Positions 1-64,000 of a stretch of 64,000 bases of DNA are shown here, one piece after another. The translations under genes and the position numbers were made by a program. The first letter of the stretch is position 1. The number at the start of each line of letters is the position of its first letter. The notes under the pieces were generated by a model that had not been told where the DNA came from, searched no databases, and worked only from the letters and a program-made list of their open reading frames with translations. Location: positions 4,867 to 68,866 of the forward strand of contig CAYZZC010000001.1 of NCBI GenBank assembly GCA_964482995.1, read 5' to 3'. Source of the stretch: an uncultured Candidatus Saccharibacteria bacterium. GTDB lineage: Bacteria > Patescibacteriota > Minisyncoccia > Phycocordibacterales > SBAW01.

Positions 1-390
1 GGCAATGTCTGGGAGTCCGCGATGTTTGCGGGCAACAACAAGCTCAGCAACCTCACGGCGATTATCGACCGCAATAATATCCAGATCAACGGTATGACCG
101 AGCACGTGATGCCGCTTGAAAACTTGCGTGCAAAGTACGAGGCGTTTAATTGGCATGTCATTGAGGCCGACGGCCATAATATCCGCGAGATTATAGACGC
201 GGTTGACGAAGCAAAAGCAATTTATGAAAAGCCGACCGTGATTATTGCGCACACGATCCCCGGCAAGGGTATTAAAGAAATCGAGTTCGACTACACGTGG
301 CACGGCAAGCCGCCTACAAAAGAGGAGGCAAAAAAGTTCCTCCATGAGCTGCGCACCCTGCAGGGCAAGATAGAGAGCGAACATCAATAA
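1..390 (+). CDS. Transketolase, N-terminal (thiamine-diphosphate-binding) subunit, partial (5' end outside window)
   Basis: Frame-1 translation GNVWESAMFAGNNKL...IIAHTIPGKGI is typical of the C-terminal end of the split transketolase N-terminal subunit. It is followed 3 bp later by the C-terminal subunit. Confidence 0.85.
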   Translation, partial: GNVWESAMFAGNNKLSNLTAIIDRNNIQINGMTEHVMPLENLRAKYEAFNWHVIEADGHNIREIIDAVDEAKAIYEKPTVIIAHTIPGKGIKEIEFDYTWHGKPPTKEEAKKFLHELRTLQGKIESEHQ

Positions 391-393
391 TAT

Positions 394-1401
394 ATGCTGA
401 ACCCCAAAGCAAAACTCGTAGAAAATATTTTTGACAAGCCAAAAGAGCTGCCCACGCGCGATGGCTTCGGGCTCGGGCTCCTAGAGCTCGGCGAAAAAAA
501 TAAAGAGGTCGTGGTATTGTGCGCCGATTTAGCCGAGAGCACGCGCGTGCTCGCGTTTAAAGAAAAATATCCCAGCAGATATGTAGAGCTTGGTGTCGCA
601 GAACAAAACTTAGCAACGGTTGCCTCTGGCTTAGCAAACTACGGCAAGATCCCGTTTATAACCTCCTATGCGACCTTTAGCCCCGGCCGCAACAACGAGC
701 AGATACGCACCACTATTTCTTTAAACAATGTGCCAGTTAAAATAGCGGGCTCGCACGCAGGCCTCTCGGTTGGCCCCGATGGTGCGACCCACCAAGCGCT
801 TGAGGATATCGCGCTTATGCGTGTGCAGCCAAACATGACCGTGCTCTCGCCGTGCGATGCAGAGGAGGCGCGTAAAACAACACTCGCCGCTGTAGCACAC
901 GCCGGGCCGGTGTATCTGCGCTTTGCGCGTGCAAACACGCCGGTTATGACCACCTCCGAAACACCATTTGAGTTTGGGAAGATTTTAGAGGTGTGGAAGG
1001 GAACTGACCCAGAGGTTATTATTTTTGCCACCGGCCCACTCCTGTATAACGCGCTCTTGGCAGCGAAGGAGTTAGAGAAAAAAATTTCTGTGGTGGTGGT
1101 AAACGTACATACGATCAAACCGCTCGACGCGGCAGCAATTATAAAGTTAGCAAAAAAAGCGGGGGCAGTGGTAACCGTTGAGGAACACCAGATTGCCGGG
1201 GGATTAGGGAGTGCGATTGCCGAGGTGCTTGCTGCCTCATGCGCAATACCGATCGAGTTTGTCGGTGTAGAGGACCAGTTTGGCCAGTCGGGGGAACCCC
1301 GAGAGCTTATTGAGCATTATGGTATGGGCGTCTCAGACATTACAGAGGCGGTTCGCCGAGCTAAGAAACGCAGGGTCCCCGTAGGGGGCCGAGCTAAATA
1401 A
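394..1401 (+). CDS. Transketolase, C-terminal (pyrimidine-binding/C-terminal domain) subunit
   Basis: 335 aa with FGLGLLELG...EQNLATVASGLA...GPDGATHQALEDIALMR, the split-transketolase C-terminal subunit signature. Adjacent to the N-terminal subunit. Confidence 0.9.
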   Translation: MLNPKAKLVENIFDKPKELPTRDGFGLGLLELGEKNKEVVVLCADLAESTRVLAFKEKYPSRYVELGVAEQNLATVASGLANYGKIPFITSYATFSPGRNNEQIRTTISLNNVPVKIAGSHAGLSVGPDGATHQALEDIALMRVQPNMTVLSPCDAEEARKTTLAAVAHAGPVYLRFARANTPVMTTSETPFEFGKILEVWKGTDPEVIIFATGPLLYNALLAAKELEKKISVVVVNVHTIKPLDAAAIIKLAKKAGAVVTVEEHQIAGGLGSAIAEVLAASCAIPIEFVGVEDQFGQSGEPRELIEHYGMGVSDITEAVRRAKKRRVPVGGRAK

Positions 1402-1589
1402 AAACACATGATAGAGCCCATAAAAGGCAGCATTTTAAAATCGAAAATTAATTCGTTTATCGGCTCACTGTTTTTGGGGACCTGCGCGCTGTGGGCTATT
1501 GTGGTGATAGTGCAATCTGCATGGCATATAAACCCAATTACCAATGCGTTTGCGGCTATGGTTGAGCGCGAGACAACACTACCCTAAAT

Positions 1590-2594
1590 TTAGGCGAGCG
1601 GCTCTATTTTAAAATCACCGGGGGGAGCTGCGAGGTTCTTCTCAAGCTCCTCTCTGGTAAGCAGCCCTTTTTGTGCGCCGATTTGTTGCAGCACCGAGGA
1701 AGCGTTGGTCGAGCCCCAGCGCACCGCCTCTTCGAGCGGGACTCCTAGGATAAGCGCGGCAACGGTGGTGGAGGCGAGCGCGTCTCCGGCCCCCGTGATT
1801 TCGTAAGGATGGCGAGTGTCAGGGTAGCGCGGCAGGTGGAACAGCGCGCCGTCTGCACGGCGTATAAAGCAACCGCGCGTGTCGTCGGTTATAACCACTT
1901 GCTTGGGGCCAAGCGCATGTATCCCTTCAAGAAGATCTTTTGGTGCTGCACCAACGGTTACTTTCAAAATACGTTCTGCCTCTTCTTTATTGCAAAAGAA
2001 GAGGTCGGTGCGGCTGTATACATCCTTAAGCTCCTCTGTGCCGAATTTTATTTGGTAGGTGCCAGGTTGGAAGGCGAGTTTGGTGTCGGGCCACTCACGC
2101 AGTTTTTCCATCAACGCGTGGTGGTAAGGGAGGGAGTTTTCTCCGAGCGAAGAGAGGTAGAGCCACTCCGGGCCCTCTTCAATCTGCGGCACTTGGTAGT
2201 CAAACGTCTCGTGTTTTACTAAAATGGTGCGCTGCGCGTCAAACCACAAAACGTAGTGATAGTTGGTGTGCTTGCCGCGCACCTTCTCTACATAATCGAT
2301 ATTTACTTTGTTGATCTCAAGTGCTGCGTAGCATTGGGTGGCATACATATCGTCGCCAACATATGCGCGTAGTGCAGAGGTGAGCCCCAAGCGTGCTGCC
2401 GCAACCGCAGCATTTGCAGAGTTGCCAACCGCCGGCACTATCTCTGCAAACTCGTAGGGGATCTTGTCGCCCCAACGCATACATATCTCGCACTCCTCGC
2501 TGTTGATCTTGCAATGCACCTCGGCGTCTTTGAGCCGGATAAAGGCGTCGATGACGATGTCGCCCACAGCAAGAAATTGAAGTCGGTTTGCCAT
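1590..2594 (-). CDS. PfkB-family carbohydrate kinase (ribokinase-like; possibly 6-phosphofructokinase given glycolytic neighbours)
   Basis: 334 aa with ribokinase-fold motifs (GNSANAA..., C-terminal GAGDA anion-hole motif). Divergent from the fructose-bisphosphate aldolase gene. Confidence 0.75.
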   Translation of the reverse strand: MANRLQFLAVGDIVIDAFIRLKDAEVHCKINSEECEICMRWGDKIPYEFAEIVPAVGNSANAAVAAARLGLTSALRAYVGDDMYATQCYAALEINKVNIDYVEKVRGKHTNYHYVLWFDAQRTILVKHETFDYQVPQIEEGPEWLYLSSLGENSLPYHHALMEKLREWPDTKLAFQPGTYQIKFGTEELKDVYSRTDLFFCNKEEAERILKVTVGAAPKDLLEGIHALGPKQVVITDDTRGCFIRRADGALFHLPRYPDTRHPYEITGAGDALASTTVAALILGVPLEEAVRWGSTNASSVLQQIGAQKGLLTREELEKNLAAPPGDFKIEPLA

Positions 2595-2620
2595 ATACTT
2601 TTAGTATACAATACATATAT

Positions 2621-3478
2621 ATGAGAACATTGCGCGAAACCATTACCGATTTTAAAAAGGCGGGGCAGGCGATAGGGCACTTTAATATATCAGACTCAAA
2701 CCAGTTGCGGGCTCTTGCGCTTGCCAGCAAAGAAACCGCACTCCCGTTTATTGTTGGGCTTTCAGAAGGCGAGCGGGACTTCTTCCCGCTTTCTCATGCA
2801 CGCGCACTTGTTGATATCTACCGGCGGGAGGGGGTTGAGATGTTCTTAAACGCCGACCATACTTATAGTAGAGAGCGGGTGGCAGAGGCGGTTGCAGCTG
2901 GTGTCGACTCAGTAGTAGTAGACGGCGCAAAGCTTCCGATTGAAGAAAATATCGCAATGCTTGCTGCGTGTGTCGCGCATGCTCGTGCTAGTGGGCGGGA
3001 TGTGGTGATGGAAGGCGAGCTCGGCTATATAGGGCAATCCTCTAAGCCTTTGGACGCACTCCCCGAAGGAGTTTCGATAGAAAACTTGACCACTGCTGAA
3101 GAGGCGAAACGTTTTGTCGCGGAAACCGGCATCGATTGCTTTGCGCCAGCGGTGGGGAATGTCCACGGTATGCTTAAAAACGCTGCGGAGCCAAAACTAC
3201 ACCCCGACCGCGTGAGAGAAATTGCTGATGCGGTTGTGATCCCGCTCGTGCTCCACGGCGCCTCTGGCAATACTGAGGAGGAGGTACGTGCCTGCATAAA
3301 AGCGGGCATTGTGGTCGTGCATATAAATACGGAACTTCGTGTCGCATACCGTAGGGGGATCGAGGAGTCATTTAAAAACAACCCAGATGAAGTGGCCCCA
3401 TACAAATTCCTCGCTCCTGCGGTGGCCGATATGCAAAAATTTGTTGCACAGAAGCTCCGCGTTTTTGCCGGCCAATAA
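2621..3478 (+). CDS. fba: Class II fructose-bisphosphate aldolase
   Basis: MRTLRETITDFKKAG...HFNISD...NADHT...HGASG: class II FBA/tagatose-bisphosphate aldolase motifs. The listed ORF starts at 2588, but the Met at 2621 avoids overlap with the divergent kinase. Confidence 0.8.
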   Translation: MRTLRETITDFKKAGQAIGHFNISDSNQLRALALASKETALPFIVGLSEGERDFFPLSHARALVDIYRREGVEMFLNADHTYSRERVAEAVAAGVDSVVVDGAKLPIEENIAMLAACVAHARASGRDVVMEGELGYIGQSSKPLDALPEGVSIENLTTAEEAKRFVAETGIDCFAPAVGNVHGMLKNAAEPKLHPDRVREIADAVVIPLVLHGASGNTEEEVRACIKAGIVVVHINTELRVAYRRGIEESFKNNPDEVAPYKFLAPAVADMQKFVAQKLRVFAGQ

Positions 3479-3520
3479 CAGGTTGTATTTTCTCTAAAAA
3501 CAGGTTAGAGTGTTTGGGCT

Positions 3521-4174
3521 ATGCAATTACAGATCGAAAAGCGTGATATTACCATTAAGCCGCACTCTCTGCGCCTTAAAGGCCTCCTCCCTGCAGTGGT
3601 TTACGGCCGCTCTGAGGACTCGACCCCTATTGTCGTTGAGCGCAAGGCGTTTGAAAAGCTTTTTCATACGGCAGGCGAGTCGACAGTGATCACCCTCTCG
3701 GGCCTCGGTGAGGACAAAGACGCGCTTATACATGACGTATCCTTTGACCCGGTCACCGGAGCAGCTATTCATGCCGATTTTTATGCGATCAAGAAGGGGC
3801 AAACTGTTACGGTGGCAGTCCCGTTCGAGTTTGTTGGCGAGTCTCCTGCAGTTAAAGAAAAGGGCGGCATTTTGGTAAAGGTTATGCATGAGCTGGAGGT
3901 TACCTGCCAGCCTAAGGACCTCCCACACTCGTTTAAAGTTGATGTCTCAAAACTTATTGAGCTTGAAGACCAGATAAAGGTTAAAGACCTCTCCATCCCT
4001 GCCGCCGCAGAAGTTGCAGTCGACCTAGATGAGGTTATCGCCATGATCGACGTTGCTAAAGAAGAGGTGGTAGAGGAGGTGGCAGCTACAGACCTCTCCG
4101 CAATCGAGATCTCCGAGGACCGTGGCAAGAAGGAGGAGGCTGGTGAGGCCGCAGAAGCTCCTGCCGCAAAGTAG
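3521..4174 (+). CDS. rplY: Ribosomal protein L25 (Ctc-form) with acidic C-terminal tail
   Basis: 217 aa. The N-terminal L25/Ctc beta-barrel (KRDITIKPHSLRLKGLLPAVVYG) is followed by a Glu/Ala-rich tail. Confidence 0.8.
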   Translation: MQLQIEKRDITIKPHSLRLKGLLPAVVYGRSEDSTPIVVERKAFEKLFHTAGESTVITLSGLGEDKDALIHDVSFDPVTGAAIHADFYAIKKGQTVTVAVPFEFVGESPAVKEKGGILVKVMHELEVTCQPKDLPHSFKVDVSKLIELEDQIKVKDLSIPAAAEVAVDLDEVIAMIDVAKEEVVEEVAATDLSAIEISEDRGKKEEAGEAAEAPAAK

Positions 4175-4251
4175 CCTCTCTTTATATAGTGATTAAGCTT
4201 AGCCCTTGGCGTAATACCAAGGGCTTTCTCGCGTCTGTTACAATAACTATC

Positions 4252-5637
4252 ATGAAGGATCCTGTGCGAAGCCTGGTGTTGTGCGCCCTTGTGCTCTTGG
4301 GTGGCGGTGGGCTTTTACTTGCCCCCGCTGTTCCTGTAGCACATGCGCAGGCCCTCACGCCAGAGCAAAAGGCCAAGCTCCAGGCCGAGTATGACCAGCT
4401 CCAAGCGGAGATCCTACAGTGGCAGCAAGTGCTCGACGACACCCGTAATAAGAAAAAGTCTCTCCAAGGTGATGTAACCGCGCTCGATGCACAGATAAAA
4501 AAGGCGCAAGCAGAGATCAAACAGCGCGGGGTTACTATCGCTGCGCTAGGGAGTGATATCCAGCAAAAAACAAAAACTATCTCCACTCTGGAGGCGCGGC
4601 TCGAAGCCGGGCACGAGTCTTTAGCAAAGCTCTTGCGGCAAAAAAACGAGACCGAGAAGAAACCGCTCGCGCTTCTCGCTTTTTCTTCTCAGAGCCTTTC
4701 TGAGTTTTTTGCCGATGCAGACCTGATAGACTCGATCAACCGCGACCTCGACCTGCAGTTTACCGAGCTGCGCACCACAAAAACACAGACTCAAAAAGAG
4801 CGTGCTGAGCTTGATGTTAAAAAGAATCAGGAGCTAGATGCCAAGTATGAGGTCGAGGTTAAAAAGACTGTAATCACCAACAACCAAAACCAAAAGAAGG
4901 AGTTGCTCGCAGTAGCAAAGGATCAAGAAAAAACATACGCGCAGGTGTTGGCAGAGCGGCAAAAGCGCGCGCAAGAGATCCGCACCGCGCTCTTTGACCT
5001 GCGTGACGCACAAGGTATTTCATTTGAAAAAGCACTTAGCTATGCAGTGGCCGCTTCGGCGAAGACCGGCGTGCGCGCGGCGATGATACTCGCGATCCTC
5101 TCGCAAGAGTCTGACCTCGGCAAAAACATTGGCTCATGCTATGTCAAAGACCTCTCAACCGGAGACGGCGTTGGCAAAAATACTGGTACAGCATTTCAAA
5201 AAGTGATGAAGTCTCCTCGTGATACCGAGCCCTTTAAGGTGGTCACCAGCTCGCTCGGGTTTGACTGGTCTACCACCCCGGTCTCTTGCCCGCTTGGGCC
5301 TACTTACTCGGCCAACCGCGGCTACGGTGGTGCTATGGGCCCTTCGCAATTTATACCTTCGACATGGCAGCTCTTTAGCCCGCGGCTGCAAACGGCGCTC
5401 GGGACATCGATCCCCAACCCCTGGAACCCGGCTGATGCTATTATGGCTACTGCAATGTATCTAAGCGACTTGGGCGCGGATGGCCAGACATACACCTCAG
5501 AGCGCAACGCGGCATGCCGTTATTACTCTGGCCGCTCCTGCGACACGAGGAGCCCACGCAATTATGTATACGGCGACTCAGTGGTAGCAAAGGCAAAAAC
5601 CTTCCAAAACAACATCGATTTTCTTAATAATCTCTAA
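4252..5637 (+). CDS. Secreted coiled-coil protein with C-terminal lytic-transglycosylase (lysozyme-like) domain
   Basis: Signal peptide MKDPVRSLVLCALVLLGG, then about 250 aa of heptad-rich coiled coil. C-terminal SLT-like motifs AILSQESDLG and GAMGPSQFIPSTW. Confidence 0.6.
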   Translation: MKDPVRSLVLCALVLLGGGGLLLAPAVPVAHAQALTPEQKAKLQAEYDQLQAEILQWQQVLDDTRNKKKSLQGDVTALDAQIKKAQAEIKQRGVTIAALGSDIQQKTKTISTLEARLEAGHESLAKLLRQKNETEKKPLALLAFSSQSLSEFFADADLIDSINRDLDLQFTELRTTKTQTQKERAELDVKKNQELDAKYEVEVKKTVITNNQNQKKELLAVAKDQEKTYAQVLAERQKRAQEIRTALFDLRDAQGISFEKALSYAVAASAKTGVRAAMILAILSQESDLGKNIGSCYVKDLSTGDGVGKNTGTAFQKVMKSPRDTEPFKVVTSSLGFDWSTTPVSCPLGPTYSANRGYGGAMGPSQFIPSTWQLFSPRLQTALGTSIPNPWNPADAIMATAMYLSDLGADGQTYTSERNAACRYYSGRSCDTRSPRNYVYGDSVVAKAKTFQNNIDFLNNL

Positions 5638-5685
5638 TAGGCGGGGCAGTTTGCAAGGATAGGGCTTTTGTGCTATTTTGAGTTT

Positions 5686-5913
5686 ATGAAAACAGAGACG
5701 CACCCAACCTATTTCCCCAAGGCTAAGGTCACTTGCGTGTGTGGCAACGCCTTTGATGTAGGCTCTACGAAGGAGAAAATCCAGGTAGAAATCTGCTCTC
5801 AATGCCACCCGTTTTACACCGGCAACGACAAGCTCATGGACACCGCCGGCCGGGTTGAAAAGTTTAAGGCCCGCCGTGCACAAGCATCGACCAAGACCAA
5901 AAAGTCGAAGTAG
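5686..5913 (+). CDS. rpmE: Ribosomal protein L31
   Basis: MKTETHPTY...CVCGN...CSQCHPFYTG is the L31 zinc-ribbon signature. The listed ORF starts 18 nt earlier at 5668. Confidence 0.85.
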   Translation: MKTETHPTYFPKAKVTCVCGNAFDVGSTKEKIQVEICSQCHPFYTGNDKLMDTAGRVEKFKARRAQASTKTKKSK

Positions 5914-6897
5914 ATGGACATCAAAAAATATAAAGAAAATAGGAAGACTGCATTTTTAGCAGTTGAGTACGAGCGGCTTCTTGCAGAGGAGGCCGAAATC
6001 CGTGTACTTGAGGGAGAACTTGGCGATTTAGCGAAGGATGACCTCGTGCGTGTCGAAGAGCAAAAAAAAGCTTTGCTGGCGCAGATGGACGAGATCCTCG
6101 AAGGCGAAAAAGAGGAGGAAGAGTTTCCTAACGAGATAGTGCTTGAGGTGCGCGCCGGAGTGGGCGGTGAGGAGGCAGCGCTCTTTGCCGAGCAGCTGGC
6201 TACTATGTACCGTGCCTACGCCGAGCGAGAGGGCTGGCAGGTGCGCGTTCTTTCGGAGTCGAAGTCAGACCTCGGCGGCTATAAAGAAGCCGTGCTCGAG
6301 ATCCGCGGCAAAAACGTGTATAGGCGCCTCCGGTTTGAAACTGGCGTGCACCGGATCCAGCGCGTGCCAGCAACTGAGAAGTCTGGCCGGATACATACCT
6401 CGACAGCGTCCGTGGCGATTTTGCCGATCCGCAAAAAGCACAAAATGGAGCTCAATATGGCCGACATCGACATGGAGTTCTCCCGCTCGGGTGGCGCGGG
6501 CGGGCAAAACGTAAACAAGGTGGAAACCGCCGTGCGGTTGGTGCACCGCCCCACAGGCCTTGATGCACGCTCGACCTCAGAGCGCTCACAATCGGCAAAC
6601 CGCGAGAAGGCGATGGCAGTGCTCCTAGCCAAGGTTGAGGTGCTTGAGGAGGCAAAACAGCACGCTAAGTTCTCTGCCAACCGAAAAGAGCAAATCGGCA
6701 CCGCCGACCGCTCAGAAAAGATCCGCACCTATAACAGCCTCCAAGACAGGATCACCGACCATAGGCTCAAAGAGTCTTGGCACAACCTCCCTGGTGTATT
6801 GGCAGGCAATGTGGGGCCTCTACTAGACGCGCTTGAGGTAGCCGCCGAGAGCGGCCTCGAGCAGACGACTGAGATTGCGGAAAACGACGAAGCGTGA
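5914..6897 (+). CDS. prfA: Peptide chain release factor 1
   Basis: GGQ motif ([18 protein letters not shown]) and a PAT tripeptide (RVPATE) specific to RF1. 327 aa. Confidence 0.9.
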
Positions 6898-6935
6898 TAT
6901 CTTGTTCAGCACGTTCACGTATGGATAAAGGGCAC

Positions 6936-7655
6936 ATGATAGACAATCTTTTTGCTGTGGGGGCGCATTTTGGCTATGCACCGTCTCGTCGACACCCTTC
7001 GGTGGCGTCTTTTATATTTGGCCAGAAGGGTGGCACAGAGCTTTTTGATCTTGAAAAGACATCCGTGTGTTTTGAGAAGGCGCTCGCTTTTGTAGCTTCG
7101 CTCGCAGCAGAGCGCAAAGTAGTGCTTTTTGTAGGTGGCAAAGCCGAGGCACGCGGCCCGCTTAAGCGTGCTGCAGAGCGCCTCAACCAACCTTACTCGG
7201 CAGGACGCTGGATCGGGGGTTCCCTCACCAACTTCTCCGAGATTAAGCGCCGCCTAAACCGCCTCTCTGAGCTCACCTCTATGCGCGAGAAGGGCGAGCT
7301 CGCCAAGTTTACTAAGCTGGAGCGCCTCATGATCGACCGAGAGATCACCGACCTTGAAAACATGTTTGGTGGGCTTAAAGGCATGACAAAAACTCCTGAT
7401 GCACTGGTGGTGGTAGACGCACGCCACGAAGCAATCGCGGTTGCCGAGGCACAGAAGCTTGGTATCCCCGTGGTTGCTCTCCTCAACTCCGACTGCGATG
7501 CGCGCGGTATTGAGTACCCGATACCTGCAAACGACGCTTCGCTCCCTAGTATCACCTATGTTGTAGACGAGATCGCAAGAGCATATGCAGAAAACCTCGC
7601 ACCTGAAAAACCGGCCGCTCCTGCAGAAGCTCCCGCTGTTGTAGAAGCCGCATAA
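6936..7655 (+). CDS. rpsB: Ribosomal protein S2
   Basis: AVGAHFGY...LFVGGKAEARG...TPDALVVVD is the S2 family signature. The start could be 6894 or 6921; 6936 matches the canonical N-terminus. Followed by tsf, the conserved rpsB-tsf pair. Confidence 0.88.
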   Translation: MIDNLFAVGAHFGYAPSRRHPSVASFIFGQKGGTELFDLEKTSVCFEKALAFVASLAAERKVVLFVGGKAEARGPLKRAAERLNQPYSAGRWIGGSLTNFSEIKRRLNRLSELTSMREKGELAKFTKLERLMIDREITDLENMFGGLKGMTKTPDALVVVDARHEAIAVAEAQKLGIPVVALLNSDCDARGIEYPIPANDASLPSITYVVDEIARAYAENLAPEKPAAPAEAPAVVEAA

Positions 7656-7662
7656 CCCTTTC

Positions 7663-8118
7663 ATGGCAATTTCTCCCGAGGTAGTTAAAGAGCTGCGCGA
7701 CAAGACTGGCATCTCTGTTATGGAGTGCAAAAAAGCGCTTGAGGAAGCAGGAGGCGACATGGAAAAAGCGCTAGAGATTTTAGGCAAACGCGCCATTGTA
7801 ACAGCTGGTAAAAAGGCTGACCGAGTGTTTGGCGCTGGCACCGTGCAATCCTACATCCACAACACTGGGCAGATAGGCGCTTTGGTGATGCTTTCTTGCG
7901 AGACAGACTTTGTCTCAAAGAACGAGGAGTTTATAGCTCTCGCGCGAGATATTGCTATGCATGCTGCTGCTATGCGCCCGCTCGACATCGCAGAGCTGTT
8001 TGCGCAGCCGTTCATAAAAGATGAGGCAAAGACTATCTCCGACCTCATTTCGCAGGCAACACAAAAGTTTGGCGAGCGCGTAGAGGTCTCCTCACTCACT
8101 ATCTCGGCAGTGCGGTAA
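7663..8118 (+). CDS. tsf: Elongation factor Ts (short form, 151 aa)
   Basis: N-terminal UBA-like motif ISPEVVKELRDKTGISVMECKKALEEAGGDMEKAL, and the conserved position after rpsB. Confidence 0.85.
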   Translation: MAISPEVVKELRDKTGISVMECKKALEEAGGDMEKALEILGKRAIVTAGKKADRVFGAGTVQSYIHNTGQIGALVMLSCETDFVSKNEEFIALARDIAMHAAAMRPLDIAELFAQPFIKDEAKTISDLISQATQKFGERVEVSSLTISAVR

Positions 8119-8131
8119 ATGCTACACTTAT

Positions 8132-8560
8132 ATGAGCAGCATGACGCTTTTCTTCTTCATTACATTGTGTGTTTCGGCTACAGGGCTCATACTCTTGCTT
8201 AGCGTTAAGCGCTATGAGATGAGTACGGGACATGTGATCTTTGTGCGTGCCCGCCCCAGCATAGCGCGCGCACTCCACACCGCAGTGCTCTTTGTGCAAT
8301 ATATACTGCCCTTTGTTGCTCGGCGCTCATTGGCCCATGCAGTAAAGCTGTTAAGAGCTGCGCTGAGCAACCTGTTGGCGCGGCTAACGGTGTTTATAGA
8401 GGGGAGCCTGCACCGCTTGCTTGAAGAAATACATCACCTCATGCAGCCCAAGCGCGGGGGTGGTGCAGCTTCAGCCTTTTTGCAGGAGGTTGCCGACCAT
8501 AAGCGCAAACTCCTCAAGGACCCAGCCGAGAAGCGAGCGATCTTTGAAGAGTTTAAGTAA
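8132..8560 (+). CDS. Hypothetical membrane-associated protein
   Basis: 142-aa ORF with one N-terminal hydrophobic helix and a basic/helical remainder. No recognisable motif. Confidence 0.35.
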   Translation: MSSMTLFFFITLCVSATGLILLLSVKRYEMSTGHVIFVRARPSIARALHTAVLFVQYILPFVARRSLAHAVKLLRAALSNLLARLTVFIEGSLHRLLEEIHHLMQPKRGGGAASAFLQEVADHKRKLLKDPAEKRAIFEEFK

Positions 8561-8583
8561 CATTTGTAGAAGCAGAAAATAAC

Positions 8584-8659
8584 GCCGCCTTAGCTCAGTT
8601 GGTAGAGCAACTCTTTTGTAAAGAGAAGGTCCCCAGTTCGAATCTGGGAGGCGGCTCCA
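8584..8659 (+). tRNA. tRNA-Thr (anticodon TGT)
   Basis: 76-nt cloverleaf folded by hand. Acceptor stem GCCGCCT/AGGCGGC, D-arm GCTC-AGTTGGTA-GAGC, anticodon stem ACTCT/AGAGA with loop TTTGTAA (anticodon TGT), T-arm CCCAG-TTCGAAT-CTGGG, discriminator T and encoded CCA. Confidence 0.85.
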
Positions 8660-8671
8660 AAAGTTCGTAGT

Positions 8672-9364
8672 TTATTTTGTTGTTGCACTGGCTTCGGCTT
8701 TTTGAGTAGTAGAAGTAGCGAGAGTTTTAAGCTCTGGGATAAGCTTTTCCATCTCAGTTAAGTCTTTAAAGCCGTATATGGGCGCACGGTTGTTGATGAT
8801 AAACGCAGGGAGTGGAGTTTTAACCTTGCGCAGGGCGACAAGAGTTTGGAGAGCTGAGAGGTCGAGGTTGTAGTCGAAAGAGTATACGCGCAAGTCTGGG
8901 TAGGTTTGGCGCAGGTAGGTAAGCACGTCCCCTGCGCGGCTACACTCTGCACAGTCTCCGGAGTTTGAGTAAAAATATAATACGAATACCGGTTTTGTCT
9001 TACACTTTTGCGAGATCTGCTGCATGAGGAGATAGTCTTTGATCTGAAGCAAGCTATATTGCTTCTTGAGCGTTACCACCTCTTCGTTGTCGCTGCCTAA
9101 ACGGCTCTCCGCAAACGAGAGGCGCTCTGCAAGCGAATTGAGCTCCTCGGTGAGGACAGGGTGCTCGGCGATGATACTGCAATCGAGGTTGCCCAAAAGC
9201 TCAAACTGCACCTCAGAAGAGAGTAGGTCGATCGATATTGCTTCTTGTGTCGAACGGATGCTTGCCACGCGCCCAGCGTCTATCCGAGCCGCAATATAAA
9301 ATGCGGTAAAGAAGATTGTACTGGTAATAACAAAGGCAAGGGTATATTTGCGCCAATCTTTCAT
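8672..9364 (-). CDS. Membrane-anchored thioredoxin-like protein (CxxC)
   Basis: Start taken at MKDWRKYTL (9364) rather than the listed 9433, to avoid overlap with the upstream GT2 gene. One TM helix, then VFVLYFYSNSGDCAECS, a thioredoxin-fold CxxC motif. Confidence 0.5.
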   Translation of the reverse strand: MKDWRKYTLAFVITSTIFFTAFYIAARIDAGRVASIRSTQEAISIDLLSSEVQFELLGNLDCSIIAEHPVLTEELNSLAERLSFAESRLGSDNEEVVTLKKQYSLLQIKDYLLMQQISQKCKTKPVFVLYFYSNSGDCAECSRAGDVLTYLRQTYPDLRVYSFDYNLDLSALQTLVALRKVKTPLPAFIINNRAPIYGFKDLTEMEKLIPELKTLATSTTQKAEASATTK

Positions 9365-9398
9365 AGAGGCTGAATCTACAATAAATAAAGTATTTAGT

Positions 9399-10637
9399 CT
9401 ACCGCCACGGGGCGGGGCGGGAGCGGGCAGCACCCCACATAGCTTTTGCTAGCCAAAGCGGCGCCACAAACCCAAACAATGTGAAATAAGAGAGGTAGGA
9501 AAAGAGAGACAGTTTGTTCTGAGAGATACGGCTGCCGATCAGTATAGCGGTTATAGTTGCCCCCATGACCGCGATGATAGTAAAGGTCATCATGCTGGTG
9601 TTGATAAAAAACAAATCAAAATGTGGCATCTGAAAGTTAGATATAAGCGGGACGCGCGTCGCCCACCTGTCGAGAACCTGAGTCGCTACCAGGTTTATAA
9701 CAGTATATAGAGCATACCCAGTGGTGTAGAGGCCGAGAAAAAATGCCGCGAGGCCAAAGGGGAGCACGAGCATGCCGAAGTTGCCGTACTTAGGGTTGAG
9801 ATACATATATGAGTAGTCGCGAGAGTTTTCGAGGAAGCCTTGCGACCAACGTGTGCGCTGCTTCAGCAGTGTGTGGAGTGTCTTTGGCACGGTGGTTTGC
9901 ACGGTGGCGTTGTGGGCGTTTACGATCTTGAGGCCGTGTGCGTGCATACGGAAGGCGATCTCCATGTCCTCGGTGTTGTGTGCGTGGTGGAAGGGGCCGA
10001 TTTTAGCAAACACCGAGCGGCGATAAACAGAGAAGGGCCCTGGGAGCACGTTGAGCGCGCCGACATTGTCGAACATTTTTTTATAAAACACGCCAAAGGT
10101 ATACTCAACCGCCTGCATGCGCTCAAGCATGGTTTTAGGCTCGGAGACCTTCATTACTGGCATCAGTGCGTGTATCGACTCATCTTCCTCAAACTTTTTT
10201 ACCACCTCAATAAGCGCATCTGGTGAGACAAACGAGTCTGCATCCAAACAACCAACCAACTCAGCAGTTGAGTTTTCTATACCAAAGTTAAGCGCAGTAT
10301 ACTTGCCGCCGTTTTCTTTATAAAAATAAGAAACCTGGTGGTGCTCTTTAGCATAAGCCTCAGCGATAGCGCGCGTGCCGTCCTTTGAGCCGTCGTCTAC
10401 AACCACAATCTCGAGTTTGTTCTTTGGGTACTCAAGCCCTAAGAGGGAGGTGATAGTTGCGGCAATGGTGCGCTCTTCGTTAAAGGCAGGCACGATAATG
10501 CTCACGGTGGGGAAGCGGCTCGGCTTAAGAGCGGTTTTTTTGGCAGGCTTTTTCTCAAGGAACGAGATCAATAAAAAAACCTCGAAGTAGAGGGCTAAAT
10601 AGAGGCACACATATACGCCCAAAGACCCTATTGACAT
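9399..10637 (-). CDS. Family-2 glycosyltransferase, processive synthase type (NodC/PgaC/cellulose-synthase-like)
   Basis: VSIIVPAFNEE, VVDDGS, DAD, and the QxxRW motif (QRTRWSQGF). N-terminal and multiple C-terminal transmembrane helices. Confidence 0.85.
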   Translation of the reverse strand: MSIGSLGVYVCLYLALYFEVFLLISFLEKKPAKKTALKPSRFPTVSIIVPAFNEERTIAATITSLLGLEYPKNKLEIVVVDDGSKDGTRAIAEAYAKEHHQVSYFYKENGGKYTALNFGIENSTAELVGCLDADSFVSPDALIEVVKKFEEDESIHALMPVMKVSEPKTMLERMQAVEYTFGVFYKKMFDNVGALNVLPGPFSVYRRSVFAKIGPFHHAHNTEDMEIAFRMHAHGLKIVNAHNATVQTTVPKTLHTLLKQRTRWSQGFLENSRDYSYMYLNPKYGNFGMLVLPFGLAAFFLGLYTTGYALYTVINLVATQVLDRWATRVPLISNFQMPHFDLFFINTSMMTFTIIAVMGATITAILIGSRISQNKLSLFSYLSYFTLFGFVAPLWLAKAMWGAARSRPAPWR

Positions 10638-10687
10638 GGGGTTACTATAGCATTTTGGTATGTTTTAAGCCATACTAGGAGATATTT

Positions 10688-11449
10688 ATGGTAGCTATCG
10701 AAAAAGGCCTGCCTGCCGGTAGGCAGGGTCACCTACACCCAATCTCGTCTTTAGTACGCGAGGCAAACACTATTTTCATGAAGATGGGTTTTACCCTCGC
10801 AGAGGGGCCTTTACTGGAGAGCGAGTGGTACAATTTTGACAGCCTCAATGTGCCTCTCGACCATCCAGCGCGCGACATGCAAGACACCTTTTTTATAAAG
10901 GATATGCCGGGGCATGTACTGCGCACGCATACGAGCCCGGTGCAGGTGCGCTACATGGAGGCGCAGATAAAGAAGGGCATTCTGCCTCCCTACCGCGTTA
11001 TAGTGCCAGGCAAGGTCTTTCGTAATGAGGCAACCGACATGACCCACGAAGCCGAGTTCTTTCAGATCGAGGGGTTGGTTATCGGCGAGGACATAACGCT
11101 CGCGCATTTAAAAGGCACTATTGAGCAATTTTTTAAAGAATTGTTTAAGGGCACACATGTTGAGATACGCTTCCGGCCGAGCTTCTTCCCCTTTGTGGAG
11201 CCTGGGGTTGAGGTCGACATGCGTTTGGTAGGGGAGGGTGCGCCAGAAAAGCTTAAAGATAAATGGATCGAGATGATGGGTGCTGGGATGGTCCACCCGA
11301 GCGTGCTTAAAAGTGCCGGCCTCGACACGCAAAAGTATCGCGGCTTTGCTTTTGGTATTGGGCTCGACCGCCTCGCGATTTTAAAGTGGGGTATCGACGA
11401 CATCCGCCTCATGCACTCCGCTGACCTGCGTTTTGTAAATCAATTCTAA
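10688..11449 (+). CDS. pheS: Phenylalanine--tRNA ligase alpha subunit (catalytic core only, lacks N-terminal coiled-coil arm)
   Basis: HLHPISSLVRE...FRNEATDMTHEAEFFQIEGLV...GFAFGIGLDRLA are class II aaRS motifs 1-3 of PheS. Only 253 aa. Confidence 0.9.
   Translation: MVAIEKGLPAGRQGHLHPISSLVREANTIFMKMGFTLAEGPLLESEWYNFDSLNVPLDHPARDMQDTFFIKDMPGHVLRTHTSPVQVRYMEAQIKKGILPPYRVIVPGKVFRNEATDMTHEAEFFQIEGLVIGEDITLAHLKGTIEQFFKELFKGTHVEIRFRPSFFPFVEPGVEVDMRLVGEGAPEKLKDKWIEMMGAGMVHPSVLKSAGLDTQKYRGFAFGIGLDRLAILKWGIDDIRLMHSADLRFVNQF
10708..10727. repeat. CCTGCCTGCCGGTAGGCAGG, a near-perfect palindrome (1 mismatch), family copy 1, inside the pheS 5' coding region
   Basis: Seen directly in sequence. Encodes LPAGRQ in pheS. 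Confidence 0.85.
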
Positions 11450-11453
11450 TTTT

Positions 11454-13289
11454 ATGCTGATATCCCGCTTGTGGCTCCAAAAGTTTTTCGACCAAGAACT
11501 GCCTTCTGCAGAGGCGCTCGCAGAAGCACTGACCTTTCATGCGTTTGAAATAGACGGTATAGAAAAGAGGAGTGATGACGACGTGCTGGATGTAAAAGTG
11601 ACTCCAAACCGCGGACACGACTGCCTCTCGCATCGCGGTATAGCAAAAGAGATATCAGCGATATTAAAGATACCGCTCTCACATGACCCGCTTGAGGGTG
11701 CCCCCACACTTGCCCCCGCGACCAACACCGTGTCGGTTGTGCTTGAGGACGCAACACTCTCGCCGCGCTATATCGCCGGGTATATTAAGAACGTTACCGT
11801 AGGCCCTTCGCCAGAGTGGCTTAAAGCGTGTCTTGAGGCCATAGGCCAACGCTCGATCAACAACGTGGTCGATGCGACCAACTTCGTCATGTTTAATACG
11901 GGCCAGCCGCTCCACGCTTTCGATGCAGGCAAACTCCACCAAGGACCGTCCTCTGGAGAAAATATAAAGGACAGTCCTTTATATAGCATCGTGGTGCGCA
12001 AAGCTAAACCGGGAGAAAAAATAATAGCGCTTGATAACAAAGAATATACACTCACTGACTCGATGCTCGTGATCGCAGACGGTAACGCAGACATGCCGGT
12101 GGGTATTGCGGGGGTCAAAGGCGGCACTCCAGCGGGGATAACTGAGGCGACTCAGGATGTCATTATAGAGGCGGCACATTTTAACAGCGTATCAGTACGT
12201 AAAGTTGCCCAGGCGCTTAAACTGCGCACAGACGCTTCTTCGCGGTTTGAGCAAAACATTTCTCCAAACCTCGCTGGGTATGGCATGCGCGAGGCGGCAG
12301 ACCTTATCCTTAAGATAGCAGGTGGTACGTTGGTTGGTTTTGCCGATGTGTACCCAACACCGCAAAAAGAAGTGCGTGTCGCCGTATCAGTTGAAAAAAT
12401 AAACAGTGTGTTAGGTACCGTGCTCACACCCGCCGATGTCGCCGATGTGTTTGTGCGGCTCGGGTTTGCCTATAAAGAAGAGAGCGGTGTGTTTGAGGTG
12501 CTGGTCCCGCCTGAGCGTCTCGACCTTATAATCTCCGAGGATTTGATAGAAGAAGTCGGCCGGATAATCGGCTACGACAAAGTCTCCGCCATGCCACTCC
12601 CAGCTCTTGCTGGAGAGGTGGAGATAAACAAAAATTTTTATGCGAGCGAGCGTGTGCGTGAGGATCTCACCACGCAAGGATACTCAGAGGTCTACACCTC
12701 AGTCTTTGCCGAGGAAGGCGAGCGCGCGGTGCTAAACAAGGTGGATAGTGTAAAGCCTTATTTGCGGAGCACCTTGGTGAAGGGGCTCGATGAGGCACTC
12801 AAGAAAAATATCCCCAACAAAGAGCTACTGGGGCTTACAGAAGTAAAATTGTTTGAGATCGGGTCAGTATGGAAGGATGGCAAAGAGGAGATATTGGTGG
12901 GTATAGTGAGCGAGAAAGCCAAGGCCGTGGAAGAGCCGCTCGCTGCATATCTCCCTAAAGAAGAGCCAATGCAGTATGAAAACTTGCCGACCTCTTCTGC
13001 GCAGCGCTATAAACCGTTTTCTAAATATCCGTACATCGTGCGCGATGTGGCCATTTGGGTACCAAATGGCACCGAGCATGTCGAGGTGCTAAATACGATA
13101 ACAAAAGAAGCAGGAGAGTTGTGCGTGAAGATAGGGCTTTTTGATCAGTTTGAAAAGGCAGGCAAAACTTCTTACGCATTTAGGCTTGTCTTCCAATCCT
13201 CTCTGCGCACGCTCACCGAGGTAGAGGTAAACGAAATAATGGAAAAAGTCTACGCTAGTTTAAAGCAAAAAGGGTTTGAGATTAGGTAA
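11454..13289 (+). CDS. pheT: Phenylalanine--tRNA ligase beta subunit (short form)
   Basis: 611 aa with B3/4 and B5 domain-like regions and a C-terminal anticodon-binding-like region. Immediately follows pheS. Confidence 0.85.
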   Translation: MLISRLWLQKFFDQELPSAEALAEALTFHAFEIDGIEKRSDDDVLDVKVTPNRGHDCLSHRGIAKEISAILKIPLSHDPLEGAPTLAPATNTVSVVLEDATLSPRYIAGYIKNVTVGPSPEWLKACLEAIGQRSINNVVDATNFVMFNTGQPLHAFDAGKLHQGPSSGENIKDSPLYSIVVRKAKPGEKIIALDNKEYTLTDSMLVIADGNADMPVGIAGVKGGTPAGITEATQDVIIEAAHFNSVSVRKVAQALKLRTDASSRFEQNISPNLAGYGMREAADLILKIAGGTLVGFADVYPTPQKEVRVAVSVEKINSVLGTVLTPADVADVFVRLGFAYKEESGVFEVLVPPERLDLIISEDLIEEVGRIIGYDKVSAMPLPALAGEVEINKNFYASERVREDLTTQGYSEVYTSVFAEEGERAVLNKVDSVKPYLRSTLVKGLDEALKKNIPNKELLGLTEVKLFEIGSVWKDGKEEILVGIVSEKAKAVEEPLAAYLPKEEPMQYENLPTSSAQRYKPFSKYPYIVRDVAIWVPNGTEHVEVLNTITKEAGELCVKIGLFDQFEKAGKTSYAFRLVFQSSLRTLTEVEVNEIMEKVYASLKQKGFEIR

Positions 13290-13297
13290 AACAGAAG

Positions 13298-13318
13298 GGG
13301 CCGCTTGTGAGGCGGCCC
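13298..13318. terminator. Hairpin GGGCCGC-ttgtga-GCGGCCC followed by a T-rich tract, between convergent pheT and the 13333 gene
   Basis: Perfect 7-bp GC stem seen in sequence. T-run downstream. Confidence 0.5.
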
Positions 13319-13332
13319 TTTGACCTTTTTGT

Positions 13333-13785
13333 TCAGCATGTGCGCCAGAATTGCTTTGCATCTTCGTACGGCATCCAGAGAATTTTTTTTGAGGCATACG
13401 ATGGGAACCCACCGTGCCTCTCTACCCAACCACGTATGTCGGCTTCATGAGGTGGTGGCCATTCGCGGCCGTCCTTAAGAAGTATCATATGAAATCCGAA
13501 ATAAGCTTTCGGCGTGATACAGGTGATTGAGCGGATCTGGTTGGCCAACAATGCGCAGCTGGAAGCACAAGGGTAGTTAATGACCAGCATCTTCCCACCC
13601 CTCTCTATTCCCGTTCCGGTTATTAGGAAGTCTGACACAAGACCGCCGCCCCAGTTTGCCTTCCTGACAACGCATCTGTTTGCGATGCATGTGGCGACGC
13701 CAAGGTTTTTGGCTTCTGACTTCTCAGGAGCCAACAGGACCAAAGCAAAATAAAGAACAAATAGAGAAACAAATCTTTTGAGCAT
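13333..13785 (-). CDS. Hypothetical secreted Cys-containing protein
   Basis: Start taken at MLKRFVSLFVLYFALVLLAPEKSEA, a signal peptide. The listed ORF extends to 13983 through the promoter/palindrome region, which is unlikely to be coding. Confidence 0.45.
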   Translation of the reverse strand: MLKRFVSLFVLYFALVLLAPEKSEAKNLGVATCIANRCVVRKANWGGGLVSDFLITGTGIERGGKMLVINYPCASSCALLANQIRSITCITPKAYFGFHMILLKDGREWPPPHEADIRGWVERHGGFPSYASKKILWMPYEDAKQFWRTC

Positions 13786-13880
13786 TTTTACCTCCCGTGC
13801 TCTAAAGCTTTCCCAACAACAGAGTACCTTTTTTACCTGCTTTAGCAAGGTATTTTTGCTGCATGCATGCTTCCAAATTG

Positions 13881-13889
13881 ACCTTACAT
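13881..13889 (+). promoter_or_regulatory. Extended -10 promoter element (TGgTATAAT) upstream of gyrB
   Basis: tttggTATAATg lies 69 bp upstream of the gyrB start. TGn-TATAAT is the extended -10 pattern. Confidence 0.4.
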
Positions 13890-13909
13890 TTGGTATAATG
13901 GGGAGGTAA

Positions 13910-16009
<2,100 letters not shown>

Positions 16010-16036
16010 AACGCGACCGAGCGACGGCGAGGAAGT

Positions 16037-16062
16037 GCCGAAATATAGCAATCTATTTCGGC
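16037..16062. terminator. Hairpin GCCGAAATA-tagcaatc-TATTTCGGC between convergent gyrB and the 16086 gene
   Basis: Perfect 9-bp inverted repeat seen in sequence. Confidence 0.45.
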
Positions 16063-16085
16063 CTAAGGTCAGCAAATTTGGATAT

Positions 16086-16937
16086 TTAAATAGACGCAAT
16101 ATTGTTGGTGCGGTTGAAGTCGTAGATATAGTTGCGCGGGTCGACAGTGATAGTCACCATGCGGTTGTAGTTATAGACCTGTGGGATATAGCTGGTTTGG
16201 TACCCATCTGAGTTAACGCAAGGCCCCGGGATATTTTGGTAGCCGTTGTAAGTGTAACAAGTAGTTTGGTAAGGATATGTTGGATATGGTTGTGGCTGCC
16301 CATAGGTAGGGGGGCAACCTGCCTGCGCAGGCAGGTTGTAGTTTGGATACTGCATTGTGCCAGCATACGCAGGCAGGCAGTATTGATTTTGGTTTGCGCT
16401 GTTGAAACCGAGCGTATACACAATCTTGTCGCCCGGGTAAAGCGCTTGCTGCGCCGGCGAGTTGTAGGTGTATGCGTAACCAAGCGGCAGTACAGCATCA
16501 AAGGTCCATCCTGCAGGAGCATTGTTGGTGCCGATGTTCATAACCTCAAACTGTACCGAGGTACGGCCAGCCGAGAGCGGGTTGATTGAGAGGATACGTA
16601 CCGAAAGGTCGGCAGCACCGTAGAGCGCTACCTTAGATGCAGCAGGGACATAGGTTTGAGTAGGCACATAGCTTGTAGTGCCTGTTGGCTTAGCAACTGG
16701 CTTTGCCGCAGGTGTAGCAGCTACAGGTGTCTGCGGGGTTTCTGTTTCTTTAGGAGTGTCTGAAGCAGGGGAGTAATCAAAAAGAGATACGATTGAGCTG
16801 CCGACAGTGCTTGCGATAGAAGGCAAGTTAAAAGCAAGGAGGATAATGCCCCACGCACCAAGCAAAAGCACCAAAAGGAGCCCGAGGAGCGCTACCAAAC
16901 GGACGATGTTGTCTTTAAAGCCCTTGTTCGTATCCAT
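16086..16937 (-). CDS. Hypothetical membrane-anchored surface protein, Tyr/Asn/Pro/Gln-rich
   Basis: N-terminal TM helix (LVALLGLLLVLLLGAWGIILLAF) and a Thr/Pro linker. A beta-rich domain is followed by a Y/N/P/Q-rich low-complexity C-terminus. Contains palindrome copy 3, which encodes LPAQAG. Confidence 0.5.
   Translation of the reverse strand: MDTNKGFKDNIVRLVALLGLLLVLLLGAWGIILLAFNLPSIASTVGSSIVSLFDYSPASDTPKETETPQTPVAATPAAKPVAKPTGTTSYVPTQTYVPAASKVALYGAADLSVRILSINPLSAGRTSVQFEVMNIGTNNAPAGWTFDAVLPLGYAYTYNSPAQQALYPGDKIVYTLGFNSANQNQYCLPAYAGTMQYPNYNLPAQAGCPPTYGQPQPYPTYPYQTTCYTYNGYQNIPGPCVNSDGYQTSYIPQVYNYNRMVTITVDPRNYIYDFNRTNNIASI
16334..16357. repeat. Perfect 24-bp palindrome CAACCTGCCTGC|GCAGGCAGGTTG (family copy 3, inside a CDS)
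   Basis: Seen directly in sequence. Confidence 0.9.
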
Positions 16938-17062
16938 AGTAATTACCGCAACGGTTTATCTTGTATGTCCAGCACCTTATCATAGCTATATATGCTTGTC
17001 AAGCGTTATAACACGCCATACTTGACAAAAGTCAAGTTTTGGTATAGTATAGATAAGCACTT

Positions 17063-17689
17063 ATGCAAAACGGCGCTACTAAAAACGGGGCGGGGGGTCT
17101 GGGAGTATTCCTGGTGACTTTTGTCATGCTTTTTGGTATCGCTGTCGCGTTTCTTGGTGCGGTCGATGCATTGCCTGAGCCTTCAGTGGCCGGGAGCAAC
17201 ACTACTGGTCTTTTACATAGTGCAAAAAATACTGATAAGCCAGAGAGCCCTGTACGCATAGTTGCTACAAGTATTGGGCTAGACCGCACGGTGGTTAACC
17301 CTGTTTCGACAGATGTTGCAGTGCTCGACCAAGAGCTCACCAAGGGTGCAGTACGTTACCCTACTTCGGCGATGCTCGGGGTTGATGGTACCGTGCTTCT
17401 CTTTGGGCACTCGTCATACCTGCCGGTGGTGTATCACCAATACTACAAAACGTTCAACGCCATCCAAAACTTGAAGAAGGGCGCGGTAGTGAGTGTCTTC
17501 TCAGGGGCTACAGAGTATCGCTACTCGGTGGTAAACGTGCGTGTTGCCGATGCCACTGAAGATGTGGTAGAACTGCCTGCAACGGGCAAGCACCTTGTTT
17601 TGGTTACTTGCGACACGTTCTCCAAAAAAACGAGCCGTTTCGTTGTAACTGCAGACCTTGTGGGTACCTACTCGCTCGCCTCGAATTAA
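17063..17689 (+). CDS. Sortase-family transpeptidase
   Basis: N-terminal TM anchor, catalytic His (TVLLFGHSS), a TLxTC-type active-site Cys (HLVLVTCDTF) and a downstream Arg (TSRFVV). Confidence 0.7.
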   Translation: MQNGATKNGAGGLGVFLVTFVMLFGIAVAFLGAVDALPEPSVAGSNTTGLLHSAKNTDKPESPVRIVATSIGLDRTVVNPVSTDVAVLDQELTKGAVRYPTSAMLGVDGTVLLFGHSSYLPVVYHQYYKTFNAIQNLKKGAVVSVFSGATEYRYSVVNVRVADATEDVVELPATGKHLVLVTCDTFSKKTSRFVVTADLVGTYSLASN

Positions 17690-17826
17690 TTTCGATAGGT
17701 GAGCGGTTAGGTCCTCGTAAATGGACTATTACTTCGCTGCGAGCAATTGCAGATGAGAAGTAAGATTAAGAACCTCGAAAAATGTAACCGCACCGCCGTT
17801 GGCGGGGCTAAACAAAGGAGGCCATC

Positions 17827-18762
17827 ATGGCCGACACCAAAAAAACAACTACGGGGTCGGCCGCAAGGCCAACGCCGACCGACCGCCTCGTTGAGGCGAA
17901 GAACGAAAACGCTGCCCTTGCGGCAGAAGTTGCTGCGCTCAAAGCGACCGCTGCGGCTAACGCTGCACGGCCTGCTTTGCAGCCGGCAGCAAACAGCGGC
18001 AGCAAGGCATGGTTGCTTGTTGTTGCCTTGTTGCTTGTGATCGCATCATTTGCGACTGTCACCGGCGCGGCCTACCTGTTGGGGATGTTCCCCGACCGGT
18101 TCTACCCTGAGAGGGTAGTCTCGGTTGAGAAAGTACCTGACAATCAGTTATCATCCTCCATCTGCCCGAGCGGCACAGCCGGGACATTCCCGGATTGTGT
18201 CGCCGCGGGCTCAGCCCCCAAGGCTGAAAAGATGGATGCGCAAGTGCCGCCCGAAGGAGTTTCTACTCCTATGTCGGTGGTGAATGTCTTTATCGAGTCG
18301 CCGCAGCAGAAATGCTGCGGGCAGCAGGAGACCTGCTGCCGAGGCTCGGAGCCACCGCCTAAACCGCGGTACAAACCAAAACCTCCGGTAGTGTACATAC
18401 CACCGCCGGTAGTTGAAACCTCTTGCTACCTCCGGGTGGCAACGTGGTCTGATTCTGGCAGGGACCAGCCTTACTACAAGCCCGTCAATGTCTACCTCGC
18501 GGTAGATGGCGGCGGCAAGATCACCTCTGGCCAGCTGGTACAAGGTTTGGGAGAGATCCCAATCCCTTGCTCGGCCTTGTACTCCAGGACAAACCTCGAA
18601 GTTTGTTTTGGTAACGGCCGCGAGTCGGAGCTGCTCAAGCCACGCGACAACGGTGCAGCAAACGACCTCAGGCGGATGCGCTTGAGGTACGAGAGGGCGA
18701 AGGCAGCCGGGAAAAGCCGCATCGTCCTCAATGTGTCGGAAGTGGGCTGGCACCCCGGGTAA
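17827..18762 (+). CDS. Hypothetical membrane protein with Cys-rich extracytoplasmic domain
   Basis: Strong SD (AAGGAGG) 8 nt upstream. Cytoplasmic Ala-rich coiled N-terminus, one TM helix, then a Pro- and Cys-rich domain with CC pairs. Locally higher GC and different Arg/Pro/Gly codon choice (CGG/CCG/GGG) from the neighbours. Confidence 0.5.
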   Translation: MADTKKTTTGSAARPTPTDRLVEAKNENAALAAEVAALKATAAANAARPALQPAANSGSKAWLLVVALLLVIASFATVTGAAYLLGMFPDRFYPERVVSVEKVPDNQLSSSICPSGTAGTFPDCVAAGSAPKAEKMDAQVPPEGVSTPMSVVNVFIESPQQKCCGQQETCCRGSEPPPKPRYKPKPPVVYIPPPVVETSCYLRVATWSDSGRDQPYYKPVNVYLAVDGGGKITSGQLVQGLGEIPIPCSALYSRTNLEVCFGNGRESELLKPRDNGAANDLRRMRLRYERAKAAGKSRIVLNVSEVGWHPG

Positions 18763-18780
18763 TCAGTTCTTCACAATATT

Positions 18781-18808
18781 GGTCGGAGCATTTCTTTTTG
18801 CTCCGACC
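18781..18808. terminator. Hairpin GGTCGGAGC-atttcttttt-GCTCCGACC downstream of the 17827 gene
   Basis: Perfect 9-bp stem seen in sequence. T-rich loop. Confidence 0.45.
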
Positions 18809-18904
18809 CCTTTCCAAGCTTCTTTAATAGAAGGGAGTTTAGAAAGGGGTTTCTAGAGAGAACCTCTTAATAAGCATTATTAAGCAGTAATTATTTACAA
18901 GAGT

Positions 18905-20302
18905 ATGAATATCACACTCAAAAACTTTGCCTCAGTCGCTACGATTGCACTTTTTGCACTCGTGTTTGTGTTTGGCGCGTTTTCAATCGCCAATGCAGCA
19001 ACATACGGCGGCAGTGGTTCAGGAGGCGGTTGTTGCACAGGTGGTGGTGGCGGCGGTGGTGGCGGTGGTTCTTACACCCCTCCTACCTACAAAGCGCCAA
19101 GCTGTACGCTCTCTGCAAGCGCTAACTCGATCATGAGTGGTCAGAGCGCAACACTTACCTGGAGCTCAAACCGCGCTACAAGCGCCTACCTCTCAACGGT
19201 CGGCTCAGTAGCTACAAATGGCTCACAGACCGTCTCGCCTACCTACACGCAGACATATGTGCTCACGGTATACGGCGAAGGCGGCAGCAGGACTTGCACA
19301 AAGACCATTGTGGTCACCACTCCTCCGGTACAACCAGCTTGTACGCTCAATGCCTCGCCTGCAGCAATTACTAACGGTCAGAGTGCAACACTCTCGTGGA
19401 GCTCAAGCAACGCAACGAGCGCAACTCTCTCATCGGTTGGCTCCGTGGCGACAAATGGTTCGCAAGCTGTCTCGCCTACGTATACACAAAACTATGTGCT
19501 CACCGTATATGGCGAAAACGGTGTTGCTACCTGCACAAAAACCATCACGGTTACTGCACCAGTAGTAGATGCACCAACTTGTAACATCTATGTTGCGCAA
19601 CCAAGCTACAACCAAAACTACAATCAATACAACCAGTATGGCAACTATAACCATCCTGTCTCGCCGATCCAAGGCGGGCCGGTAACTATCAGCTGGAACT
19701 CGCAGTACGCATACTCTGGTTGGATCAACCAAGGTGTCGGCGCGGTTTCCCTTTCAGGTTCTCGCACAGTGTACCCGTCGCAGACGACTGTCTACATTGC
19801 AACATTTGTTGGCCAAAACGGCCAGCAAGTAACTTGCTCGGCAACGGTAAACATCAATACCTACGTACCGCCTCCTGTTTACCCACCGATCTATCAAAAC
19901 CCAGCACCGTATATAACCCTCTCCGCGGTTCCATACACTGGTCTTGACCTGGGGCCGGTTGGCACGGTGCTCTACTGGGGCTTCCTCGTAGCATGGAGCT
20001 TGTTTGCGGCATATCTTATCGCAATCAAGCGCGCGCATATGAGCCTCTATCGTTGGTACAGCAAAGCACTCTTTGGTTCGACAGAGCTCACCACAAGTGG
20101 TTCTGAGGCGGCTTCAACGCCAGCTTTAGCAACCAATGCCGGTGCACTGTCGCGCAGCGAGCTTGCCTCTATCGTCGCTCAACTTGAGGCGTTGGTAGCG
20201 GGTAAGAAGGTTTCTACAACACCTTCGGCACCTCTTATTGGTTCTGAAAGCGGCGCAATTGATCCGTTCGTTCTCTCGCAGATCAATCGCCCTCGCAACT
20301 AA
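18905..20302 (+). CDS. Surface protein with tandem Ig-like Cys-bracketed repeats, a Gly run, a TM helix and a cytoplasmic tail
   Basis: Signal peptide, a Gly13 run, and three roughly 80-aa repeats (CTLSASANSI...TCTKTIVV; CTLNASPAAI...TCTKTITV; a diverged third). A hydrophobic helix (VLYWGFLVAWSLFAAYLIAI) is followed by KRAH and an 85-aa tail. Confidence 0.6.
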   Translation: MNITLKNFASVATIALFALVFVFGAFSIANAATYGGSGSGGGCCTGGGGGGGGGGSYTPPTYKAPSCTLSASANSIMSGQSATLTWSSNRATSAYLSTVGSVATNGSQTVSPTYTQTYVLTVYGEGGSRTCTKTIVVTTPPVQPACTLNASPAAITNGQSATLSWSSSNATSATLSSVGSVATNGSQAVSPTYTQNYVLTVYGENGVATCTKTITVTAPVVDAPTCNIYVAQPSYNQNYNQYNQYGNYNHPVSPIQGGPVTISWNSQYAYSGWINQGVGAVSLSGSRTVYPSQTTVYIATFVGQNGQQVTCSATVNINTYVPPPVYPPIYQNPAPYITLSAVPYTGLDLGPVGTVLYWGFLVAWSLFAAYLIAIKRAHMSLYRWYSKALFGSTELTTSGSEAASTPALATNAGALSRSELASIVAQLEALVAGKKVSTTPSAPLIGSESGAIDPFVLSQINRPRN

Positions 20303-20367
20303 TTTGCCGTAAGACGGCAAGCGGATGCAGAGCTCCCCTCGACTAAGCTCGGGGTAAACCAAAACAG

Positions 20368-20400
20368 CAAAAAATCCCCGTTCGGGGATTTTTTGTTTTT
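20368..20400. terminator. Bidirectional rho-independent terminator (A-run, ATCCCC-gttc-GGGGAT, T-run) between the 18905 gene and thrS
   Basis: Seen in sequence: aaaaaatccccgttcggggattttttgttttt. Confidence 0.6.
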
Positions 20401-20402
20401 AC

Positions 20403-21629
20403 TTACGCGCGTGCAGCGATTTCTTCTTTGAGTTTTGAAATTATTTCGGGGATTGCGAGTGCACCTAGCTTTCCGTTGTCTCTGCTCTCCAGTGTTGCAG
20501 TGTTTGCCTGAACTTCGGCGTCGCCGATCACCAGCGTGTAGGGGATTTTCTGTGTTTTACTTTCGCGGATCTTTTTACCTAATGTCTCATTACTTTCATC
20601 TAGGTCGGCGCGGATGCCAGCCTCTTTGAGCTGTGCAAGCACACTCTCTGCATATGGTTTGTGTGCGTCCGCGATAGGGAGCACACGCGCTTGTACCGGG
20701 GAGAGCCAAGTGGGGAAAGCGCCTGCATATTTTTCGATCAAGAAAGCGAGGCTGCGCTCGATGGCGCCGATTGAGGAGCGATGCACCACAAACGCGCGGT
20801 GCTTTTCGCCATCCTCGCCGATATAGGTGAGGTCAAAGCGGTCTGGCATGCAGAAATCGTATTGCACCGTAAACGCGGTGTCTTCCTTGCCGTTCACGTT
20901 CTTCATTTGGATGTCCACTTTGGGGCCGTAGAAGGCAGCTTCGTCTTTTGCTTCTTCAAAATCACAGCCGCGCGCTTGCATTACTTTGCGCAATAAATCC
21001 TCGCCCTTTTCCCACGCAGCGTCGTTTTTGTAATATTTTTCGGTGTTAGCGCGGTCGCCGAGCGAGAGGCGATAACGATAGTCTTGTCCAAGCTTAAGCC
21101 CAAACACACCAGCCATATACTCGATCAGGTTAAGCGCGCCGGCTATTTCCTCCATCGCCTGTTCTTCTGAGGCGCAAATGATATGTGCATCTGCTAAACA
21201 AAAAGTACGCACGCGCTGGAGGCCCATCAACTCGCCCGATTGCTCGTAGCGGTACAGCTGCGCTAGCTCCGCAATACGCATCGGGAGTTCGCGGTAGCTA
21301 TGCGGCTTTGAGAGGAACATTTGAAAATGGTGCGGGCAGGTCATGGGGCGCAGCATGAACTTTTCGTCATCTACTTCAATCGGCGCGTACATCGAGTCCT
21401 TATAGTGCGGGTAGTGGCCCGACTTCATATAGAGCTCAAGCTTTGCCAAGTCTGGCGTAGAGACATGCAAGTAGCCGCGCTTTGTTTCCTCTTCAATAAC
21501 GAAGCGCTCAAGCTCGCGCTTCACGATAGTGCCTTTTGGGAGAAACATCGGCAGGCCCTTACCCACCACCGGGTCAATATAAAAAAGCTCCAACTCTGGC
21601 CCCAGTTTTTTATGATCCCGCTCCTCCAT
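20403..21629 (-). CDS. thrS: Threonine--tRNA ligase, catalytic plus anticodon-binding domains only (no N-terminal TGS/editing domains)
   Basis: 408 aa. FMLRPMTCPHHFQMF and the class II motifs and Zn ligands of ThrRS are present. The translated ORF contains no N1/N2 editing-domain region. Confidence 0.88.
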   Translation of the reverse strand: MEERDHKKLGPELELFYIDPVVGKGLPMFLPKGTIVKRELERFVIEEETKRGYLHVSTPDLAKLELYMKSGHYPHYKDSMYAPIEVDDEKFMLRPMTCPHHFQMFLSKPHSYRELPMRIAELAQLYRYEQSGELMGLQRVRTFCLADAHIICASEEQAMEEIAGALNLIEYMAGVFGLKLGQDYRYRLSLGDRANTEKYYKNDAAWEKGEDLLRKVMQARGCDFEEAKDEAAFYGPKVDIQMKNVNGKEDTAFTVQYDFCMPDRFDLTYIGEDGEKHRAFVVHRSSIGAIERSLAFLIEKYAGAFPTWLSPVQARVLPIADAHKPYAESVLAQLKEAGIRADLDESNETLGKKIRESKTQKIPYTLVIGDAEVQANTATLESRDNGKLGALAIPEIISKLKEEIAARA

Positions 21630-21641
21630 ATATAAAGTAGA

Positions 21642-24626
21642 TTACAGCGCCTTGAGCTTGTCGGCAACCAGGCTCAACTCGCCATTGCGGCTGGAGAGCC
21701 TGCCTTTGAGTGCAATGACCGTCTCTGGTTTGATGATCGATTTAAACTCTTGGAATATACGGGGGAAGATAGCAGCCTCGATCGTGCCGCCGTAATCGGT
21801 TATTTTTATAAACGCCATCTGGTCGCCGTTTTTAGTGAGGATCGTGCGCACATCCTCAATCATGCCGGCGGCAATTGCGGTGATGCCTGGGTCTTTTAGT
21901 TTCAGCTCCGCAATGCTGATCGGGCTTTTGGCGAGCTGCGTTTTAAACCGGTCGAGCGGGTGGCCTGAAACGTATAGACCGAGCAACTCTTTTTCCCATG
22001 CAAGGCGCGCCTCCATAGTTGCGGGTGGTGCCGGCGGGAGCGTGATGTCGGCAACGTCGTTACCCATGCTCATAAAGAGAGAGTCGTGCGACTGCTCGCG
22101 TGCTGCCTCGCGGTGATACTCCAGCATAAGCTCGATTGAGGCGAGCATAACCCCGCGCTCGCCAAACGAGTCGAGCGCGCCACACTCGATCAAAGACTCA
22201 AGCCCTTTTTTATTTAAACCTTGCTCTTTAACACGGCGTAAAAAGTCGGAGACAGAGGCAAACTTACCGCCTGCCTTGCGCTCTGCGATTATTGCGTCTG
22301 CAACGCCACGGCCAAAGTTCTTGATCGAGTAGAGTCCGAAGCGGATCGAATCCTTTTCTATATCTCCGGCGAGTGCGGCGGCCTTTTCGCTGCGGGGAGA
22401 GTTGGTCCCGAGCATCACGGTAAAGTCGCCAAAACTTTCGTTGACATCCGGCGGCAAGACGGGGATCCCAATGCGTTTGCACTCAGCGACCATTACGCCC
22501 ACCGTGTCGATGTCGCCTGCCTCGGCGGTTAAAATCGCCGCCATGTACTCGACAGGAAAGTTTGCTTTCATGTACGCGGTTTGGTAGGCCACCTTGCCGT
22601 AGCTCGCGGCGTGCGCTTTGTTGAAACCGTACGCGGCAAAAGGCTCGATCAGCTTCCATAATTTTTCTCCAAGCGCAGGGGAGAGTTTGCCGTACTCTTT
22701 AAACCCGCGTATCAGTTTTTCTTTCTCGGCTTGCATAACCTCTGGGATTTTTTTACCCATCGCTTTGCGCAGTTTGTCGGCCTCGAGCCACGAGTAGCCG
22801 GCGAGCTTGATCGCGGTTAAGAGCACGTCGTCTTGGTACACCAAGCAGCCGTAGGAAAAGTCTAAATACTCTTTCATCCGCGGGTCGAGGTATTTAATCA
22901 GCTCGGGGTTATGTTTGCGCTCAATATATTGCGGGATCGTTTCCATCGGCCCTGGGCGAAACAACGCCACCATCGCGTTGATGTCGTGGATCGTTGAGGG
23001 CTTGAGCTCTTTGAGGTAGCGGGTCATACCAGCGCCGTTTAGCTGGAAGGTCCCCTCGGTTTCGCCGCGCGCGAGCATCTCGAACGTTTTTTTGTCATCG
23101 ACAGGCACATTTTCTATATCCACATTGACCCCGCGGGTTGCCTCCACCAGCTCAACCGAGTGGGCCAAGATCGCGAGGTTGCGGATCCCCAGGAAATCGA
23201 ACTTGAGTAGCCCCGCCTCCTCGATCGAGTACATGTCATATTGGGTGATCAGCTTGCCGCCTTTAGGGTCGCGCTGTATAGGCGAGTATTCCAAGAGCGG
23301 TTTGGGCGATATCACCACCCCCGCCGCGTGGACAGAAATGTGCCGTGCACAACCCTCTAAGGTTTTGCCGAGGTCAATTATTTCGCGCGCTTCGCTCTCT
23401 GCAGTGTATATTTTTTTTAGTTCCGGGTTTTCCTCAAGTGCTCGCGCCAACGTCATAGGAAAGCCCTGTGAGCCAAATGGGATTTCTTTTGCGATGCGGT
23501 CGCCAAGCCCGTAGGGGTAGCCGAGCGCTCGCGCAACATCGCGCACCACGCCGCGTGCAAGCATGGTGCCAAAGGTGCCGATCTGCGCCACATGGGAGTC
23601 GCCATACTTTTGGCGCGCATACTCAATAACCTCGTCACGCCGGTTGTCGGCAAAGTCCATGTCGATATCGGGTGCCGAGGGGCGCTCCGGGTTGAGGAAG
23701 CGCTCAAAGGGGAGTTTATAGATAATCGGGTTCACTTTAGTAATCCCCGTAACGTACGTCACCATCGAGCCTGCGACCGAGCCGCGGATCGTGGAGAGGA
23801 TCCGGTTTTTACGGGCAAAGGCGAGCAGGTCGGCCACCACTAAAAAGTATGGCGAGTAGCCTTTATCGCAAATAATTTTGTACTCATACTCGATACGCTC
23901 GCGCGCGGCTTTGTCGCCACCGAGCCCGCGCTCCACCAACCCTTCTTCGATAAGCCGCCTGAGCTCAGAGTCGTAGGTTGAGTTTTTAGGGATGCCAAAG
24001 TCGGGGAAGACCCACGTGCCCAGCGCGAGTTCGAGGTTGCACTCGTTCGCGACCTCGAGTGTTTTTGCAAGCGCGCTTTTACTAAACCGCTTCTCCATCT
24101 CTGCGGCACTGGGGAAGTGGTAGTCGCTCTCCTCGTCGCCGATCTCGCCGCCTTCGTTTGCGGCTTTGTTTTCAATCGCGCGCATTGTCTCCCACGCACG
24201 GCGGTCTCCGGGCTTCAGATAAAAAATCTCTGGGAGTGCCGTATCCTTCGTGTTTGGGTCAACCTGTATAAGCCCCTCGCTGTGTGCCCGCAGCATCTCC
24301 TCAGTTACCGTTGGTTTATCGGGGAACTCAAGGTGCGATTTTGTCACAAGCACGAGCAGGTTTTGGTAACCTGTTTTATCTTTTGCGTACAGCAGCGTGC
24401 GTTTGCCCTCGCCTATGTGTGCGCTGAGCCCGATGATCGGTTTGATCCCAGCGCTCTTACACTCTTTATAAAATTCGATCGCGCCGTAGAGGTTTCCTAG
24501 GTCGGTAAGTGCAAGCGCCTCACAACCGGCGGCCTTTGCAGCAGCGACCAGTGCAGGGATTTTTGGCAGAGCCTTTAGGAGCGAGTAGTGCGAGTGTGCG
24601 TGGAGGTAAGCAAACTGGGCAGACAT
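21642..24626 (-). CDS. dnaE: DNA polymerase III alpha subunit (short, 994 aa)
   Basis: N-terminal PHP domain (AYLHAHSHYSLLKA), polymerase core motifs and a C-terminal OB-fold region. Confidence 0.9.
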   Translation of the reverse strand: MSAQFAYLHAHSHYSLLKALPKIPALVAAAKAAGCEALALTDLGNLYGAIEFYKECKSAGIKPIIGLSAHIGEGKRTLLYAKDKTGYQNLLVLVTKSHLEFPDKPTVTEEMLRAHSEGLIQVDPNTKDTALPEIFYLKPGDRRAWETMRAIENKAANEGGEIGDEESDYHFPSAAEMEKRFSKSALAKTLEVANECNLELALGTWVFPDFGIPKNSTYDSELRRLIEEGLVERGLGGDKAARERIEYEYKIICDKGYSPYFLVVADLLAFARKNRILSTIRGSVAGSMVTYVTGITKVNPIIYKLPFERFLNPERPSAPDIDMDFADNRRDEVIEYARQKYGDSHVAQIGTFGTMLARGVVRDVARALGYPYGLGDRIAKEIPFGSQGFPMTLARALEENPELKKIYTAESEAREIIDLGKTLEGCARHISVHAAGVVISPKPLLEYSPIQRDPKGGKLITQYDMYSIEEAGLLKFDFLGIRNLAILAHSVELVEATRGVNVDIENVPVDDKKTFEMLARGETEGTFQLNGAGMTRYLKELKPSTIHDINAMVALFRPGPMETIPQYIERKHNPELIKYLDPRMKEYLDFSYGCLVYQDDVLLTAIKLAGYSWLEADKLRKAMGKKIPEVMQAEKEKLIRGFKEYGKLSPALGEKLWKLIEPFAAYGFNKAHAASYGKVAYQTAYMKANFPVEYMAAILTAEAGDIDTVGVMVAECKRIGIPVLPPDVNESFGDFTVMLGTNSPRSEKAAALAGDIEKDSIRFGLYSIKNFGRGVADAIIAERKAGGKFASVSDFLRRVKEQGLNKKGLESLIECGALDSFGERGVMLASIELMLEYHREAAREQSHDSLFMSMGNDVADITLPPAPPATMEARLAWEKELLGLYVSGHPLDRFKTQLAKSPISIAELKLKDPGITAIAAGMIEDVRTILTKNGDQMAFIKITDYGGTIEAAIFPRIFQEFKSIIKPETVIALKGRLSSRNGELSLVADKLKAL

Positions 24627-24681
24627 AAAATTAGTATACTCTCGTTCATCTCACTTGAGCCACCTCTGTTAGAATGGTGGA

Positions 24682-25272
24682 GTGAAAAAACCTTTTTTGG
24701 TCGGGATTGATGAGGCTGGGCGCGGGCCACTGGCTGGGCCCGTGGCTGTTGGTGTGGTGGTGGCTCCGCCGCAGTTTGACTTGCGGCTTCTTGAGGGCGT
24801 GCGCGACTCTAAACAGCTGACAGAACTGGGGCGTGAAATATGGTATGAAAAACTGCGGATTTTAAATCTTGAGCATAACGTGCTCTTTACGGTCCAGTTT
24901 TCCTCTGCCGCTTTTATAGACACGCACGGGATCGTGCCGGCGATACGCACTGCTATCGCGCGGGGGTTAAGGGAGTTATTGGTTAGCGAAGAAGAGTCGC
25001 ACATACTGTTAGACGGCTCGCTTAAAGCGCCACCGCGGTTTGTGTCGCAAGAAACTATTATCCGCGGCGACGAAACGGAACCGCTGATCTCGCTCGCATC
25101 GATTGCGGCCAAGGTGCGGCGCGACCGGCTTATGAAGCAGCTAGCCCTGCGCTACCCAGAATATGGGTTTGACATCCACAAAGGCTACGGGACTAAGGCG
25201 CATCGCGAGCTGATACAAAAACACGGTATTTCTGCTATCCACCGCAAGAGCTTTTTGCGCCGAGATTTTTAA
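24682..25272 (+). CDS. rnhB: Ribonuclease HII
   Basis: GIDEAGRGPLAGPV is the RNase HII active-site motif. 196 aa. Confidence 0.9.
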   Translation: MKKPFLVGIDEAGRGPLAGPVAVGVVVAPPQFDLRLLEGVRDSKQLTELGREIWYEKLRILNLEHNVLFTVQFSSAAFIDTHGIVPAIRTAIARGLRELLVSEEESHILLDGSLKAPPRFVSQETIIRGDETEPLISLASIAAKVRRDRLMKQLALRYPEYGFDIHKGYGTKAHRELIQKHGISAIHRKSFLRRDF

Positions 25273-25300
25273 AGAGCGCAGCGACTATAAAAATCCAAGT
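25259..25300. repeat. 42-bp direct repeat, copy 1 (overlaps the rnhB stop codon)
   Basis: GCCGAGATTTTTAAAGAGCGCAGCGACTATAAAAATCCAAGT recurs at 25322-25363 with one mismatch. Seen in sequence. Confidence 0.85.
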
Positions 25301-25321
25301 GCAGTCGCGAAGCAAGCTGCC

Positions 25322-25363
25322 GCCGAGATTTTTAAAGAGCGCAGCGACTATAAAAACCCAAGT
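25322..25363. repeat. 42-bp direct repeat, copy 2
   Basis: GCCGAGATTTTTAAAGAGCGCAGCGACTATAAAAACCCAAGT. 63-bp periodicity relative to copy 1. Confidence 0.85.
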
Positions 25364-25379
25364 ACCCTTGGGGTGTGCA

Positions 25380-25408
25380 TTGACACAGGCGAGTAAAGGC
25401 AGCATAAT
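25380..25408 (+). promoter_or_regulatory. Sigma-70-like promoter (TTGACA-17-CATAAT) upstream of the small Cys-rich ORF and rpmF
   Basis: TTGACA at 25380-25385, a 17-nt spacer, then CATAAT at 25403-25408. An SD (GGGAGAAG) precedes the ATG at 25463. Confidence 0.5.
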
Positions 25409-25462
25409 CTCCCATTAGCGGGTTCTGTTTGTGTGCTCGCAATAAATCCTAGGGAGAAGTAG

Positions 25463-25702
25463 ATGATAAAAGGTGCGAAAGACCAAGAGTGTCTAGCCTG
25501 TACTGGCTGTGACCTGTTTCGGGGGATAGCTGGCGGGGATAATGTTTTTTGCGGCGTTTGTCTGACAACAAACGAGGGCAAACGTTCTGTCACCGAACGG
25601 CCCCAGGTCCTGATCGGACAGGGATGCGATGACTACGTCGCATCGATACTGGTTGTCCAATTGAAACCGGTAAAGAAGCACCAGCACCGCATTGCAGCAT
25701 AG
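25463..25702 (+). CDS. Small Cys-rich hypothetical protein (79 aa)
   Basis: In-frame TAG immediately upstream of the ATG. Good SD and promoter. CxxCxxC...CxxC cysteine pattern (ECLACTGCD...FCGVC). Conserved position upstream of rpmF. Function unknown. Confidence 0.35.
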   Translation: MIKGAKDQECLACTGCDLFRGIAGGDNVFCGVCLTTNEGKRSVTERPQVLIGQGCDDYVASILVVQLKPVKKHQHRIAA

Positions 25703-25819
25703 CCGCCTATTTTGGTTCGCAAGGCCGCCCCTACCCGGGACGGCCTTTACCATGTATATATCCGCTGGCAGGTTGTCTTTTTGGCTATATATTGCTATAT
25801 TCTCTATATGGTTGTCCGG

Positions 25820-26074
25820 ATGAGACATACGAGGGCGCACACGGCTAACCGCCGTTCGCACCATGCCCTCAAAGCCAACTCGCTTATGAAATGCGAGTGT
25901 GGGACCATGCGCGTATCGCATCGGGCGTGCCCTACGTGCGGCCGCTACAATGGCCGTGTCGCAGTCGACCTGGTAGCCAAAACAGCTGCCCGTTTGGCAA
26001 AGCGCTCCAAGGCAGCAAAAGGCCGCGCTGGCGCAGAGAGCAAGGAAGGAAGTAAGAGCGAGACGCAGAAGTAG
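25820..26074 (+). CDS. rpmF: Ribosomal protein L32 with Lys/Ala-rich C-terminal extension
   Basis: RRSHHALK...CECGTMRVSHRACPTCGRYNGR is the L32 zinc-ribbon signature. The exact start is uncertain (25808 or 25820); the listed ORF starts at 25712. Confidence 0.7.
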   Translation: MRHTRAHTANRRSHHALKANSLMKCECGTMRVSHRACPTCGRYNGRVAVDLVAKTAARLAKRSKAAKGRAGAESKEGSKSETQK

Positions 26075-26153
26075 AGATCTGCCACTGGCTCTTGTGTCTA
26101 TCTAATAGAAGGTGCTTGTGCGAGTAGGTGCGACTGAAAGTTCTTTTTAAAAA

Positions 26154-27059
26154 ATGGCAAATCGTCACTTATCAAGATCCGTAGTGCTCCAAACGCTCTT
26201 TGAGCAGGACATCCGCCAATGCACGAGCGAGATGAGCCGCGAGGCTCTGGTACGCAACGTTGCCGAGTTTGCACCTGCAGCGGGAGACCTGCCGTTTATG
26301 GAGGAGCTTTTGAAGGGCGCTTTGGCACGTAAAAGCGACCTCGATTTAGTGATTGAGAAAGCTGCGCCCGAGTGGCCGATCGAGCGTATCGCGCCGATCG
26401 ACCGCAATGTGCTGCGGCTCGGCCTCTATGAGCTCCTTTTCTCGGATAGGGAAAAGGTGCCTGCCAAGGTTGCTATCAACGAAGCTATTGAACTTGCAAA
26501 AAGTTTTGGCGGCGAGAACAGCGGCCGGTTTGTAAACGGCGTGCTCGGTGCAGTCTACAAAGAGCTCGGCGAGCCCGGCAAAGACGAAACAAGCAAGAAA
26601 AAGAAAGACGTTCCCTATGAAGATATGCCGCAAGAGCGGCTGGTGGGCGCAGTGGTCTACACTCGGCAAGGCAATGATGTGTACATTGCACTTGTGCATG
26701 ACATCTTTGGCCACTGGACGCTCTCTAAAGGCAAACTCACTCCTGAAGAAACCCCTGAAGATGGTGTAGTACGCAAAATAAAAGAAGAGATTGGGCTCAC
26801 AATAACACCCGAGCTTCGCCTAGGAGAAAACGAGTATGTTGCTAGCGACCCTGCTGCCGGCAAGAAACGAAAACATGTGATCTACTTCCTCGCACAATCG
26901 CCGTTTACTGAAGTGCAATTAGCTAAAAAGGGCGGGCTCGATGACGCAAAATGGTTTCGGCTTAAAGATGCGCTAGAACTTAATTTTTATGACGACATGC
27001 TTCCCGTTATCACCAAAGCAGTGCAGCAATTAACCTCTAATACCCCTACCAAAAAGTAG
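26154..27059 (+). CDS. nusB: NusB (transcription antitermination) fused to a C-terminal NUDIX hydrolase domain
   Basis: Residues 1 to about 150 are NusB-like (SRSVVLQTLFEQD...RFVNGVLGAVYKEL). Residues 165-301 carry a Nudix box (GHWTLSKGKLTPEETPEDGVVRKIKEEIGL). Single uninterrupted ORF. Confidence 0.75.
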   Translation: MANRHLSRSVVLQTLFEQDIRQCTSEMSREALVRNVAEFAPAAGDLPFMEELLKGALARKSDLDLVIEKAAPEWPIERIAPIDRNVLRLGLYELLFSDREKVPAKVAINEAIELAKSFGGENSGRFVNGVLGAVYKELGEPGKDETSKKKKDVPYEDMPQERLVGAVVYTRQGNDVYIALVHDIFGHWTLSKGKLTPEETPEDGVVRKIKEEIGLTITPELRLGENEYVASDPAAGKKRKHVIYFLAQSPFTEVQLAKKGGLDDAKWFRLKDALELNFYDDMLPVITKAVQQLTSNTPTKK

Positions 27060-27067
27060 TTACCCTC

Positions 27068-27760
27068 ATGCCGAAAGATTTTAAAGCCTTTGAAGCAAAA
27101 CTAAACCTCTCGTTTAATGATCCAAAACTGCTTCGGCAGGCGTTTACGCATCGCTCATATATAAATGAGCATCGCGGTGAAGCTGGGTCGCACAACGAGC
27201 GGCTCGAGTTTTTAGGCGACGCTGTGCTTGAGCTTATCTCAACCCATTTTTTGTTTGAAAAGTTTCCCAACCACGACGAGGGCGAGCTCACCGCATTTCG
27301 CGCCTCGCTCGTAAACGCGGTCACCTGTGCAGAAATCGCCACTGCGCTCGGGATGAATGATTTTTTACTCCTTTCTAAGGGCGAGAGCAAAGACCACGGC
27401 CGCGCGCGCGGCATCCTTTTGGCAAACGCTTTTGAAGCGCTTATCGGTGCGATCTATCTCGACCAAGGGCTTGATGCTGCGCGCACGTTTATTTCAGAAC
27501 ATCTGTTTCCTAAAATAGACGAAATTGTCCACAAACAGCTGTGGCGCGATGCTAAGTCGGCATTGCAAGAAAAGGTGCAAGAGCACGAAGGGGTGACTCC
27601 GCACTACTCGGTGGTCCGCGAGAGCGGCCCCGACCACGACAAGGAGTTTGTAGTGGGTGTCTATGCTAAAGACCGCTTGCTCGCACAGGGCACCGGCAAA
27701 TCTAAACAAGAAGCCGAGCAAGCAGCCGCCCAAGCCGCTATTGAAGCAAAGGGGTGGTAA
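27068..27760 (+). CDS. rnc: Ribonuclease III
   Basis: ERLEFLGDAVLELI RNase III signature, plus a C-terminal dsRBD. Confidence 0.92.
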   Translation: MPKDFKAFEAKLNLSFNDPKLLRQAFTHRSYINEHRGEAGSHNERLEFLGDAVLELISTHFLFEKFPNHDEGELTAFRASLVNAVTCAEIATALGMNDFLLLSKGESKDHGRARGILLANAFEALIGAIYLDQGLDAARTFISEHLFPKIDEIVHKQLWRDAKSALQEKVQEHEGVTPHYSVVRESGPDHDKEFVVGVYAKDRLLAQGTGKSKQEAEQAAAQAAIEAKGW

Positions 27761-27849
27761 CCGGCAGCAGCGCGTCTAGCCAATGCACACTACTATTTTT
27801 TAACACATCTCATCTTCTACACTTCATCTCCTATACTCATTTGCAGCAC

Positions 27850-27867
27850 AGTCCCATATATGGGACT
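27850..27867. repeat. Palindrome AGTCCCATATATGGGACT upstream of the TrpR-like gene (putative operator)
   Basis: Perfect 18-bp palindrome. The same core recurs at 28362-28383. Confidence 0.8.
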
Positions 27868-27896
27868 AGTTTTTTGTGATAGGATGGCTGAGTTAT

Positions 27897-28352
27897 ATGA
27901 AACGCAAGGCAAAGGATCTCACAAAAGAGGAGATAATCGTCACGCTCGACACCCTCTACACGGCGGCGAGCGCTTTGCAGGGCAGAGCGGCGGTTAAGCT
28001 TTTCTTACGCGATTTACTTACACCAAGCGAGCGTCTTATGCTTGGGCGGCGGATTATCATTGCACGCCTGTTGATCGCAGGAGAATCGTATGAAAACATC
28101 CAAAAACGCTTAAAAGTGGGTAAAACCACTATTAGCCGAGTGCATCGGTGGCTCAAAGACCAGTTTCCGGGCTTTGAACAAGCGATTAAAGAAATGGAAA
28201 GTGAGTTTAAAAAGAGGGGAGAGAAGAAGATGTACGCCACGAGTGCGTTGTACCGATTAAAGAAAAGGCATCCTCTTCATTTTCTGCTCTTCCCCACCCC
28301 AAAGAGTAAATTTTTGCAGCAATTTGGTGTCTATCCAGAACGTCATAAGTGA
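27897..28352 (+). CDS. TrpR-like DNA-binding protein, YerC/YecD family
   Basis: LLTPSERLMLGRRIIIARLLIAGESYENIQKRLKVGKTTISRV is a Trp-repressor-like HTH of the YerC/YecD family. The ATG at 27897 is preceded by AGGA; the listed ORF begins at a GTG at 27876. Confidence 0.7.
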   Translation: MKRKAKDLTKEEIIVTLDTLYTAASALQGRAAVKLFLRDLLTPSERLMLGRRIIIARLLIAGESYENIQKRLKVGKTTISRVHRWLKDQFPGFEQAIKEMESEFKKRGEKKMYATSALYRLKKRHPLHFLLFPTPKSKFLQQFGVYPERHK

Positions 28353-28361
28353 CATATCAAG

Positions 28362-28383
28362 ACAGTCCCATATATGGGACTGT
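28362..28383. repeat. Palindrome ACAGTCCCATATATGGGACTGT downstream of the TrpR-like gene and upstream of smc
   Basis: Perfect 22-bp palindrome sharing its 20-bp core with the 27848-27867 copy. Confidence 0.8.
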
Positions 28384-28425
28384 GATAAACGTTGAGGGTG
28401 GGTTAACTTCTGATACAATATCCCC

Positions 28426-30678
28426 ATGCGGTTAAAGAGTATTGAGCTTTCGGGTTTTAAATCATTTGCCAAGAAAACGACGCTGGAATTTGCTTCCGCT
28501 ATTACCTCTATAGTGGGGCCCAACGGCTCTGGCAAGTCGAACACGGCAGAGGCGTTTCGTTTTGTCTTAGGCGAGCAGTCGATGAAGTCGATGCGCGGCA
28601 AGCGCGGCGAGGACCTGATCTGGAATGGGGGTGCGAGTGCTCCGCGCGCAGGCCGCGCAGGCGTTAAACTTATTTTTGACAACTCCGACCGCGCACTTAA
28701 CCTCGATTTTGACGAGGTGATGATAGAGCGCGTAGTCTACCGCGATGGCGGCAACGATTATCTGCTCAACGGCTCCGTGGTGCGCCTGCGCGATATCGCC
28801 GAGCTCTTAGCGCAGGCAAACATCGGTGCCTCGGCACACCATATTATCTCTCAGGGCGAGGCAGATCGGATACTCTCGGCCTCTAGCCGTGAGCGCAGAG
28901 AGATGATCGAAGACGCGCTCGGGCTCACCGCCTATTTATATAAAAGAGAAGAGGCTGAAAAAAAGCTGGAGAAGACGGCAGAAAACGTACGCGAGGTTGA
29001 GGCCTTGCGCCGCGAGCTTATCCCGCACCTCAAGTTTTTAAGCGCGCAGGTAAAAAAGATAGAAGAGGCTGAAGCCTTGCGCGATGAGCTGAAAGAAAAA
29101 TATAAAGAGTATCTCAAACGCGAGAGCGTGTATTTGCGGGTGGCTGAAGCAGAACTAAAACAAGAGCTTAGCGTGCCTAAGCAGGAGCGTGCAGCGCTCG
29201 ACCACCGTATCGAACATTTAAAACACGGGCTAGATGGCAAGGGTAAAAAAGACGCTTCAACCCATGAGCTTATTGTGCTTGAGGGCGAAGGCCGCCGCAT
29301 ATCCTCCAGACGCGAGGCGGCGGGGCGAGAGCTCGGGCGGATTGAGGGTGAGCTTACTGCCCATGAGCGTATCGTGCAGGTGCACGAAGGCAGTGTCCCC
29401 GCGGCAGAAGCAAACACTTTTGCACATCGGGTGCAAGAAGAGCTTGAGGCGATTTTAAACCTAAACGGGCAAGAGCTTAAGGCGCGCCTGTCGGCGCTGA
29501 TTATCCTTGCAAGAGACTTTATACGCCGGGTCAAAGAGCGATCTTCTCCGCAGGAAATTGATACCGAGGCGCTCAAACATAAAAAAATGCAACTTGAGCG
29601 CGAGCTCGGAGAGCTTACTAAAGAAGAAACAAGAGTGGCAAAGTCGGTTGAGGAGTTGCGTCTCTCGATCGAGAGCGAGAAGGACGCTTCTCGCGAGGCA
29701 GAGCGCGAGTTGTTTCAGGCAATGGCTGCGCGGAGCGCCTTGGAGACGCAGCTTGCGATGCTCCGCGCACGCGAGGAGCTTTTGGTGCGCGAGCAAGCAG
29801 CCTTTAAGGCCGAGCTTGGCGAGGCGGGTGTGCTGATCGGGCGCGAGGTGCTTGAGTATGAGGAAACGGTCATACGCGACGCAGCAGGCATCGTTTCTGA
29901 GGCAGATATGACTCAGGAAGACCGCGCACGCCAGGAGGAAAGGCGCAAAAAGCTGGAGCGCACCAAGATTAAGCTAGAGGAGATAGGTGCAGGGAACTCG
30001 GCCGAGGTCTTAAAAGAGCATAGAGAAACGACCGAGCGTGACGAGTTTCTCTTGCGTGAGCTCAGCGACCTCTCCGTTTCTTCGCAGAAACTCCATGAGC
30101 TGATCGGTGAGCTGACAAAAACTCTTGAGGTGCGTTTTGTAAACGGTATAGAAAAAATTAATGCCGAGTTTGAAAACTTTTTTAAACTGATGTTTGGCGG
30201 CGGCACCGCCAACCTCTCTATAGTAAGGGAGAAGAGGCTCAGGCGTGTTGCCCCGCAAGACATGCTTGCTGATATCGCAGACAATGTGTCCGACAGAGAC
30301 GAAGATGATGACGAAGAGATAGAGGAGGGTGTGGATATAACTATCGCGCTCCCGCATAAACGTACTAAAGGGCTCCACATGCTCTCGGGCGGGGAGCGCG
30401 CGCTCACCTCGATCGCGCTTATATTTGCAATGAGCCAGGTAAATCCGCCGCCGTTTTTGATACTAGACGAGACAGACGCCGCGCTCGACGAGGCAAACAG
30501 CAAGCGTTATGGCGACATGATCGAGAGCTTAAGCCGGAAGTCGCAGCTTATCTTGATCACCCACAACCGTGAGACCATGTCGCGCGCGGGTATCCTCTAC
30601 GGGGTTACGATGGGCCAAGACGGCATCTCCAAACTCCTTTCGGTTAAATTTGAAGACGCTTTGGCGGTTGCAAAATAG
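28426..30678 (+). CDS. smc: SMC-family chromosome-segregation ATPase, short form (750 aa, no recognisable hinge)
   Basis: SMC N-terminus (MRLKSIELSGFKSFAKKTTLEF...GPNGSGKSN...FVLGEQS). Long coiled coil. C-terminal signature LSGGERALTSIAL and Walker B FLILDETDAALD. Position after rnc is conserved. Confidence 0.75.
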   Translation: MRLKSIELSGFKSFAKKTTLEFASAITSIVGPNGSGKSNTAEAFRFVLGEQSMKSMRGKRGEDLIWNGGASAPRAGRAGVKLIFDNSDRALNLDFDEVMIERVVYRDGGNDYLLNGSVVRLRDIAELLAQANIGASAHHIISQGEADRILSASSRERREMIEDALGLTAYLYKREEAEKKLEKTAENVREVEALRRELIPHLKFLSAQVKKIEEAEALRDELKEKYKEYLKRESVYLRVAEAELKQELSVPKQERAALDHRIEHLKHGLDGKGKKDASTHELIVLEGEGRRISSRREAAGRELGRIEGELTAHERIVQVHEGSVPAAEANTFAHRVQEELEAILNLNGQELKARLSALIILARDFIRRVKERSSPQEIDTEALKHKKMQLERELGELTKEETRVAKSVEELRLSIESEKDASREAERELFQAMAARSALETQLAMLRAREELLVREQAAFKAELGEAGVLIGREVLEYEETVIRDAAGIVSEADMTQEDRARQEERRKKLERTKIKLEEIGAGNSAEVLKEHRETTERDEFLLRELSDLSVSSQKLHELIGELTKTLEVRFVNGIEKINAEFENFFKLMFGGGTANLSIVREKRLRRVAPQDMLADIADNVSDRDEDDDEEIEEGVDITIALPHKRTKGLHMLSGGERALTSIALIFAMSQVNPPPFLILDETDAALDEANSKRYGDMIESLSRKSQLILITHNRETMSRAGILYGVTMGQDGISKLLSVKFEDALAVAK

Positions 30679-30683
30679 GATAC

Positions 30684-30712
30684 TTGACAAAACATATTAT
30701 TGTGTATATAAT
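30684..30712 (+). promoter_or_regulatory. Consensus sigma-70 promoter TTGACA-17-TATAAT
   Basis: TTGACA at 30684-30689 and TATAAT at 30707-30712, with an exact 17-nt spacer. An AAGGAG SD sits 7 nt before the ATG at 30756. Confidence 0.6.
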
Positions 30713-30755
30713 TTTCTTGGACTTTGTCACAACAATCATATAAAGGAGAATAAAG

Positions 30756-31304
30756 ATGCAGGTCGCAAAAAATAAATTGATCTCTCGGGGGTATGAGCCT
30801 TGGATTACGATCTCAATTCCTCGTTTTGCAATCAATTCCAATAATTTCAAAGAAGCTTGGGGAACTAAGGACATACTTATTGAAAGGTTGGAGACTCGCG
30901 GATGGAATGTTCATTCGAAAGAATTTTTTCTCAAAGAGTCCTATCGGATCAATCCCTGCCATGAACCGAAGAAAATACAACTCGTGTGGACGACCGCGGA
31001 AATGCTCAAGGTTGTCGGAAAAAACTATGGGGTATTATACGATGCGGCCGCAGGTATGGGTCTCGGGCCAGTACCTCGTGAGGCAGCGTTCTTTCTCCCT
31101 GAAGCAAACCCTCTCTACACAATAGACCAAACATATGGGATACGGTTTGCAATCGAGCCAGCAACCGATCCCTACGACAAGAATGGGGAACCCCATGTCT
31201 TCGGTGTGAGAGTCTCTGAAGAGTACACTATTCTTGAACCACGAGTATTCTCACTTTTCAGAAATCGTGCCTCTGCTGAAGCAATGTGGGTGTTTGCAAT
31301 ATGA
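30756..31304 (+). CDS. Hypothetical protein (182 aa) in a low-GC segment
   Basis: ORF with a consensus promoter and SD. Markedly lower GC than its neighbours. No recognisable motif. Confidence 0.5.
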   Translation: MQVAKNKLISRGYEPWITISIPRFAINSNNFKEAWGTKDILIERLETRGWNVHSKEFFLKESYRINPCHEPKKIQLVWTTAEMLKVVGKNYGVLYDAAAGMGLGPVPREAAFFLPEANPLYTIDQTYGIRFAIEPATDPYDKNGEPHVFGVRVSEEYTILEPRVFSLFRNRASAEAMWVFAI

Positions 31305-31310
31305 CTTCAC

Positions 31311-31350
31311 GCCGCCTCCTTAACGGGGGCGGCATTTTCTTTTTATTTTG
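31311..31350. terminator. Bidirectional rho-independent terminator between convergent 30756 gene and rnr
   Basis: GCCGCC(tcc)-ttaac-(ggg)GGCGGC followed by ATTTTCTTTTTATTTT. Confidence 0.6.
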
Positions 31351-33364
31351 CTAGCTCAAAATCTAAATTGCGGGCAGATAAATCTGCAGCGATAAGTTTT
31401 ACTTTTACTGGGTCGCCGAGCGCGTATTTCTTTTTGGTGCGCTGGCCCACAAGCGCGTATTCTTTAGCCGAGTAGTTATAAAAATCGTCGCCAATAGTGC
31501 GCACGCGCACGAGGCCCTCGGCTGAGCTAGCTTTGTCCTCGACATAGAGCCCCCAATCAGTAACACCCGATATAACCGCGTCAAATGTCTGGCCAACCTT
31601 GCTCGACATATACTCCACTAATTTATATTTTATAGACTCGCGCTCGGCAGACACTGCCTCTGCCTCGCGCGCCGAGGCCGCGATACACAGCTTTTCTAAA
31701 TGAGCATACTCGTTGCGGGTTATCGGCTTGCCGTCTAGGCCTGCCTGCGCAGGCAGGTGTGAGGCGAGGATCCGGTGCACCAACATGTCGGGGTAGCGGC
31801 GGATAGGCGAGGTAAAGTGCGTGTAGTACTCAAATGCCAGCCCAAAGTGCCCGATATTTTTGGTCGAGTAAATCGCCTTTGCCATACTCCGGAGTGTCGC
31901 GGTGCGGATCAGATGCTCCTCAGGTTTGCCTTTTATATCAGCGAGGAGTTTTGCAATGTCGCGCGCAGAGGGGCGCTTCTTTTTATTTGCAAAGTCGTAT
32001 CCTATTGCACGCACAAAGGTCGCGAGCTCCTCAATGCGGTCTTCTTTAGGCAGGTCGTGGATGCGGTAGAGAAACACCATGTTTTTCTCCGGGACTTTTT
32101 GCGCAAGCTTTGTTATATAGGTTGCCACCTCGCGGTTGGCGAGGAGCATAAATTCCTCGATCATAAGCATGGTCTCAATGCGAGTCTTTCGCGTGACGCC
32201 AAGTGGCTTACCGGCGGGGTCGAGCTCAAACTTGACCTCGTTGTCGCCAAAGTCTATTGCGCCCTCCTTCTCACGGCCTTTGCGTAAAACACGCGCAAGC
32301 GCGCGCATGATACCAAGCTCTTCGAGCAGGGGACCCTGCGCAGCATCAAGCACTCCTTGTGCCTCTTCGTAAGTAAAACGTTTTTGTGAGCGGATTATTG
32401 ATTTCTCAAACTTTCTCTCAAGCACCTCTGCCTTATCGTTCATGCGGAATACTGCAGAGAAGGTGAGCCGGTCTTCATCGGCCTTAAGGCTGCATACATT
32501 GCCCGAGAGCTCGTGGGGGAGCATGGGGATCGTTGCGTCAACCAAATACACGCTCGTACCGCGCTTTGTGGCCTCTTCGTCGATAGCCGTGCCTGGCGCG
32601 CAAAAAAAGGTTGCGTCGGCGATATGCACGCCAATCTCGTACTCGCCGTTAGGGAGCTTGGTAACCGAGAGGGCGTCATCAAAATCCTTCGCGTCTTTAG
32701 GGTCGATAGTAAAGGTTGTCTTGTTTCGATAGTCGGCGCGGCTCTTTGATTCTGTTTCAATTATTTTTGCATGGTTTGCTTCAAGCTCGCGCGCCTCTTT
32801 TTGTACTGCTTCGGGGAAGGTGGTGCTAAACCCGTGCTCAAGCACAATCGCGTTCATCTCTACTCTGTGCTCACCAGCTTTCCCCAAGTGTTGCACGATT
32901 GTGCCGCGCGCATCGTTTTTGCCATCAAAAGAAATCAGGCGCACCAAAACTTTTTCGCCTTCGCTATAGTTGACGCCACCTTCAAGAATAATTGGTTTGT
33001 AAAAACGCACATCGTCTGGCATCGCAACAAGAACATTGTCTTTTGTTTTGAGAGTTGCGACAAACTCTTCCTTTGCGCGCGAAATTATTTTTACAACTTT
33101 ACCCTTGGGGCGGCCTGCCCGGCCAGGGGGGAAAAGGCCGGAGAGAGAGACCTCCACTGTGTCGCCATTTAGAGCTCCAGAGAGGTTTACATTTTCAATT
33201 TCTATATCCTCGTGGTTTTCACAAGGAAAGTAGCCCACCCCCTTGCGGGTGAGCTCAATAATACCGGAGAGAGTCTTTTTAGCACCTCCGCGGTCAGAGG
33301 CCGACGTATCTTTGTTCATAAGTAAGTTAAGTATAGCACGGAGTTGTATATACATATATTTCAA
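31343..33364 (-). CDS. rnr: Ribonuclease R / RNase II-family 3'-5' exoribonuclease
   Basis: N-terminal cold-shock/OB region, RNB catalytic domain and a C-terminal S1 domain (GQTFDAVISGVTDWGLYVED). The real start may be the internal Met at 33319. Contains palindrome copy 4, which encodes LPAQAG. Confidence 0.85.
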   Translation of the reverse strand: MKYMYIQLRAILNLLMNKDTSASDRGGAKKTLSGIIELTRKGVGYFPCENHEDIEIENVNLSGALNGDTVEVSLSGLFPPGRAGRPKGKVVKIISRAKEEFVATLKTKDNVLVAMPDDVRFYKPIILEGGVNYSEGEKVLVRLISFDGKNDARGTIVQHLGKAGEHRVEMNAIVLEHGFSTTFPEAVQKEARELEANHAKIIETESKSRADYRNKTTFTIDPKDAKDFDDALSVTKLPNGEYEIGVHIADATFFCAPGTAIDEEATKRGTSVYLVDATIPMLPHELSGNVCSLKADEDRLTFSAVFRMNDKAEVLERKFEKSIIRSQKRFTYEEAQGVLDAAQGPLLEELGIMRALARVLRKGREKEGAIDFGDNEVKFELDPAGKPLGVTRKTRIETMLMIEEFMLLANREVATYITKLAQKVPEKNMVFLYRIHDLPKEDRIEELATFVRAIGYDFANKKKRPSARDIAKLLADIKGKPEEHLIRTATLRSMAKAIYSTKNIGHFGLAFEYYTHFTSPIRRYPDMLVHRILASHLPAQAGLDGKPITRNEYAHLEKLCIAASAREAEAVSAERESIKYKLVEYMSSKVGQTFDAVISGVTDWGLYVEDKASSAEGLVRVRTIGDDFYNYSAKEYALVGQRTKKKYALGDPVKVKLIAADLSARNLDFELAK
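31738..31755. repeat. Perfect 18-bp palindrome CCTGCCTGC|GCAGGCAGG (family copy 4, inside rnr)
   Basis: Seen directly in sequence. Confidence 0.9.
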
Positions 33365-33598
33365 CGTATATCGGTTATCCGAGATTATTTTTAGAGGTAG
33401 TTTTTAGATGGGTATTAAAAATATAGGCCCAATAATAAGAATTAAATGAAGGGCTATAAAACTTACTATTTCTTATATATATTCTTTATATAAAATTTTC
33501 TTATACACAGTGTGGATTGTTTTTATAGGCAACAGCTGAGATGTCTTTTAATATCAAGGTATCTCAGCTCTTTCTTGAGACGAGTTTTTTAACATAGT

Positions 33599-36500
33599 AT
33601 GGACGAACTGAATTTTATTTCAGCAAAAGAGGCGGCTAAAATCCTGGGCTATGCTCCAGAGTATGTAGCGCACCTTTGCCGAAGCGGCCAACTCGCTGCA
33701 CAGAGGAAGGGAAATGCTTGGTCGATCAACAAGGTGTCCGTAGAGGCTTTCCAAGAACTGGTTAAGCAAGAACAAGAGCTACGCTCAAAGACACTTTCGC
33801 GCCAGCTTCGTAAAGAGAACAAAGAGAAAAAGGGTATCCCTTTTTTCTTTTCAAACAAATCACTTGTGTCTCGTGTTGCGCTGGGGGCCGCACTCTTTGT
33901 TATGTTTGCAGTTGGAGTGCAAGCAGTTGGTGTCGCTTCAAACAACAATGCTGGTATAACGGCAGCTCTCGGCCAGGTCGAGTCGCCTTTTTTTGGCGCC
34001 AATCCTTTTTCTCTCTTTTCAAATTTGTTTTCAAAATTCTTTGCACAAGCTCCTACAAAAATTACAGCTCCGGATACAAAACCTCTTCCCGTAGCATCTT
34101 CTACCGTAGTTACCAATAACATCAACAACACTACTACGACAAATAATAATACCTACAACACAAACAACACGTACACGTATACAACCGCAGGTGTCTCGGC
34201 AATCGAGTTTGATACAAAAATTAATGGTCTTAGGCAAGAAATATTCTCAAGTATAAACAGTGTGCAGGGGCCATACTCCTCAGGCGGAGTGACCAACAAT
34301 ATTGCTGCTTCGCAAAAGATAGACAAGCTCTCTGGCGTAACAATCAGTAATTCAACGGTGCACAGCCTTTCCGGCCTCACCGATGCCGATGTCCCCGACA
34401 CGATCACTGTCTCTCAATATTTGCCGCTTCTGGGCGGTACGGTCTCGGGCGACCTCACCATAACCGGCACTTGCACAGGGTGCGGTGGAGGCGGCAGCGG
34501 TGACAATGACTGGTCATATTTTAATAACTCCGGCGTGAGGCTTGCCACTACTACTAACCAAGTGCTCATCGGCGGCTCTGCAACCTCAACCTTTGCTAAA
34601 CTCCAAGTGGTTGGCGGCGCAGTGATCGACTTTGCAACAACTACGAGTTTTTTCAGCAGCACCTCCTCCTCGACAGAGTCATACACAACTACGGCGACAA
34701 TTAGCACTGCAAATATCGGGCTAGCAACCACGACACAATTTTTTGGCTCTAACCTTTCAGTGTGTCAGGGCGGTAATCTACTCACGTGGAATGGTGGCCT
34801 CTTTGGTTGTGCGGCAGACCAAACTGCAACAGGTGCTGCCAACCCGTTTACCTGGAGCAACAACTATGGCGTCATCTCTGCAGCAACCACCTCACCACTT
34901 TGGGCGCAGAACGGCCTCTTCGCCTCCTCGACCTCGCACTTCGCAAATGGTGACTTTGCGGGAACTCTTGGAGTAGGCACTTCAACACCCTTCGCACTCC
35001 TCTCGGTACACGCCACCTCCACCACCAACTTCGCAACACTCTTTGCCGTCTCTTCAACCTCTGCGGGTGGGGGATCTGATACCACACTGTTTGTTGTTAA
35101 CAAGAATGGCAATGTTGGGATTGGGACGAGCTCTCCAAGTTATCAGCTTACGCAAAAGTCGGCCGCGGCAGAAGAAAAATCTTCACTTGGCGCCGAGCTG
35201 CTTGATTCAACCAGTTGGACCTCAACCGGGTGGACAGGCGACTTTAATGTCGGTTTTACCAACACCGGAGGCAACACCAACAACCTTTCGCGCACCACCA
35301 CCACCTTAACTGGCGTCTACTACTACATTACATTCACTATATCAGGGATGACCACCGGCAGGCTCAATGTTTCATTAGGATACGCGACTACCACGGATGA
35401 TGCCGGAGGTTACTACCAAAATGGCTCTTACACTTTCGGCCCCAGCCCCACCGTCTCAAACGGGCCTATCCAATTTATCCCTAGCTCGGGGTTCGATGGC
35501 ACAGTCTCAGCCATTTCAATGAAATTGGTTTCTGCATATAACCCCACCTACGCCATCCTCGACTCGACCGGCGCCTCGACCATTGAAACTCGCTCCTCGA
35601 CCGCCTCGCTTTTCAACACATTTATAGGCGTTGGTGCAGGACGCCTCAACTACAATGGATCAATCAACACCGCCCTAGGCTACCAAGCGCTCTACAGCAA
35701 CACCACCGGCGTCGACAACATCGCCCTCGGCTACCGGGCGCTCTACAGCAATACCACCGGCACTGACAATGCAGGCATCGGCCCCCAGGCGCTCTACAGC
35801 AACACCACCGGCTATCGAAACACCGCAATCGGCTATCAAGCGCTTAATGCAAATACTGTCGGAGGCGAAAACACAAGCGTCGGCTTTTCCGCTCTCAAGA
35901 CAAATACTACTGGCGCAGCTAACACTGCCGTAGGAGAGAACGCTCTTTTAAGAAATACTACAGGCTCATCTAACACGGCTATTGGCCAACGAAGCCTCTA
36001 CAGCAACACCACCGGCACCAACAATGTAGCCAACGGCACTATAGCGCTCTACAGTAACACTACCGGCTCCAACAATACCGCCAGTGGTTATCAAACGCTC
36101 TATTACAACACCACCGGTTCCGGCAATGTGGCCAATGGTCTACAGGCGCTCTTCAACAACCTATCCGCTACTAATACCGTTGCTGTTGGGTACCGATCCG
36201 GCTACGGCCTGGGCGGGCGATACTACAACCTGGGCGGTACATATCTCGGGTATCAAGCAGGCTACGCTGCTGCAAACTCGTCCGACTACAACACCTTCCT
36301 CGGCTATCGGGCTGGTGAGAATGTTGCCACTGGCGCTGGCAATATAATCATCGGCGCCAATATTGCTGCTACCTCAAGCACTGCCACCAACTCGCTCAAC
36401 ATAGGCAACTTGCTCTATGGGACAGGCGTCTATTCATCCTCTGGCACTTCCCCCGCAACCTCTTCTGCTCCGGTAATTAACGGTATGCTTGGCGTAGCTT

Positions 36501-39500
36501 CTTCTTCGCCCTTCGCTAAATTCTCTATTCATGCAAACAATGGGGGCACTAACACCACGCTCTTTGCAATCGGTTCATCAACACAAACCTCTACCACGAC
36601 GCTCTTTAAAATCGACAACACGGGTTCATCGACACTCCTTGGCATCGCTTCCTCAACCGGCCTGATAGTCTCTGGTCTCAATGCAGCAAGTTGCGACCTC
36701 AAAGGTGACGTCAACGGTGCTATCTACTGCGGTACAGACGCCACAACTGCTGGAGCAGCGGCATTTACGTGGGAGGATAACTTTGCTCAGATCTCTGCGG
36801 CAACAACATCGGCAATCTGGGCAAAGAACGGCCTTTTTGCTTCTTCTACCTCACGCCTCTCCACCACGACGTTCATTGGCTCAGTCGGTATTGGCACCAC
36901 CACCCCCGCATCTCTCTTCTCTATCAACGGCGTCGCCAACTTCCAAACTGGCACCTCCACTATTTATGAAAACCTCAACGTCAGAGGCCAGCTCAAAGTA
37001 GGCAATGACTCTATCTATCTCAACGGCGCAGCTACCTCCACCTTTACTAAAGGCCTCGACATCGCTGCAGGTTGCTTCTCTATCGGAGGTACTTGTGTGG
37101 GAGGCAGTGGTTCATCTCCAGGCTACATACTCTCTTCTATATATTCAACCACCTCTCCCGGCACCACCACTATATCTGTCACTGGCTCTGCAGGCTCTGC
37201 CGCAAGCTTCTCTGCCGCCGTGCTCACGCTTCCATCTGATACAGCCTATTACGTTGTTGAAGTGTGGGGGGGTGGTGGAGGTGGAGGAGACGGAGGCGGT
37301 AACGGCGGTGGCGGTGGCGGTGGCGGATATTCAAAAGAAACTTTTACTACTACGGGTCAGCGGTATTACACTGTTGGTGCTGGTGGTGCTGGTGGTACGA
37401 CCGGATCCGGTTCATCAGGCGGTTCATCCTGTTTTGGTACAAATGCAATAGCGTGTGCCTCGCCCGAACTTCAGGCAACAGGAGGTAGTGGTGGGGGTGG
37501 TGGTGGCGGTGGAAATGGTGGCGCTGGAGGAACCGGTTCAGGAGGAAACGTTAACTTTGTTGGCGGAGCAGGAAGCGACGAGCTTTCAGAAGCGGTAGCA
37601 GCCGCGGACAATCATTCTGGTGTAGGCGGTGATGCTGCTGGAGGTGGTGGCGCAGGAGCAAAGGGTGTGTCTTCTAATGGGCAAGCCGGTGATGCCGGCA
37701 CTGCCCCTGGGGGTGGAGGTGGGGGCGGAGAAGATACGGACGGCACCTCAGGCGATGGTGACGGCGGAGCCGGCGGCTCAGGCGGTTTCATCATCTACGT
37801 CTACACCCCATCGGGCAACGTCGTCACAGGCACCATCAACTCCGGCACCGCAGGCCAAGTCACCTACTACGCCGCAGACGGCACTACCATCTCCGGCACC
37901 TCAACACTTTTCATTACACCAACCGGCAACGTCGGTGTCGGCTCCACCTCACCATTCTCCAAACTTTCTATCCACGCAAACAATGGCGAGACAAACACTA
38001 CGCTCTTCGCTATCGGTTCTTCAACCGCGTCGGCAACCTCCACACTCTTTATGGTCAACGCCCAAGGCAGCGTCGGCATCGGGACATCGACACTTAATGC
38101 AAAGTTTGTGGTATCAAGCTCTGGCTCTACTGCAAGTGTATTGCAGATTGATCGCTCGGGTGCAAGCACGCAAGCTAACCTTGAGTTTCTCTCTAATGGG
38201 GCGCGAAAATGGGCCATCTATAAAACCAACGCTTCAGAGAATTTGAGCATCTATAACTATACTATTTCTGCTGATGCACTCACTATCGCATCTACGAGCA
38301 ATAACATCGGCATCGGCACCTCCTCACCGTGGCGCAAACTTTCAGTAGAAGGTTCTTCTGACCTTGGTATCAACGCACTCGCTGGCTTCTTCACCGCCAC
38401 CACCTCTACCGCATCTGTATTTCCATACGCAAGTACGACGATGGTAACCGCAGCAACCGCCAGCTCCACCAACTTAATCGTCTCCTCAGCAGGCGGAGCA
38501 GCAGGCTGTGCAACCTTCTCCACCAACGGCACCATCTCAAACACCGGCACTGCCTGCGGTTCAGGGTCTGGCACCTTCTCATTCACCCCCACCACCAACT
38601 TTGGTGTCGACGTGAACTCCACTTCAACCCCTCTTTGGTTCACCCAAGGCCTCTTCGCCTCCTCAACCTCACGCCTCTCCACCACCACCTTCATTGGCTC
38701 AGTCGGTATTGGCACCACTACCCCAGGTTCACTCTTCTCTATCAACGGCGTCGCCAACTTCCAAACTGGCACCTCCACTCTCTACGAGAACCTCAACGTC
38801 AGAGGCCAGCTCAAAGTAGGCAATGACTCTATCTATCTCAACGGCGCAGCTACCTCCACCTTTACTAAAGGCCTCGACATCGCTGCAGGCTGCTTCTCTA
38901 TCGCAGGGACGTGTGTAGGGGGTAGCGGAAGCTCCGGTACTCTTGATTCAAAAGTTTTTGCAACAACGACCACAGGCACTACTTCTGTAATATTCACCGG
39001 TGCCGTTGACAGCGATCCTTCATTCTCTGCGGCAGTCCTTACTCTTCCATCGAATACTGCATTTTATGTGGTTGAGGTGTGGTCTGGCGGCGGTGGTGGC
39101 GGTGGTGACCCTGGTGGCAGTAACGGTGGCGGAGGCGGTGGCGGAGGCGGATATTCACGCGAAACATTCACTACAATTGGCCAGCGATATTACACTGTAG
39201 GCTCTGGCGGTCTAGGCAACACAGGCTCTGGCGCAGGAACTGCTGGCGGTTCATCCTGCTTCGGCACCAATTCAACTGCTTGCACTTCACCAGAGCTTTC
39301 AGCTACAGGAGGAAATGGAAGTAGTGCTGGCGGCGGTGGCGGCGCAGGTGGGGTTGGGTCTGACGGTAATGTGAATTTGACTGGACAAGAAGGAGTAAGT
39401 GGCTCCGCCGCCAGCGGTGATGGTGGAACCGGAGCATTTGGTGGGGTGGGAGGCGCGGGAGGAGACAGCGGAGCCACTGGTATCGTTCCAGGCGGCGGCG

Positions 39501-42049
39501 GCGGCGGAGAAATTGACGCTGGCAGCGGCAATGGCGGCAATGGCGCAGCTGGCCAAATTGTCATCACCGTATACACCCAAGGTTCTGCACTCTCAAGCGG
39601 CACCATCAACACCGGCACCGCAGGCCAACTCGCCTACTTTGCCGCAGACGGCACCACAGTCTCCGGCACCTCAACACTTTTCATTACACCAACCGGCAAT
39701 GTCGGTGTCGGAACAACATCGCCATATGCTCTCCTCTCTGTAAACGCAGCATCTACTTCCGTATTACAGACCCTCTTTGCCATCGGCTCCTCAACCAACA
39801 ATGGAGCAACCTCAACACTCTTTGTAGTCAACGCCAACGGCAGGGTGGGGATCGGGACAACGAGCCCAGCGAATCTCCTAGCATTGGCGGCAACTGCTTC
39901 GACAGCACTGTCACTCGACTTTACTGACAATACGAGTTTGTCGCAGATTCTTTTCAATCAGTCGGGTACAAACTATGGTTTTATAAACCAACTAGGATCA
40001 AGTTTTTCAGATGCTACGCGTGCGGGGAATCTTGAGATAGGCTCAACACTTGGCGCGGGAGGAGTCGCATTTCGAACTGGTGGTGTCCAGCGCATGCTTA
40101 TAAATTCTTCGGGCAACGTCGGTGTCGGCTCCACCACTCCATATGCTCTCCTCTCTCTCAACGCAGCCTCAACCTCAGTACTCACCACCCTCTTTGCGAT
40201 CGGTTCCTCAACCAACAACGGCGCAACCTCGACACTCTTTTCTATCTCAAACACGGGCTCTACCACTGCCTCAAACGGTTTCAATATCACCAGCGGTTGC
40301 TACGCCATAAACGGCGCGTGTATTGGCTACACGGTAAAGCTCGCGGCGATCTACGCGACATCAAGCTCTGGCACCACAACCGTTGCCTTTACCGGAGCCG
40401 CAGGCAGCGCGCCGAGTTTTTCTGCGGCCGCGCTCACGCTTCCTAAAAATACTTCGTACTATGTCGTTGAGGTGTGGGGAGGTGGCGGCAATGGTGGTAA
40501 TACCTCAAACAACAATACTAATAAAACCGGCGGTACCACTTGCTACAGCAACAACGCTGTCGCTTGCGCATCTGTCTTGCTCCAAGCTACAGGCGGTGCC
40601 GGCGGTACAGATGCGCAGATAAATGGTATCGGTGGTGCTGGCGGTGTTGGGTCAGGGGGTGATGTAAATATGATTGGCGAAGGGGGTGGTAATGGTTTTT
40701 TTGGTGTTAATGCTGGTTCCGCCGATGTAAATTCATTGGGAGGAAAAGGAGGTTCTGCGGCTGGAGGTGGCGGAGTCGGAGGCGCTGGTGGTACAGGAAA
40801 CCCAGCCGCCGGTGCCGATGGTAAGGCTTTTGGCGGCGGCGGCGGCGGCGATGGCGATAGCACCGCTGCCAGTGGTGTAGGAGGCGGTGGTGGCGGCGGC
40901 GGCGGGTATTCTAAAAAACTTATTTCCAATAGCGCTGCAGCAACCTTTACTATTGGTGCTCCTATCGGTGCCAATGTCGGTGCCTCCAACGGTGGTGCGG
41001 GAGGTGTTGTCATCACCATATACGCCACCTCCTCTGCCAACGCGGCGGGCAACGACTACGCAGAAATGTTCCCCGTGAGCAACCCTATTATCGGGGCGGG
41101 GGATATTGTTGCTGTCGACACTGGCATGCCAGTTTCAATGAAGCTGGCGCGGGCAGGCGACACCGCGCTTGCGGGCGTTATCTCGACTGAGCCGGGGCAG
41201 GTGTTGGGGGACATCAATGCAAGCGGCATGCGCCCGGTCGCGCTTTCTGGCCGCGTGCCAGCAAAAGTAAATCTTGAGGGCGGCGAAATCAAAATTGGTG
41301 ACCGCATCGCGCTCTCGTCTCTGCCAGGTGTCGGCAAGAAGGCGAATGCGTTTGAAGACTCAGTTGGTATCGCGATTGAAAACTATACTGTCAATTCGAC
41401 CTCCGGCACCGTGATGGTGTTCCTCGATTTGCAACGGGGGATCGATGTAGAGGCGGTCGGCCAGGTGCTCCTCGGGCTTCCAGTTGTAACTATCAGCACC
41501 AGCACGAGCCCGGTAGTTACTGTCTCGGAAACTACGAGCACCAGCACAGCGACGACCACAGAAACAATTTCAACCACCACTCCTTCCTCCGCATCATCTA
41601 CGCCGCCATATGTATTTGCGACGAGCTTCCTCACGCAGCTTGCGCATATATTTACCAGTTGGTTTGCAAGCGCGGGTAACGGGATCGCAGATTTATTTGC
41701 AACCACTATTCATGCTGAAACAATCTATGCAAAGTCGGTACACACCGAGGAGTTGTGTGTGGGGAGTGTCTGTGTGTCACAGGAGCAGTTTATGTCGTTG
41801 GTGCAAGCGGGCGGCATTAGTACCAGCACAAGCGCGCCCACTCCGCCACCTCCTACTGAGCCAACATCAACCCCGCCTGAGCCCGCACCAGAGGCCGCCA
41901 CAACCACACCTATAATAGAAGGGTCGACCCCAACAGAACCAACTTCTGAACCAGCTCTGCCGGTAGAAACTTCCTCCGAGCAGCCTATTATGCCTGCAGA
42001 TATACCTACAGAGCCGCCAGCACCCGTTGTTGAGCAAGCACCATTATAA
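33599..42049 (+). CDS. Giant (2816 aa) membrane-anchored surface protein with N-terminal cytoplasmic HTH, one TM helix and modular repetitive ectodomain
   Basis: Uninterrupted 8451-nt ORF. Residues 1-60 form an excisionase/MerR-like HTH (ISAKEAAKILGYAPEYVAHLCRSGQLAAQRKGNAWSINKVSVEAF), and residues 90-113 a TM helix. Then Ser/Thr/Asn/Gly-rich beta-solenoid-like regions with about 20 copies of a 14-residue NTAxGxxALxxNTTG repeat. Three large modules each have a poly-Gly block (VEVWGGGGGGG...GGYS.ETFTT.GQRYYTVG). A conserved C-terminal domain (DYAEMFPV...GDIVAVDTG) is followed by a Pro/Thr-rich tail. Confidence 0.8.
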   Translation: MDELNFISAKEAAKILGYAPEYVAHLCRSGQLAAQRKGNAWSINKVSVEAFQELVKQEQELRSKTLSRQLRKENKEKKGIPFFFSNKSLVSRVALGAALFVMFAVGVQAVGVASNNNAGITAALGQVESPFFGANPFSLFSNLFSKFFAQAPTKITAPDTKPLPVASSTVVTNNINNTTTTNNNTYNTNNTYTYTTAGVSAIEFDTKINGLRQEIFSSINSVQGPYSSGGVTNNIAASQKIDKLSGVTISNSTVHSLSGLTDADVPDTITVSQYLPLLGGTVSGDLTITGTCTGCGGGGSGDNDWSYFNNSGVRLATTTNQVLIGGSATSTFAKLQVVGGAVIDFATTTSFFSSTSSSTESYTTTATISTANIGLATTTQFFGSNLSVCQGGNLLTWNGGLFGCAADQTATGAANPFTWSNNYGVISAATTSPLWAQNGLFASSTSHFANGDFAGTLGVGTSTPFALLSVHATSTTNFATLFAVSSTSAGGGSDTTLFVVNKNGNVGIGTSSPSYQLTQKSAAAEEKSSLGAELLDSTSWTSTGWTGDFNVGFTNTGGNTNNLSRTTTTLTGVYYYITFTISGMTTGRLNVSLGYATTTDDAGGYYQNGSYTFGPSPTVSNGPIQFIPSSGFDGTVSAISMKLVSAYNPTYAILDSTGASTIETRSSTASLFNTFIGVGAGRLNYNGSINTALGYQALYSNTTGVDNIALGYRALYSNTTGTDNAGIGPQALYSNTTGYRNTAIGYQALNANTVGGENTSVGFSALKTNTTGAANTAVGENALLRNTTGSSNTAIGQRSLYSNTTGTNNVANGTIALYSNTTGSNNTASGYQTLYYNTTGSGNVANGLQALFNNLSATNTVAVGYRSGYGLGGRYYNLGGTYLGYQAGYAAANSSDYNTFLGYRAGENVATGAGNIIIGANIAATSSTATNSLNIGNLLYGTGVYSSSGTSPATSSAPVINGMLGVASSSPFAKFSIHANNGGTNTTLFAIGSSTQTSTTTLFKIDNTGSSTLLGIASSTGLIVSGLNAASCDLKGDVNGAIYCGTDATTAGAAAFTWEDNFAQISAATTSAIWAKNGLFASSTSRLSTTTFIGSVGIGTTTPASLFSINGVANFQTGTSTIYENLNVRGQLKVGNDSIYLNGAATSTFTKGLDIAAGCFSIGGTCVGGSGSSPGYILSSIYSTTSPGTTTISVTGSAGSAASFSAAVLTLPSDTAYYVVEVWGGGGGGGDGGGNGGGGGGGGYSKETFTTTGQRYYTVGAGGAGGTTGSGSSGGSSCFGTNAIACASPELQATGGSGGGGGGGGNGGAGGTGSGGNVNFVGGAGSDELSEAVAAADNHSGVGGDAAGGGGAGAKGVSSNGQAGDAGTAPGGGGGGGEDTDGTSGDGDGGAGGSGGFIIYVYTPSGNVVTGTINSGTAGQVTYYAADGTTISGTSTLFITPTGNVGVGSTSPFSKLSIHANNGETNTTLFAIGSSTASATSTLFMVNAQGSVGIGTSTLNAKFVVSSSGSTASVLQIDRSGASTQANLEFLSNGARKWAIYKTNASENLSIYNYTISADALTIASTSNNIGIGTSSPWRKLSVEGSSDLGINALAGFFTATTSTASVFPYASTTMVTAATASSTNLIVSSAGGAAGCATFSTNGTISNTGTACGSGSGTFSFTPTTNFGVDVNSTSTPLWFTQGLFASSTSRLSTTTFIGSVGIGTTTPGSLFSINGVANFQTGTSTLYENLNVRGQLKVGNDSIYLNGAATSTFTKGLDIAAGCFSIAGTCVGGSGSSGTLDSKVFATTTTGTTSVIFTGAVDSDPSFSAAVLTLPSNTAFYVVEVWSGGGGGGGDPGGSNGGGGGGGGGYSRETFTTIGQRYYTVGSGGLGNTGSGAGTAGGSSCFGTNSTACTSPELSATGGNGSSAGGGGGAGGVGSDGNVNLTGQEGVSGSAASGDGGTGAFGGVGGAGGDSGATGIVPGGGGGGEIDAGSGNGGNGAAGQIVITVYTQGSALSSGTINTGTAGQLAYFAADGTTVSGTSTLFITPTGNVGVGTTSPYALLSVNAASTSVLQTLFAIGSSTNNGATSTLFVVNANGRVGIGTTSPANLLALAATASTALSLDFTDNTSLSQILFNQSGTNYGFINQLGSSFSDATRAGNLEIGSTLGAGGVAFRTGGVQRMLINSSGNVGVGSTTPYALLSLNAASTSVLTTLFAIGSSTNNGATSTLFSISNTGSTTASNGFNITSGCYAINGACIGYTVKLAAIYATSSSGTTTVAFTGAAGSAPSFSAAALTLPKNTSYYVVEVWGGGGNGGNTSNNNTNKTGGTTCYSNNAVACASVLLQATGGAGGTDAQINGIGGAGGVGSGGDVNMIGEGGGNGFFGVNAGSADVNSLGGKGGSAAGGGGVGGAGGTGNPAAGADGKAFGGGGGGDGDSTAASGVGGGGGGGGGYSKKLISNSAAATFTIGAPIGANVGASNGGAGGVVITIYATSSANAAGNDYAEMFPVSNPIIGAGDIVAVDTGMPVSMKLARAGDTALAGVISTEPGQVLGDINASGMRPVALSGRVPAKVNLEGGEIKIGDRIALSSLPGVGKKANAFEDSVGIAIENYTVNSTSGTVMVFLDLQRGIDVEAVGQVLLGLPVVTISTSTSPVVTVSETTSTSTATTTETISTTTPSSASSTPPYVFATSFLTQLAHIFTSWFASAGNGIADLFATTIHAETIYAKSVHTEELCVGSVCVSQEQFMSLVQAGGISTSTSAPTPPPPTEPTSTPPEPAPEAATTTPIIEGSTPTEPTSEPALPVETSSEQPIMPADIPTEPPAPVVEQAPL

Positions 42050-42059
42050 AAAATAATAA

Positions 42060-42092
42060 GGCCGCGGCGGATTAGATCCGCCGCGGCCTTTG
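42060..42092. terminator. Bidirectional rho-independent terminator after the giant gene
   Basis: Perfect 11-bp stem GGCCGCGGCGG-attagat-CCGCCGCGGCC followed by TTTGG. A-rich upstream. Confidence 0.65.
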
Positions 42093-42098
42093 GCTCGG

Positions 42099-42605
42099 CT
42101 ATGCCGAGTGAGTTGCAAGTTTGTTGCCGGCCTTCAGCCGGCTGGGCGGCTTCGGCGTGCATGCGGCAAAGTACATCCCACAAATATATAAGGCAAAACC
42201 AAGGAGGGAAGGGATATCTCTCATAGGTGGACCAAAGCCAAACTCAAGACATCTCATCACCCAAAAACTTGTATTCAAGATAAATAGAAGCACAAACACT
42301 GTCCGTTCAATGCCGTGAGGGGCGAAATTCCGCAACGGGTTCATACATTTACCAAATGACTCACTTTGTTTCTCCGCCTTTTCGCAGGACTTAACTAGCT
42401 TGTAGAAGATTGGTAGCACTAAGATGCCGCAAACGATATTTAGAGAACTCAGGTTAAACCCCACAAAGACAAAGAATAAGACTGCCGAGAGAGTGATAGT
42501 GTCCCTTGCCAACCAGAAGTTGTTCTTACCGGTCTGGTCCATCCACCAGTCGGCGATTGTCTGGAACACATTGTCCAGTATTAAAAGATCAAGCTTCTCA
42601 AGCAT
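42099..42605 (-). CDS. Hypothetical polytopic membrane protein (168 aa)
   Basis: Four predicted hydrophobic helices. No recognisable motif. Confidence 0.45.
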   Translation of the reverse strand: MLEKLDLLILDNVFQTIADWWMDQTGKNNFWLARDTITLSAVLFFVFVGFNLSSLNIVCGILVLPIFYKLVKSCEKAEKQSESFGKCMNPLRNFAPHGIERTVFVLLFILNTSFWVMRCLEFGFGPPMRDIPSLLGFALYICGMYFAACTPKPPSRLKAGNKLATHSA

Positions 42606-42775
42606 TGTGGCCTCCTCTTGCCTTGAGATTTACTAAAAAGACAATACACTATAATTTATATTTGTCAAAGCGGTTAAAACAACTATTTGACCCATTGCCG
42701 GCCTTCTGTTAGAGTACCCGTATCCCGCCCCAGCTGCGGGTATTTTCCCCCCATTCTGGGATATTTTTAAGAAAC

Positions 42776-43210
42776 ATGCTTACTATCCGCCTACAACGCG
42801 TTGGCCGCAAGAACGACCCTTCTTTCCGGGTTATTTTGGTTGAGTCTAAGCGCGCAGCAAAAACCGGCAATTACCAAGAGATGCTCGGCTCCTACGACCC
42901 GCGCACAAACCGTGTCGACCTTAAAGCAGACCGCATTAAATACTGGCTAAGCCAGGGGACCACGATCTCTGACACGATGCACAACCTCCTTGTCTCGCAG
43001 AAGGTGATCGAGGGGAAGAAGATCAACGTGCTCCCGCGCAAGTCGCCGCCAAACCTGTCTGCGCAGGCAGAAAAAGAGGAGGCAGTAGCAGCGGCTGTAG
43101 CCGCAGCTCCCGTGGCGGAAGCGACACCTGAGGCAGCTCCAGAAGAAGCTTCGCCAGTGGCGGAGCAAGCTGTGAGTAACGACGTTGCTGTAGAGACCCC
43201 CGCACAATAG
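42776..43210 (+). CDS. rpsP: Ribosomal protein S16 with Ala/Pro/Glu-rich C-terminal extension
   Basis: MLTIRLQRVGRKNDPSFRVILVESKRA...YDPRTN is the S16 signature. Confidence 0.85.
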   Translation: MLTIRLQRVGRKNDPSFRVILVESKRAAKTGNYQEMLGSYDPRTNRVDLKADRIKYWLSQGTTISDTMHNLLVSQKVIEGKKINVLPRKSPPNLSAQAEKEEAVAAAVAAAPVAEATPEAAPEEASPVAEQAVSNDVAVETPAQ

Positions 43211-43263
43211 AATAGAGCAAGGCACTCGCCTTTATTTGCTTTTACTAAATTAAATATACAGAC

Positions 43264-43638
43264 ATGGCAGAGAGAGATCAGGAATTTTTAGAGTTTGTAG
43301 TAAAAGGGTTGGTTGAGCATCCAGAGGCAGTTAAGGTAAACCGCACGGTAGACGAGATGGGTGTGCTTTTGGCACTCGACCTCCATGCAGACGACATGGG
43401 CAAAGTGATCGGCAGAAGCGGCAACACCGCCAAAGCGATCCGCACGCTGCTCCGCGTGGTAGGGATGAAGCACAATGCCCGCGTTAACCTCAAGATCAAT
43501 GAGCCGCCGGGAGGCCAGCGTGAGCAGGCCGCAAGCGGCGGTGTCGCTGCCCAGGGTTGGGACGGCAGCCACGAGGTGCCTGCATCTCCTGCTATGAAGT
43601 CGGTAGACGAAGCGATGGACGACCTCTCAAAGTTCTAG
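43264..43638 (+). CDS. KH-domain RNA-binding protein (UPF0109/YlqC-like)
   Basis: MGKVIGRSGNTAKAIRTLL contains a KH GxxG loop. Conserved position between rpsP and trmD. Confidence 0.7.
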   Translation: MAERDQEFLEFVVKGLVEHPEAVKVNRTVDEMGVLLALDLHADDMGKVIGRSGNTAKAIRTLLRVVGMKHNARVNLKINEPPGGQREQAASGGVAAQGWDGSHEVPASPAMKSVDEAMDDLSKF

Positions 43639-43669
43639 ACGTGTAGCAAAATTTGATATTGTGTAGCTT

Positions 43670-44401
43670 TTGTGGTATTTTGCGTACGTGAATTTCCACG
43701 TCGTAACCCTATTTCCTGAAGTGATTGAGGCGTACACGAGTGCGTCTATTTTGGGCCGTGGAAAAAAGGAGAAGAAATTTAGCGTAAAGACGTATCAGAT
43801 GCGCGACTTTGTTACCAACAAGTGGGGCAAGGTAGACGAGCGCCCCTACGGCGGCGGGCCCGGCATGGTGGTCCAAGCCGAGCCGGTCATTAGGGCAGTT
43901 GAAGCAATCCAGAAAAAGATTCAGAAAAAGAAAAGCATAAAAGAAAAAACAAGAGATAAGAAAAGTATGATATATCATACTTTTCTTATGCCAAAGGTGA
44001 TTATTACTTCGGCTGGGGGGAAGCCCTTGACTAACGCTTATGCTAAGTCGCTTCTTAAAAATAAAGACGTCATTATTATCTGCGGCCGCTACGAGGGGAT
44101 CGATGCTCGCGCTAAAAAGGTTTTAAAAGCAGAGGAGGTTTCGGTGGGAGACTATATATTGACTGGTGGTGAGGTGCCGGCGCTTGCGATAATCGACGCC
44201 GCTGCGCGGCAGATCCCTGGTGTGCTCGGCAAGTTTGAGTCGCTCGAGGAGTCTCGTGTAGCTTCCCACGACACCTATACTCGGCCTGAGGTTTTCATAT
44301 ATAAAGGAAAGAACTATCGCGTACCCAAGGTCCTCCTCTCCGGCAACCACGCCAAGATGGACAAGTGGAAGGAAAAGAAGCGCAGTAACCCGGCCTCATA
44401 A
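43670..44401 (+). CDS. trmD: tRNA (guanine37-N1)-methyltransferase
   Basis: VVTLFPEVIEAY...RPYGGGPGMV...ICGRYEGIDAR...GDYILTGGEVPALAIIDA are TrmD SPOUT motifs. Start may be the GTG at 43688. Confidence 0.88.
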   Translation: MWYFAYVNFHVVTLFPEVIEAYTSASILGRGKKEKKFSVKTYQMRDFVTNKWGKVDERPYGGGPGMVVQAEPVIRAVEAIQKKIQKKKSIKEKTRDKKSMIYHTFLMPKVIITSAGGKPLTNAYAKSLLKNKDVIIICGRYEGIDARAKKVLKAEEVSVGDYILTGGEVPALAIIDAAARQIPGVLGKFESLEESRVASHDTYTRPEVFIYKGKNYRVPKVLLSGNHAKMDKWKEKKRSNPAS

Positions 44402-44420
44402 CCCATTGTTGACAGGCTGC

Positions 44421-44448
44421 TTGACGGCTGCCTTTGAGGGAGTATACT
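44421..44448 (+). promoter_or_regulatory. Candidate promoter TTGACG-16-TATACT upstream of rpoBC (long 5' leader follows)
   Basis: TTGACG at 44421-44426 and TATACT at 44443-44448. About 210 nt of leader before the ATG at 44658. Confidence 0.4.
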
Positions 44449-44657
44449 TGCGAATGAAACCAACGGGCGTCCCGCCAAGGCGGGGCAGATTGAGTATCGA
44501 GTGGGGGTTTCGATACAATTAAAGTGGTAGAGGTAACTACCTAACAGTGCTTCATTTTTGAGGCAGGGAGCTTGATGCCCCCGCTATTTTCGCGTTTATG
44601 TGCTGTGGATATCTTTTGTTGCAAACTTTATTAATGTGCGATTAGCATAACCCCCCT

Positions 44658-51509
<6,852 letters not shown>

Positions 51510-51537
51510 AAAAGCAACAAAAGTATAAAAAGATAAA

Positions 51538-51564
51538 CGGCGGGACCTTGGTCCCGCCGTTTTG
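51538..51564. terminator. Rho-independent terminator after rpoBC
   Basis: CGGCGGGACC-ttg-GGTCCCGCCG perfect 10-bp stem followed by TTTTGG. Confidence 0.65.
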
Positions 51565-51579
51565 GCTCAATATCGTCGG

Positions 51580-51783
51580 CTATTCGTCTGGTGGAGTTTT
51601 TATTCCTGCCCAGGTGACACTGCCTAAACCAATTAAAAGGAGAAAGGCAGCTACTCCATAAAGGACGTTATTTCCTTGGCCTGGAGTTGAGTACCCTCCG
51701 TAATATTCCTTGTTGACGACAACGCTGATAACTCCCGCTACCAGCATGCAGCTTCCAATAATCTTAATTTTTTTTGGCGACAT
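51580..51783 (-). CDS. Possible small two-helix membrane protein (67 aa)
   Basis: ORF with two hydrophobic segments. No other support. Confidence 0.3.
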   Translation of the reverse strand: MSPKKIKIIGSCMLVAGVISVVVNKEYYGGYSTPGQGNNVLYGVAAFLLLIGLGSVTWAGIKTPPDE

Positions 51784-51887
51784 GATTTATCCTTTCCTGT
51801 AGCCGACTATTCATACCCATTATACTCCTAATTAACTATATTGTCAAGTCGATGGGACGGGGCGGGCAGAGTACACTATCAATACCT

Positions 51888-53582
51888 ATGGACACGCCGG
51901 CGCAGCAGATAAAAGAAAAGCTCAATATTGTTGATGTGGTAGGGCAGTATGTGACCCTCAAGCGCGCAGGGCGCACCTACACTGCGCGGTGCCCCTTCCA
52001 CAATGAAAAGACGCCGAGCTTCCACGTCTCACCTGAGCGCGGCACCTACAAATGCTTTGGGTGCGGCGAGGGCGGCGACATATTTTCTTTTGTAGAGAAG
52101 ATGGAGGGGATCGATTTTTTAACCGCGCTCAAGCAGCTTGCCGAGCGGGCGGGAGTTACTCTTGAAAAGAAGTTTGTACAGAACCCCGAGCACAAAGAGC
52201 ACGACGAGCACTTAAGAGAGGTATGTGAAGAGGCGACAAAGTTTTTTGAAGCAACTCTCGCAGAAAAAAAGGAGGTGCGTGAGTATCTGCACTCGCGTGG
52301 AGTTACCGACGAGACCATACGCACGTGGCGCTTAGGCTATGCGCCCGCAGCTTGGGAAGAGCTCTCAAGGTATCTCTCGGTAAAAGGGTTTTCTAAAGAC
52401 GATATGGTTGATGCCGGCTTTGCAGTAAGGTCAGAGAAAAAGCCGGGCGAGATCTTTGACCGCTTTCGCGGGCGCATAATCTTCCCTATCTTTGATGCTG
52501 CGGGCAGGCCTATTGGTGTTTCAGGGCGGTTTTTTGAAAGAGTCCCGGGGCAAAAAGAAGAAGGAGAGCCAGCTAAGTATGTAAACAGCCCCGAGACAGC
52601 ACTGTTTAAAAAATCAAAAACACTCTACGGGTTTGACCGTGCCAAAAACGCGATCCGCAAAGCAGATTGTATTTTGCTTGTGGAGGGGCAGTTTGACTTG
52701 GTGCTTGCGCACCAATCAGGCCTGCCCTTTACAGTAGCGCTCTCTGGTACGGCGCTTACTGAAGACCATCTACACTTGCTCTCGAGGCTCTCTAAGCGTC
52801 TTGTGTTGGCCTTAGATGCCGATGCTGCCGGTGTGCGCGCAGGGCTCCGGAGCGCAGAGATGGCGCTTAGAGCGGGGTTTGATGTAAAAGTGCCAACCTT
52901 CCCCGAGGGTAAAGACCCGGCAGATATCGCACGAGAGAACCCCGAGTTGCTCAAAGCAGCGATACGTACTTCTAAAACCGCAGTCGAGTTCTTTCTCGAC
53001 GCACTGTGGCCGGGGGCTAGAGATGAGCGGGCATATAAAAAAGCAGTTGAGCTGCAAGTGCTCCCGCTTATAGCGAGCATTGGGAGCAAGATCGAGCAAG
53101 AACACTTTGTCCGTGTGGTGGCGCAAAAACTCGGCGTGTCAGAGGCGGCAATACTGAGCGAGGTCGCTAAACGGCCACGGCTGCAGCAGGGGGACACCAA
53201 CATAACTGCAGAGATAAAAGACTTGGCACAAGCAATTGAGCAGACTCCGCTTGAGCGCGCGGTGGGCATGTTGCTTGCACGTTATCCGCTCAATAACCCG
53301 CATCACGAGCAACTGGTAGCGTTGGTGGGTGCTGCGCGTGCTGAAGCCGCAAAAGCAAAGTCAAAGGATGAGGAAGAGCGGCTGCGGTTTGCATTTGATA
53401 TGTTGGGAGAAGATGTTGAGCAGGTAACCCAAAGTTTGTTTCATTTGATCGAGCGCAAAATAATCCAAGAAAAAATTACCGCCCTGCAAGCAGGATTACG
53501 GCAGACAACCACTACCGAGCACAGCACGCTCTTGCGCGAGCTCGCAAACCTGAAACGAAGGGAGGAAGAACTTAGACAATAA
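51888..53582 (+). CDS. dnaG: DNA primase
   Basis: Zinc-binding domain CPFHNEKTPSFHV...KCFGCGEGGD. TOPRIM (LVEGQFDLV, ALDADAAG). The listed ORF begins 36 nt earlier. Confidence 0.9.
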   Translation: MDTPAQQIKEKLNIVDVVGQYVTLKRAGRTYTARCPFHNEKTPSFHVSPERGTYKCFGCGEGGDIFSFVEKMEGIDFLTALKQLAERAGVTLEKKFVQNPEHKEHDEHLREVCEEATKFFEATLAEKKEVREYLHSRGVTDETIRTWRLGYAPAAWEELSRYLSVKGFSKDDMVDAGFAVRSEKKPGEIFDRFRGRIIFPIFDAAGRPIGVSGRFFERVPGQKEEGEPAKYVNSPETALFKKSKTLYGFDRAKNAIRKADCILLVEGQFDLVLAHQSGLPFTVALSGTALTEDHLHLLSRLSKRLVLALDADAAGVRAGLRSAEMALRAGFDVKVPTFPEGKDPADIARENPELLKAAIRTSKTAVEFFLDALWPGARDERAYKKAVELQVLPLIASIGSKIEQEHFVRVVAQKLGVSEAAILSEVAKRPRLQQGDTNITAEIKDLAQAIEQTPLERAVGMLLARYPLNNPHHEQLVALVGAARAEAAKAKSKDEEERLRFAFDMLGEDVEQVTQSLFHLIERKIIQEKITALQAGLRQTTTTEHSTLLRELANLKRREEELRQ

Positions 53583-53612
53583 GGCCGCTGCATGCTATAG
53601 TACTGACCATCA

Positions 53613-54863
53613 ATGGCGAAGGCTAAAAAGGCAGCAAAAAAGCGTAGCCCAAAGCGCAAGAGTGTTAAGGCTAAAGCTAAAACATATCGCAAGGTTGCTG
53701 CAAAGCGCCGGGCTACTCTTGCACCAAAGAAATCTCTAAAAAAGGCAGTAAAGAAAGCACCGGAACCAAAGCTCTCACCAAAAGCGTCTAAGAAGGCAGA
53801 CGAGTTTAGCCGCAAAGCTGAAGCTTTGATGGACCGCGGCCGCCAGCGCGGGTTTGTTACCTATGACGAAATCTTAAAGAGCTTCCCCAATATCGAGACC
53901 GATGTCAATTTTTTGGAAGACCTGTACGAACGTTTTTCTACCGCACACATTGATGTGCTCGAAGGCGGCGGCATGCTAGAGATCGCCGAGGAGCCGGTAG
54001 AAAAGGGTTACTCCCGCTCAGACTCCTCTTACGACTCGATCCAGATGTATCTGCGCGAGATCGGCAAATACCCGCTCCTCAACGCGCAGTCTGAGCGCGA
54101 CTTAGCAAAGCGCATCGTAGAGGGCGACTCTGAGGCGCGCAACCTGCTTGCGCGCGCAAACTTGCGCCTCGTGGTTTCGATCGCCAAAAAATATGTAGGC
54201 CGCTCGCCCGACTTGACCCTGCTCGACCTGATCCAAGAGGGAAATATCGGTCTTTTTAAGGCGGTAGATAAATTTGATTACGAAAAGGGCTTCAAGTTTT
54301 CGACCTATGCGACATGGTGGATCCGCCAGGCTATCACCCGCGCGCTTGCCGACCAGTCGCGCACGATCCGCATCCCCGTGCACATGGTGGAGACGATCGC
54401 TAAGTATAAACAGGTTTCGCGCCGCCTCTCGCAGGAGCTTGGCCGCGACCCTTTGGCCGAGGAAATCGCTCTTGAGATGAATGTTGATGTAGAAAAGATC
54501 TACCAGATAGAGAAGATCGACCAAGACACTGTCTCGCTTGAAAGCCCGGTGGGGAGCGACGGGGATGACGACGGCAAATCAGTCCTCGGAGACTTTATCA
54601 AAGACGACAAGATCCTCTCGCCAGACCAAGAAGTGGCGCGCCGTATCTTGGCCGACCAACTGCAAGAGATTTTAGACGAGCTTTCTCCCAAAGAGCGCGA
54701 GATCTTGAAGCTGCGCCATGGTCTTGAGGACGGCATCTTCCACACGCTCGAGGAGGTAGGAAAGAAGTTTGGCGTTACGCGCGAGCGCATCCGCCAGATC
54801 GAGGCAAAAGCGCTTGAGCGCATCCGCACTCACGAAAAAGCTAAGCGCCTCAGGAGCTACTAA
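53613..54863 (+). CDS. rpoD: RNA polymerase sigma factor RpoD (sigma-70) with Lys-rich N-terminal extension
   Basis: Regions 2-4: [40 protein letters not shown], and the region 4.2 [27 protein letters not shown]. The first 60 aa are about 40% Lys/Arg. Confidence 0.9.
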
Positions 54864-56062
54864 CTAAGCGGAGCTACTTGGGCCCATAATACGCCCGCAA
54901 CGTTGCGCGGTGAGCCCTCAAAGGGGAGATGATGATTGTCAAAATAGGGGCGGCCGTTGCACTCGATCACCCCGCATTTAGTTTGCTCCTTCCATGAGCG
55001 GCTTATGTCGGCGGCTATAAAGTCGATCCCTACAATCGGCGCTTTAATCACGCGCGCTATTTCCTCAAATAGCAATTTATTCTCAGGATGGACTTCGTCA
55101 GTTACGTCTGTAGTAGTTCCTCCCACCGACCAATTGATTTTAGGATGTAGATTTACTATTTGCCCTAAGGCAGGGATCGACTCTAAAGCCATGTTTTGCC
55201 GTGCAAGCTCAGCGTGGAGAAGTGGCGCTATTTTTATATGCGAGTAGTAAGGCCCTTGTCGTTTGGGATGGGTGTTTGCAATATCAATCAACTGTGCCAC
55301 GGTGTGAGCGCCATCGCCGATAACCCGCGGAGGGTCTCGCCGGATCGTTGCGACAAGCTTGCCGCTCACCAATGTGGGGCGGTACACAGAGCCCGTAAGC
55401 TCCTCCTCAATAATAACTAATGGCGAAACTTGTTTTGCCGCTTTAAAAGCTCGCACGAGCTCCTCCTCGTTTTGTATATGTATAGTAGTGTGCCGCGATG
55501 CTGTGCCCTCGAACGGTTTTACAATCACTGGCTTCTCTAATGTGTTATAAATTTTTTTTGCCCCTTGCAGAGTAAAAACCGCGCTTCCTCTTGCAACCGG
55601 GATACCAAGCCGATTGAATTTCTTTTTCATAACCGATTTAGTGTCCACCCACCACACGGGTGGTTTAGTGCCTGGAGGAAACGGGATACTCTCAAAAGAG
55701 AAGCTGCCGTCAGTGTCGGTATAGACAAAACTGTTGGTAGGGAGCCCGAGGGGCCGAAACTCTCGCATAACAATGCCGCGTGCCGCAGCCTCTTCCCACA
55801 ATACCTGGCACAGCAAAAGGGTTTTATTGTCGGGCTTGTCTAAAAACTCTCCTAGTCCAAAACGCTCAAACAGCTTATACCAATCTATATATTTTTTCTT
55901 TTTTATACCTATATTAAGCCAACCACCTCCTGCATATAGCGCAGAGTGGAAAAAAGGCGTCGCGGCTATGTCGACTAAACGCATAGCATACTCCAGAGGG
56001 TGATTGACCGGGTCGCCCCCGCACTCAGAGCACTCTTTTGGGGTAGGCAACACTAGCCGCAT
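54860..56062 (-). CDS. ATP-grasp protein resembling the N-terminal (G-domain) half of cyanophycin synthetase, stand-alone
   Basis: [19 protein letters not shown]...[17 protein letters not shown]...[13 protein letters not shown] resembles the CphA ATP-grasp region. 400 aa, with no Mur-ligase-like C-terminal half. Confidence 0.5.
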
Positions 56063-56129
56063 ATCCTTGTAGTATAAGCTTTTTTAACCACTCTCAAAAT
56101 ATATATGGCCTTTGTTATACTGGCCTTAT

Positions 56130-56951
56130 ATGGCACCTAAGAAAGACCTCCCGATTAAGCACTGGAGCCACTCTTCTTTAATGGCTTTTTTGCGCAACCC
56201 GCTTGCCTGGTATAAGCGCTATGTTGAGGAGATATACGACACCCCTTCTGGCCCCTCTGCGGTGGTGGGGAAGGCGGCGCACGTGGCTCTGCAGCACTTT
56301 TATGGGGGGATCGGGAAGGAGGGGGCCACCGCACTTGGGCTCGAGGCTCTGCGCGCAGTACACGACTTTGAAATTAATTTTGGCAAAGCAAAAACACGCA
56401 GCGCAAAAAAGAAAAAGCGCGAGCATATGGAGCGCGAATATGTGCAGGTTGTCGGTTTTTATCTCGCCCGGCCGCCAAAACACAAGGTGCTCGGGGTGGA
56501 GGTAAAAGGGCTGGTTGAGGTTGAGGGGCTGCCTCTGCCGCTTAAAGCTGTTTCTGACCTGGTGGTGCGCTCAAAGGTAGACCCTCGCGGGGTCGATATT
56601 GTAGACCACAAGTTTGTCGATGCGTTTAGCTCCACGCGCGAGCGTAAGGCACTCTTCGTGATCCAAGCGATTTTTAACTACTACACGGTTAAGGAAAAAT
56701 TTGGCAAGCCTGTGCGGCGCTTTGTGGTGTATGAGTGCAAGAAGTCAAAAAATGCCGATGGCAGATCGCAAATGCGCCGCTATGTGATCGACTATCGCGA
56801 GCACAAAGAGGAGTTCTCTCTCTTCCACCGGCTGATCAAAGACGCGACAGCCGAGATAGCACGCGAGCGTATCTACTTACCTAACCCCTCTGATATGTTT
56901 GAGGGGGAAAACTCTTTCGACATCTATCGTCTGGGTTTGATAGAGGAGTAA
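56130..56951 (+). CDS. PD-(D/E)XK nuclease superfamily protein (RecB/Cas4-like core, no Fe-S cysteines)
   Basis: N-terminal WSHSSLMAFLRNPLAWYKRY. GKAAHVALQ, D...VDIVDHK (D/ExK) and QAIFNYY (QxxxY) motifs. Confidence 0.55.
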   Translation: MAPKKDLPIKHWSHSSLMAFLRNPLAWYKRYVEEIYDTPSGPSAVVGKAAHVALQHFYGGIGKEGATALGLEALRAVHDFEINFGKAKTRSAKKKKREHMEREYVQVVGFYLARPPKHKVLGVEVKGLVEVEGLPLPLKAVSDLVVRSKVDPRGVDIVDHKFVDAFSSTRERKALFVIQAIFNYYTVKEKFGKPVRRFVVYECKKSKNADGRSQMRRYVIDYREHKEEFSLFHRLIKDATAEIARERIYLPNPSDMFEGENSFDIYRLGLIEE

Positions 56952-57017
56952 CAAAAGAAAATTCCTTGCTCCGGAGAGATATACGGCACTCCTGCGCAAG
57001 AAATATTTCTTTTGTTA
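56949..57017. repeat. Long hairpin element with conserved core CGGAGAGATATACGGCACTCCTGC (copy 1) spanning both convergent stop codons
   Basis: Arms GTAACAAAAGAAA.../...TTTCTTTTGTTAC flank a 26-nt core that recurs at 60447-60472. Confidence 0.75.
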
Positions 57018-57719
57018 CTGGGTGGTTGCTGGAGTATCGCTCACGCCTTCGAGTACGGCATCAATCGCTGCACGCATAGAGTCGTACGGCTGGTTGCCGT
57101 TTAGAGTCACTGCCTCATTGCCAACCATCACCAGTGTAAACGGTGTGCCCTGAGCGCCGAGCTTAATAGCCTCCGTGTACGAGTCGGCTACTTTTTTAGC
57201 AAATTTGTTGCTCGAGAGGCAGGCGTTGAATGTCTCTACATTAAGCCCAACATCTTTGGCAATGACGGGCAGTTGCGCCAGGTCGAGACCATTGTTTGAG
57301 GGGGTTACCTCAAACACCCGGTCGATAAATTTAAAGTAAGCGGTGTTGCCTCCTTGATCGGCTGCGCACTCCGCCGCTTGAGCCTCTTGCGGAGCCTTAG
57401 GATGGACGCTTGCGAGTGGGAAGTGGCGCGAAACCCACGCAACCTTGCCCGATGCGCCGTAGAACTCCATAACCTTATGCATCGTTGTTTGGAATGTCTT
57501 GCAGTGCAGGCACTCAAGGTCATAGTACTCGACTACCTTAACTGGTGCGTCAGGGTTGCCGAGGATGTGGTCGACAGCTGGGTCATAAGGACGAGCAGTG
57601 ACCCCGCTTGTGGAGCCGCCTGGTGTAGGGACGCTCGTTTTACCAACCAAGAACACTGCTCCTGCTATAAGCACACCTGCGACGACGATAGTAATAGGCA
57701 ATACGTATTGGCTGTTCAT
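57015..57719 (-). CDS. DsbA-like thiol:disulfide oxidoreductase, membrane-anchored
   Basis: N-terminal TM helix. Thioredoxin-fold CxxC (YYDLECLHCKTFQ). DsbA-like length and helical insertion. Confidence 0.7.
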   Translation of the reverse strand: MNSQYVLPITIVVAGVLIAGAVFLVGKTSVPTPGGSTSGVTARPYDPAVDHILGNPDAPVKVVEYYDLECLHCKTFQTTMHKVMEFYGASGKVAWVSRHFPLASVHPKAPQEAQAAECAADQGGNTAYFKFIDRVFEVTPSNNGLDLAQLPVIAKDVGLNVETFNACLSSNKFAKKVADSYTEAIKLGAQGTPFTLVMVGNEAVTLNGNQPYDSMRAAIDAVLEGVSDTPATTQ

Positions 57720-57743
57720 ATAAGTGTATAGTAACTCCTTCTA

Positions 57744-58313
57744 TTAAAACGGCAAGGTGTGGGTGAGAGAGTTGCCTGCCTGTGCCTCCCACTGGCTTGT
57801 GTCGAGTTTTATTTCTCTCGGGCCCTCATAATCCATATATTTGAGCGAGTTGTTTTTGCGCGCATAGTCGTAGATTTCTTTAGTAATCCGTACATCGTCT
57901 AAGCAGTACTCGCGGACCTTCTCGAAATTGCCTTCTGCCCACCATTTTTGCGCATCCATACCGTGGCCGATTTTACCTTTGCCAAGCGTCCCCTCGGCAA
58001 CGCTGTCGAGCCTGAGCCTGCGGCCCAAAACATTTTTAATCTCTTTGAGCAGGTCCAAACTTTTTATTTTGGTGAGGTCGCCAGTGTAATACTTGTTGAG
58101 TATCGGGATATCAAAGTGGTCGGAGTTGTAGCCTATAAGCATGTCGGCCTGCTCAAACAAAGGCCACATCTGCGAGAGTTCATCCCGCAAAAAGCTTGAG
58201 TATTGGTCTGTGAGAGAGTCGTGCACACCAACAACCGTTACCTCTTGGTTAGAGAGGTCGCCGTTTGGCCCAAAGTCGCCAATTGTTTCAATATCAAAGG
58301 TGATGCGTCTCAT
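57744..58313 (-). CDS. DEDDy-type 3'-5' exonuclease (PolB-exonuclease-like, COG3359-like)
   Basis: Exo I FDIET, Exo II YNSDHFDIPIL, Exo III YCLDDV. Confidence 0.65.
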   Translation of the reverse strand: MRRITFDIETIGDFGPNGDLSNQEVTVVGVHDSLTDQYSSFLRDELSQMWPLFEQADMLIGYNSDHFDIPILNKYYTGDLTKIKSLDLLKEIKNVLGRRLRLDSVAEGTLGKGKIGHGMDAQKWWAEGNFEKVREYCLDDVRITKEIYDYARKNNSLKYMDYEGPREIKLDTSQWEAQAGNSLTHTLPF

Positions 58314-58332
58314 AAAGGGAAGCAGGATTATG

Positions 58333-59580
58333 CTAACGCGTGCTAAAGAAGCTGGTTAGCTGCTCGCGCGAAAGAGCGTGCTCCTCGCCGGTTTCAAGAT
58401 CTTTAACATTAAAGCTGTTGCTTGCAAGCTCGTCCTCGCCGACCACCAAGAGATATGGAATTTTGTGCTTGGTAGCGGTTTTGATCTGGTCGGCAAGCTT
58501 TTTCTCGCCGAAGTCTACCGCCACCCCCACATTGCCCTGGCGCAGCGTACTGGCAACTGTTAGTGCGGCTCCTACCAGCGCCTCAGACGTCAAAGCAATA
58601 TACACTTTGGTTGGAGGGAGATAGGTCGGTAGGAGGTTGCGTACCTCAAGAAAGTTGCGCAGCGTCTCATCTCCTGCAGCAACACCAACCGCAGGGACAT
58701 CAGTGTCGTCGAACAACGCCAATAGGTTATCGTAACGCCCGCCGCCAAACAGCGCGCGGTTATTGTCGGGGTGGTTGTCGAACAGCTCAAACACCACGCC
58801 GGTGTAGTAGTCGAAGCCGCGCACTATGCTTGGGTCAAAGACAGCGTTGGTGATGCCAAACCCCTCAAGGAGGGCCATAACCTCGCGGACATCCTGCGGC
58901 GGCTTCTCTGGTGAGAGCATCTCTATCGCGACACCGATCTCTGCAATGTCTCGCTCAAAGTCGCCTGCGGGCATTTTGGCACGGCGGTCGAGTAGTGTGC
59001 GCAATTTTTTAGCCTGATCCTGGTTAAGACCGAGTGTCTCAACTACCTGGTCTAAAAAGGCGCGGCTCCCCAGCTTTATTGTAAAGTCATCCTGTGAGGC
59101 ACCAAGCGCCAGCATGATTGCGTGCGAGACAGCGATAACCTCTGCATCGGCAGCGAGGCTCGAGCTACCGAAGATGTCGACATTTAACTGCCAAAACTCG
59201 CGCAGGCGGCCGCGCTGCGGCCGCTCGTAGCGAAAGCAATTAGGGATCGAGTACCACCTCAGTGGGTACCCGAGCTCGCGGCGCTTGGCTGCCACCATGC
59301 GCGCTACTGTTGGGGTCATCTCCGGCCGGAGCGTTACCTCGCGCTCTCCGCGGTCGACAAAGGTGTAGGTCTGCTCGCTCACGATCTCCTCATTTTCAGA
59401 ACCTTTTGCTTTGTAGAGTTCAGAAGGCTCAAGGATCGAGGCGTTGTACTCGACATAGCCCCAGCGCTCGAGCGTTGAGCGGAAGGTCATAAAAAGATAA
59501 TTGAGAAATGCCTGGTCCTCTGGATAAAAGTCGCGCACTCCTTTGTAGGGCTCGGTAGATAGTTTTTCTTTTTTGGTCAT
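58333..59580 (-). CDS. hisS: Histidine--tRNA ligase
   Basis: Class IIa motifs and HisRS-specific RYSIPNCFRYERPQRGRLREFWQLNVDIFG. Start taken at MTKKEK (59580), which removes the overlap with divergent truB. Confidence 0.9.
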   Translation of the reverse strand: MTKKEKLSTEPYKGVRDFYPEDQAFLNYLFMTFRSTLERWGYVEYNASILEPSELYKAKGSENEEIVSEQTYTFVDRGEREVTLRPEMTPTVARMVAAKRRELGYPLRWYSIPNCFRYERPQRGRLREFWQLNVDIFGSSSLAADAEVIAVSHAIMLALGASQDDFTIKLGSRAFLDQVVETLGLNQDQAKKLRTLLDRRAKMPAGDFERDIAEIGVAIEMLSPEKPPQDVREVMALLEGFGITNAVFDPSIVRGFDYYTGVVFELFDNHPDNNRALFGGGRYDNLLALFDDTDVPAVGVAAGDETLRNFLEVRNLLPTYLPPTKVYIALTSEALVGAALTVASTLRQGNVGVAVDFGEKKLADQIKTATKHKIPYLLVVGEDELASNSFNVKDLETGEEHALSREQLTSFFSTR

Positions 59581-59623
59581 ATATTTGGTGTAAACCCGCT
59601 TCGTAGAGTATAGTCTAGCAGAA

Positions 59624-60427
59624 ATGTCAGCGCTAGAGAATTTGTCCGGCGAGGTGCTCAACCTCTATAAACAGATAGGCGAGACCCCCCGCGAGCGCCT
59701 AGAGCGCCTGCGCCAGCAAAAGCCCTACTACGCGCACGAGGTGCTCTCCTATGCAGGGCGGCTCGACCCGATGGCCGAGGGCGTCTTGTTGTGCCTGGTT
59801 GGCTCGGCCAACAAAAACCGGGAGGCGTATCTCGACATGGCCAAGGAGTATACGCTCGATGTGCTGTTTGGCTTCTCTACCGACACCTACGATGTGCTCG
59901 GGCGGGTGATGGACACGGGAGATGTTTCAAAGATACGCCCCAGTGCAATTAAAAAAGCATTAAATGAGTTTCGCGGCACGCTGTCGCAAGAGTATCCGCC
60001 GTTTTCCTCGAAGACTGTGCAGGGGAAGGCGCTGTTTGAGTGGGCGCGTAGCGGGGCGCTAGCTTCGATCATGCTCCCGCAGCGCACGGTGATCGTCTAC
60101 GACATTACTCTTGAGGGTGTGTACAAGATTTCTGAAAGTGATCTTTTTTCATATATCGAAGAGCATGTAGAAAAGGTGCAGGGAGATTTTAGACAAGAGG
60201 AGGTGATGCGGCTCTGGAAGCGCAAACTGCACAAAGAAACTGCTCCGCCAAGCGGCAAGGCGGGGCGCGAGTTCCCCTGCGCCACGATCAAGATCTCCTG
60301 CTCCTCTGGCACCTACGCGCGCTCAATAGCCAACGGGCTGGGGAAGGAGCTTGGCGTCCCCGCGCTTGCGCTCCATATCCTCCGCAACAAAGTGGGGGAG
60401 TTTAGTGTCGAAAACTCCCTTAAATAA
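59624..60427 (+). CDS. truB: tRNA pseudouridine(55) synthase
   Basis: AGRLDPMAEGVLLCLVG carries the catalytic Asp in the TruB motif. PPFSSKTVQGKALFEWAR. Confidence 0.85.
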   Translation: MSALENLSGEVLNLYKQIGETPRERLERLRQQKPYYAHEVLSYAGRLDPMAEGVLLCLVGSANKNREAYLDMAKEYTLDVLFGFSTDTYDVLGRVMDTGDVSKIRPSAIKKALNEFRGTLSQEYPPFSSKTVQGKALFEWARSGALASIMLPQRTVIVYDITLEGVYKISESDLFSYIEEHVEKVQGDFRQEEVMRLWKRKLHKETAPPSGKAGREFPCATIKISCSSGTYARSIANGLGKELGVPALALHILRNKVGEFSVENSLK

Positions 60428-60497
60428 AATAATAAAAACCCTTTGTTACGGAGAGATATACCGCACTCCTGCACAAAGGGTTTTTATTATTTTATTT
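60422..60497. repeat. Long hairpin element, copy 2: perfect 25-bp inverted arms flanking the conserved 26-nt core
   Basis: AAATAAAATAATAAAAACCCTTTGT-core-ACAAAGGGTTTTTATTATTTTATTT. The arms are exact reverse complements. It lies between convergent truB and nrdB. Confidence 0.8.
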
Positions 60498-61493
60498 TTA
60501 CCAATCCAACTCTCCTGTCTTATATTCTGTAACGCGGGTTTCGAAGAAGTTTTTCTCCTTTGGCATGTCCGCTATCTCACTCATCCAAGGAAATGGGTTG
60601 TCGACATGGTACTGGCGCTCTAGCCCAATGCGCTCTAAACGCCTGTCGGCCACATGCTCGACATATTGCTTAACCGAGGCAGGGGCTAGGCCAAGCACCC
60701 CGCGTGGCAGTGCATCGTCTGCATATTTTTTCTCAAGCTCAACGCCCTTTTTAATATTGTCGACAAGTGTTTGCTTAAACTCAGGTGTCCAGATCTCCGG
60801 GTTTTCTTGCACAATAGTGTTGATAAGGTCGGCACCAAAGGCAAGGTGTACCGACTCGTCGCGAAGGATAAACTGGAACTGCTCGCCCACCCCCACCATG
60901 CGGTTTTTGCGGAGCATCGAGAGCATCATGGCAAACCCCGCGTAAAAGAAGATCCCCTCCATGATCACATAAAAGCCCACGAGGTCGTGCACAAACTTCT
61001 GGATGTTCTCGGTGCCTTCAGTAGTAAAGTTTGGGTCAAACACCGATTTGGTGATGTTAACCACAAAGTCATCCTTCTCTTTGATAGAGGGGATAGTGAG
61101 GTACATATTATAGATCTCGTCTGGGTCGAGGCCGAGCGTGTCGCAGCTGTAGATAAAAGTGTCGGTGTGTACCGCCTCCTCGTAGGCTTGGCGCAGGAGA
61201 TATTGGCGCGCCTCAGGGTTGGTGATGTGGCGATAGATCGCGAGCACGAGGTTGTTGGCAGTGAGAGACTCGGCGGTAGAGAAAAAGCCGAGGTTCCAGA
61301 GGATCATGCGGCGCTCGTCTTCGCTAAGGCCTCCTTGCTTCTTCCAGAGCTCAACATCTTGCTGCATGGAGACCTCCTCTGGCACCCAGTTGTTCGCCAC
61401 GCCTTTTTTATAGTGCGTGCGCGCCCATGGATACTTCATCGGTAATATTTTGTTCGGGTCGGTAGTCGACGCGCCGTTTATGATGCCAGCCAT
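60498..61493 (-). CDS. nrdB: Ribonucleotide reductase class I beta subunit
   Basis: Ferritin-like di-iron ligand helices (EAVHTDTF, ESVHLAFG). 331 aa. Confidence 0.9.
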   Translation of the reverse strand: MAGIINGASTTDPNKILPMKYPWARTHYKKGVANNWVPEEVSMQQDVELWKKQGGLSEDERRMILWNLGFFSTAESLTANNLVLAIYRHITNPEARQYLLRQAYEEAVHTDTFIYSCDTLGLDPDEIYNMYLTIPSIKEKDDFVVNITKSVFDPNFTTEGTENIQKFVHDLVGFYVIMEGIFFYAGFAMMLSMLRKNRMVGVGEQFQFILRDESVHLAFGADLINTIVQENPEIWTPEFKQTLVDNIKKGVELEKKYADDALPRGVLGLAPASVKQYVEHVADRRLERIGLERQYHVDNPFPWMSEIADMPKEKNFFETRVTEYKTGELDW

Positions 61494-61520
61494 ATGTGAG
61501 AACTATTGTATGCGGTTAAT

Positions 61521-64000
61521 CTATGCACTGCAACTTTCGCACTGCTCGCTTAGTATTTCTATCTTTGGGCGGTTGGTGACTGCAATAGACTCGCCACCGA
61601 ACTTTGGGATACCAGAAGAGACAGATACGCCAGGCATAGGGGCAGCCTCTGAAGCAGCGCCGCTCCTGGGGAGTGCGGTGATTTGCGCGTATGCCATATG
61701 GGCATACTCAACTGTGCTCTTTTCTGCAACTGTAATAGGCGAAAGGACGGGGTCGCCTATAGAGGACGTTGCTTCATCGATAATCCCGCGGGTCGAGACA
61801 GCAATCACCTCCTCAATAATCACTGTAGAGGGCACTGAACCAGAGTTTGAGGCAACGCTCGTCTCAGATTTGCTGGTGCCGCCGAACTTTTGCATGTTTA
61901 CAGTCGACTTCTCTATGCGTGAGGCGCCCATTGTGCGCAGGTAGTAGGTTGTTTTAAGCCCCAAGCTCCACGCGTATTGGTAGATGTCGGAGAGTACTTT
62001 GCCGGAGACGCCGCCGTAAAAGATATTGAGCGACTGCGACTGGTCTATCCAACGCCCGCGCCACGCGGCCGCCTTGATAAGCCATTGCGGCTCGATCTCA
62101 AACACCTCTTTATACTTCTCGCGTATTGCGGGCGGGATCTCGGTTATCGCTTGCACTGAGCCGTCGTGATATTTGATCTGCTCGAGCATATCACTGTTCC
62201 ATAGCCCCAACTTTTTAAGGTCTTCAACCAAAAACTCGTTCACCACCATAAAGTCGCCCGCCATGTTGCTCTTTACATAGAGGTTTTTGTAGATTGGCTC
62301 GATAGTTGGGTAGCAGCCGGCGATATTGGCGGTAGTGGCGGTCGGCGCGTTGGCCATGGTGTTGGAGTTGCGCATGCCCCACTGCCGCACTGCCTCTCGC
62401 ACGAGCCTCCAGTCGAGCGTCTCGTGTCGGGGGACGTCGATCTTCATACCGCGCTCCTGCTCTAAGAGAGCGATAGTGTCTTGCGGCATGATGCCACGAT
62501 CCCACTTAGAGCCCTTATATGTCTCGTATGGCCCGCGCTCTTTAGCGAGGAGCGCCGAGGAGAGTATTGCGTGGTAGGCTATTGCCTCCATGCTTTCGTC
62601 GGAGAAGCGTACTGCCTCGTCTGAGTCGAAGTTGATGCCCATTTTATACAGAGCATCTTGGAGCCCGCGCAGCCCTAAGCCCACGGGGCGGTGGCGCGAG
62701 TTGGAGCGCTTGGTGTTTTCGGTCGGGTAGTAGTTGACATCGATTACGTTGTCGAGCATGCGCATCGCAACGGGCACTACGCGCGCAACAGCGTCGCGGT
62801 CAAACCTGCCGCCCACAATAAAAGCAGAGAGGTTGATCGAGCCCAAGTTGCATACCGCAGTTTCAGTCGCAGAGGAGTTGAGCGTGATCTCGGTGCACAG
62901 GTTGCTGGAGTGCACGACGCCCACATGGTCTTGTGGTGAGCGGACGTTTGAAGGGTCCTTCCAGGTGATCCACGGATGGCCAGTTTCAAAGAGCATGGTG
63001 AGGTGCTTCTTCCAGAGCTCTTGAGCGCGGACCTTTTTAAACATTGGCATCGCTCCTGCATCGGCAAGATTTTCGTAATGGACATAGCGCTCATCAAACT
63101 TGCGGCCATAAAGATCGTGGAGATCAGGCACATCCGAAGGCGAAAAGAGTGTCCAATAGCCGTCTTCCTGAAGCCGCTTCATAAAGAGGTCGGGGATCCA
63201 GGTAGAGGTGTTGAGGTCGTGGGCGCGGCGGCGCTCGTCGCCTGTGTTTTTGCGGAGCTCCATAAAGTCCTCAATGTCGGCGTGCCAATACTCGAGGTAG
63301 ACTGCTGCAGCACCGCGGCGGCGGCCAGAGCGGTTGATCGAGATAGTGACGTCGTTGGCGATCTTAAGGAAGGGGATCACTCCTTGGCTCTCTACACCAG
63401 TACCCTTAATAAGCGAGCCAGTGGCGCGGACAGGAGTCCAGTCGGTGCCAGTGCCGCCTGCATATTTAAGCAGCTGGGCGTTGTCGGAGTACTCTTTAAA
63501 GATTGCATGGAGGTCGTCTGGCACAGTAGAGAGGAAGCAAGAAGAGAGCTGTGGGCGCATAAGGCCTGCATGGTAGAGGGTTGGCGAGGATGGGGTGTAG
63601 TACATCGAGGCCATGATCTCGTAAAACTCGACAGCCTGTGCGTTGCGCTCTTCTGGAGACTTCTCGTTTAGAGCGCAGCCCATCGCAATACGCATCCAAA
63701 ACATCTGCGGGGTCTCAATATGCTTGCGGGTGCCATGCTCGCGGGAAAGGTAGTTGGCATGGAGTGTCTGGAGGCCCAGGTACTTAAAGTCGCGGTCGCG
63801 CTCGACAACCAGTGCCTCGGCAAGGCGTGGGAGGTCGAAGTCGAGCATACGCGGGTCGTACTGGCCGATTGAGACACCGTGGTTGATCGACTCAATAAAC
63901 TTTTGTCGGTAAAACGTTTCTATTTTTTCATAATCGACTTCGCCCATGACGTCGCGGTAGATCGATTGCAAAAGCAAACGTGCGGCAACAAAACTGTGTG
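61521..64000 (-). CDS. nrdA: Ribonucleotide reductase class I alpha subunit, partial (5' end beyond window), with extended C-terminal tail
   Basis: SINRSGRRRGAAAVYLEYWHADIEDFMELRKN, NLCTEI and a C-terminal CESC pair. The frame stays open to the window edge, and the listed Met is a TTG. Confidence 0.9.
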   Translation of the reverse strand, partial: HSFVAARLLLQSIYRDVMGEVDYEKIETFYRQKFIESINHGVSIGQYDPRMLDFDLPRLAEALVVERDRDFKYLGLQTLHANYLSREHGTRKHIETPQMFWMRIAMGCALNEKSPEERNAQAVEFYEIMASMYYTPSSPTLYHAGLMRPQLSSCFLSTVPDDLHAIFKEYSDNAQLLKYAGGTGTDWTPVRATGSLIKGTGVESQGVIPFLKIANDVTISINRSGRRRGAAAVYLEYWHADIEDFMELRKNTGDERRRAHDLNTSTWIPDLFMKRLQEDGYWTLFSPSDVPDLHDLYGRKFDERYVHYENLADAGAMPMFKKVRAQELWKKHLTMLFETGHPWITWKDPSNVRSPQDHVGVVHSSNLCTEITLNSSATETAVCNLGSINLSAFIVGGRFDRDAVARVVPVAMRMLDNVIDVNYYPTENTKRSNSRHRPVGLGLRGLQDALYKMGINFDSDEAVRFSDESMEAIAYHAILSSALLAKERGPYETYKGSKWDRGIMPQDTIALLEQERGMKIDVPRHETLDWRLVREAVRQWGMRNSNTMANAPTATTANIAGCYPTIEPIYKNLYVKSNMAGDFMVVNEFLVEDLKKLGLWNSDMLEQIKYHDGSVQAITEIPPAIREKYKEVFEIEPQWLIKAAAWRGRWIDQSQSLNIFYGGVSGKVLSDIYQYAWSLGLKTTYYLRTMGASRIEKSTVNMQKFGGTSKSETSVASNSGSVPSTVIIEEVIAVSTRGIIDEATSSIGDPVLSPITVAEKSTVEYAHMAYAQITALPRSGAASEAAPMPGVSVSSGIPKFGGESIAVTNRPKIEILSEQCESCSA

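Follow-up and report, generated by a model that had tools for sequence, protein, structure and literature searches.

How does a gene come to carry short stretches of nearly identical DNA within two modules that have otherwise drifted far apart, and what do those stretches enclose? The question is raised by a giant open reading frame (giant ORF) in a 64-kb stretch of DNA, here called the window, and it touches on a wider problem: host recognition and binding by ultrasmall episymbiotic bacteria are largely unknown (PMC12206443), and the usual suspects for host binding are very large surface proteins (PMC13059738). The features on which our argument depends are collected in Table 1.

Table 1. Features of the giant ORF, in order of position within the window
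Feature	Position (nt)	Strand	Evidence
Giant ORF, 2816 aa	33599-42049	+	ORF list and translation
HTH_17 domain, aa 7-53, N-terminal, presumed cytoplasmic	33617-33757	+	Pfam PF12728
Single hydrophobic TM/signal-anchor segment, aa 89-113	33863-33937	+	Kyte-Doolittle
Module 1 start anchor 'GLFASSTS...'	34913-34942	+	repeat family D8
51-nt (17-aa) repeat array 'NTAxGYQALYSNTTG', within module 1	35635-36160	+	repeat family D2
Tract 1 copy A, in the stalk of module 2 directly before G1; core 36848-37085	36830-37110	+	self-repeat search
Head domain G1, aa 1181-1406, Gly_rich_2, TNF-like + glycine-rich fold	37139-37816	+	Pfam PF21722, AF2, Foldseek
Tract 2 copy A, in the stalk directly after G1; core 37829-37941	37829-37978	+	self-repeat search
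Tract 1 copy B, module 3 stalk	38648-38928	+	self-repeat search, base-by-base, blastn
Head domain G2, aa 1786-1996, Gly_rich_2	38954-39586	+	Pfam PF21722
Tract 2 copy B	39599-39748	+	self-repeat search, base-by-base, blastn
Tract 3 copy A, module 3 stalk element	39695-39823	+	self-repeat search, blastn
Tract 3 copy B, stalk element directly preceding G3	40112-40240	+	self-repeat search, blastn
Head domain G3, aa 2251-2479, diverged Gly-rich	40349-41035	+	family HMMs, two pieces
'NDYAEMFPV' domain, phi29 gp12 autochaperone-like (predicted), C-terminal	41018-41518	+	motif, AF2/Foldseek

Architecture of the giant protein

The giant ORF is open without a break for 8.4 kb, and its product is found unchanged in the protein database as P0001; the 120 homologues listed are likewise giant, and those with named sources come nearly all from Patescibacteria/Parcubacteria. 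The protein is anchored by an N-terminal HTH domain (PF12728; E = 2e-6, 28.4 bits where the cutoff is 27) and one TM helix, the latter being the only place in the whole protein where a 19-aa window has a Kyte-Doolittle mean above 1.6. A PHROGs search with the giant protein returned tail fibre and virion structural matches, and the 51-nt repeat array matched virion structural and tail spike entries at E-values from 4.5e-39 to 2e-24. Module 1, in which this array lies, is recognizable from a start anchor that copies the start motif of modules 2 and 3 (73-87% identity, spacings 1917 and 1818) and from a 37% protein match between aa 308-480 and aa 945-1117. The stalk motif '...GNVGIGTxxPxxKL...' aligns weakly with the Bdellovibrio fibre protein Bd2133 (8ond; E = 0.017); a Pfam search of the stalk tracts gave no match, and the AF2 monomer model has pLDDT below 35 in stalk segments. 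Taken as a whole, the giant ORF looks like the gene for a surface protein of phage-tail-fibre type, anchored in the membrane of a Patescibacteria (CPR) bacterium.

Three Gly-rich head domains interrupt the stalk. The Gly_rich_2 family (PF21722, gathering threshold 24.3 bits), on which our literature search found no publications, scores 43.5 bits against the whole protein, 37.8 against G1 alone, and 37.3 against G2 alone; G3 alone has no Pfam match at E ≤ 1, and its match to our HMMs is partly circular because these were built from G1-G3 and then iterated with family matches. Within G3 the 'GGGGGGGYSK' strand element has been relocated to the C-terminal end, an internal rearrangement. G1 and G2 share 62% amino acid identity, and G3 is 54% identical to G1 and G2; all three are mutual best partners, a pairing by which the expansion is, as far as sequence comparison can tell, lineage-specific. 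The AF2 model of G1 (pLDDT 70-92 in the domain) is matched by Foldseek to 7ypx_A (E = 5e-7, probability 1.00, TM 0.60, rmsd 3.4 A, 247 columns), to 9d93_Qa (E = 5e-7), and to the Bxb1 tail tip, so that its similarity to a solved structure extends to the fold of the cyanophage Pam3 fibre gp24.

The C-terminal domain is marked by an 'NDYAEMFPV' motif found in 18 other homologues, mostly at or near the C-terminus. It has neither a Pfam match (Peptidase_G2 included) nor a PDB sequence match; the best matches of its AF2 model (pLDDT 66) are 3gqh_A (E = 3.7e-4, TM 0.53) and 3suc (E = 8.5e-4), and judged by this model the domain resembles a phi29-gp12-like assembly domain. A Thr/Pro-rich tail of about 170 aa follows it. 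Seven homologues end in the same pairing of a Gly-rich domain with an 'NDYAEMFPV' domain. The first-pass annotation, made from the bare sequence, had seen a partial third Gly-block module beginning near 40350; the start holds (aa 2251, nt 40349), but the third Gly block is better read as part of this conserved terminal cassette of the family than as a partial module. Analogy, together with the weak stalk match and the C-terminal fold match cited above, suggests that the protein forms a trimeric fibre, and it may serve to attach the cell to a host or partner.

Old modules, younger tracts

Modules 2 and 3 arose by tandem duplication, as the first-pass annotation had claimed. Colinear adjacent blocks at aa ~1017-1587 and aa ~1621-2191 are 43-78% identical, and the protein alignment of the two modules is colinear over about 440-570 aa; since its best parts (aa ~1060-1500 and ~1666-2090) are adjacent and colinear, we conclude that the modules are a genuine in-frame tandem duplication of homologous units lying head-to-tail. 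Weaker in-register repeat families recur at spacings of 1824 and 1827. The duplication of this 1.8-kb module is old: synonymous sites are saturated and the heads are only ~62% identical.

Within this old framework two pairs of stretches are nearly identical at the DNA level. Tract 1 had been reported as 36830-37118 against 38648-38936 at about 90% identity, and we find 91% over 281 nt (36830-37110/38648-38928; family D3, spacing 1818); tract 2, reported as 37840-37940 against 39610-39710, spans 150 nt (37829-37978/39599-39748; family D4, spacing 1770) at 83% identity, rising to 93% in its core. Independent sliding-window self-comparison and blastn reproduced the tract pairs, so that three comparisons yield the same pairs, both well above 70% identity. 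Base by base, the tract 1 core has 12 mismatches in 238 nt (95%) and contains a perfect run of 101 bp (36971-37071), and at the tract edges identity falls off gradually through clustered mismatches; the tract 2 core has 8 mismatches in 113 nt (93%) and is perfect over a run of 40 bp. The two offsets are divisible by 3 (606 and 590 codons); indels in the Gly-rich stretch account for the 48-nt difference. A further pair, tract 3 (82% identity, offset 417), was missed by the first-pass annotation. Neither sliding-window self-comparison nor blastn found additional tract copies across the 64-kb window, which rules out a mobile or repeated element shared with other parts of it.

Synonymous sites diverge very unevenly along the modules. 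Tract 1 has dS 0.18 and dN 0.012, and tract 2 has dS 0.14 and dN 0.066, whereas pS is 0.76 and dN 0.30 over the 223 codons that separate them, with amino acid identity still at ~70%; pS values between the tracts, at 0.74-0.82, are saturated. In windows along the alignment, third-position identity at synonymous sites is 0.75-1.0 for tract 1 but 0.07-0.44 between the tracts, the value expected at saturation being 0.30. Identical codons offer 224 fourfold-type synonymous sites, of which 30 match in an unbroken run, compared with a maximum of 20 in 2,000 shuffles, and the observed max-segment score of 30 compares with a maximum of 22 in 20,000 shuffles (p<5e-5). Such a pattern, with dS low in the tracts and saturated between them, fits an old duplication overlaid by younger conversion tracts rather than protein-level constraint, and significantly uneven synonymous divergence of this kind, young tracts in an old background, is what concerted evolution is expected to leave. 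The protein copies of tract 1 are 97% identical within the giant gene, as against at most 70% in distant homologues. From this single sequence we infer gene conversion, and we regard it as likely that the giant ORF encodes a fibre-like protein in which an old module duplication was followed by later conversion of the stalk stretches flanking a head.

This agrees with two earlier suggestions, that the rest of the modules is much more diverged and that patchy identity reflects gene conversion. The further suggestion that conversion is ongoing goes too far, as the tracts carry 7-9% mismatches; with 5-7% in the tract cores, the latest conversion events are not very recent, although the 101-bp perfect core in tract 1 suggests, from its sequence, a younger event.

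It is unlikely that there was no gene conversion and that the near-identical stretches merely mark where purifying selection, acting on protein or mRNA, is strongest in the modules. Tract 1 does show signs of such selection (dN/dS ~0.07), and its protein is among the most conserved stalk segments, with up to 70% identity across homologues; but i) selection on the protein leaves synonymous sites unprotected; ii) 30 straight synonymous matches give way to saturation in codons whose amino acid identity is still 70-87%; iii) in L002, a related locus from an independent lineage, the amino acids of the homologous 'SLFAINGVANFKTGTSTLY...' segment are retained through many synonymous changes, and a neighbouring stalk stretch is perfectly identical over 122 bp; iv) the sequence comparisons made gave no hint of a role for the tracts at the nucleotide level; and v) the tracts have no other copy in the window. 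An assembly artefact, in which collapse or chimeric joining of strain variants or repeats during short-read metagenome assembly gave a false tract similarity or module count, is very improbable. The sequence does appear to be metagenome-assembled, P0001 being known from a single NCBI record on a 124-kb contig, and repeats with 101 bp of perfect identity can mislead de Bruijn assemblers; against this, the ORF stays open over its full 8.4 kb, the modules are too distinct between the tracts (pS 0.76) to be a collapsed repeat, the tract edges decay gradually rather than abruptly, and the same pattern is present in at least 8 related loci assembled independently by different projects.

DGRs are common in CPR bacteria, where their targets are surface or receptor-binding proteins. 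Even so, and even though the tracts bracket a receptor-binding-type domain, it is hardly credible that they are dedicated diversification repeats, such as DGR template/variable repeats or programmed cassette switching: the scanned ORFs of the window include neither a reverse transcriptase nor a recombinase, the tract 1 mismatches are of mixed type and not A-specific (A in 3/12 in one copy and 2/12 in the other), what varies is the head, which is enclosed by the repeats and not part of them, and a single gene contains both copies in frame, so that we reject a TR/VR pair.

Relatives, probable mechanism, and possible exchange of heads

Intragenic repeats of at least 100 nt, with 80-100% identity and 0.7-3.7 kb spacing, occur in 8 of 9 related metagenomic giant-gene loci. 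One of these is L002, where the 122-bp perfect tract lies in a homologous stalk segment and adjoins different cargo domains; given both observations, the pattern is a family trait. Duplication and conversion in the giant gene are thus real and, for its gene family, fairly ordinary. Homologues carry 1-3 Gly domains, and two giant genes in the same gap-rpiB-rpe-tkt context encode proteins of 2733 aa and 4899 aa. P0002, the closest relative, has in common with the giant protein only the N- and C-terminal frames, the middle being entirely different. We were unable to find a same-species relative in the protein database or in genome, metagenome, and viral collections, or a same-genus orthologue in the protein database and the genome and metagenome collections, which yielded distant homologues only; the genome collection scan gave one distant Saccharibacteria locus at 33% identity, and the nearest relatives in the metagenome and viral scans had about 66-75% amino acid identity over short segments. 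In the sequences compared, module plasticity is therefore seen at the evolutionary scale only.

A stalk-plus-head module of ~606 codons was copied in tandem in the lineage of the giant gene; if gene conversion is the correct reading, later non-reciprocal conversion between the module copies would have re-homogenised the two stalk stretches immediately flanking the head (dS 0.14-0.18), and a third, older re-homogenised stretch would lie further downstream. Strong conservation of the stalk segments at the protein level probably preserves enough DNA identity to seed conversion repeatedly, so that stalks would probably evolve in concert while heads diverge. The identical stretches, with their in-frame perfect runs of 101 and 40 bp, might also permit unequal crossing-over and hence gain or loss of a 606- or 590-codon module, and copy number may vary in this way at the present day; the first-pass annotation had proposed length variation in module number between cells or strains, and this is plausible. 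No recA gene was found within the 64-kb window.

A bolder reading, which we think rather doubtful, is that the homogenised stalk stretches are recombination handles bracketing receptor-binding-type heads, which would be swapped, lost, or gained as cassettes; the partners in such an exchange may be other parts of the gene, paralogous giant genes, or phage DNA. Several observations are compatible with such handles: i) the confident head fold runs from ~aa 1174 to ~aa 1405, with tract 1 stopping at aa 1162 and tract 2 starting at aa 1411, and the tracts thus come within about 6-12 residues of both head-fold ends; ii) in L002 near-identical stalk DNA surrounds three different cargo domains, two of them from different Gly-domain subfamilies; and iii) P0002 and the giant protein share terminal frames only. 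Were this reading true, an episymbiotic Patescibacteria cell would possess a chromosomally encoded fibre capable of phage-like host-range switching.

Duplication and gene conversion as such are already familiar. What the giant gene adds is a very large surface protein built of phage-fibre parts (three Gly-rich heads, a stalk, and a putative tailspike-type C-terminal assembly domain) and bearing DNA signatures of concerted evolution that could allow the number or identity of its heads to change; if confirmed in populations, this would be a simple recombinational route to altered attachment specificity.

Comparison with known systems

Streptococcal alpha C/Rib, staphylococcal SasG/Aap, and Bap/Esp are repeat-bearing surface proteins that undergo concerted evolution and vary in copy number. 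The giant gene resembles them in its large in-frame tandem modules homogenised at the DNA level, and in identical stretches on which RecA could act to add or remove modules. It differs in that there are two or three modules only, of ~606 codons and mostly diverged; in that homogenisation is confined to short flanking tracts instead of covering whole repeats; and in that its content is phage-fibre-like, not Ig, G5, or Rib folds.

In phi29 gp12, trimer assembly is driven by a C-terminal autochaperone (3gqh, 3suc) that is afterwards removed by cleavage. This pre-neck appendage autochaperone is the best structural match of the modelled 'NDYAEMFPV' domain, which unlike its phage counterpart is followed by the Thr/Pro-rich tail and lacks a Pfam Peptidase_G2 match. 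The head fold resembles Pam3 gp24 (7ypx), the Bxb1 tail-tip protein, and the TNF-like + glycine-rich domain of ALK/LTK. In Pam3 gp24 this domain forms the tip that binds the receptor, and it has a conserved Gly stem, variable distal loops, and a hypervariable tip (PMC9608196); there it occurs once, at the end of a 280-aa virion fibre, whereas here it occurs three times in a chromosomal, membrane-anchored protein of 2816 aa, and we identified no separate chaperone gene adjoining the giant gene.

Bdellovibrio bacteriovorus encodes phage-tail-fibre-like MAT fibres (Bd2133, PDB 8ond) in its own genome; these are mosaic, with exchangeable tips, and comprise a signal peptide, a conserved N-terminal beta domain of ~130 aa, and S74 or other tips in a total of ~1000 aa (PMC10769870). 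On the features compared, the giant protein falls outside the MAT family, having an N-terminus of HTH_17 and a TM helix, a C-terminal domain that appears phi29-gp12-like, internal Gly-rich heads, and no Pfam match to Peptidase_S74. The likeness lies in the phage-tail-fibre-like surface fibre itself, in its mosaic make-up with exchangeable tips and its weakly aligned stalk motif, and in its bearer, which in the case of the MATs is a bacterium living on other bacteria.

Duplicated modules and near-identical tracts

The first-pass annotation had proposed that modules 2 and 3 of the giant gene, two of its successive stalk and cargo units, arose by tandem duplication, and this holds: i) when the protein is searched against itself in chunks by BLASTP, aa ~1017-1587 match aa ~1621-2191 in a colinear series whose identity drops from 78% to 43%; ii) the two module blocks adjoin in identical order in a global alignment; and iii) the DNA offsets of 1818 and 1770 are each a multiple of three. 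In module 1 the copy of the start sequence is more distant, and the cargo differs from that of modules 2 and 3: it is a 17-aa repeat array, strongly matched in PHROGs by virion structural and tail spike proteins (lowest E 4.5e-39).

Features of the giant gene and neighboring fused ORFs
Feature	Window position	Residues	Strand	Details
Giant ORF, uninterrupted	33599-42049	2816 aa	+	ORF list, translation
HTH_17		7-53		Pfam
HTH_17 plus single TM helix	33617-33937		+	
Module 1 start	34913-34942	308-587	+	repeat search, self-BLASTP
17-aa array 'NTAxGYQALYSNTTG', module 1	35635-36160		+	~10 tandem 51-nt repeats; repeat search
Gly_rich_2 (PF21722)	modules 2 and 3			Pfam
Tract 1 pair	36830-37110 vs 38648-38928			281 nt, 91%, spacing 1818; repeat search
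Tract 2 pair	37829-37978 vs 39599-39748			150 nt, 83%, spacing 1770; repeat search
Tract 3 pair	39695-39823 vs 40112-40240			82%, offset 417; repeat search
Gly-rich head G3	40349-41035	from 2251	+	
'NDYAEMFPV...' domain		~2474-2640		
rpoBC fusion	44658-51509	2283 aa	+	RpoB (Rpb2 domains) aa 19-1047; RpoC (Rpb1 domains) aa 1066-2162
NusB-NUDIX hydrolase ORF	26154-27056		+	NusB aa 7-136; NUDIX aa 163-285

The tract 1 and 2 pairs were also recovered by sliding-window self-comparison and by blastn, neither of which found further tract copies in the 64 kb; weaker in-register repeat families have spacings of 1824 and 1827. Base by base, the copies differ at 12 of the 238 nt in the tract 1 core (36848-37085), which includes a perfect run of 101 bp (36971-37071), and at 8 of the 113 nt in the tract 2 core (37829-37941), which includes one of 40 bp. 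Because repeat searches and base counts reproduce them, the coordinates, identities, and offset first reported for these two pairs are correct; tract 3 had been overlooked.

The third Gly-rich block begins where it had been placed, near 40350. The head domains G1, G2, and G3 (of modules 2, 3, and the third block) are each other's best partners within the giant protein, indicating lineage-specific expansion; in the homologues P0062 and P0065, unlike G1-G3, Gly-domain copies pair by position. The 'GGGGGGGYSK + beta-strand' element directly follows the 'VEVWGGGG' strand in G1 and G2, unlike G3 where it lies near the C-terminal end (40883-40966), and G3 is thus an internally rearranged head resembling a circular permutation.

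Synonymous divergence and probable gene conversion

By the Nei-Gojobori method along the module 2/module 3 codon alignment, dS and dN are 0.18 and 0.012 in tract 1 (aa 1084-1162) and 0.14 and 0.066 in tract 2 (aa 1411-1447); the 223 codons between them have a saturated pS of 0.76 and a dN of 0.30, aa 1448-1497 have a dS of 0.85 and a dN of 0.405, and both outer flanks are saturated with dN of 0.94-1.0. Scored window by window at identical fourfold-type codons, third-position identity ranges over 0.75-1.0 within tract 1 and 0.07-0.44 between tracts, despite amino acid identity there of up to 0.87; codon usage of the giant gene sets the saturation expectation at 0.30. We observed 30 consecutive synonymous matches (longest run in shuffles, 20), and the max-segment statistic gave p<5e-5 against shuffles.

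Read most simply, an old duplication has younger conversion tracts laid over it: tandem module duplication would have come first, and conversion would later have overlaid copies already diverged. Patchy identity had been attributed to ongoing gene conversion; conversion is supported, but "ongoing" goes beyond the evidence for tracts that have already accumulated 5-9% mismatches. The original interpretation is thus largely right, short of its putative final step, present-day length variation.

An assembly artefact is unlikely to have made the tracts, as the modules are distinct from each other between them, the giant ORF is intact, and independent assemblies display the same habit. Pure constraint, which would explain the near-identical stretches without conversion, is contradicted by the synonymous sites: selection at the protein level cannot yield such uneven synonymous identity. 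In L002, an independent relative, the homologous stalk segment keeps its amino acids and differs at synonymous sites. A DGR or programmed system was rejected because the window ORFs scanned contain no RT (nor any recombinase or recA) and tract mismatches are not adenine-specific.

A probable membrane-anchored fibre with phage-type heads

When aa 1078-1500 were modelled with AF2 from 12 module copies, confidence was confined to the head (aa ~1174-1405, pLDDT 70-92; flanking stalks <35). The head fold matches that of the cyanophage Pam3 fibre (7ypx_A, E 5e-7, TM 0.60), a Bxb1 tail-tip protein and, more weakly, the ALK/LTK TNF-like/glycine-rich domain. Tract 1 ends (aa 1162) ~12 residues ahead of this fold and tract 2 starts (aa 1411) ~6 residues past it, so that homogenised DNA brackets a diverging head, whose stalk flanks probably stay recombination-competent.

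The 'NDYAEMFPV' motif of the C-terminal domain recurs in 18 other homologues; Pfam and PDB sequence searches gave no match to this domain, and in structure it comes closest to the C-terminal autochaperone fragment of phi29 gp12 (3gqh_A, E 3.7e-4). PHROGs matches of the giant protein are to tail-fibre and virion-structural proteins, and the stalk motif aligns weakly with the Bdellovibrio MAT fibre Bd2133 (E 0.017). The sole strongly hydrophobic stretch, aa 89-113, is a membrane anchor, and the neighbors are housekeeping genes (SMC, RNase R, S16, KhpA, TrmD, fused rpoBC, DnaG, sigma-70, GyrB, and DnaE). We conclude that the giant protein is a chromosomally encoded surface fibre, anchored in the membrane and built like a phage tail fibre, and infer that it is trimeric and used in attachment.

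This giant extracellular protein opens with a presumed cytoplasmic HTH_17, an excisionase-type domain of DNA-binding kind, followed by a single TM helix; no fewer than 12 further giant homologues are annotated with HTH_17: P0009, P0025, P0036, P0052, P0073, P0075, P0076, P0088, P0097, P0102, P0105, and P0107. Among the neighbors, the rpoBC fusion is not unique to the source genome, since a junction query matched many short database proteins with Rpb2_7 and Rpb1_1 together (one named Patescibacteria, one "subunit beta-beta'"). NusB and a NUDIX hydrolase also share a single ORF.

Relatives and known systems

No same-species sequence was found in the protein, genome, metagenome, and viral collections searched: its identical database entry, P0001, is a singleton, and genome, metagenome, and viral scans returned distant loci only. 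The homologues are giant proteins; among the matches listed, nearly all of those with a source name are Patescibacteria/Parcubacteria, and on this deep scale the number of Gly domains runs from 1 to 3. P0002 (4899 aa) lacks Gly domains and shares only the N-terminal 480 and C-terminal 300 aa with the giant protein of the window. The P0002 and P0024 (2733 aa, L002) genes both sit just upstream of gap-rpiB-rpe-transketolase; they occupy equivalent positions in different lineages, with lengths nearly two-fold apart. A phi29-gp12-like 'D[LY]AE[NM][YF]P' domain is internal in P0017 (aa 1701, 2675), P0026 (aa 755, followed at once by the module-start motif '...FTPGTNFGVNVNSTSTPINFTQGLFASSTS'), and P0071 (aa 1611), a hint that the fibres may be polyprotein-like or the genes fused.

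Intragenic repeats of at least 100 nt, with 80-100% identity and kb-scale spacing, occur in 8 of 9 related loci, including L015 (300 nt, 100%, spacing 3441) and L019 (300 nt, 98%, spacing 2178). In L002 a 291-nt stalk segment occurs three times at ~1.2 kb spacing, with a 122-bp perfect tract, and its copies flank three different cargo domains. Intragenic near-identical tracts are therefore a family habit, not peculiar to the giant gene. The P0020 gene (L003, 1-7047; Candidatus Kaiserbacteria genome), which encodes three Gly domains and has Hint/intein-splicing Pfam matches inside its own giant product, lacks intragenic DNA repeats of at least 60 nt, unlike most relatives.

What the tracts record is concerted evolution of repeats within a large surface-protein gene, well known from such genes in bacteria and from phage fibres; more interesting than the repeats is how the protein is put together, with phage-fibre heads of the receptor-binding type built into a Patescibacteria giant protein.

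Follow-up and report, generated by a model that had tools for sequence, protein, structure and literature searches.

Palindromic elements with a conserved tip and copy-specific stems in Parcubacteria and Saccharibacteria

Two hairpins in a 64-kb window (the whole stretch of DNA analysed here, 64,000 nucleotides of housekeeping genes on a Parcubacteria-type chromosome) belong to a dispersed and apparently undescribed family of palindromic elements that occurs in the CPR classes Parcubacteria/Paceibacteria and Saccharibacteria. Members of this family are present or absent as whole units, have unrelated neighbours, occur in both orientations and also lie in frame inside genes. The explanation that we favour, and to which we would give about an even chance, is that they are mobile or selfish palindromic elements akin to the Rickettsia palindromic elements (RPEs) and REP sequences that have been co-opted as bidirectional terminators. 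The genomes of CPR bacteria, most of which are uncultured, are tiny and densely packed, and to our knowledge there is little information on mobile DNA and terminators in these bacteria or on the way in which their proteins gain lineage-specific inserts. A search of the full-text literature found no published descriptions of such elements in CPR bacteria.

Results

Two window copies share a core and lie at convergent gene ends

The core CGGAGAGATATACNGCACTCCTGC occurs twice in the window, both times on the + strand, at 56972-56995 and at 60449-60472. No further match was present in the window at up to three mismatches, and none of 100 shuffles of the window gave any match to the core. The original prediction had described a core of 26 nt; the part that is common to both copies is 24 nt long and consists of 23 identical bases and a single G/C position. 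The two copies and the four genes that end at them are as follows.

56112-56951, + strand: PD-(D/E)XK nuclease family gene, ending in copy 1
56947-57019, unstranded: copy 1, whole palindrome
56947-56969, unstranded: copy 1 left arm, AGTAACAAAAGAAAATTCCTTGC, holding the TAA stop of the + strand gene and an A-run
56972-56995, + strand: copy 1 24-nt core
56973-56992: copy 1 20-nt family core, GGAGAGATATACGGCACTCC
56973-56976 and 56989-56992: copy 1 tip helix, in which GGAG pairs with CTCC
56996-57019, unstranded: copy 1 right arm, GCAAGAAATATTTCTTTTGTTACT, with a T-rich run and TTA (the TAA stop of the - strand gene)
57015-57719, - strand: DsbA-like thioredoxin-fold gene, ending in copy 1
59624-60427, + strand: TruB gene, ending in copy 2
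60422-60497, unstranded: copy 2, whole hairpin, a 26-nt centre between perfect 25-nt arms
60422-60446, unstranded: copy 2 left arm, AAATAAAATAATAAAAACCCTTTGT, with the TruB stop at 60425-60427 and an A5 run at 60434-60438
60449-60472, + strand: copy 2 24-nt core, with the 20-nt family core GGAGAGATATACCGCACTCC at 60450-60469
60473-60497, unstranded: copy 2 right arm, ACAAAGGGTTTTTATTATTTTATTT, its T-rich part being homologous to the T-tract in an ordinary terminator found at this junction in relatives
60498-61493, - strand: ribonucleotide reductase (RNR) small subunit gene, ending at copy 2

As had been predicted, long inverted arms flank each core and are specific to the copy yet complementary within it, which is borne out both by arm pairing and by folding. 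The arms of copy 2 (60422-60446 and 60473-60497) are indeed perfect 25-nt reverse complements of each other, and those of copy 1 (23 and 24 nt) are imperfect, with 22 Watson-Crick pairs, one C.A mismatch and a 1-nt bulge. Each copy folded into a long hairpin on either strand, and the z-scores ranged from -4.1 to -10.4. The small hairpin that had been claimed within the core is also seen in these folds, as a tip composed of a 4-bp GGAG/CUCC helix, a purine-purine mismatch and an extra G-C pair that closes an 8-nt loop. The stems next to the core differ between the copies and pair within each copy, as first noted, but this is not covariation by descent since the window copies are paralogous and their arms are unrelated.

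Both copies separate convergent gene pairs, and all four stop codons are either within a palindrome or directly beside one. Specifically, the palindrome of copy 1 encloses the stops of the PD-(D/E)XK gene (56949-56951) and of the DsbA-like gene (57015-57017), and the TruB stop (60425-60427) lies within the left arm of copy 2. The claimed overlap with stop codons is real for these genes but does not extend to the RNR small subunit gene, the stop of which (60498-60500) only abuts the right arm of copy 2.

The window copies occupy the place of terminators

At the other convergent junctions of the window the slot between the genes is filled by ordinary GC-rich terminators, and both copies occupy the equivalent slot. 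Like a bidirectional intrinsic terminator, they present an A-run, a stem, a loop, a stem and a T-run between convergent stops, with these flanks on both strands filling the space between the stops. Their folding energies are also similar, as the inner hairpins, which are followed by T-runs, have values of -12 to -23 kcal/mol, those of the two window copies being -12 to -17, and the ordinary terminators of the window have values of -8 to -31. There are, however, several differences from the classic terminator form. The ordinary terminators have GC-rich stems with loops of 3-7 nt, whereas the elements have AT-rich stems around a conserved centre of 26-28 nt, their arms extend beyond the A/T runs, and other members of the family are found in ORFs. 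A terminator consensus scan of the window called neither copy. Judged from these sequence features, it is plausible that the intergenic window copies act as bidirectional intrinsic terminators. Stems of at least 20 bp would probably also be substrates of RNase III, for which the window contains a gene.

27068-27760: RNase III gene

A dispersed family defined by its tip

A 20-nt core, GGAGAGATATAC(C/G)GC(A/G)CTCC, or near variants of it, caps unrelated hairpins at about 20 other Parcubacteria/Saccharibacteria loci. A scan with the pattern GGAGAGATATACNGCACTCC over one genome per species found four loci in the Parcubacteria MAG Gr01-1014_56 and one locus in a Saccharibacteria MAG, with a second copy, carrying one mismatch, 2 kb away from it. 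A metagenome scan added L008, L010, L014, L015, L022 and L025, and L022 holds two core copies on opposite strands, 100 nt apart. Hairpin scans of loci showed variants in L033, L048 and L049, and a covariance model built from 15 copies recovered these variants, gave a further variant in L047 and found no copy in the window beyond the two already known. Searching for further copies and for conservation in relatives yielded many further copies as well as a conserved orthologous one, in keeping with the original view that this is no chance palindrome.

In an alignment of 20 copies, GAGAGAT..AC and the 3' CTCC are invariant, with 3-9 variable nucleotides between them, although the apparent 100% identity of the core is in part an ascertainment effect of scanning with exact patterns. 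The tip of the family takes the form GGAGAGAT(R)(W)AC, 3-9 variable nucleotides and (A)CTCC, and contains a 4-bp GGAG/CTCC helix with an A.A or A.G mismatch. Elements are about 63-80 nt long with loops of 18-28 nt (the centres of the window copies being 26-28 nt), and small internal-loop bases flank the core in most copies, reading CTCC/TGCA in the majority of those from Parcubacteria and CAC/TAAA in those of the Saccharibacteria type.

Arm sequence changes from copy to copy. The arms are near-perfectly complementary and mostly pyrimidine-rich on the 5' side, where most also have an A4-5 run, matched by a T4-5 run on the 3' side. Some copies at non-orthologous loci form sub-families that share an inner stem, namely the second window copy with L002 and L014, and L003 with L010 (39 identical nt). 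This shared inner stem comprises 5-8 bp and is confined to the sub-families, and the outer arms are unrelated between copies. Copy number is low, with two copies in 64 kb. The neighbours across the family include SMC/RNase R, S18/EF-P, release factor/S2, FKBP, RNase J and GyrB, in addition to a sigma-like HARE-HTH protein and an SLT-domain protein. Since these are unrelated housekeeping genes we rejected as unlikely the idea that the flanking genes form a regulon.

Elements are gained or lost as units and one is conserved in place

Comparison of orthologous junctions showed that the whole unit is present or absent at orthologous sites, which reflects gain or loss. In the relative L046, whose TruB is 83% identical, the stops of the PD-(D/E)XK and DsbA-like genes abut (..AGT TAG TTA CTG..), whereas the window and L045/L006 have exactly 63 extra nucleotides at this copy 1 junction, and these are the hairpin (56952-57014 in the window). 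At the copy 2 junction relatives have a gene of 46-48 codons together with an ordinary terminator (AAAAGCCCCGGCA TTCG TGCCCGGGCTTTTTCTTTTTATATTTACC), and this gene is missing from the window. Between SMC and RNase R, L004 has the element where the window has another gene with an ordinary terminator. A copy lies between the release factor and S2 genes in L001, and in the window these two genes overlap.

The outer T-rich part of the copy 2 right arm is homologous to the native T-tract and the left arm is its perfect mirror, which suggests that this palindrome may have grown by the copying of one side onto the other. A more general model in which the arms are inverted copies of the target fits copy 2 and parts of the inserts in MutY genes but not copy 1, for which the empty site in L046 is devoid of any arm sequence.

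Copy 1 of the window and the orthologous copy in L006 are identical at 69 of 73 positions (94.5%), whereas identity in the two adjacent genes is about 77%, and two of the four differences form a single compensatory C-G to T-A change. The higher identity of the copy relative to its flanks shows that copy 1 is under purifying selection in place, and a role in termination or as an RNase III substrate would explain it. The same strain is present at 100% identity in several samples, and a variant at 98.9% keeps the same hairpin; no recent insertion was caught among these strain-level matches. The sequence is also identical in independent ENA, Logan and NCBI assemblies.

Copies inside genes add in-frame loops

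Copies of core type 1 are also present inside ORFs, one in a MutY-like HhH-GPD glycosylase gene (L003) and one in the gene for the 3-methyladenine glycosylase Mpg (L010). Each of the two ORFs continues through its hairpin, in the same frame in both cases, and yields LRSGEIYRTPARK, and 39 nt of the two copies are identical. In MutY the insert lies before the LPGVG helix-hairpin-helix motif. At this site the homologs P0005, P0011, P0020 and P0026 have no insert, P0008 and P0045 have the usual short linker, and others have various inserts. All four MutY inserts with readable DNA are long near-perfect hairpins with A/T runs, and they represent several core types. For example, core type 2, GGAGAGATGAACGGGAGCCCTACTCC, is identical in two MutY genes whose arms are unrelated, and is again identical in an intergenic hairpin with 30-bp arms in a third genome.

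A similar picture is given by Mpg. Among the homologs listed, 59 of the 116 that were parsed have a minimal 5-residue linker, and the remaining ones have inserts of 9-61 residues that fall into at least six sequence families at one common site. About twenty of these inserts make up an RSGE(I/M)..TP family that grades from core type 1 to core type 2, and the Mpg gene of L049 carries two adjacent in-frame hairpins from different families. The MutY copy of L003 matches the Mpg copy of L010, while the Mpg of the L003 genome (P0250) has the other core type, which indicates that element sequence does not track the host gene. The A5/T5 runs are kept even in the ORF copies. Excision of the ORF copies as introns is unlikely because all are in frame and free of stops even though the hairpin lengths (74, 72, 66 and 70 nt) are not all multiples of three.

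The window itself provides a probable further case, as comparison with solved TrmD structures shows an insert of about 20 residues in its TrmD, and this insert coincides with a perfect 34-nt palindrome (43956-43989) with AAAAG/CTTTT runs. In-frame palindromic inserts in permissive protein loops thus appear to be a general feature of these genomes.

Pairing and orientation of the copies

Across the copies 87.6% of cells are paired and 16 of 21 pairs show double changes, a level of pairing that was reached by none of 500 shuffles and also exceeded all slid controls. Because the arms are non-homologous between copies, these statistics show only that every copy is a hairpin. The kinds of pairs bear on the question of the strand. 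The arms contain 324 Watson-Crick pairs and a single G.U on the core strand, and among their mismatches are 11 A.C, which would be G.U or G.T on the strand opposite the core. Counted as independent events, this bias amounts to about nine on the opposite strand versus one to three on the core strand. As the arms are almost purely Watson-Crick, they resemble a DNA palindrome, or a product of selection acting on the two transcripts, rather than an RNA helix formed by one strand.

Orientation relative to transcription follows no strict rule. Among eight copies in tandem-gene contexts, five to six are sense to the upstream gene and two are antisense to both neighbours, these being L033 456-533 and L047 1146-1232.

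Discussion

Comparison with known systems

The nearest analogue of the family is the Rickettsia palindromic elements, but with the conserved loop and free stems in place of conservation throughout. RPEs, reportedly described by Ogata and colleagues in 2000, are about 100-150 bp long, are conserved over their whole length and have no known transposase. The two have in common that they are small palindromic repeats of host-dependent bacteria with reduced genomes, found both between genes and in frame in housekeeping genes, where they form loop peptides. This likeness in kind is seen here in the intergenic and in-frame copies and in the empty sites of homologs. In contrast to RPEs, only about 12+5 nt of the tip are conserved in these CPR lineages, the arms are copy-specific, the units are 63-80 nt long and most copies have terminator-like A/T runs.

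The REP sequences of proteobacteria have conserved stems (GTAG/CTAC), number in the hundreds of copies, are associated with RAYT and are essentially never found in ORFs. They, and the REPINs and BIMEs built from them, resemble the present elements in being palindromes at the 3' ends of genes, often between convergent genes, and REPs act as mRNA stabilisers or terminators. BIMEs and RIPs also share the arrangement of inverted repeats around a conserved non-palindromic centre, which in RIP/RIB is an IHF site. Membership among the REPs or REPINs is contradicted by arms that differ in each copy, by the presence of only two copies in 64 kb and by copies in ORFs. Bacterial MITEs are characterized by conserved terminal inverted repeats, target-site duplications and variable centres. 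The Correia elements of Neisseria are similar to the present family as short non-autonomous hairpin repeats in or near genes that supply terminators or processing sites, but the element here is reversed, with a conserved centre and variable arms, and its outer arms, being unrelated between copies, do not provide the shared terminal inverted repeats of a MITE.

Variable palindromic stems with short conserved loop motifs in CPR genomes also call to mind the TIGR arrays of CPR bacteria and phages, in which tandem units lie beside a Tas (Nop-domain) gene and the loops contain box C/D motifs and two spacers of 8-12 nt (PMC12045711). The copies described here are not TIGR-Tas units, as they are solitary, their loops (18-28 nt) lack a box C/D pair, and the window ORFs scanned include no Tas or Nop-domain gene. 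Integron attC sites, which occur in cassette arrays and have conserved R''/L'' and L'/R' boxes at their ends around a variable centre, were rejected as well: the pattern is reversed, the outer ends are unlike RYYYAAC/GTTRRRY, and there are neither arrays nor a nearby integrase. K-turns, box C/D RNAs, archaeal bulge-helix-bulge introns, IHF sites, parS and Ter were dropped as probably unlike the element in sequence or anatomy, and DNA-uptake sequences were dropped since the density of the element is far too low. No similarity to phage records was detected, and a scan of viral contigs gave a single chance match without a hairpin.

A link to group II introns was raised by an exact 20-mer in Acidobacteria contigs, but this lies in the 3' end of maturase coding sequence (..TWERYTALLRR..) and forms no hairpin. 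By calculation about four chance matches to the 20-mer pattern were expected in the collection that contained the Acidobacteria matches, and we treat them as a coincidence amplified by intron mobility. An Rfam search of six loci that bear CPR copies revealed no intron domains near them.

A proposed mobile palindrome and its alternatives

Among the three readings first offered, that of a REP- or MITE-like mobile hairpin fits best, and that of a bidirectional terminator is plausible on the features described above. The covarying stems that were put forward for a structured RNA are poor evidence for it because the arms of different copies are non-homologous. On the reading that we favour, the elements would be selfish, mobile or copy-pasted DNA of the RPE/REP kind, spread by a putative mobilising activity. 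Perfection of their arms may be maintained at the level of DNA, through intrastrand template switching, through selection that favours pairing on both strands, or through both, and copies that land between genes would serve as bidirectional intrinsic terminators and probably as RNase III substrates. Neither a transposase nor a RAYT (Y1 transposase) was found by a Pfam scan of most of the larger ORFs of the window, the junction of copy 1 shows no recognisable target-site duplication against the empty site of L046, and no master copy is evident among the copies found. In L010 the 58-nt insert may lie between direct repeats of 5 bp (AAAGC). Variable arms, the opposite of REP, MITE and RPE sequences with their conserved arms or ends, stand against a mobile element, as does low copy number, and this reading does not account for the strand bias of the mismatches. 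Conservation of the tip across two CPR classes, together with the clear purifying selection on an orthologous copy, suggests function rather than pure selfishness.

One form that such a function could take is a structured RNA module, in which the tip, with its GGAG/CUCC helix, purine-purine mismatch and loop of 8-14 nt, would bind a conserved CPR protein or RNA. Displayed on terminators or 3'-UTRs and on a few coding hairpins, it might control 3'-end formation, stability or translation-coupled termination. We consider this rather unlikely. Its appeal lies in a tip that has stayed the same while the stems turned over completely and in the orthologous copy, with its single compensatory pair and its excess of identity over the flanks. 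The prevalence of copies that are sense to the upstream gene, the A5/T5 runs that persist in ORFs and pairing statistics above every shuffle and slid control are likewise in its favour. It is at odds, however, with the two antisense copies, with the unrelated neighbour genes and the translation of the ORF copies, and with a loop whose middle varies in length and sequence. Also difficult to reconcile with an RNA are the near absence of G.U on the core strand, wobble-compatible mismatches being on the opposite strand instead, and the lack of any Rfam family match. With Rfam 15 at the gathering threshold the window gave only one tRNA, and six copy-bearing loci at E<=1 gave only spurious miRNA and snoRNA matches far below the gathering scores. 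A dedicated RNA- or protein-binding role of the conserved tip is plausible at most.

The pure Watson-Crick arms and the independence of orientation from transcription would be accommodated if the core were a recognition site in DNA, an alternative that we nevertheless judge unlikely. Here a CPR protein would bind or cut the asymmetric core, which the arms extrude or present, either as the duplex centre of a cruciform-prone palindrome (like the IHF site in BIME/RIP and Correia elements) or as a folded single strand, like the substrates of HUH/Y1 enzymes or single-strand origins. A conserved non-palindromic centre between variable inverted repeats is what such a site might look like, and the strand-biased mismatches are compatible with the folding of one DNA strand. 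On the other hand, no candidate protein is present among the window ORFs scanned, the core appears unlike the IHF, parS, Ter and attC consensus sequences, and copy number and spacing suggest no role in chromosome organisation. This alternative overlaps with a mobile palindrome, since the protein that recognises the core could also be the mobilising enzyme. It is, finally, barely credible that the window copies are ordinary bidirectional terminators that evolved independently and have loops alike by chance, or that they are an assembly artefact. Both copies do lie at convergent junctions with T-runs, but the absence of core matches from the window shuffles, the same core on hairpins at many unrelated loci and inside ORFs, and the agreement of the independent assemblies all contradict this.

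Implications for CPR genomes

As this family shows, small palindromes spread, or are retained, across classes of CPR bacteria. Between convergent genes that would otherwise abut they could provide bidirectional terminators, and they repeatedly add loops of 20-60 residues to conserved enzymes such as MutY, Mpg and probably TrmD. For annotation this means that hairpins explain odd "inserts" in CPR proteins and that the elements should not be called small RNAs or riboswitches.

The combination of a conserved loop with free stems also raises the question of what recognises the tip. A more speculative answer is that the tip is the handle of a dedicated CPR system, which we regard as doubtful in either of two versions. 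In one, an enzyme that works on folded single-stranded DNA would copy hairpins with the tip into gene ends and permissive protein loops. In the other, a conserved protein that reads the tip would couple termination, RNase III processing or translation to expression, the genes concerned being housekeeping and DNA-repair genes. If such a system did exist, the elements would constitute a new class of CPR hairpin defined by its loop and not its stems, and the hairpin inserts that recur in MutY, Mpg and TrmD would be the mark that it has left.

Palindromic inserts within genes

The loop sites of the two DNA glycosylase genes Mpg and MutY, where some homologs carry in-frame hairpin inserts, are palindromic-insertion hot spots across Parcubacteria. 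Several further in-frame hairpin insert families occupy these same sites (examples being ..ALKAAKDP.., ..EKVLGSPISRRPLRGG.. and ..RKKRVGLGLAARSA..), with a double insert among them, and proteins carrying such inserts include P0252, P0255, P0265, P0277, P0267 and others. The comparison contigs L049, L033 and L047 provide the following loci, followed by a palindrome of the window itself:

L049 10404-10478: other-family hairpin insert at an Mpg/MutY loop site
L033 10291-10360: other-family hairpin insert at an Mpg/MutY loop site
L047 10001-10822: MutY gene with a 16-nt palindrome
window 43953-43992: perfect 34-nt palindrome ATAAGAAAAGTATGATA/TATCATACTTTTCTTAT, in frame within the TrmD ORF (43670-44401)

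The perfect 16-nt palindrome of the L047 MutY gene, CTTGCTCATGAGCAAG, occupies an 'empty' site (codons VLAHEQA) that corresponds exactly to the hairpin position of other homologs. This palindrome could be a remnant once the centre was lost, or else a pre-insertion target. The TrmD palindrome contains AAAAG/CTTTT runs and falls at the site of a ~20-residue insert (query residues 80-108 versus 9 residues in solved TrmD structures), and it resembles the MutY and Mpg hairpin inserts, to which it may be related, but has no tip.

Intergenic palindromes and the distribution of the core

Additional long perfect palindromes, which lack the core and have arms of up to 21 bp, come after the core hairpin in Saccharibacteria-type contigs and make up intergenic palindrome clusters with it:

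L001 2484-2718: intergenic palindrome cluster
L025 396-438: intergenic palindrome cluster
L015 264-291: intergenic palindrome cluster

At the junction between the TruB and RNR small subunit genes, relatives have an ORF of 46-48 codons (L045 10868-11008; L046 6055-6201) preceded by a promoter-like TTGAC..TATAAT. No such ORF is present in the window, where hairpin copy 2 takes its place.

The exact 20-nt core is also present in Acidobacteria-type contigs (L005 1783-1802, as well as L009, L011, L016, L019 and L020), where a group II intron maturase ORF (..TWERYTALLRR..) contains it in its 3' end and no hairpin is present. We judged these matches to be a coincidence multiplied by intron mobility.

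Over all copies, arm mismatches show a strong bias, with 11 A.C on the core strand versus 1 G.U; the A.C mismatches could form wobble pairs only on the other strand, the one that does not bear the GGAGAG core. None of the explanations considered accounts for this bias.

Other genes in the window

Window 44658-51509 is a single 2283-codon ORF. Its L045 ortholog contains Pfam domains of two RNA polymerase subunits, both beta (Rpb2) and beta' (Rpb1), and this domain content indicates an rpoB-rpoC fusion. A NusB domain and a NUDIX hydrolase domain occur together in one ORF (26154-27059), and a giant 2816-codon ORF (33599-42049) is followed by a strong ordinary terminator.
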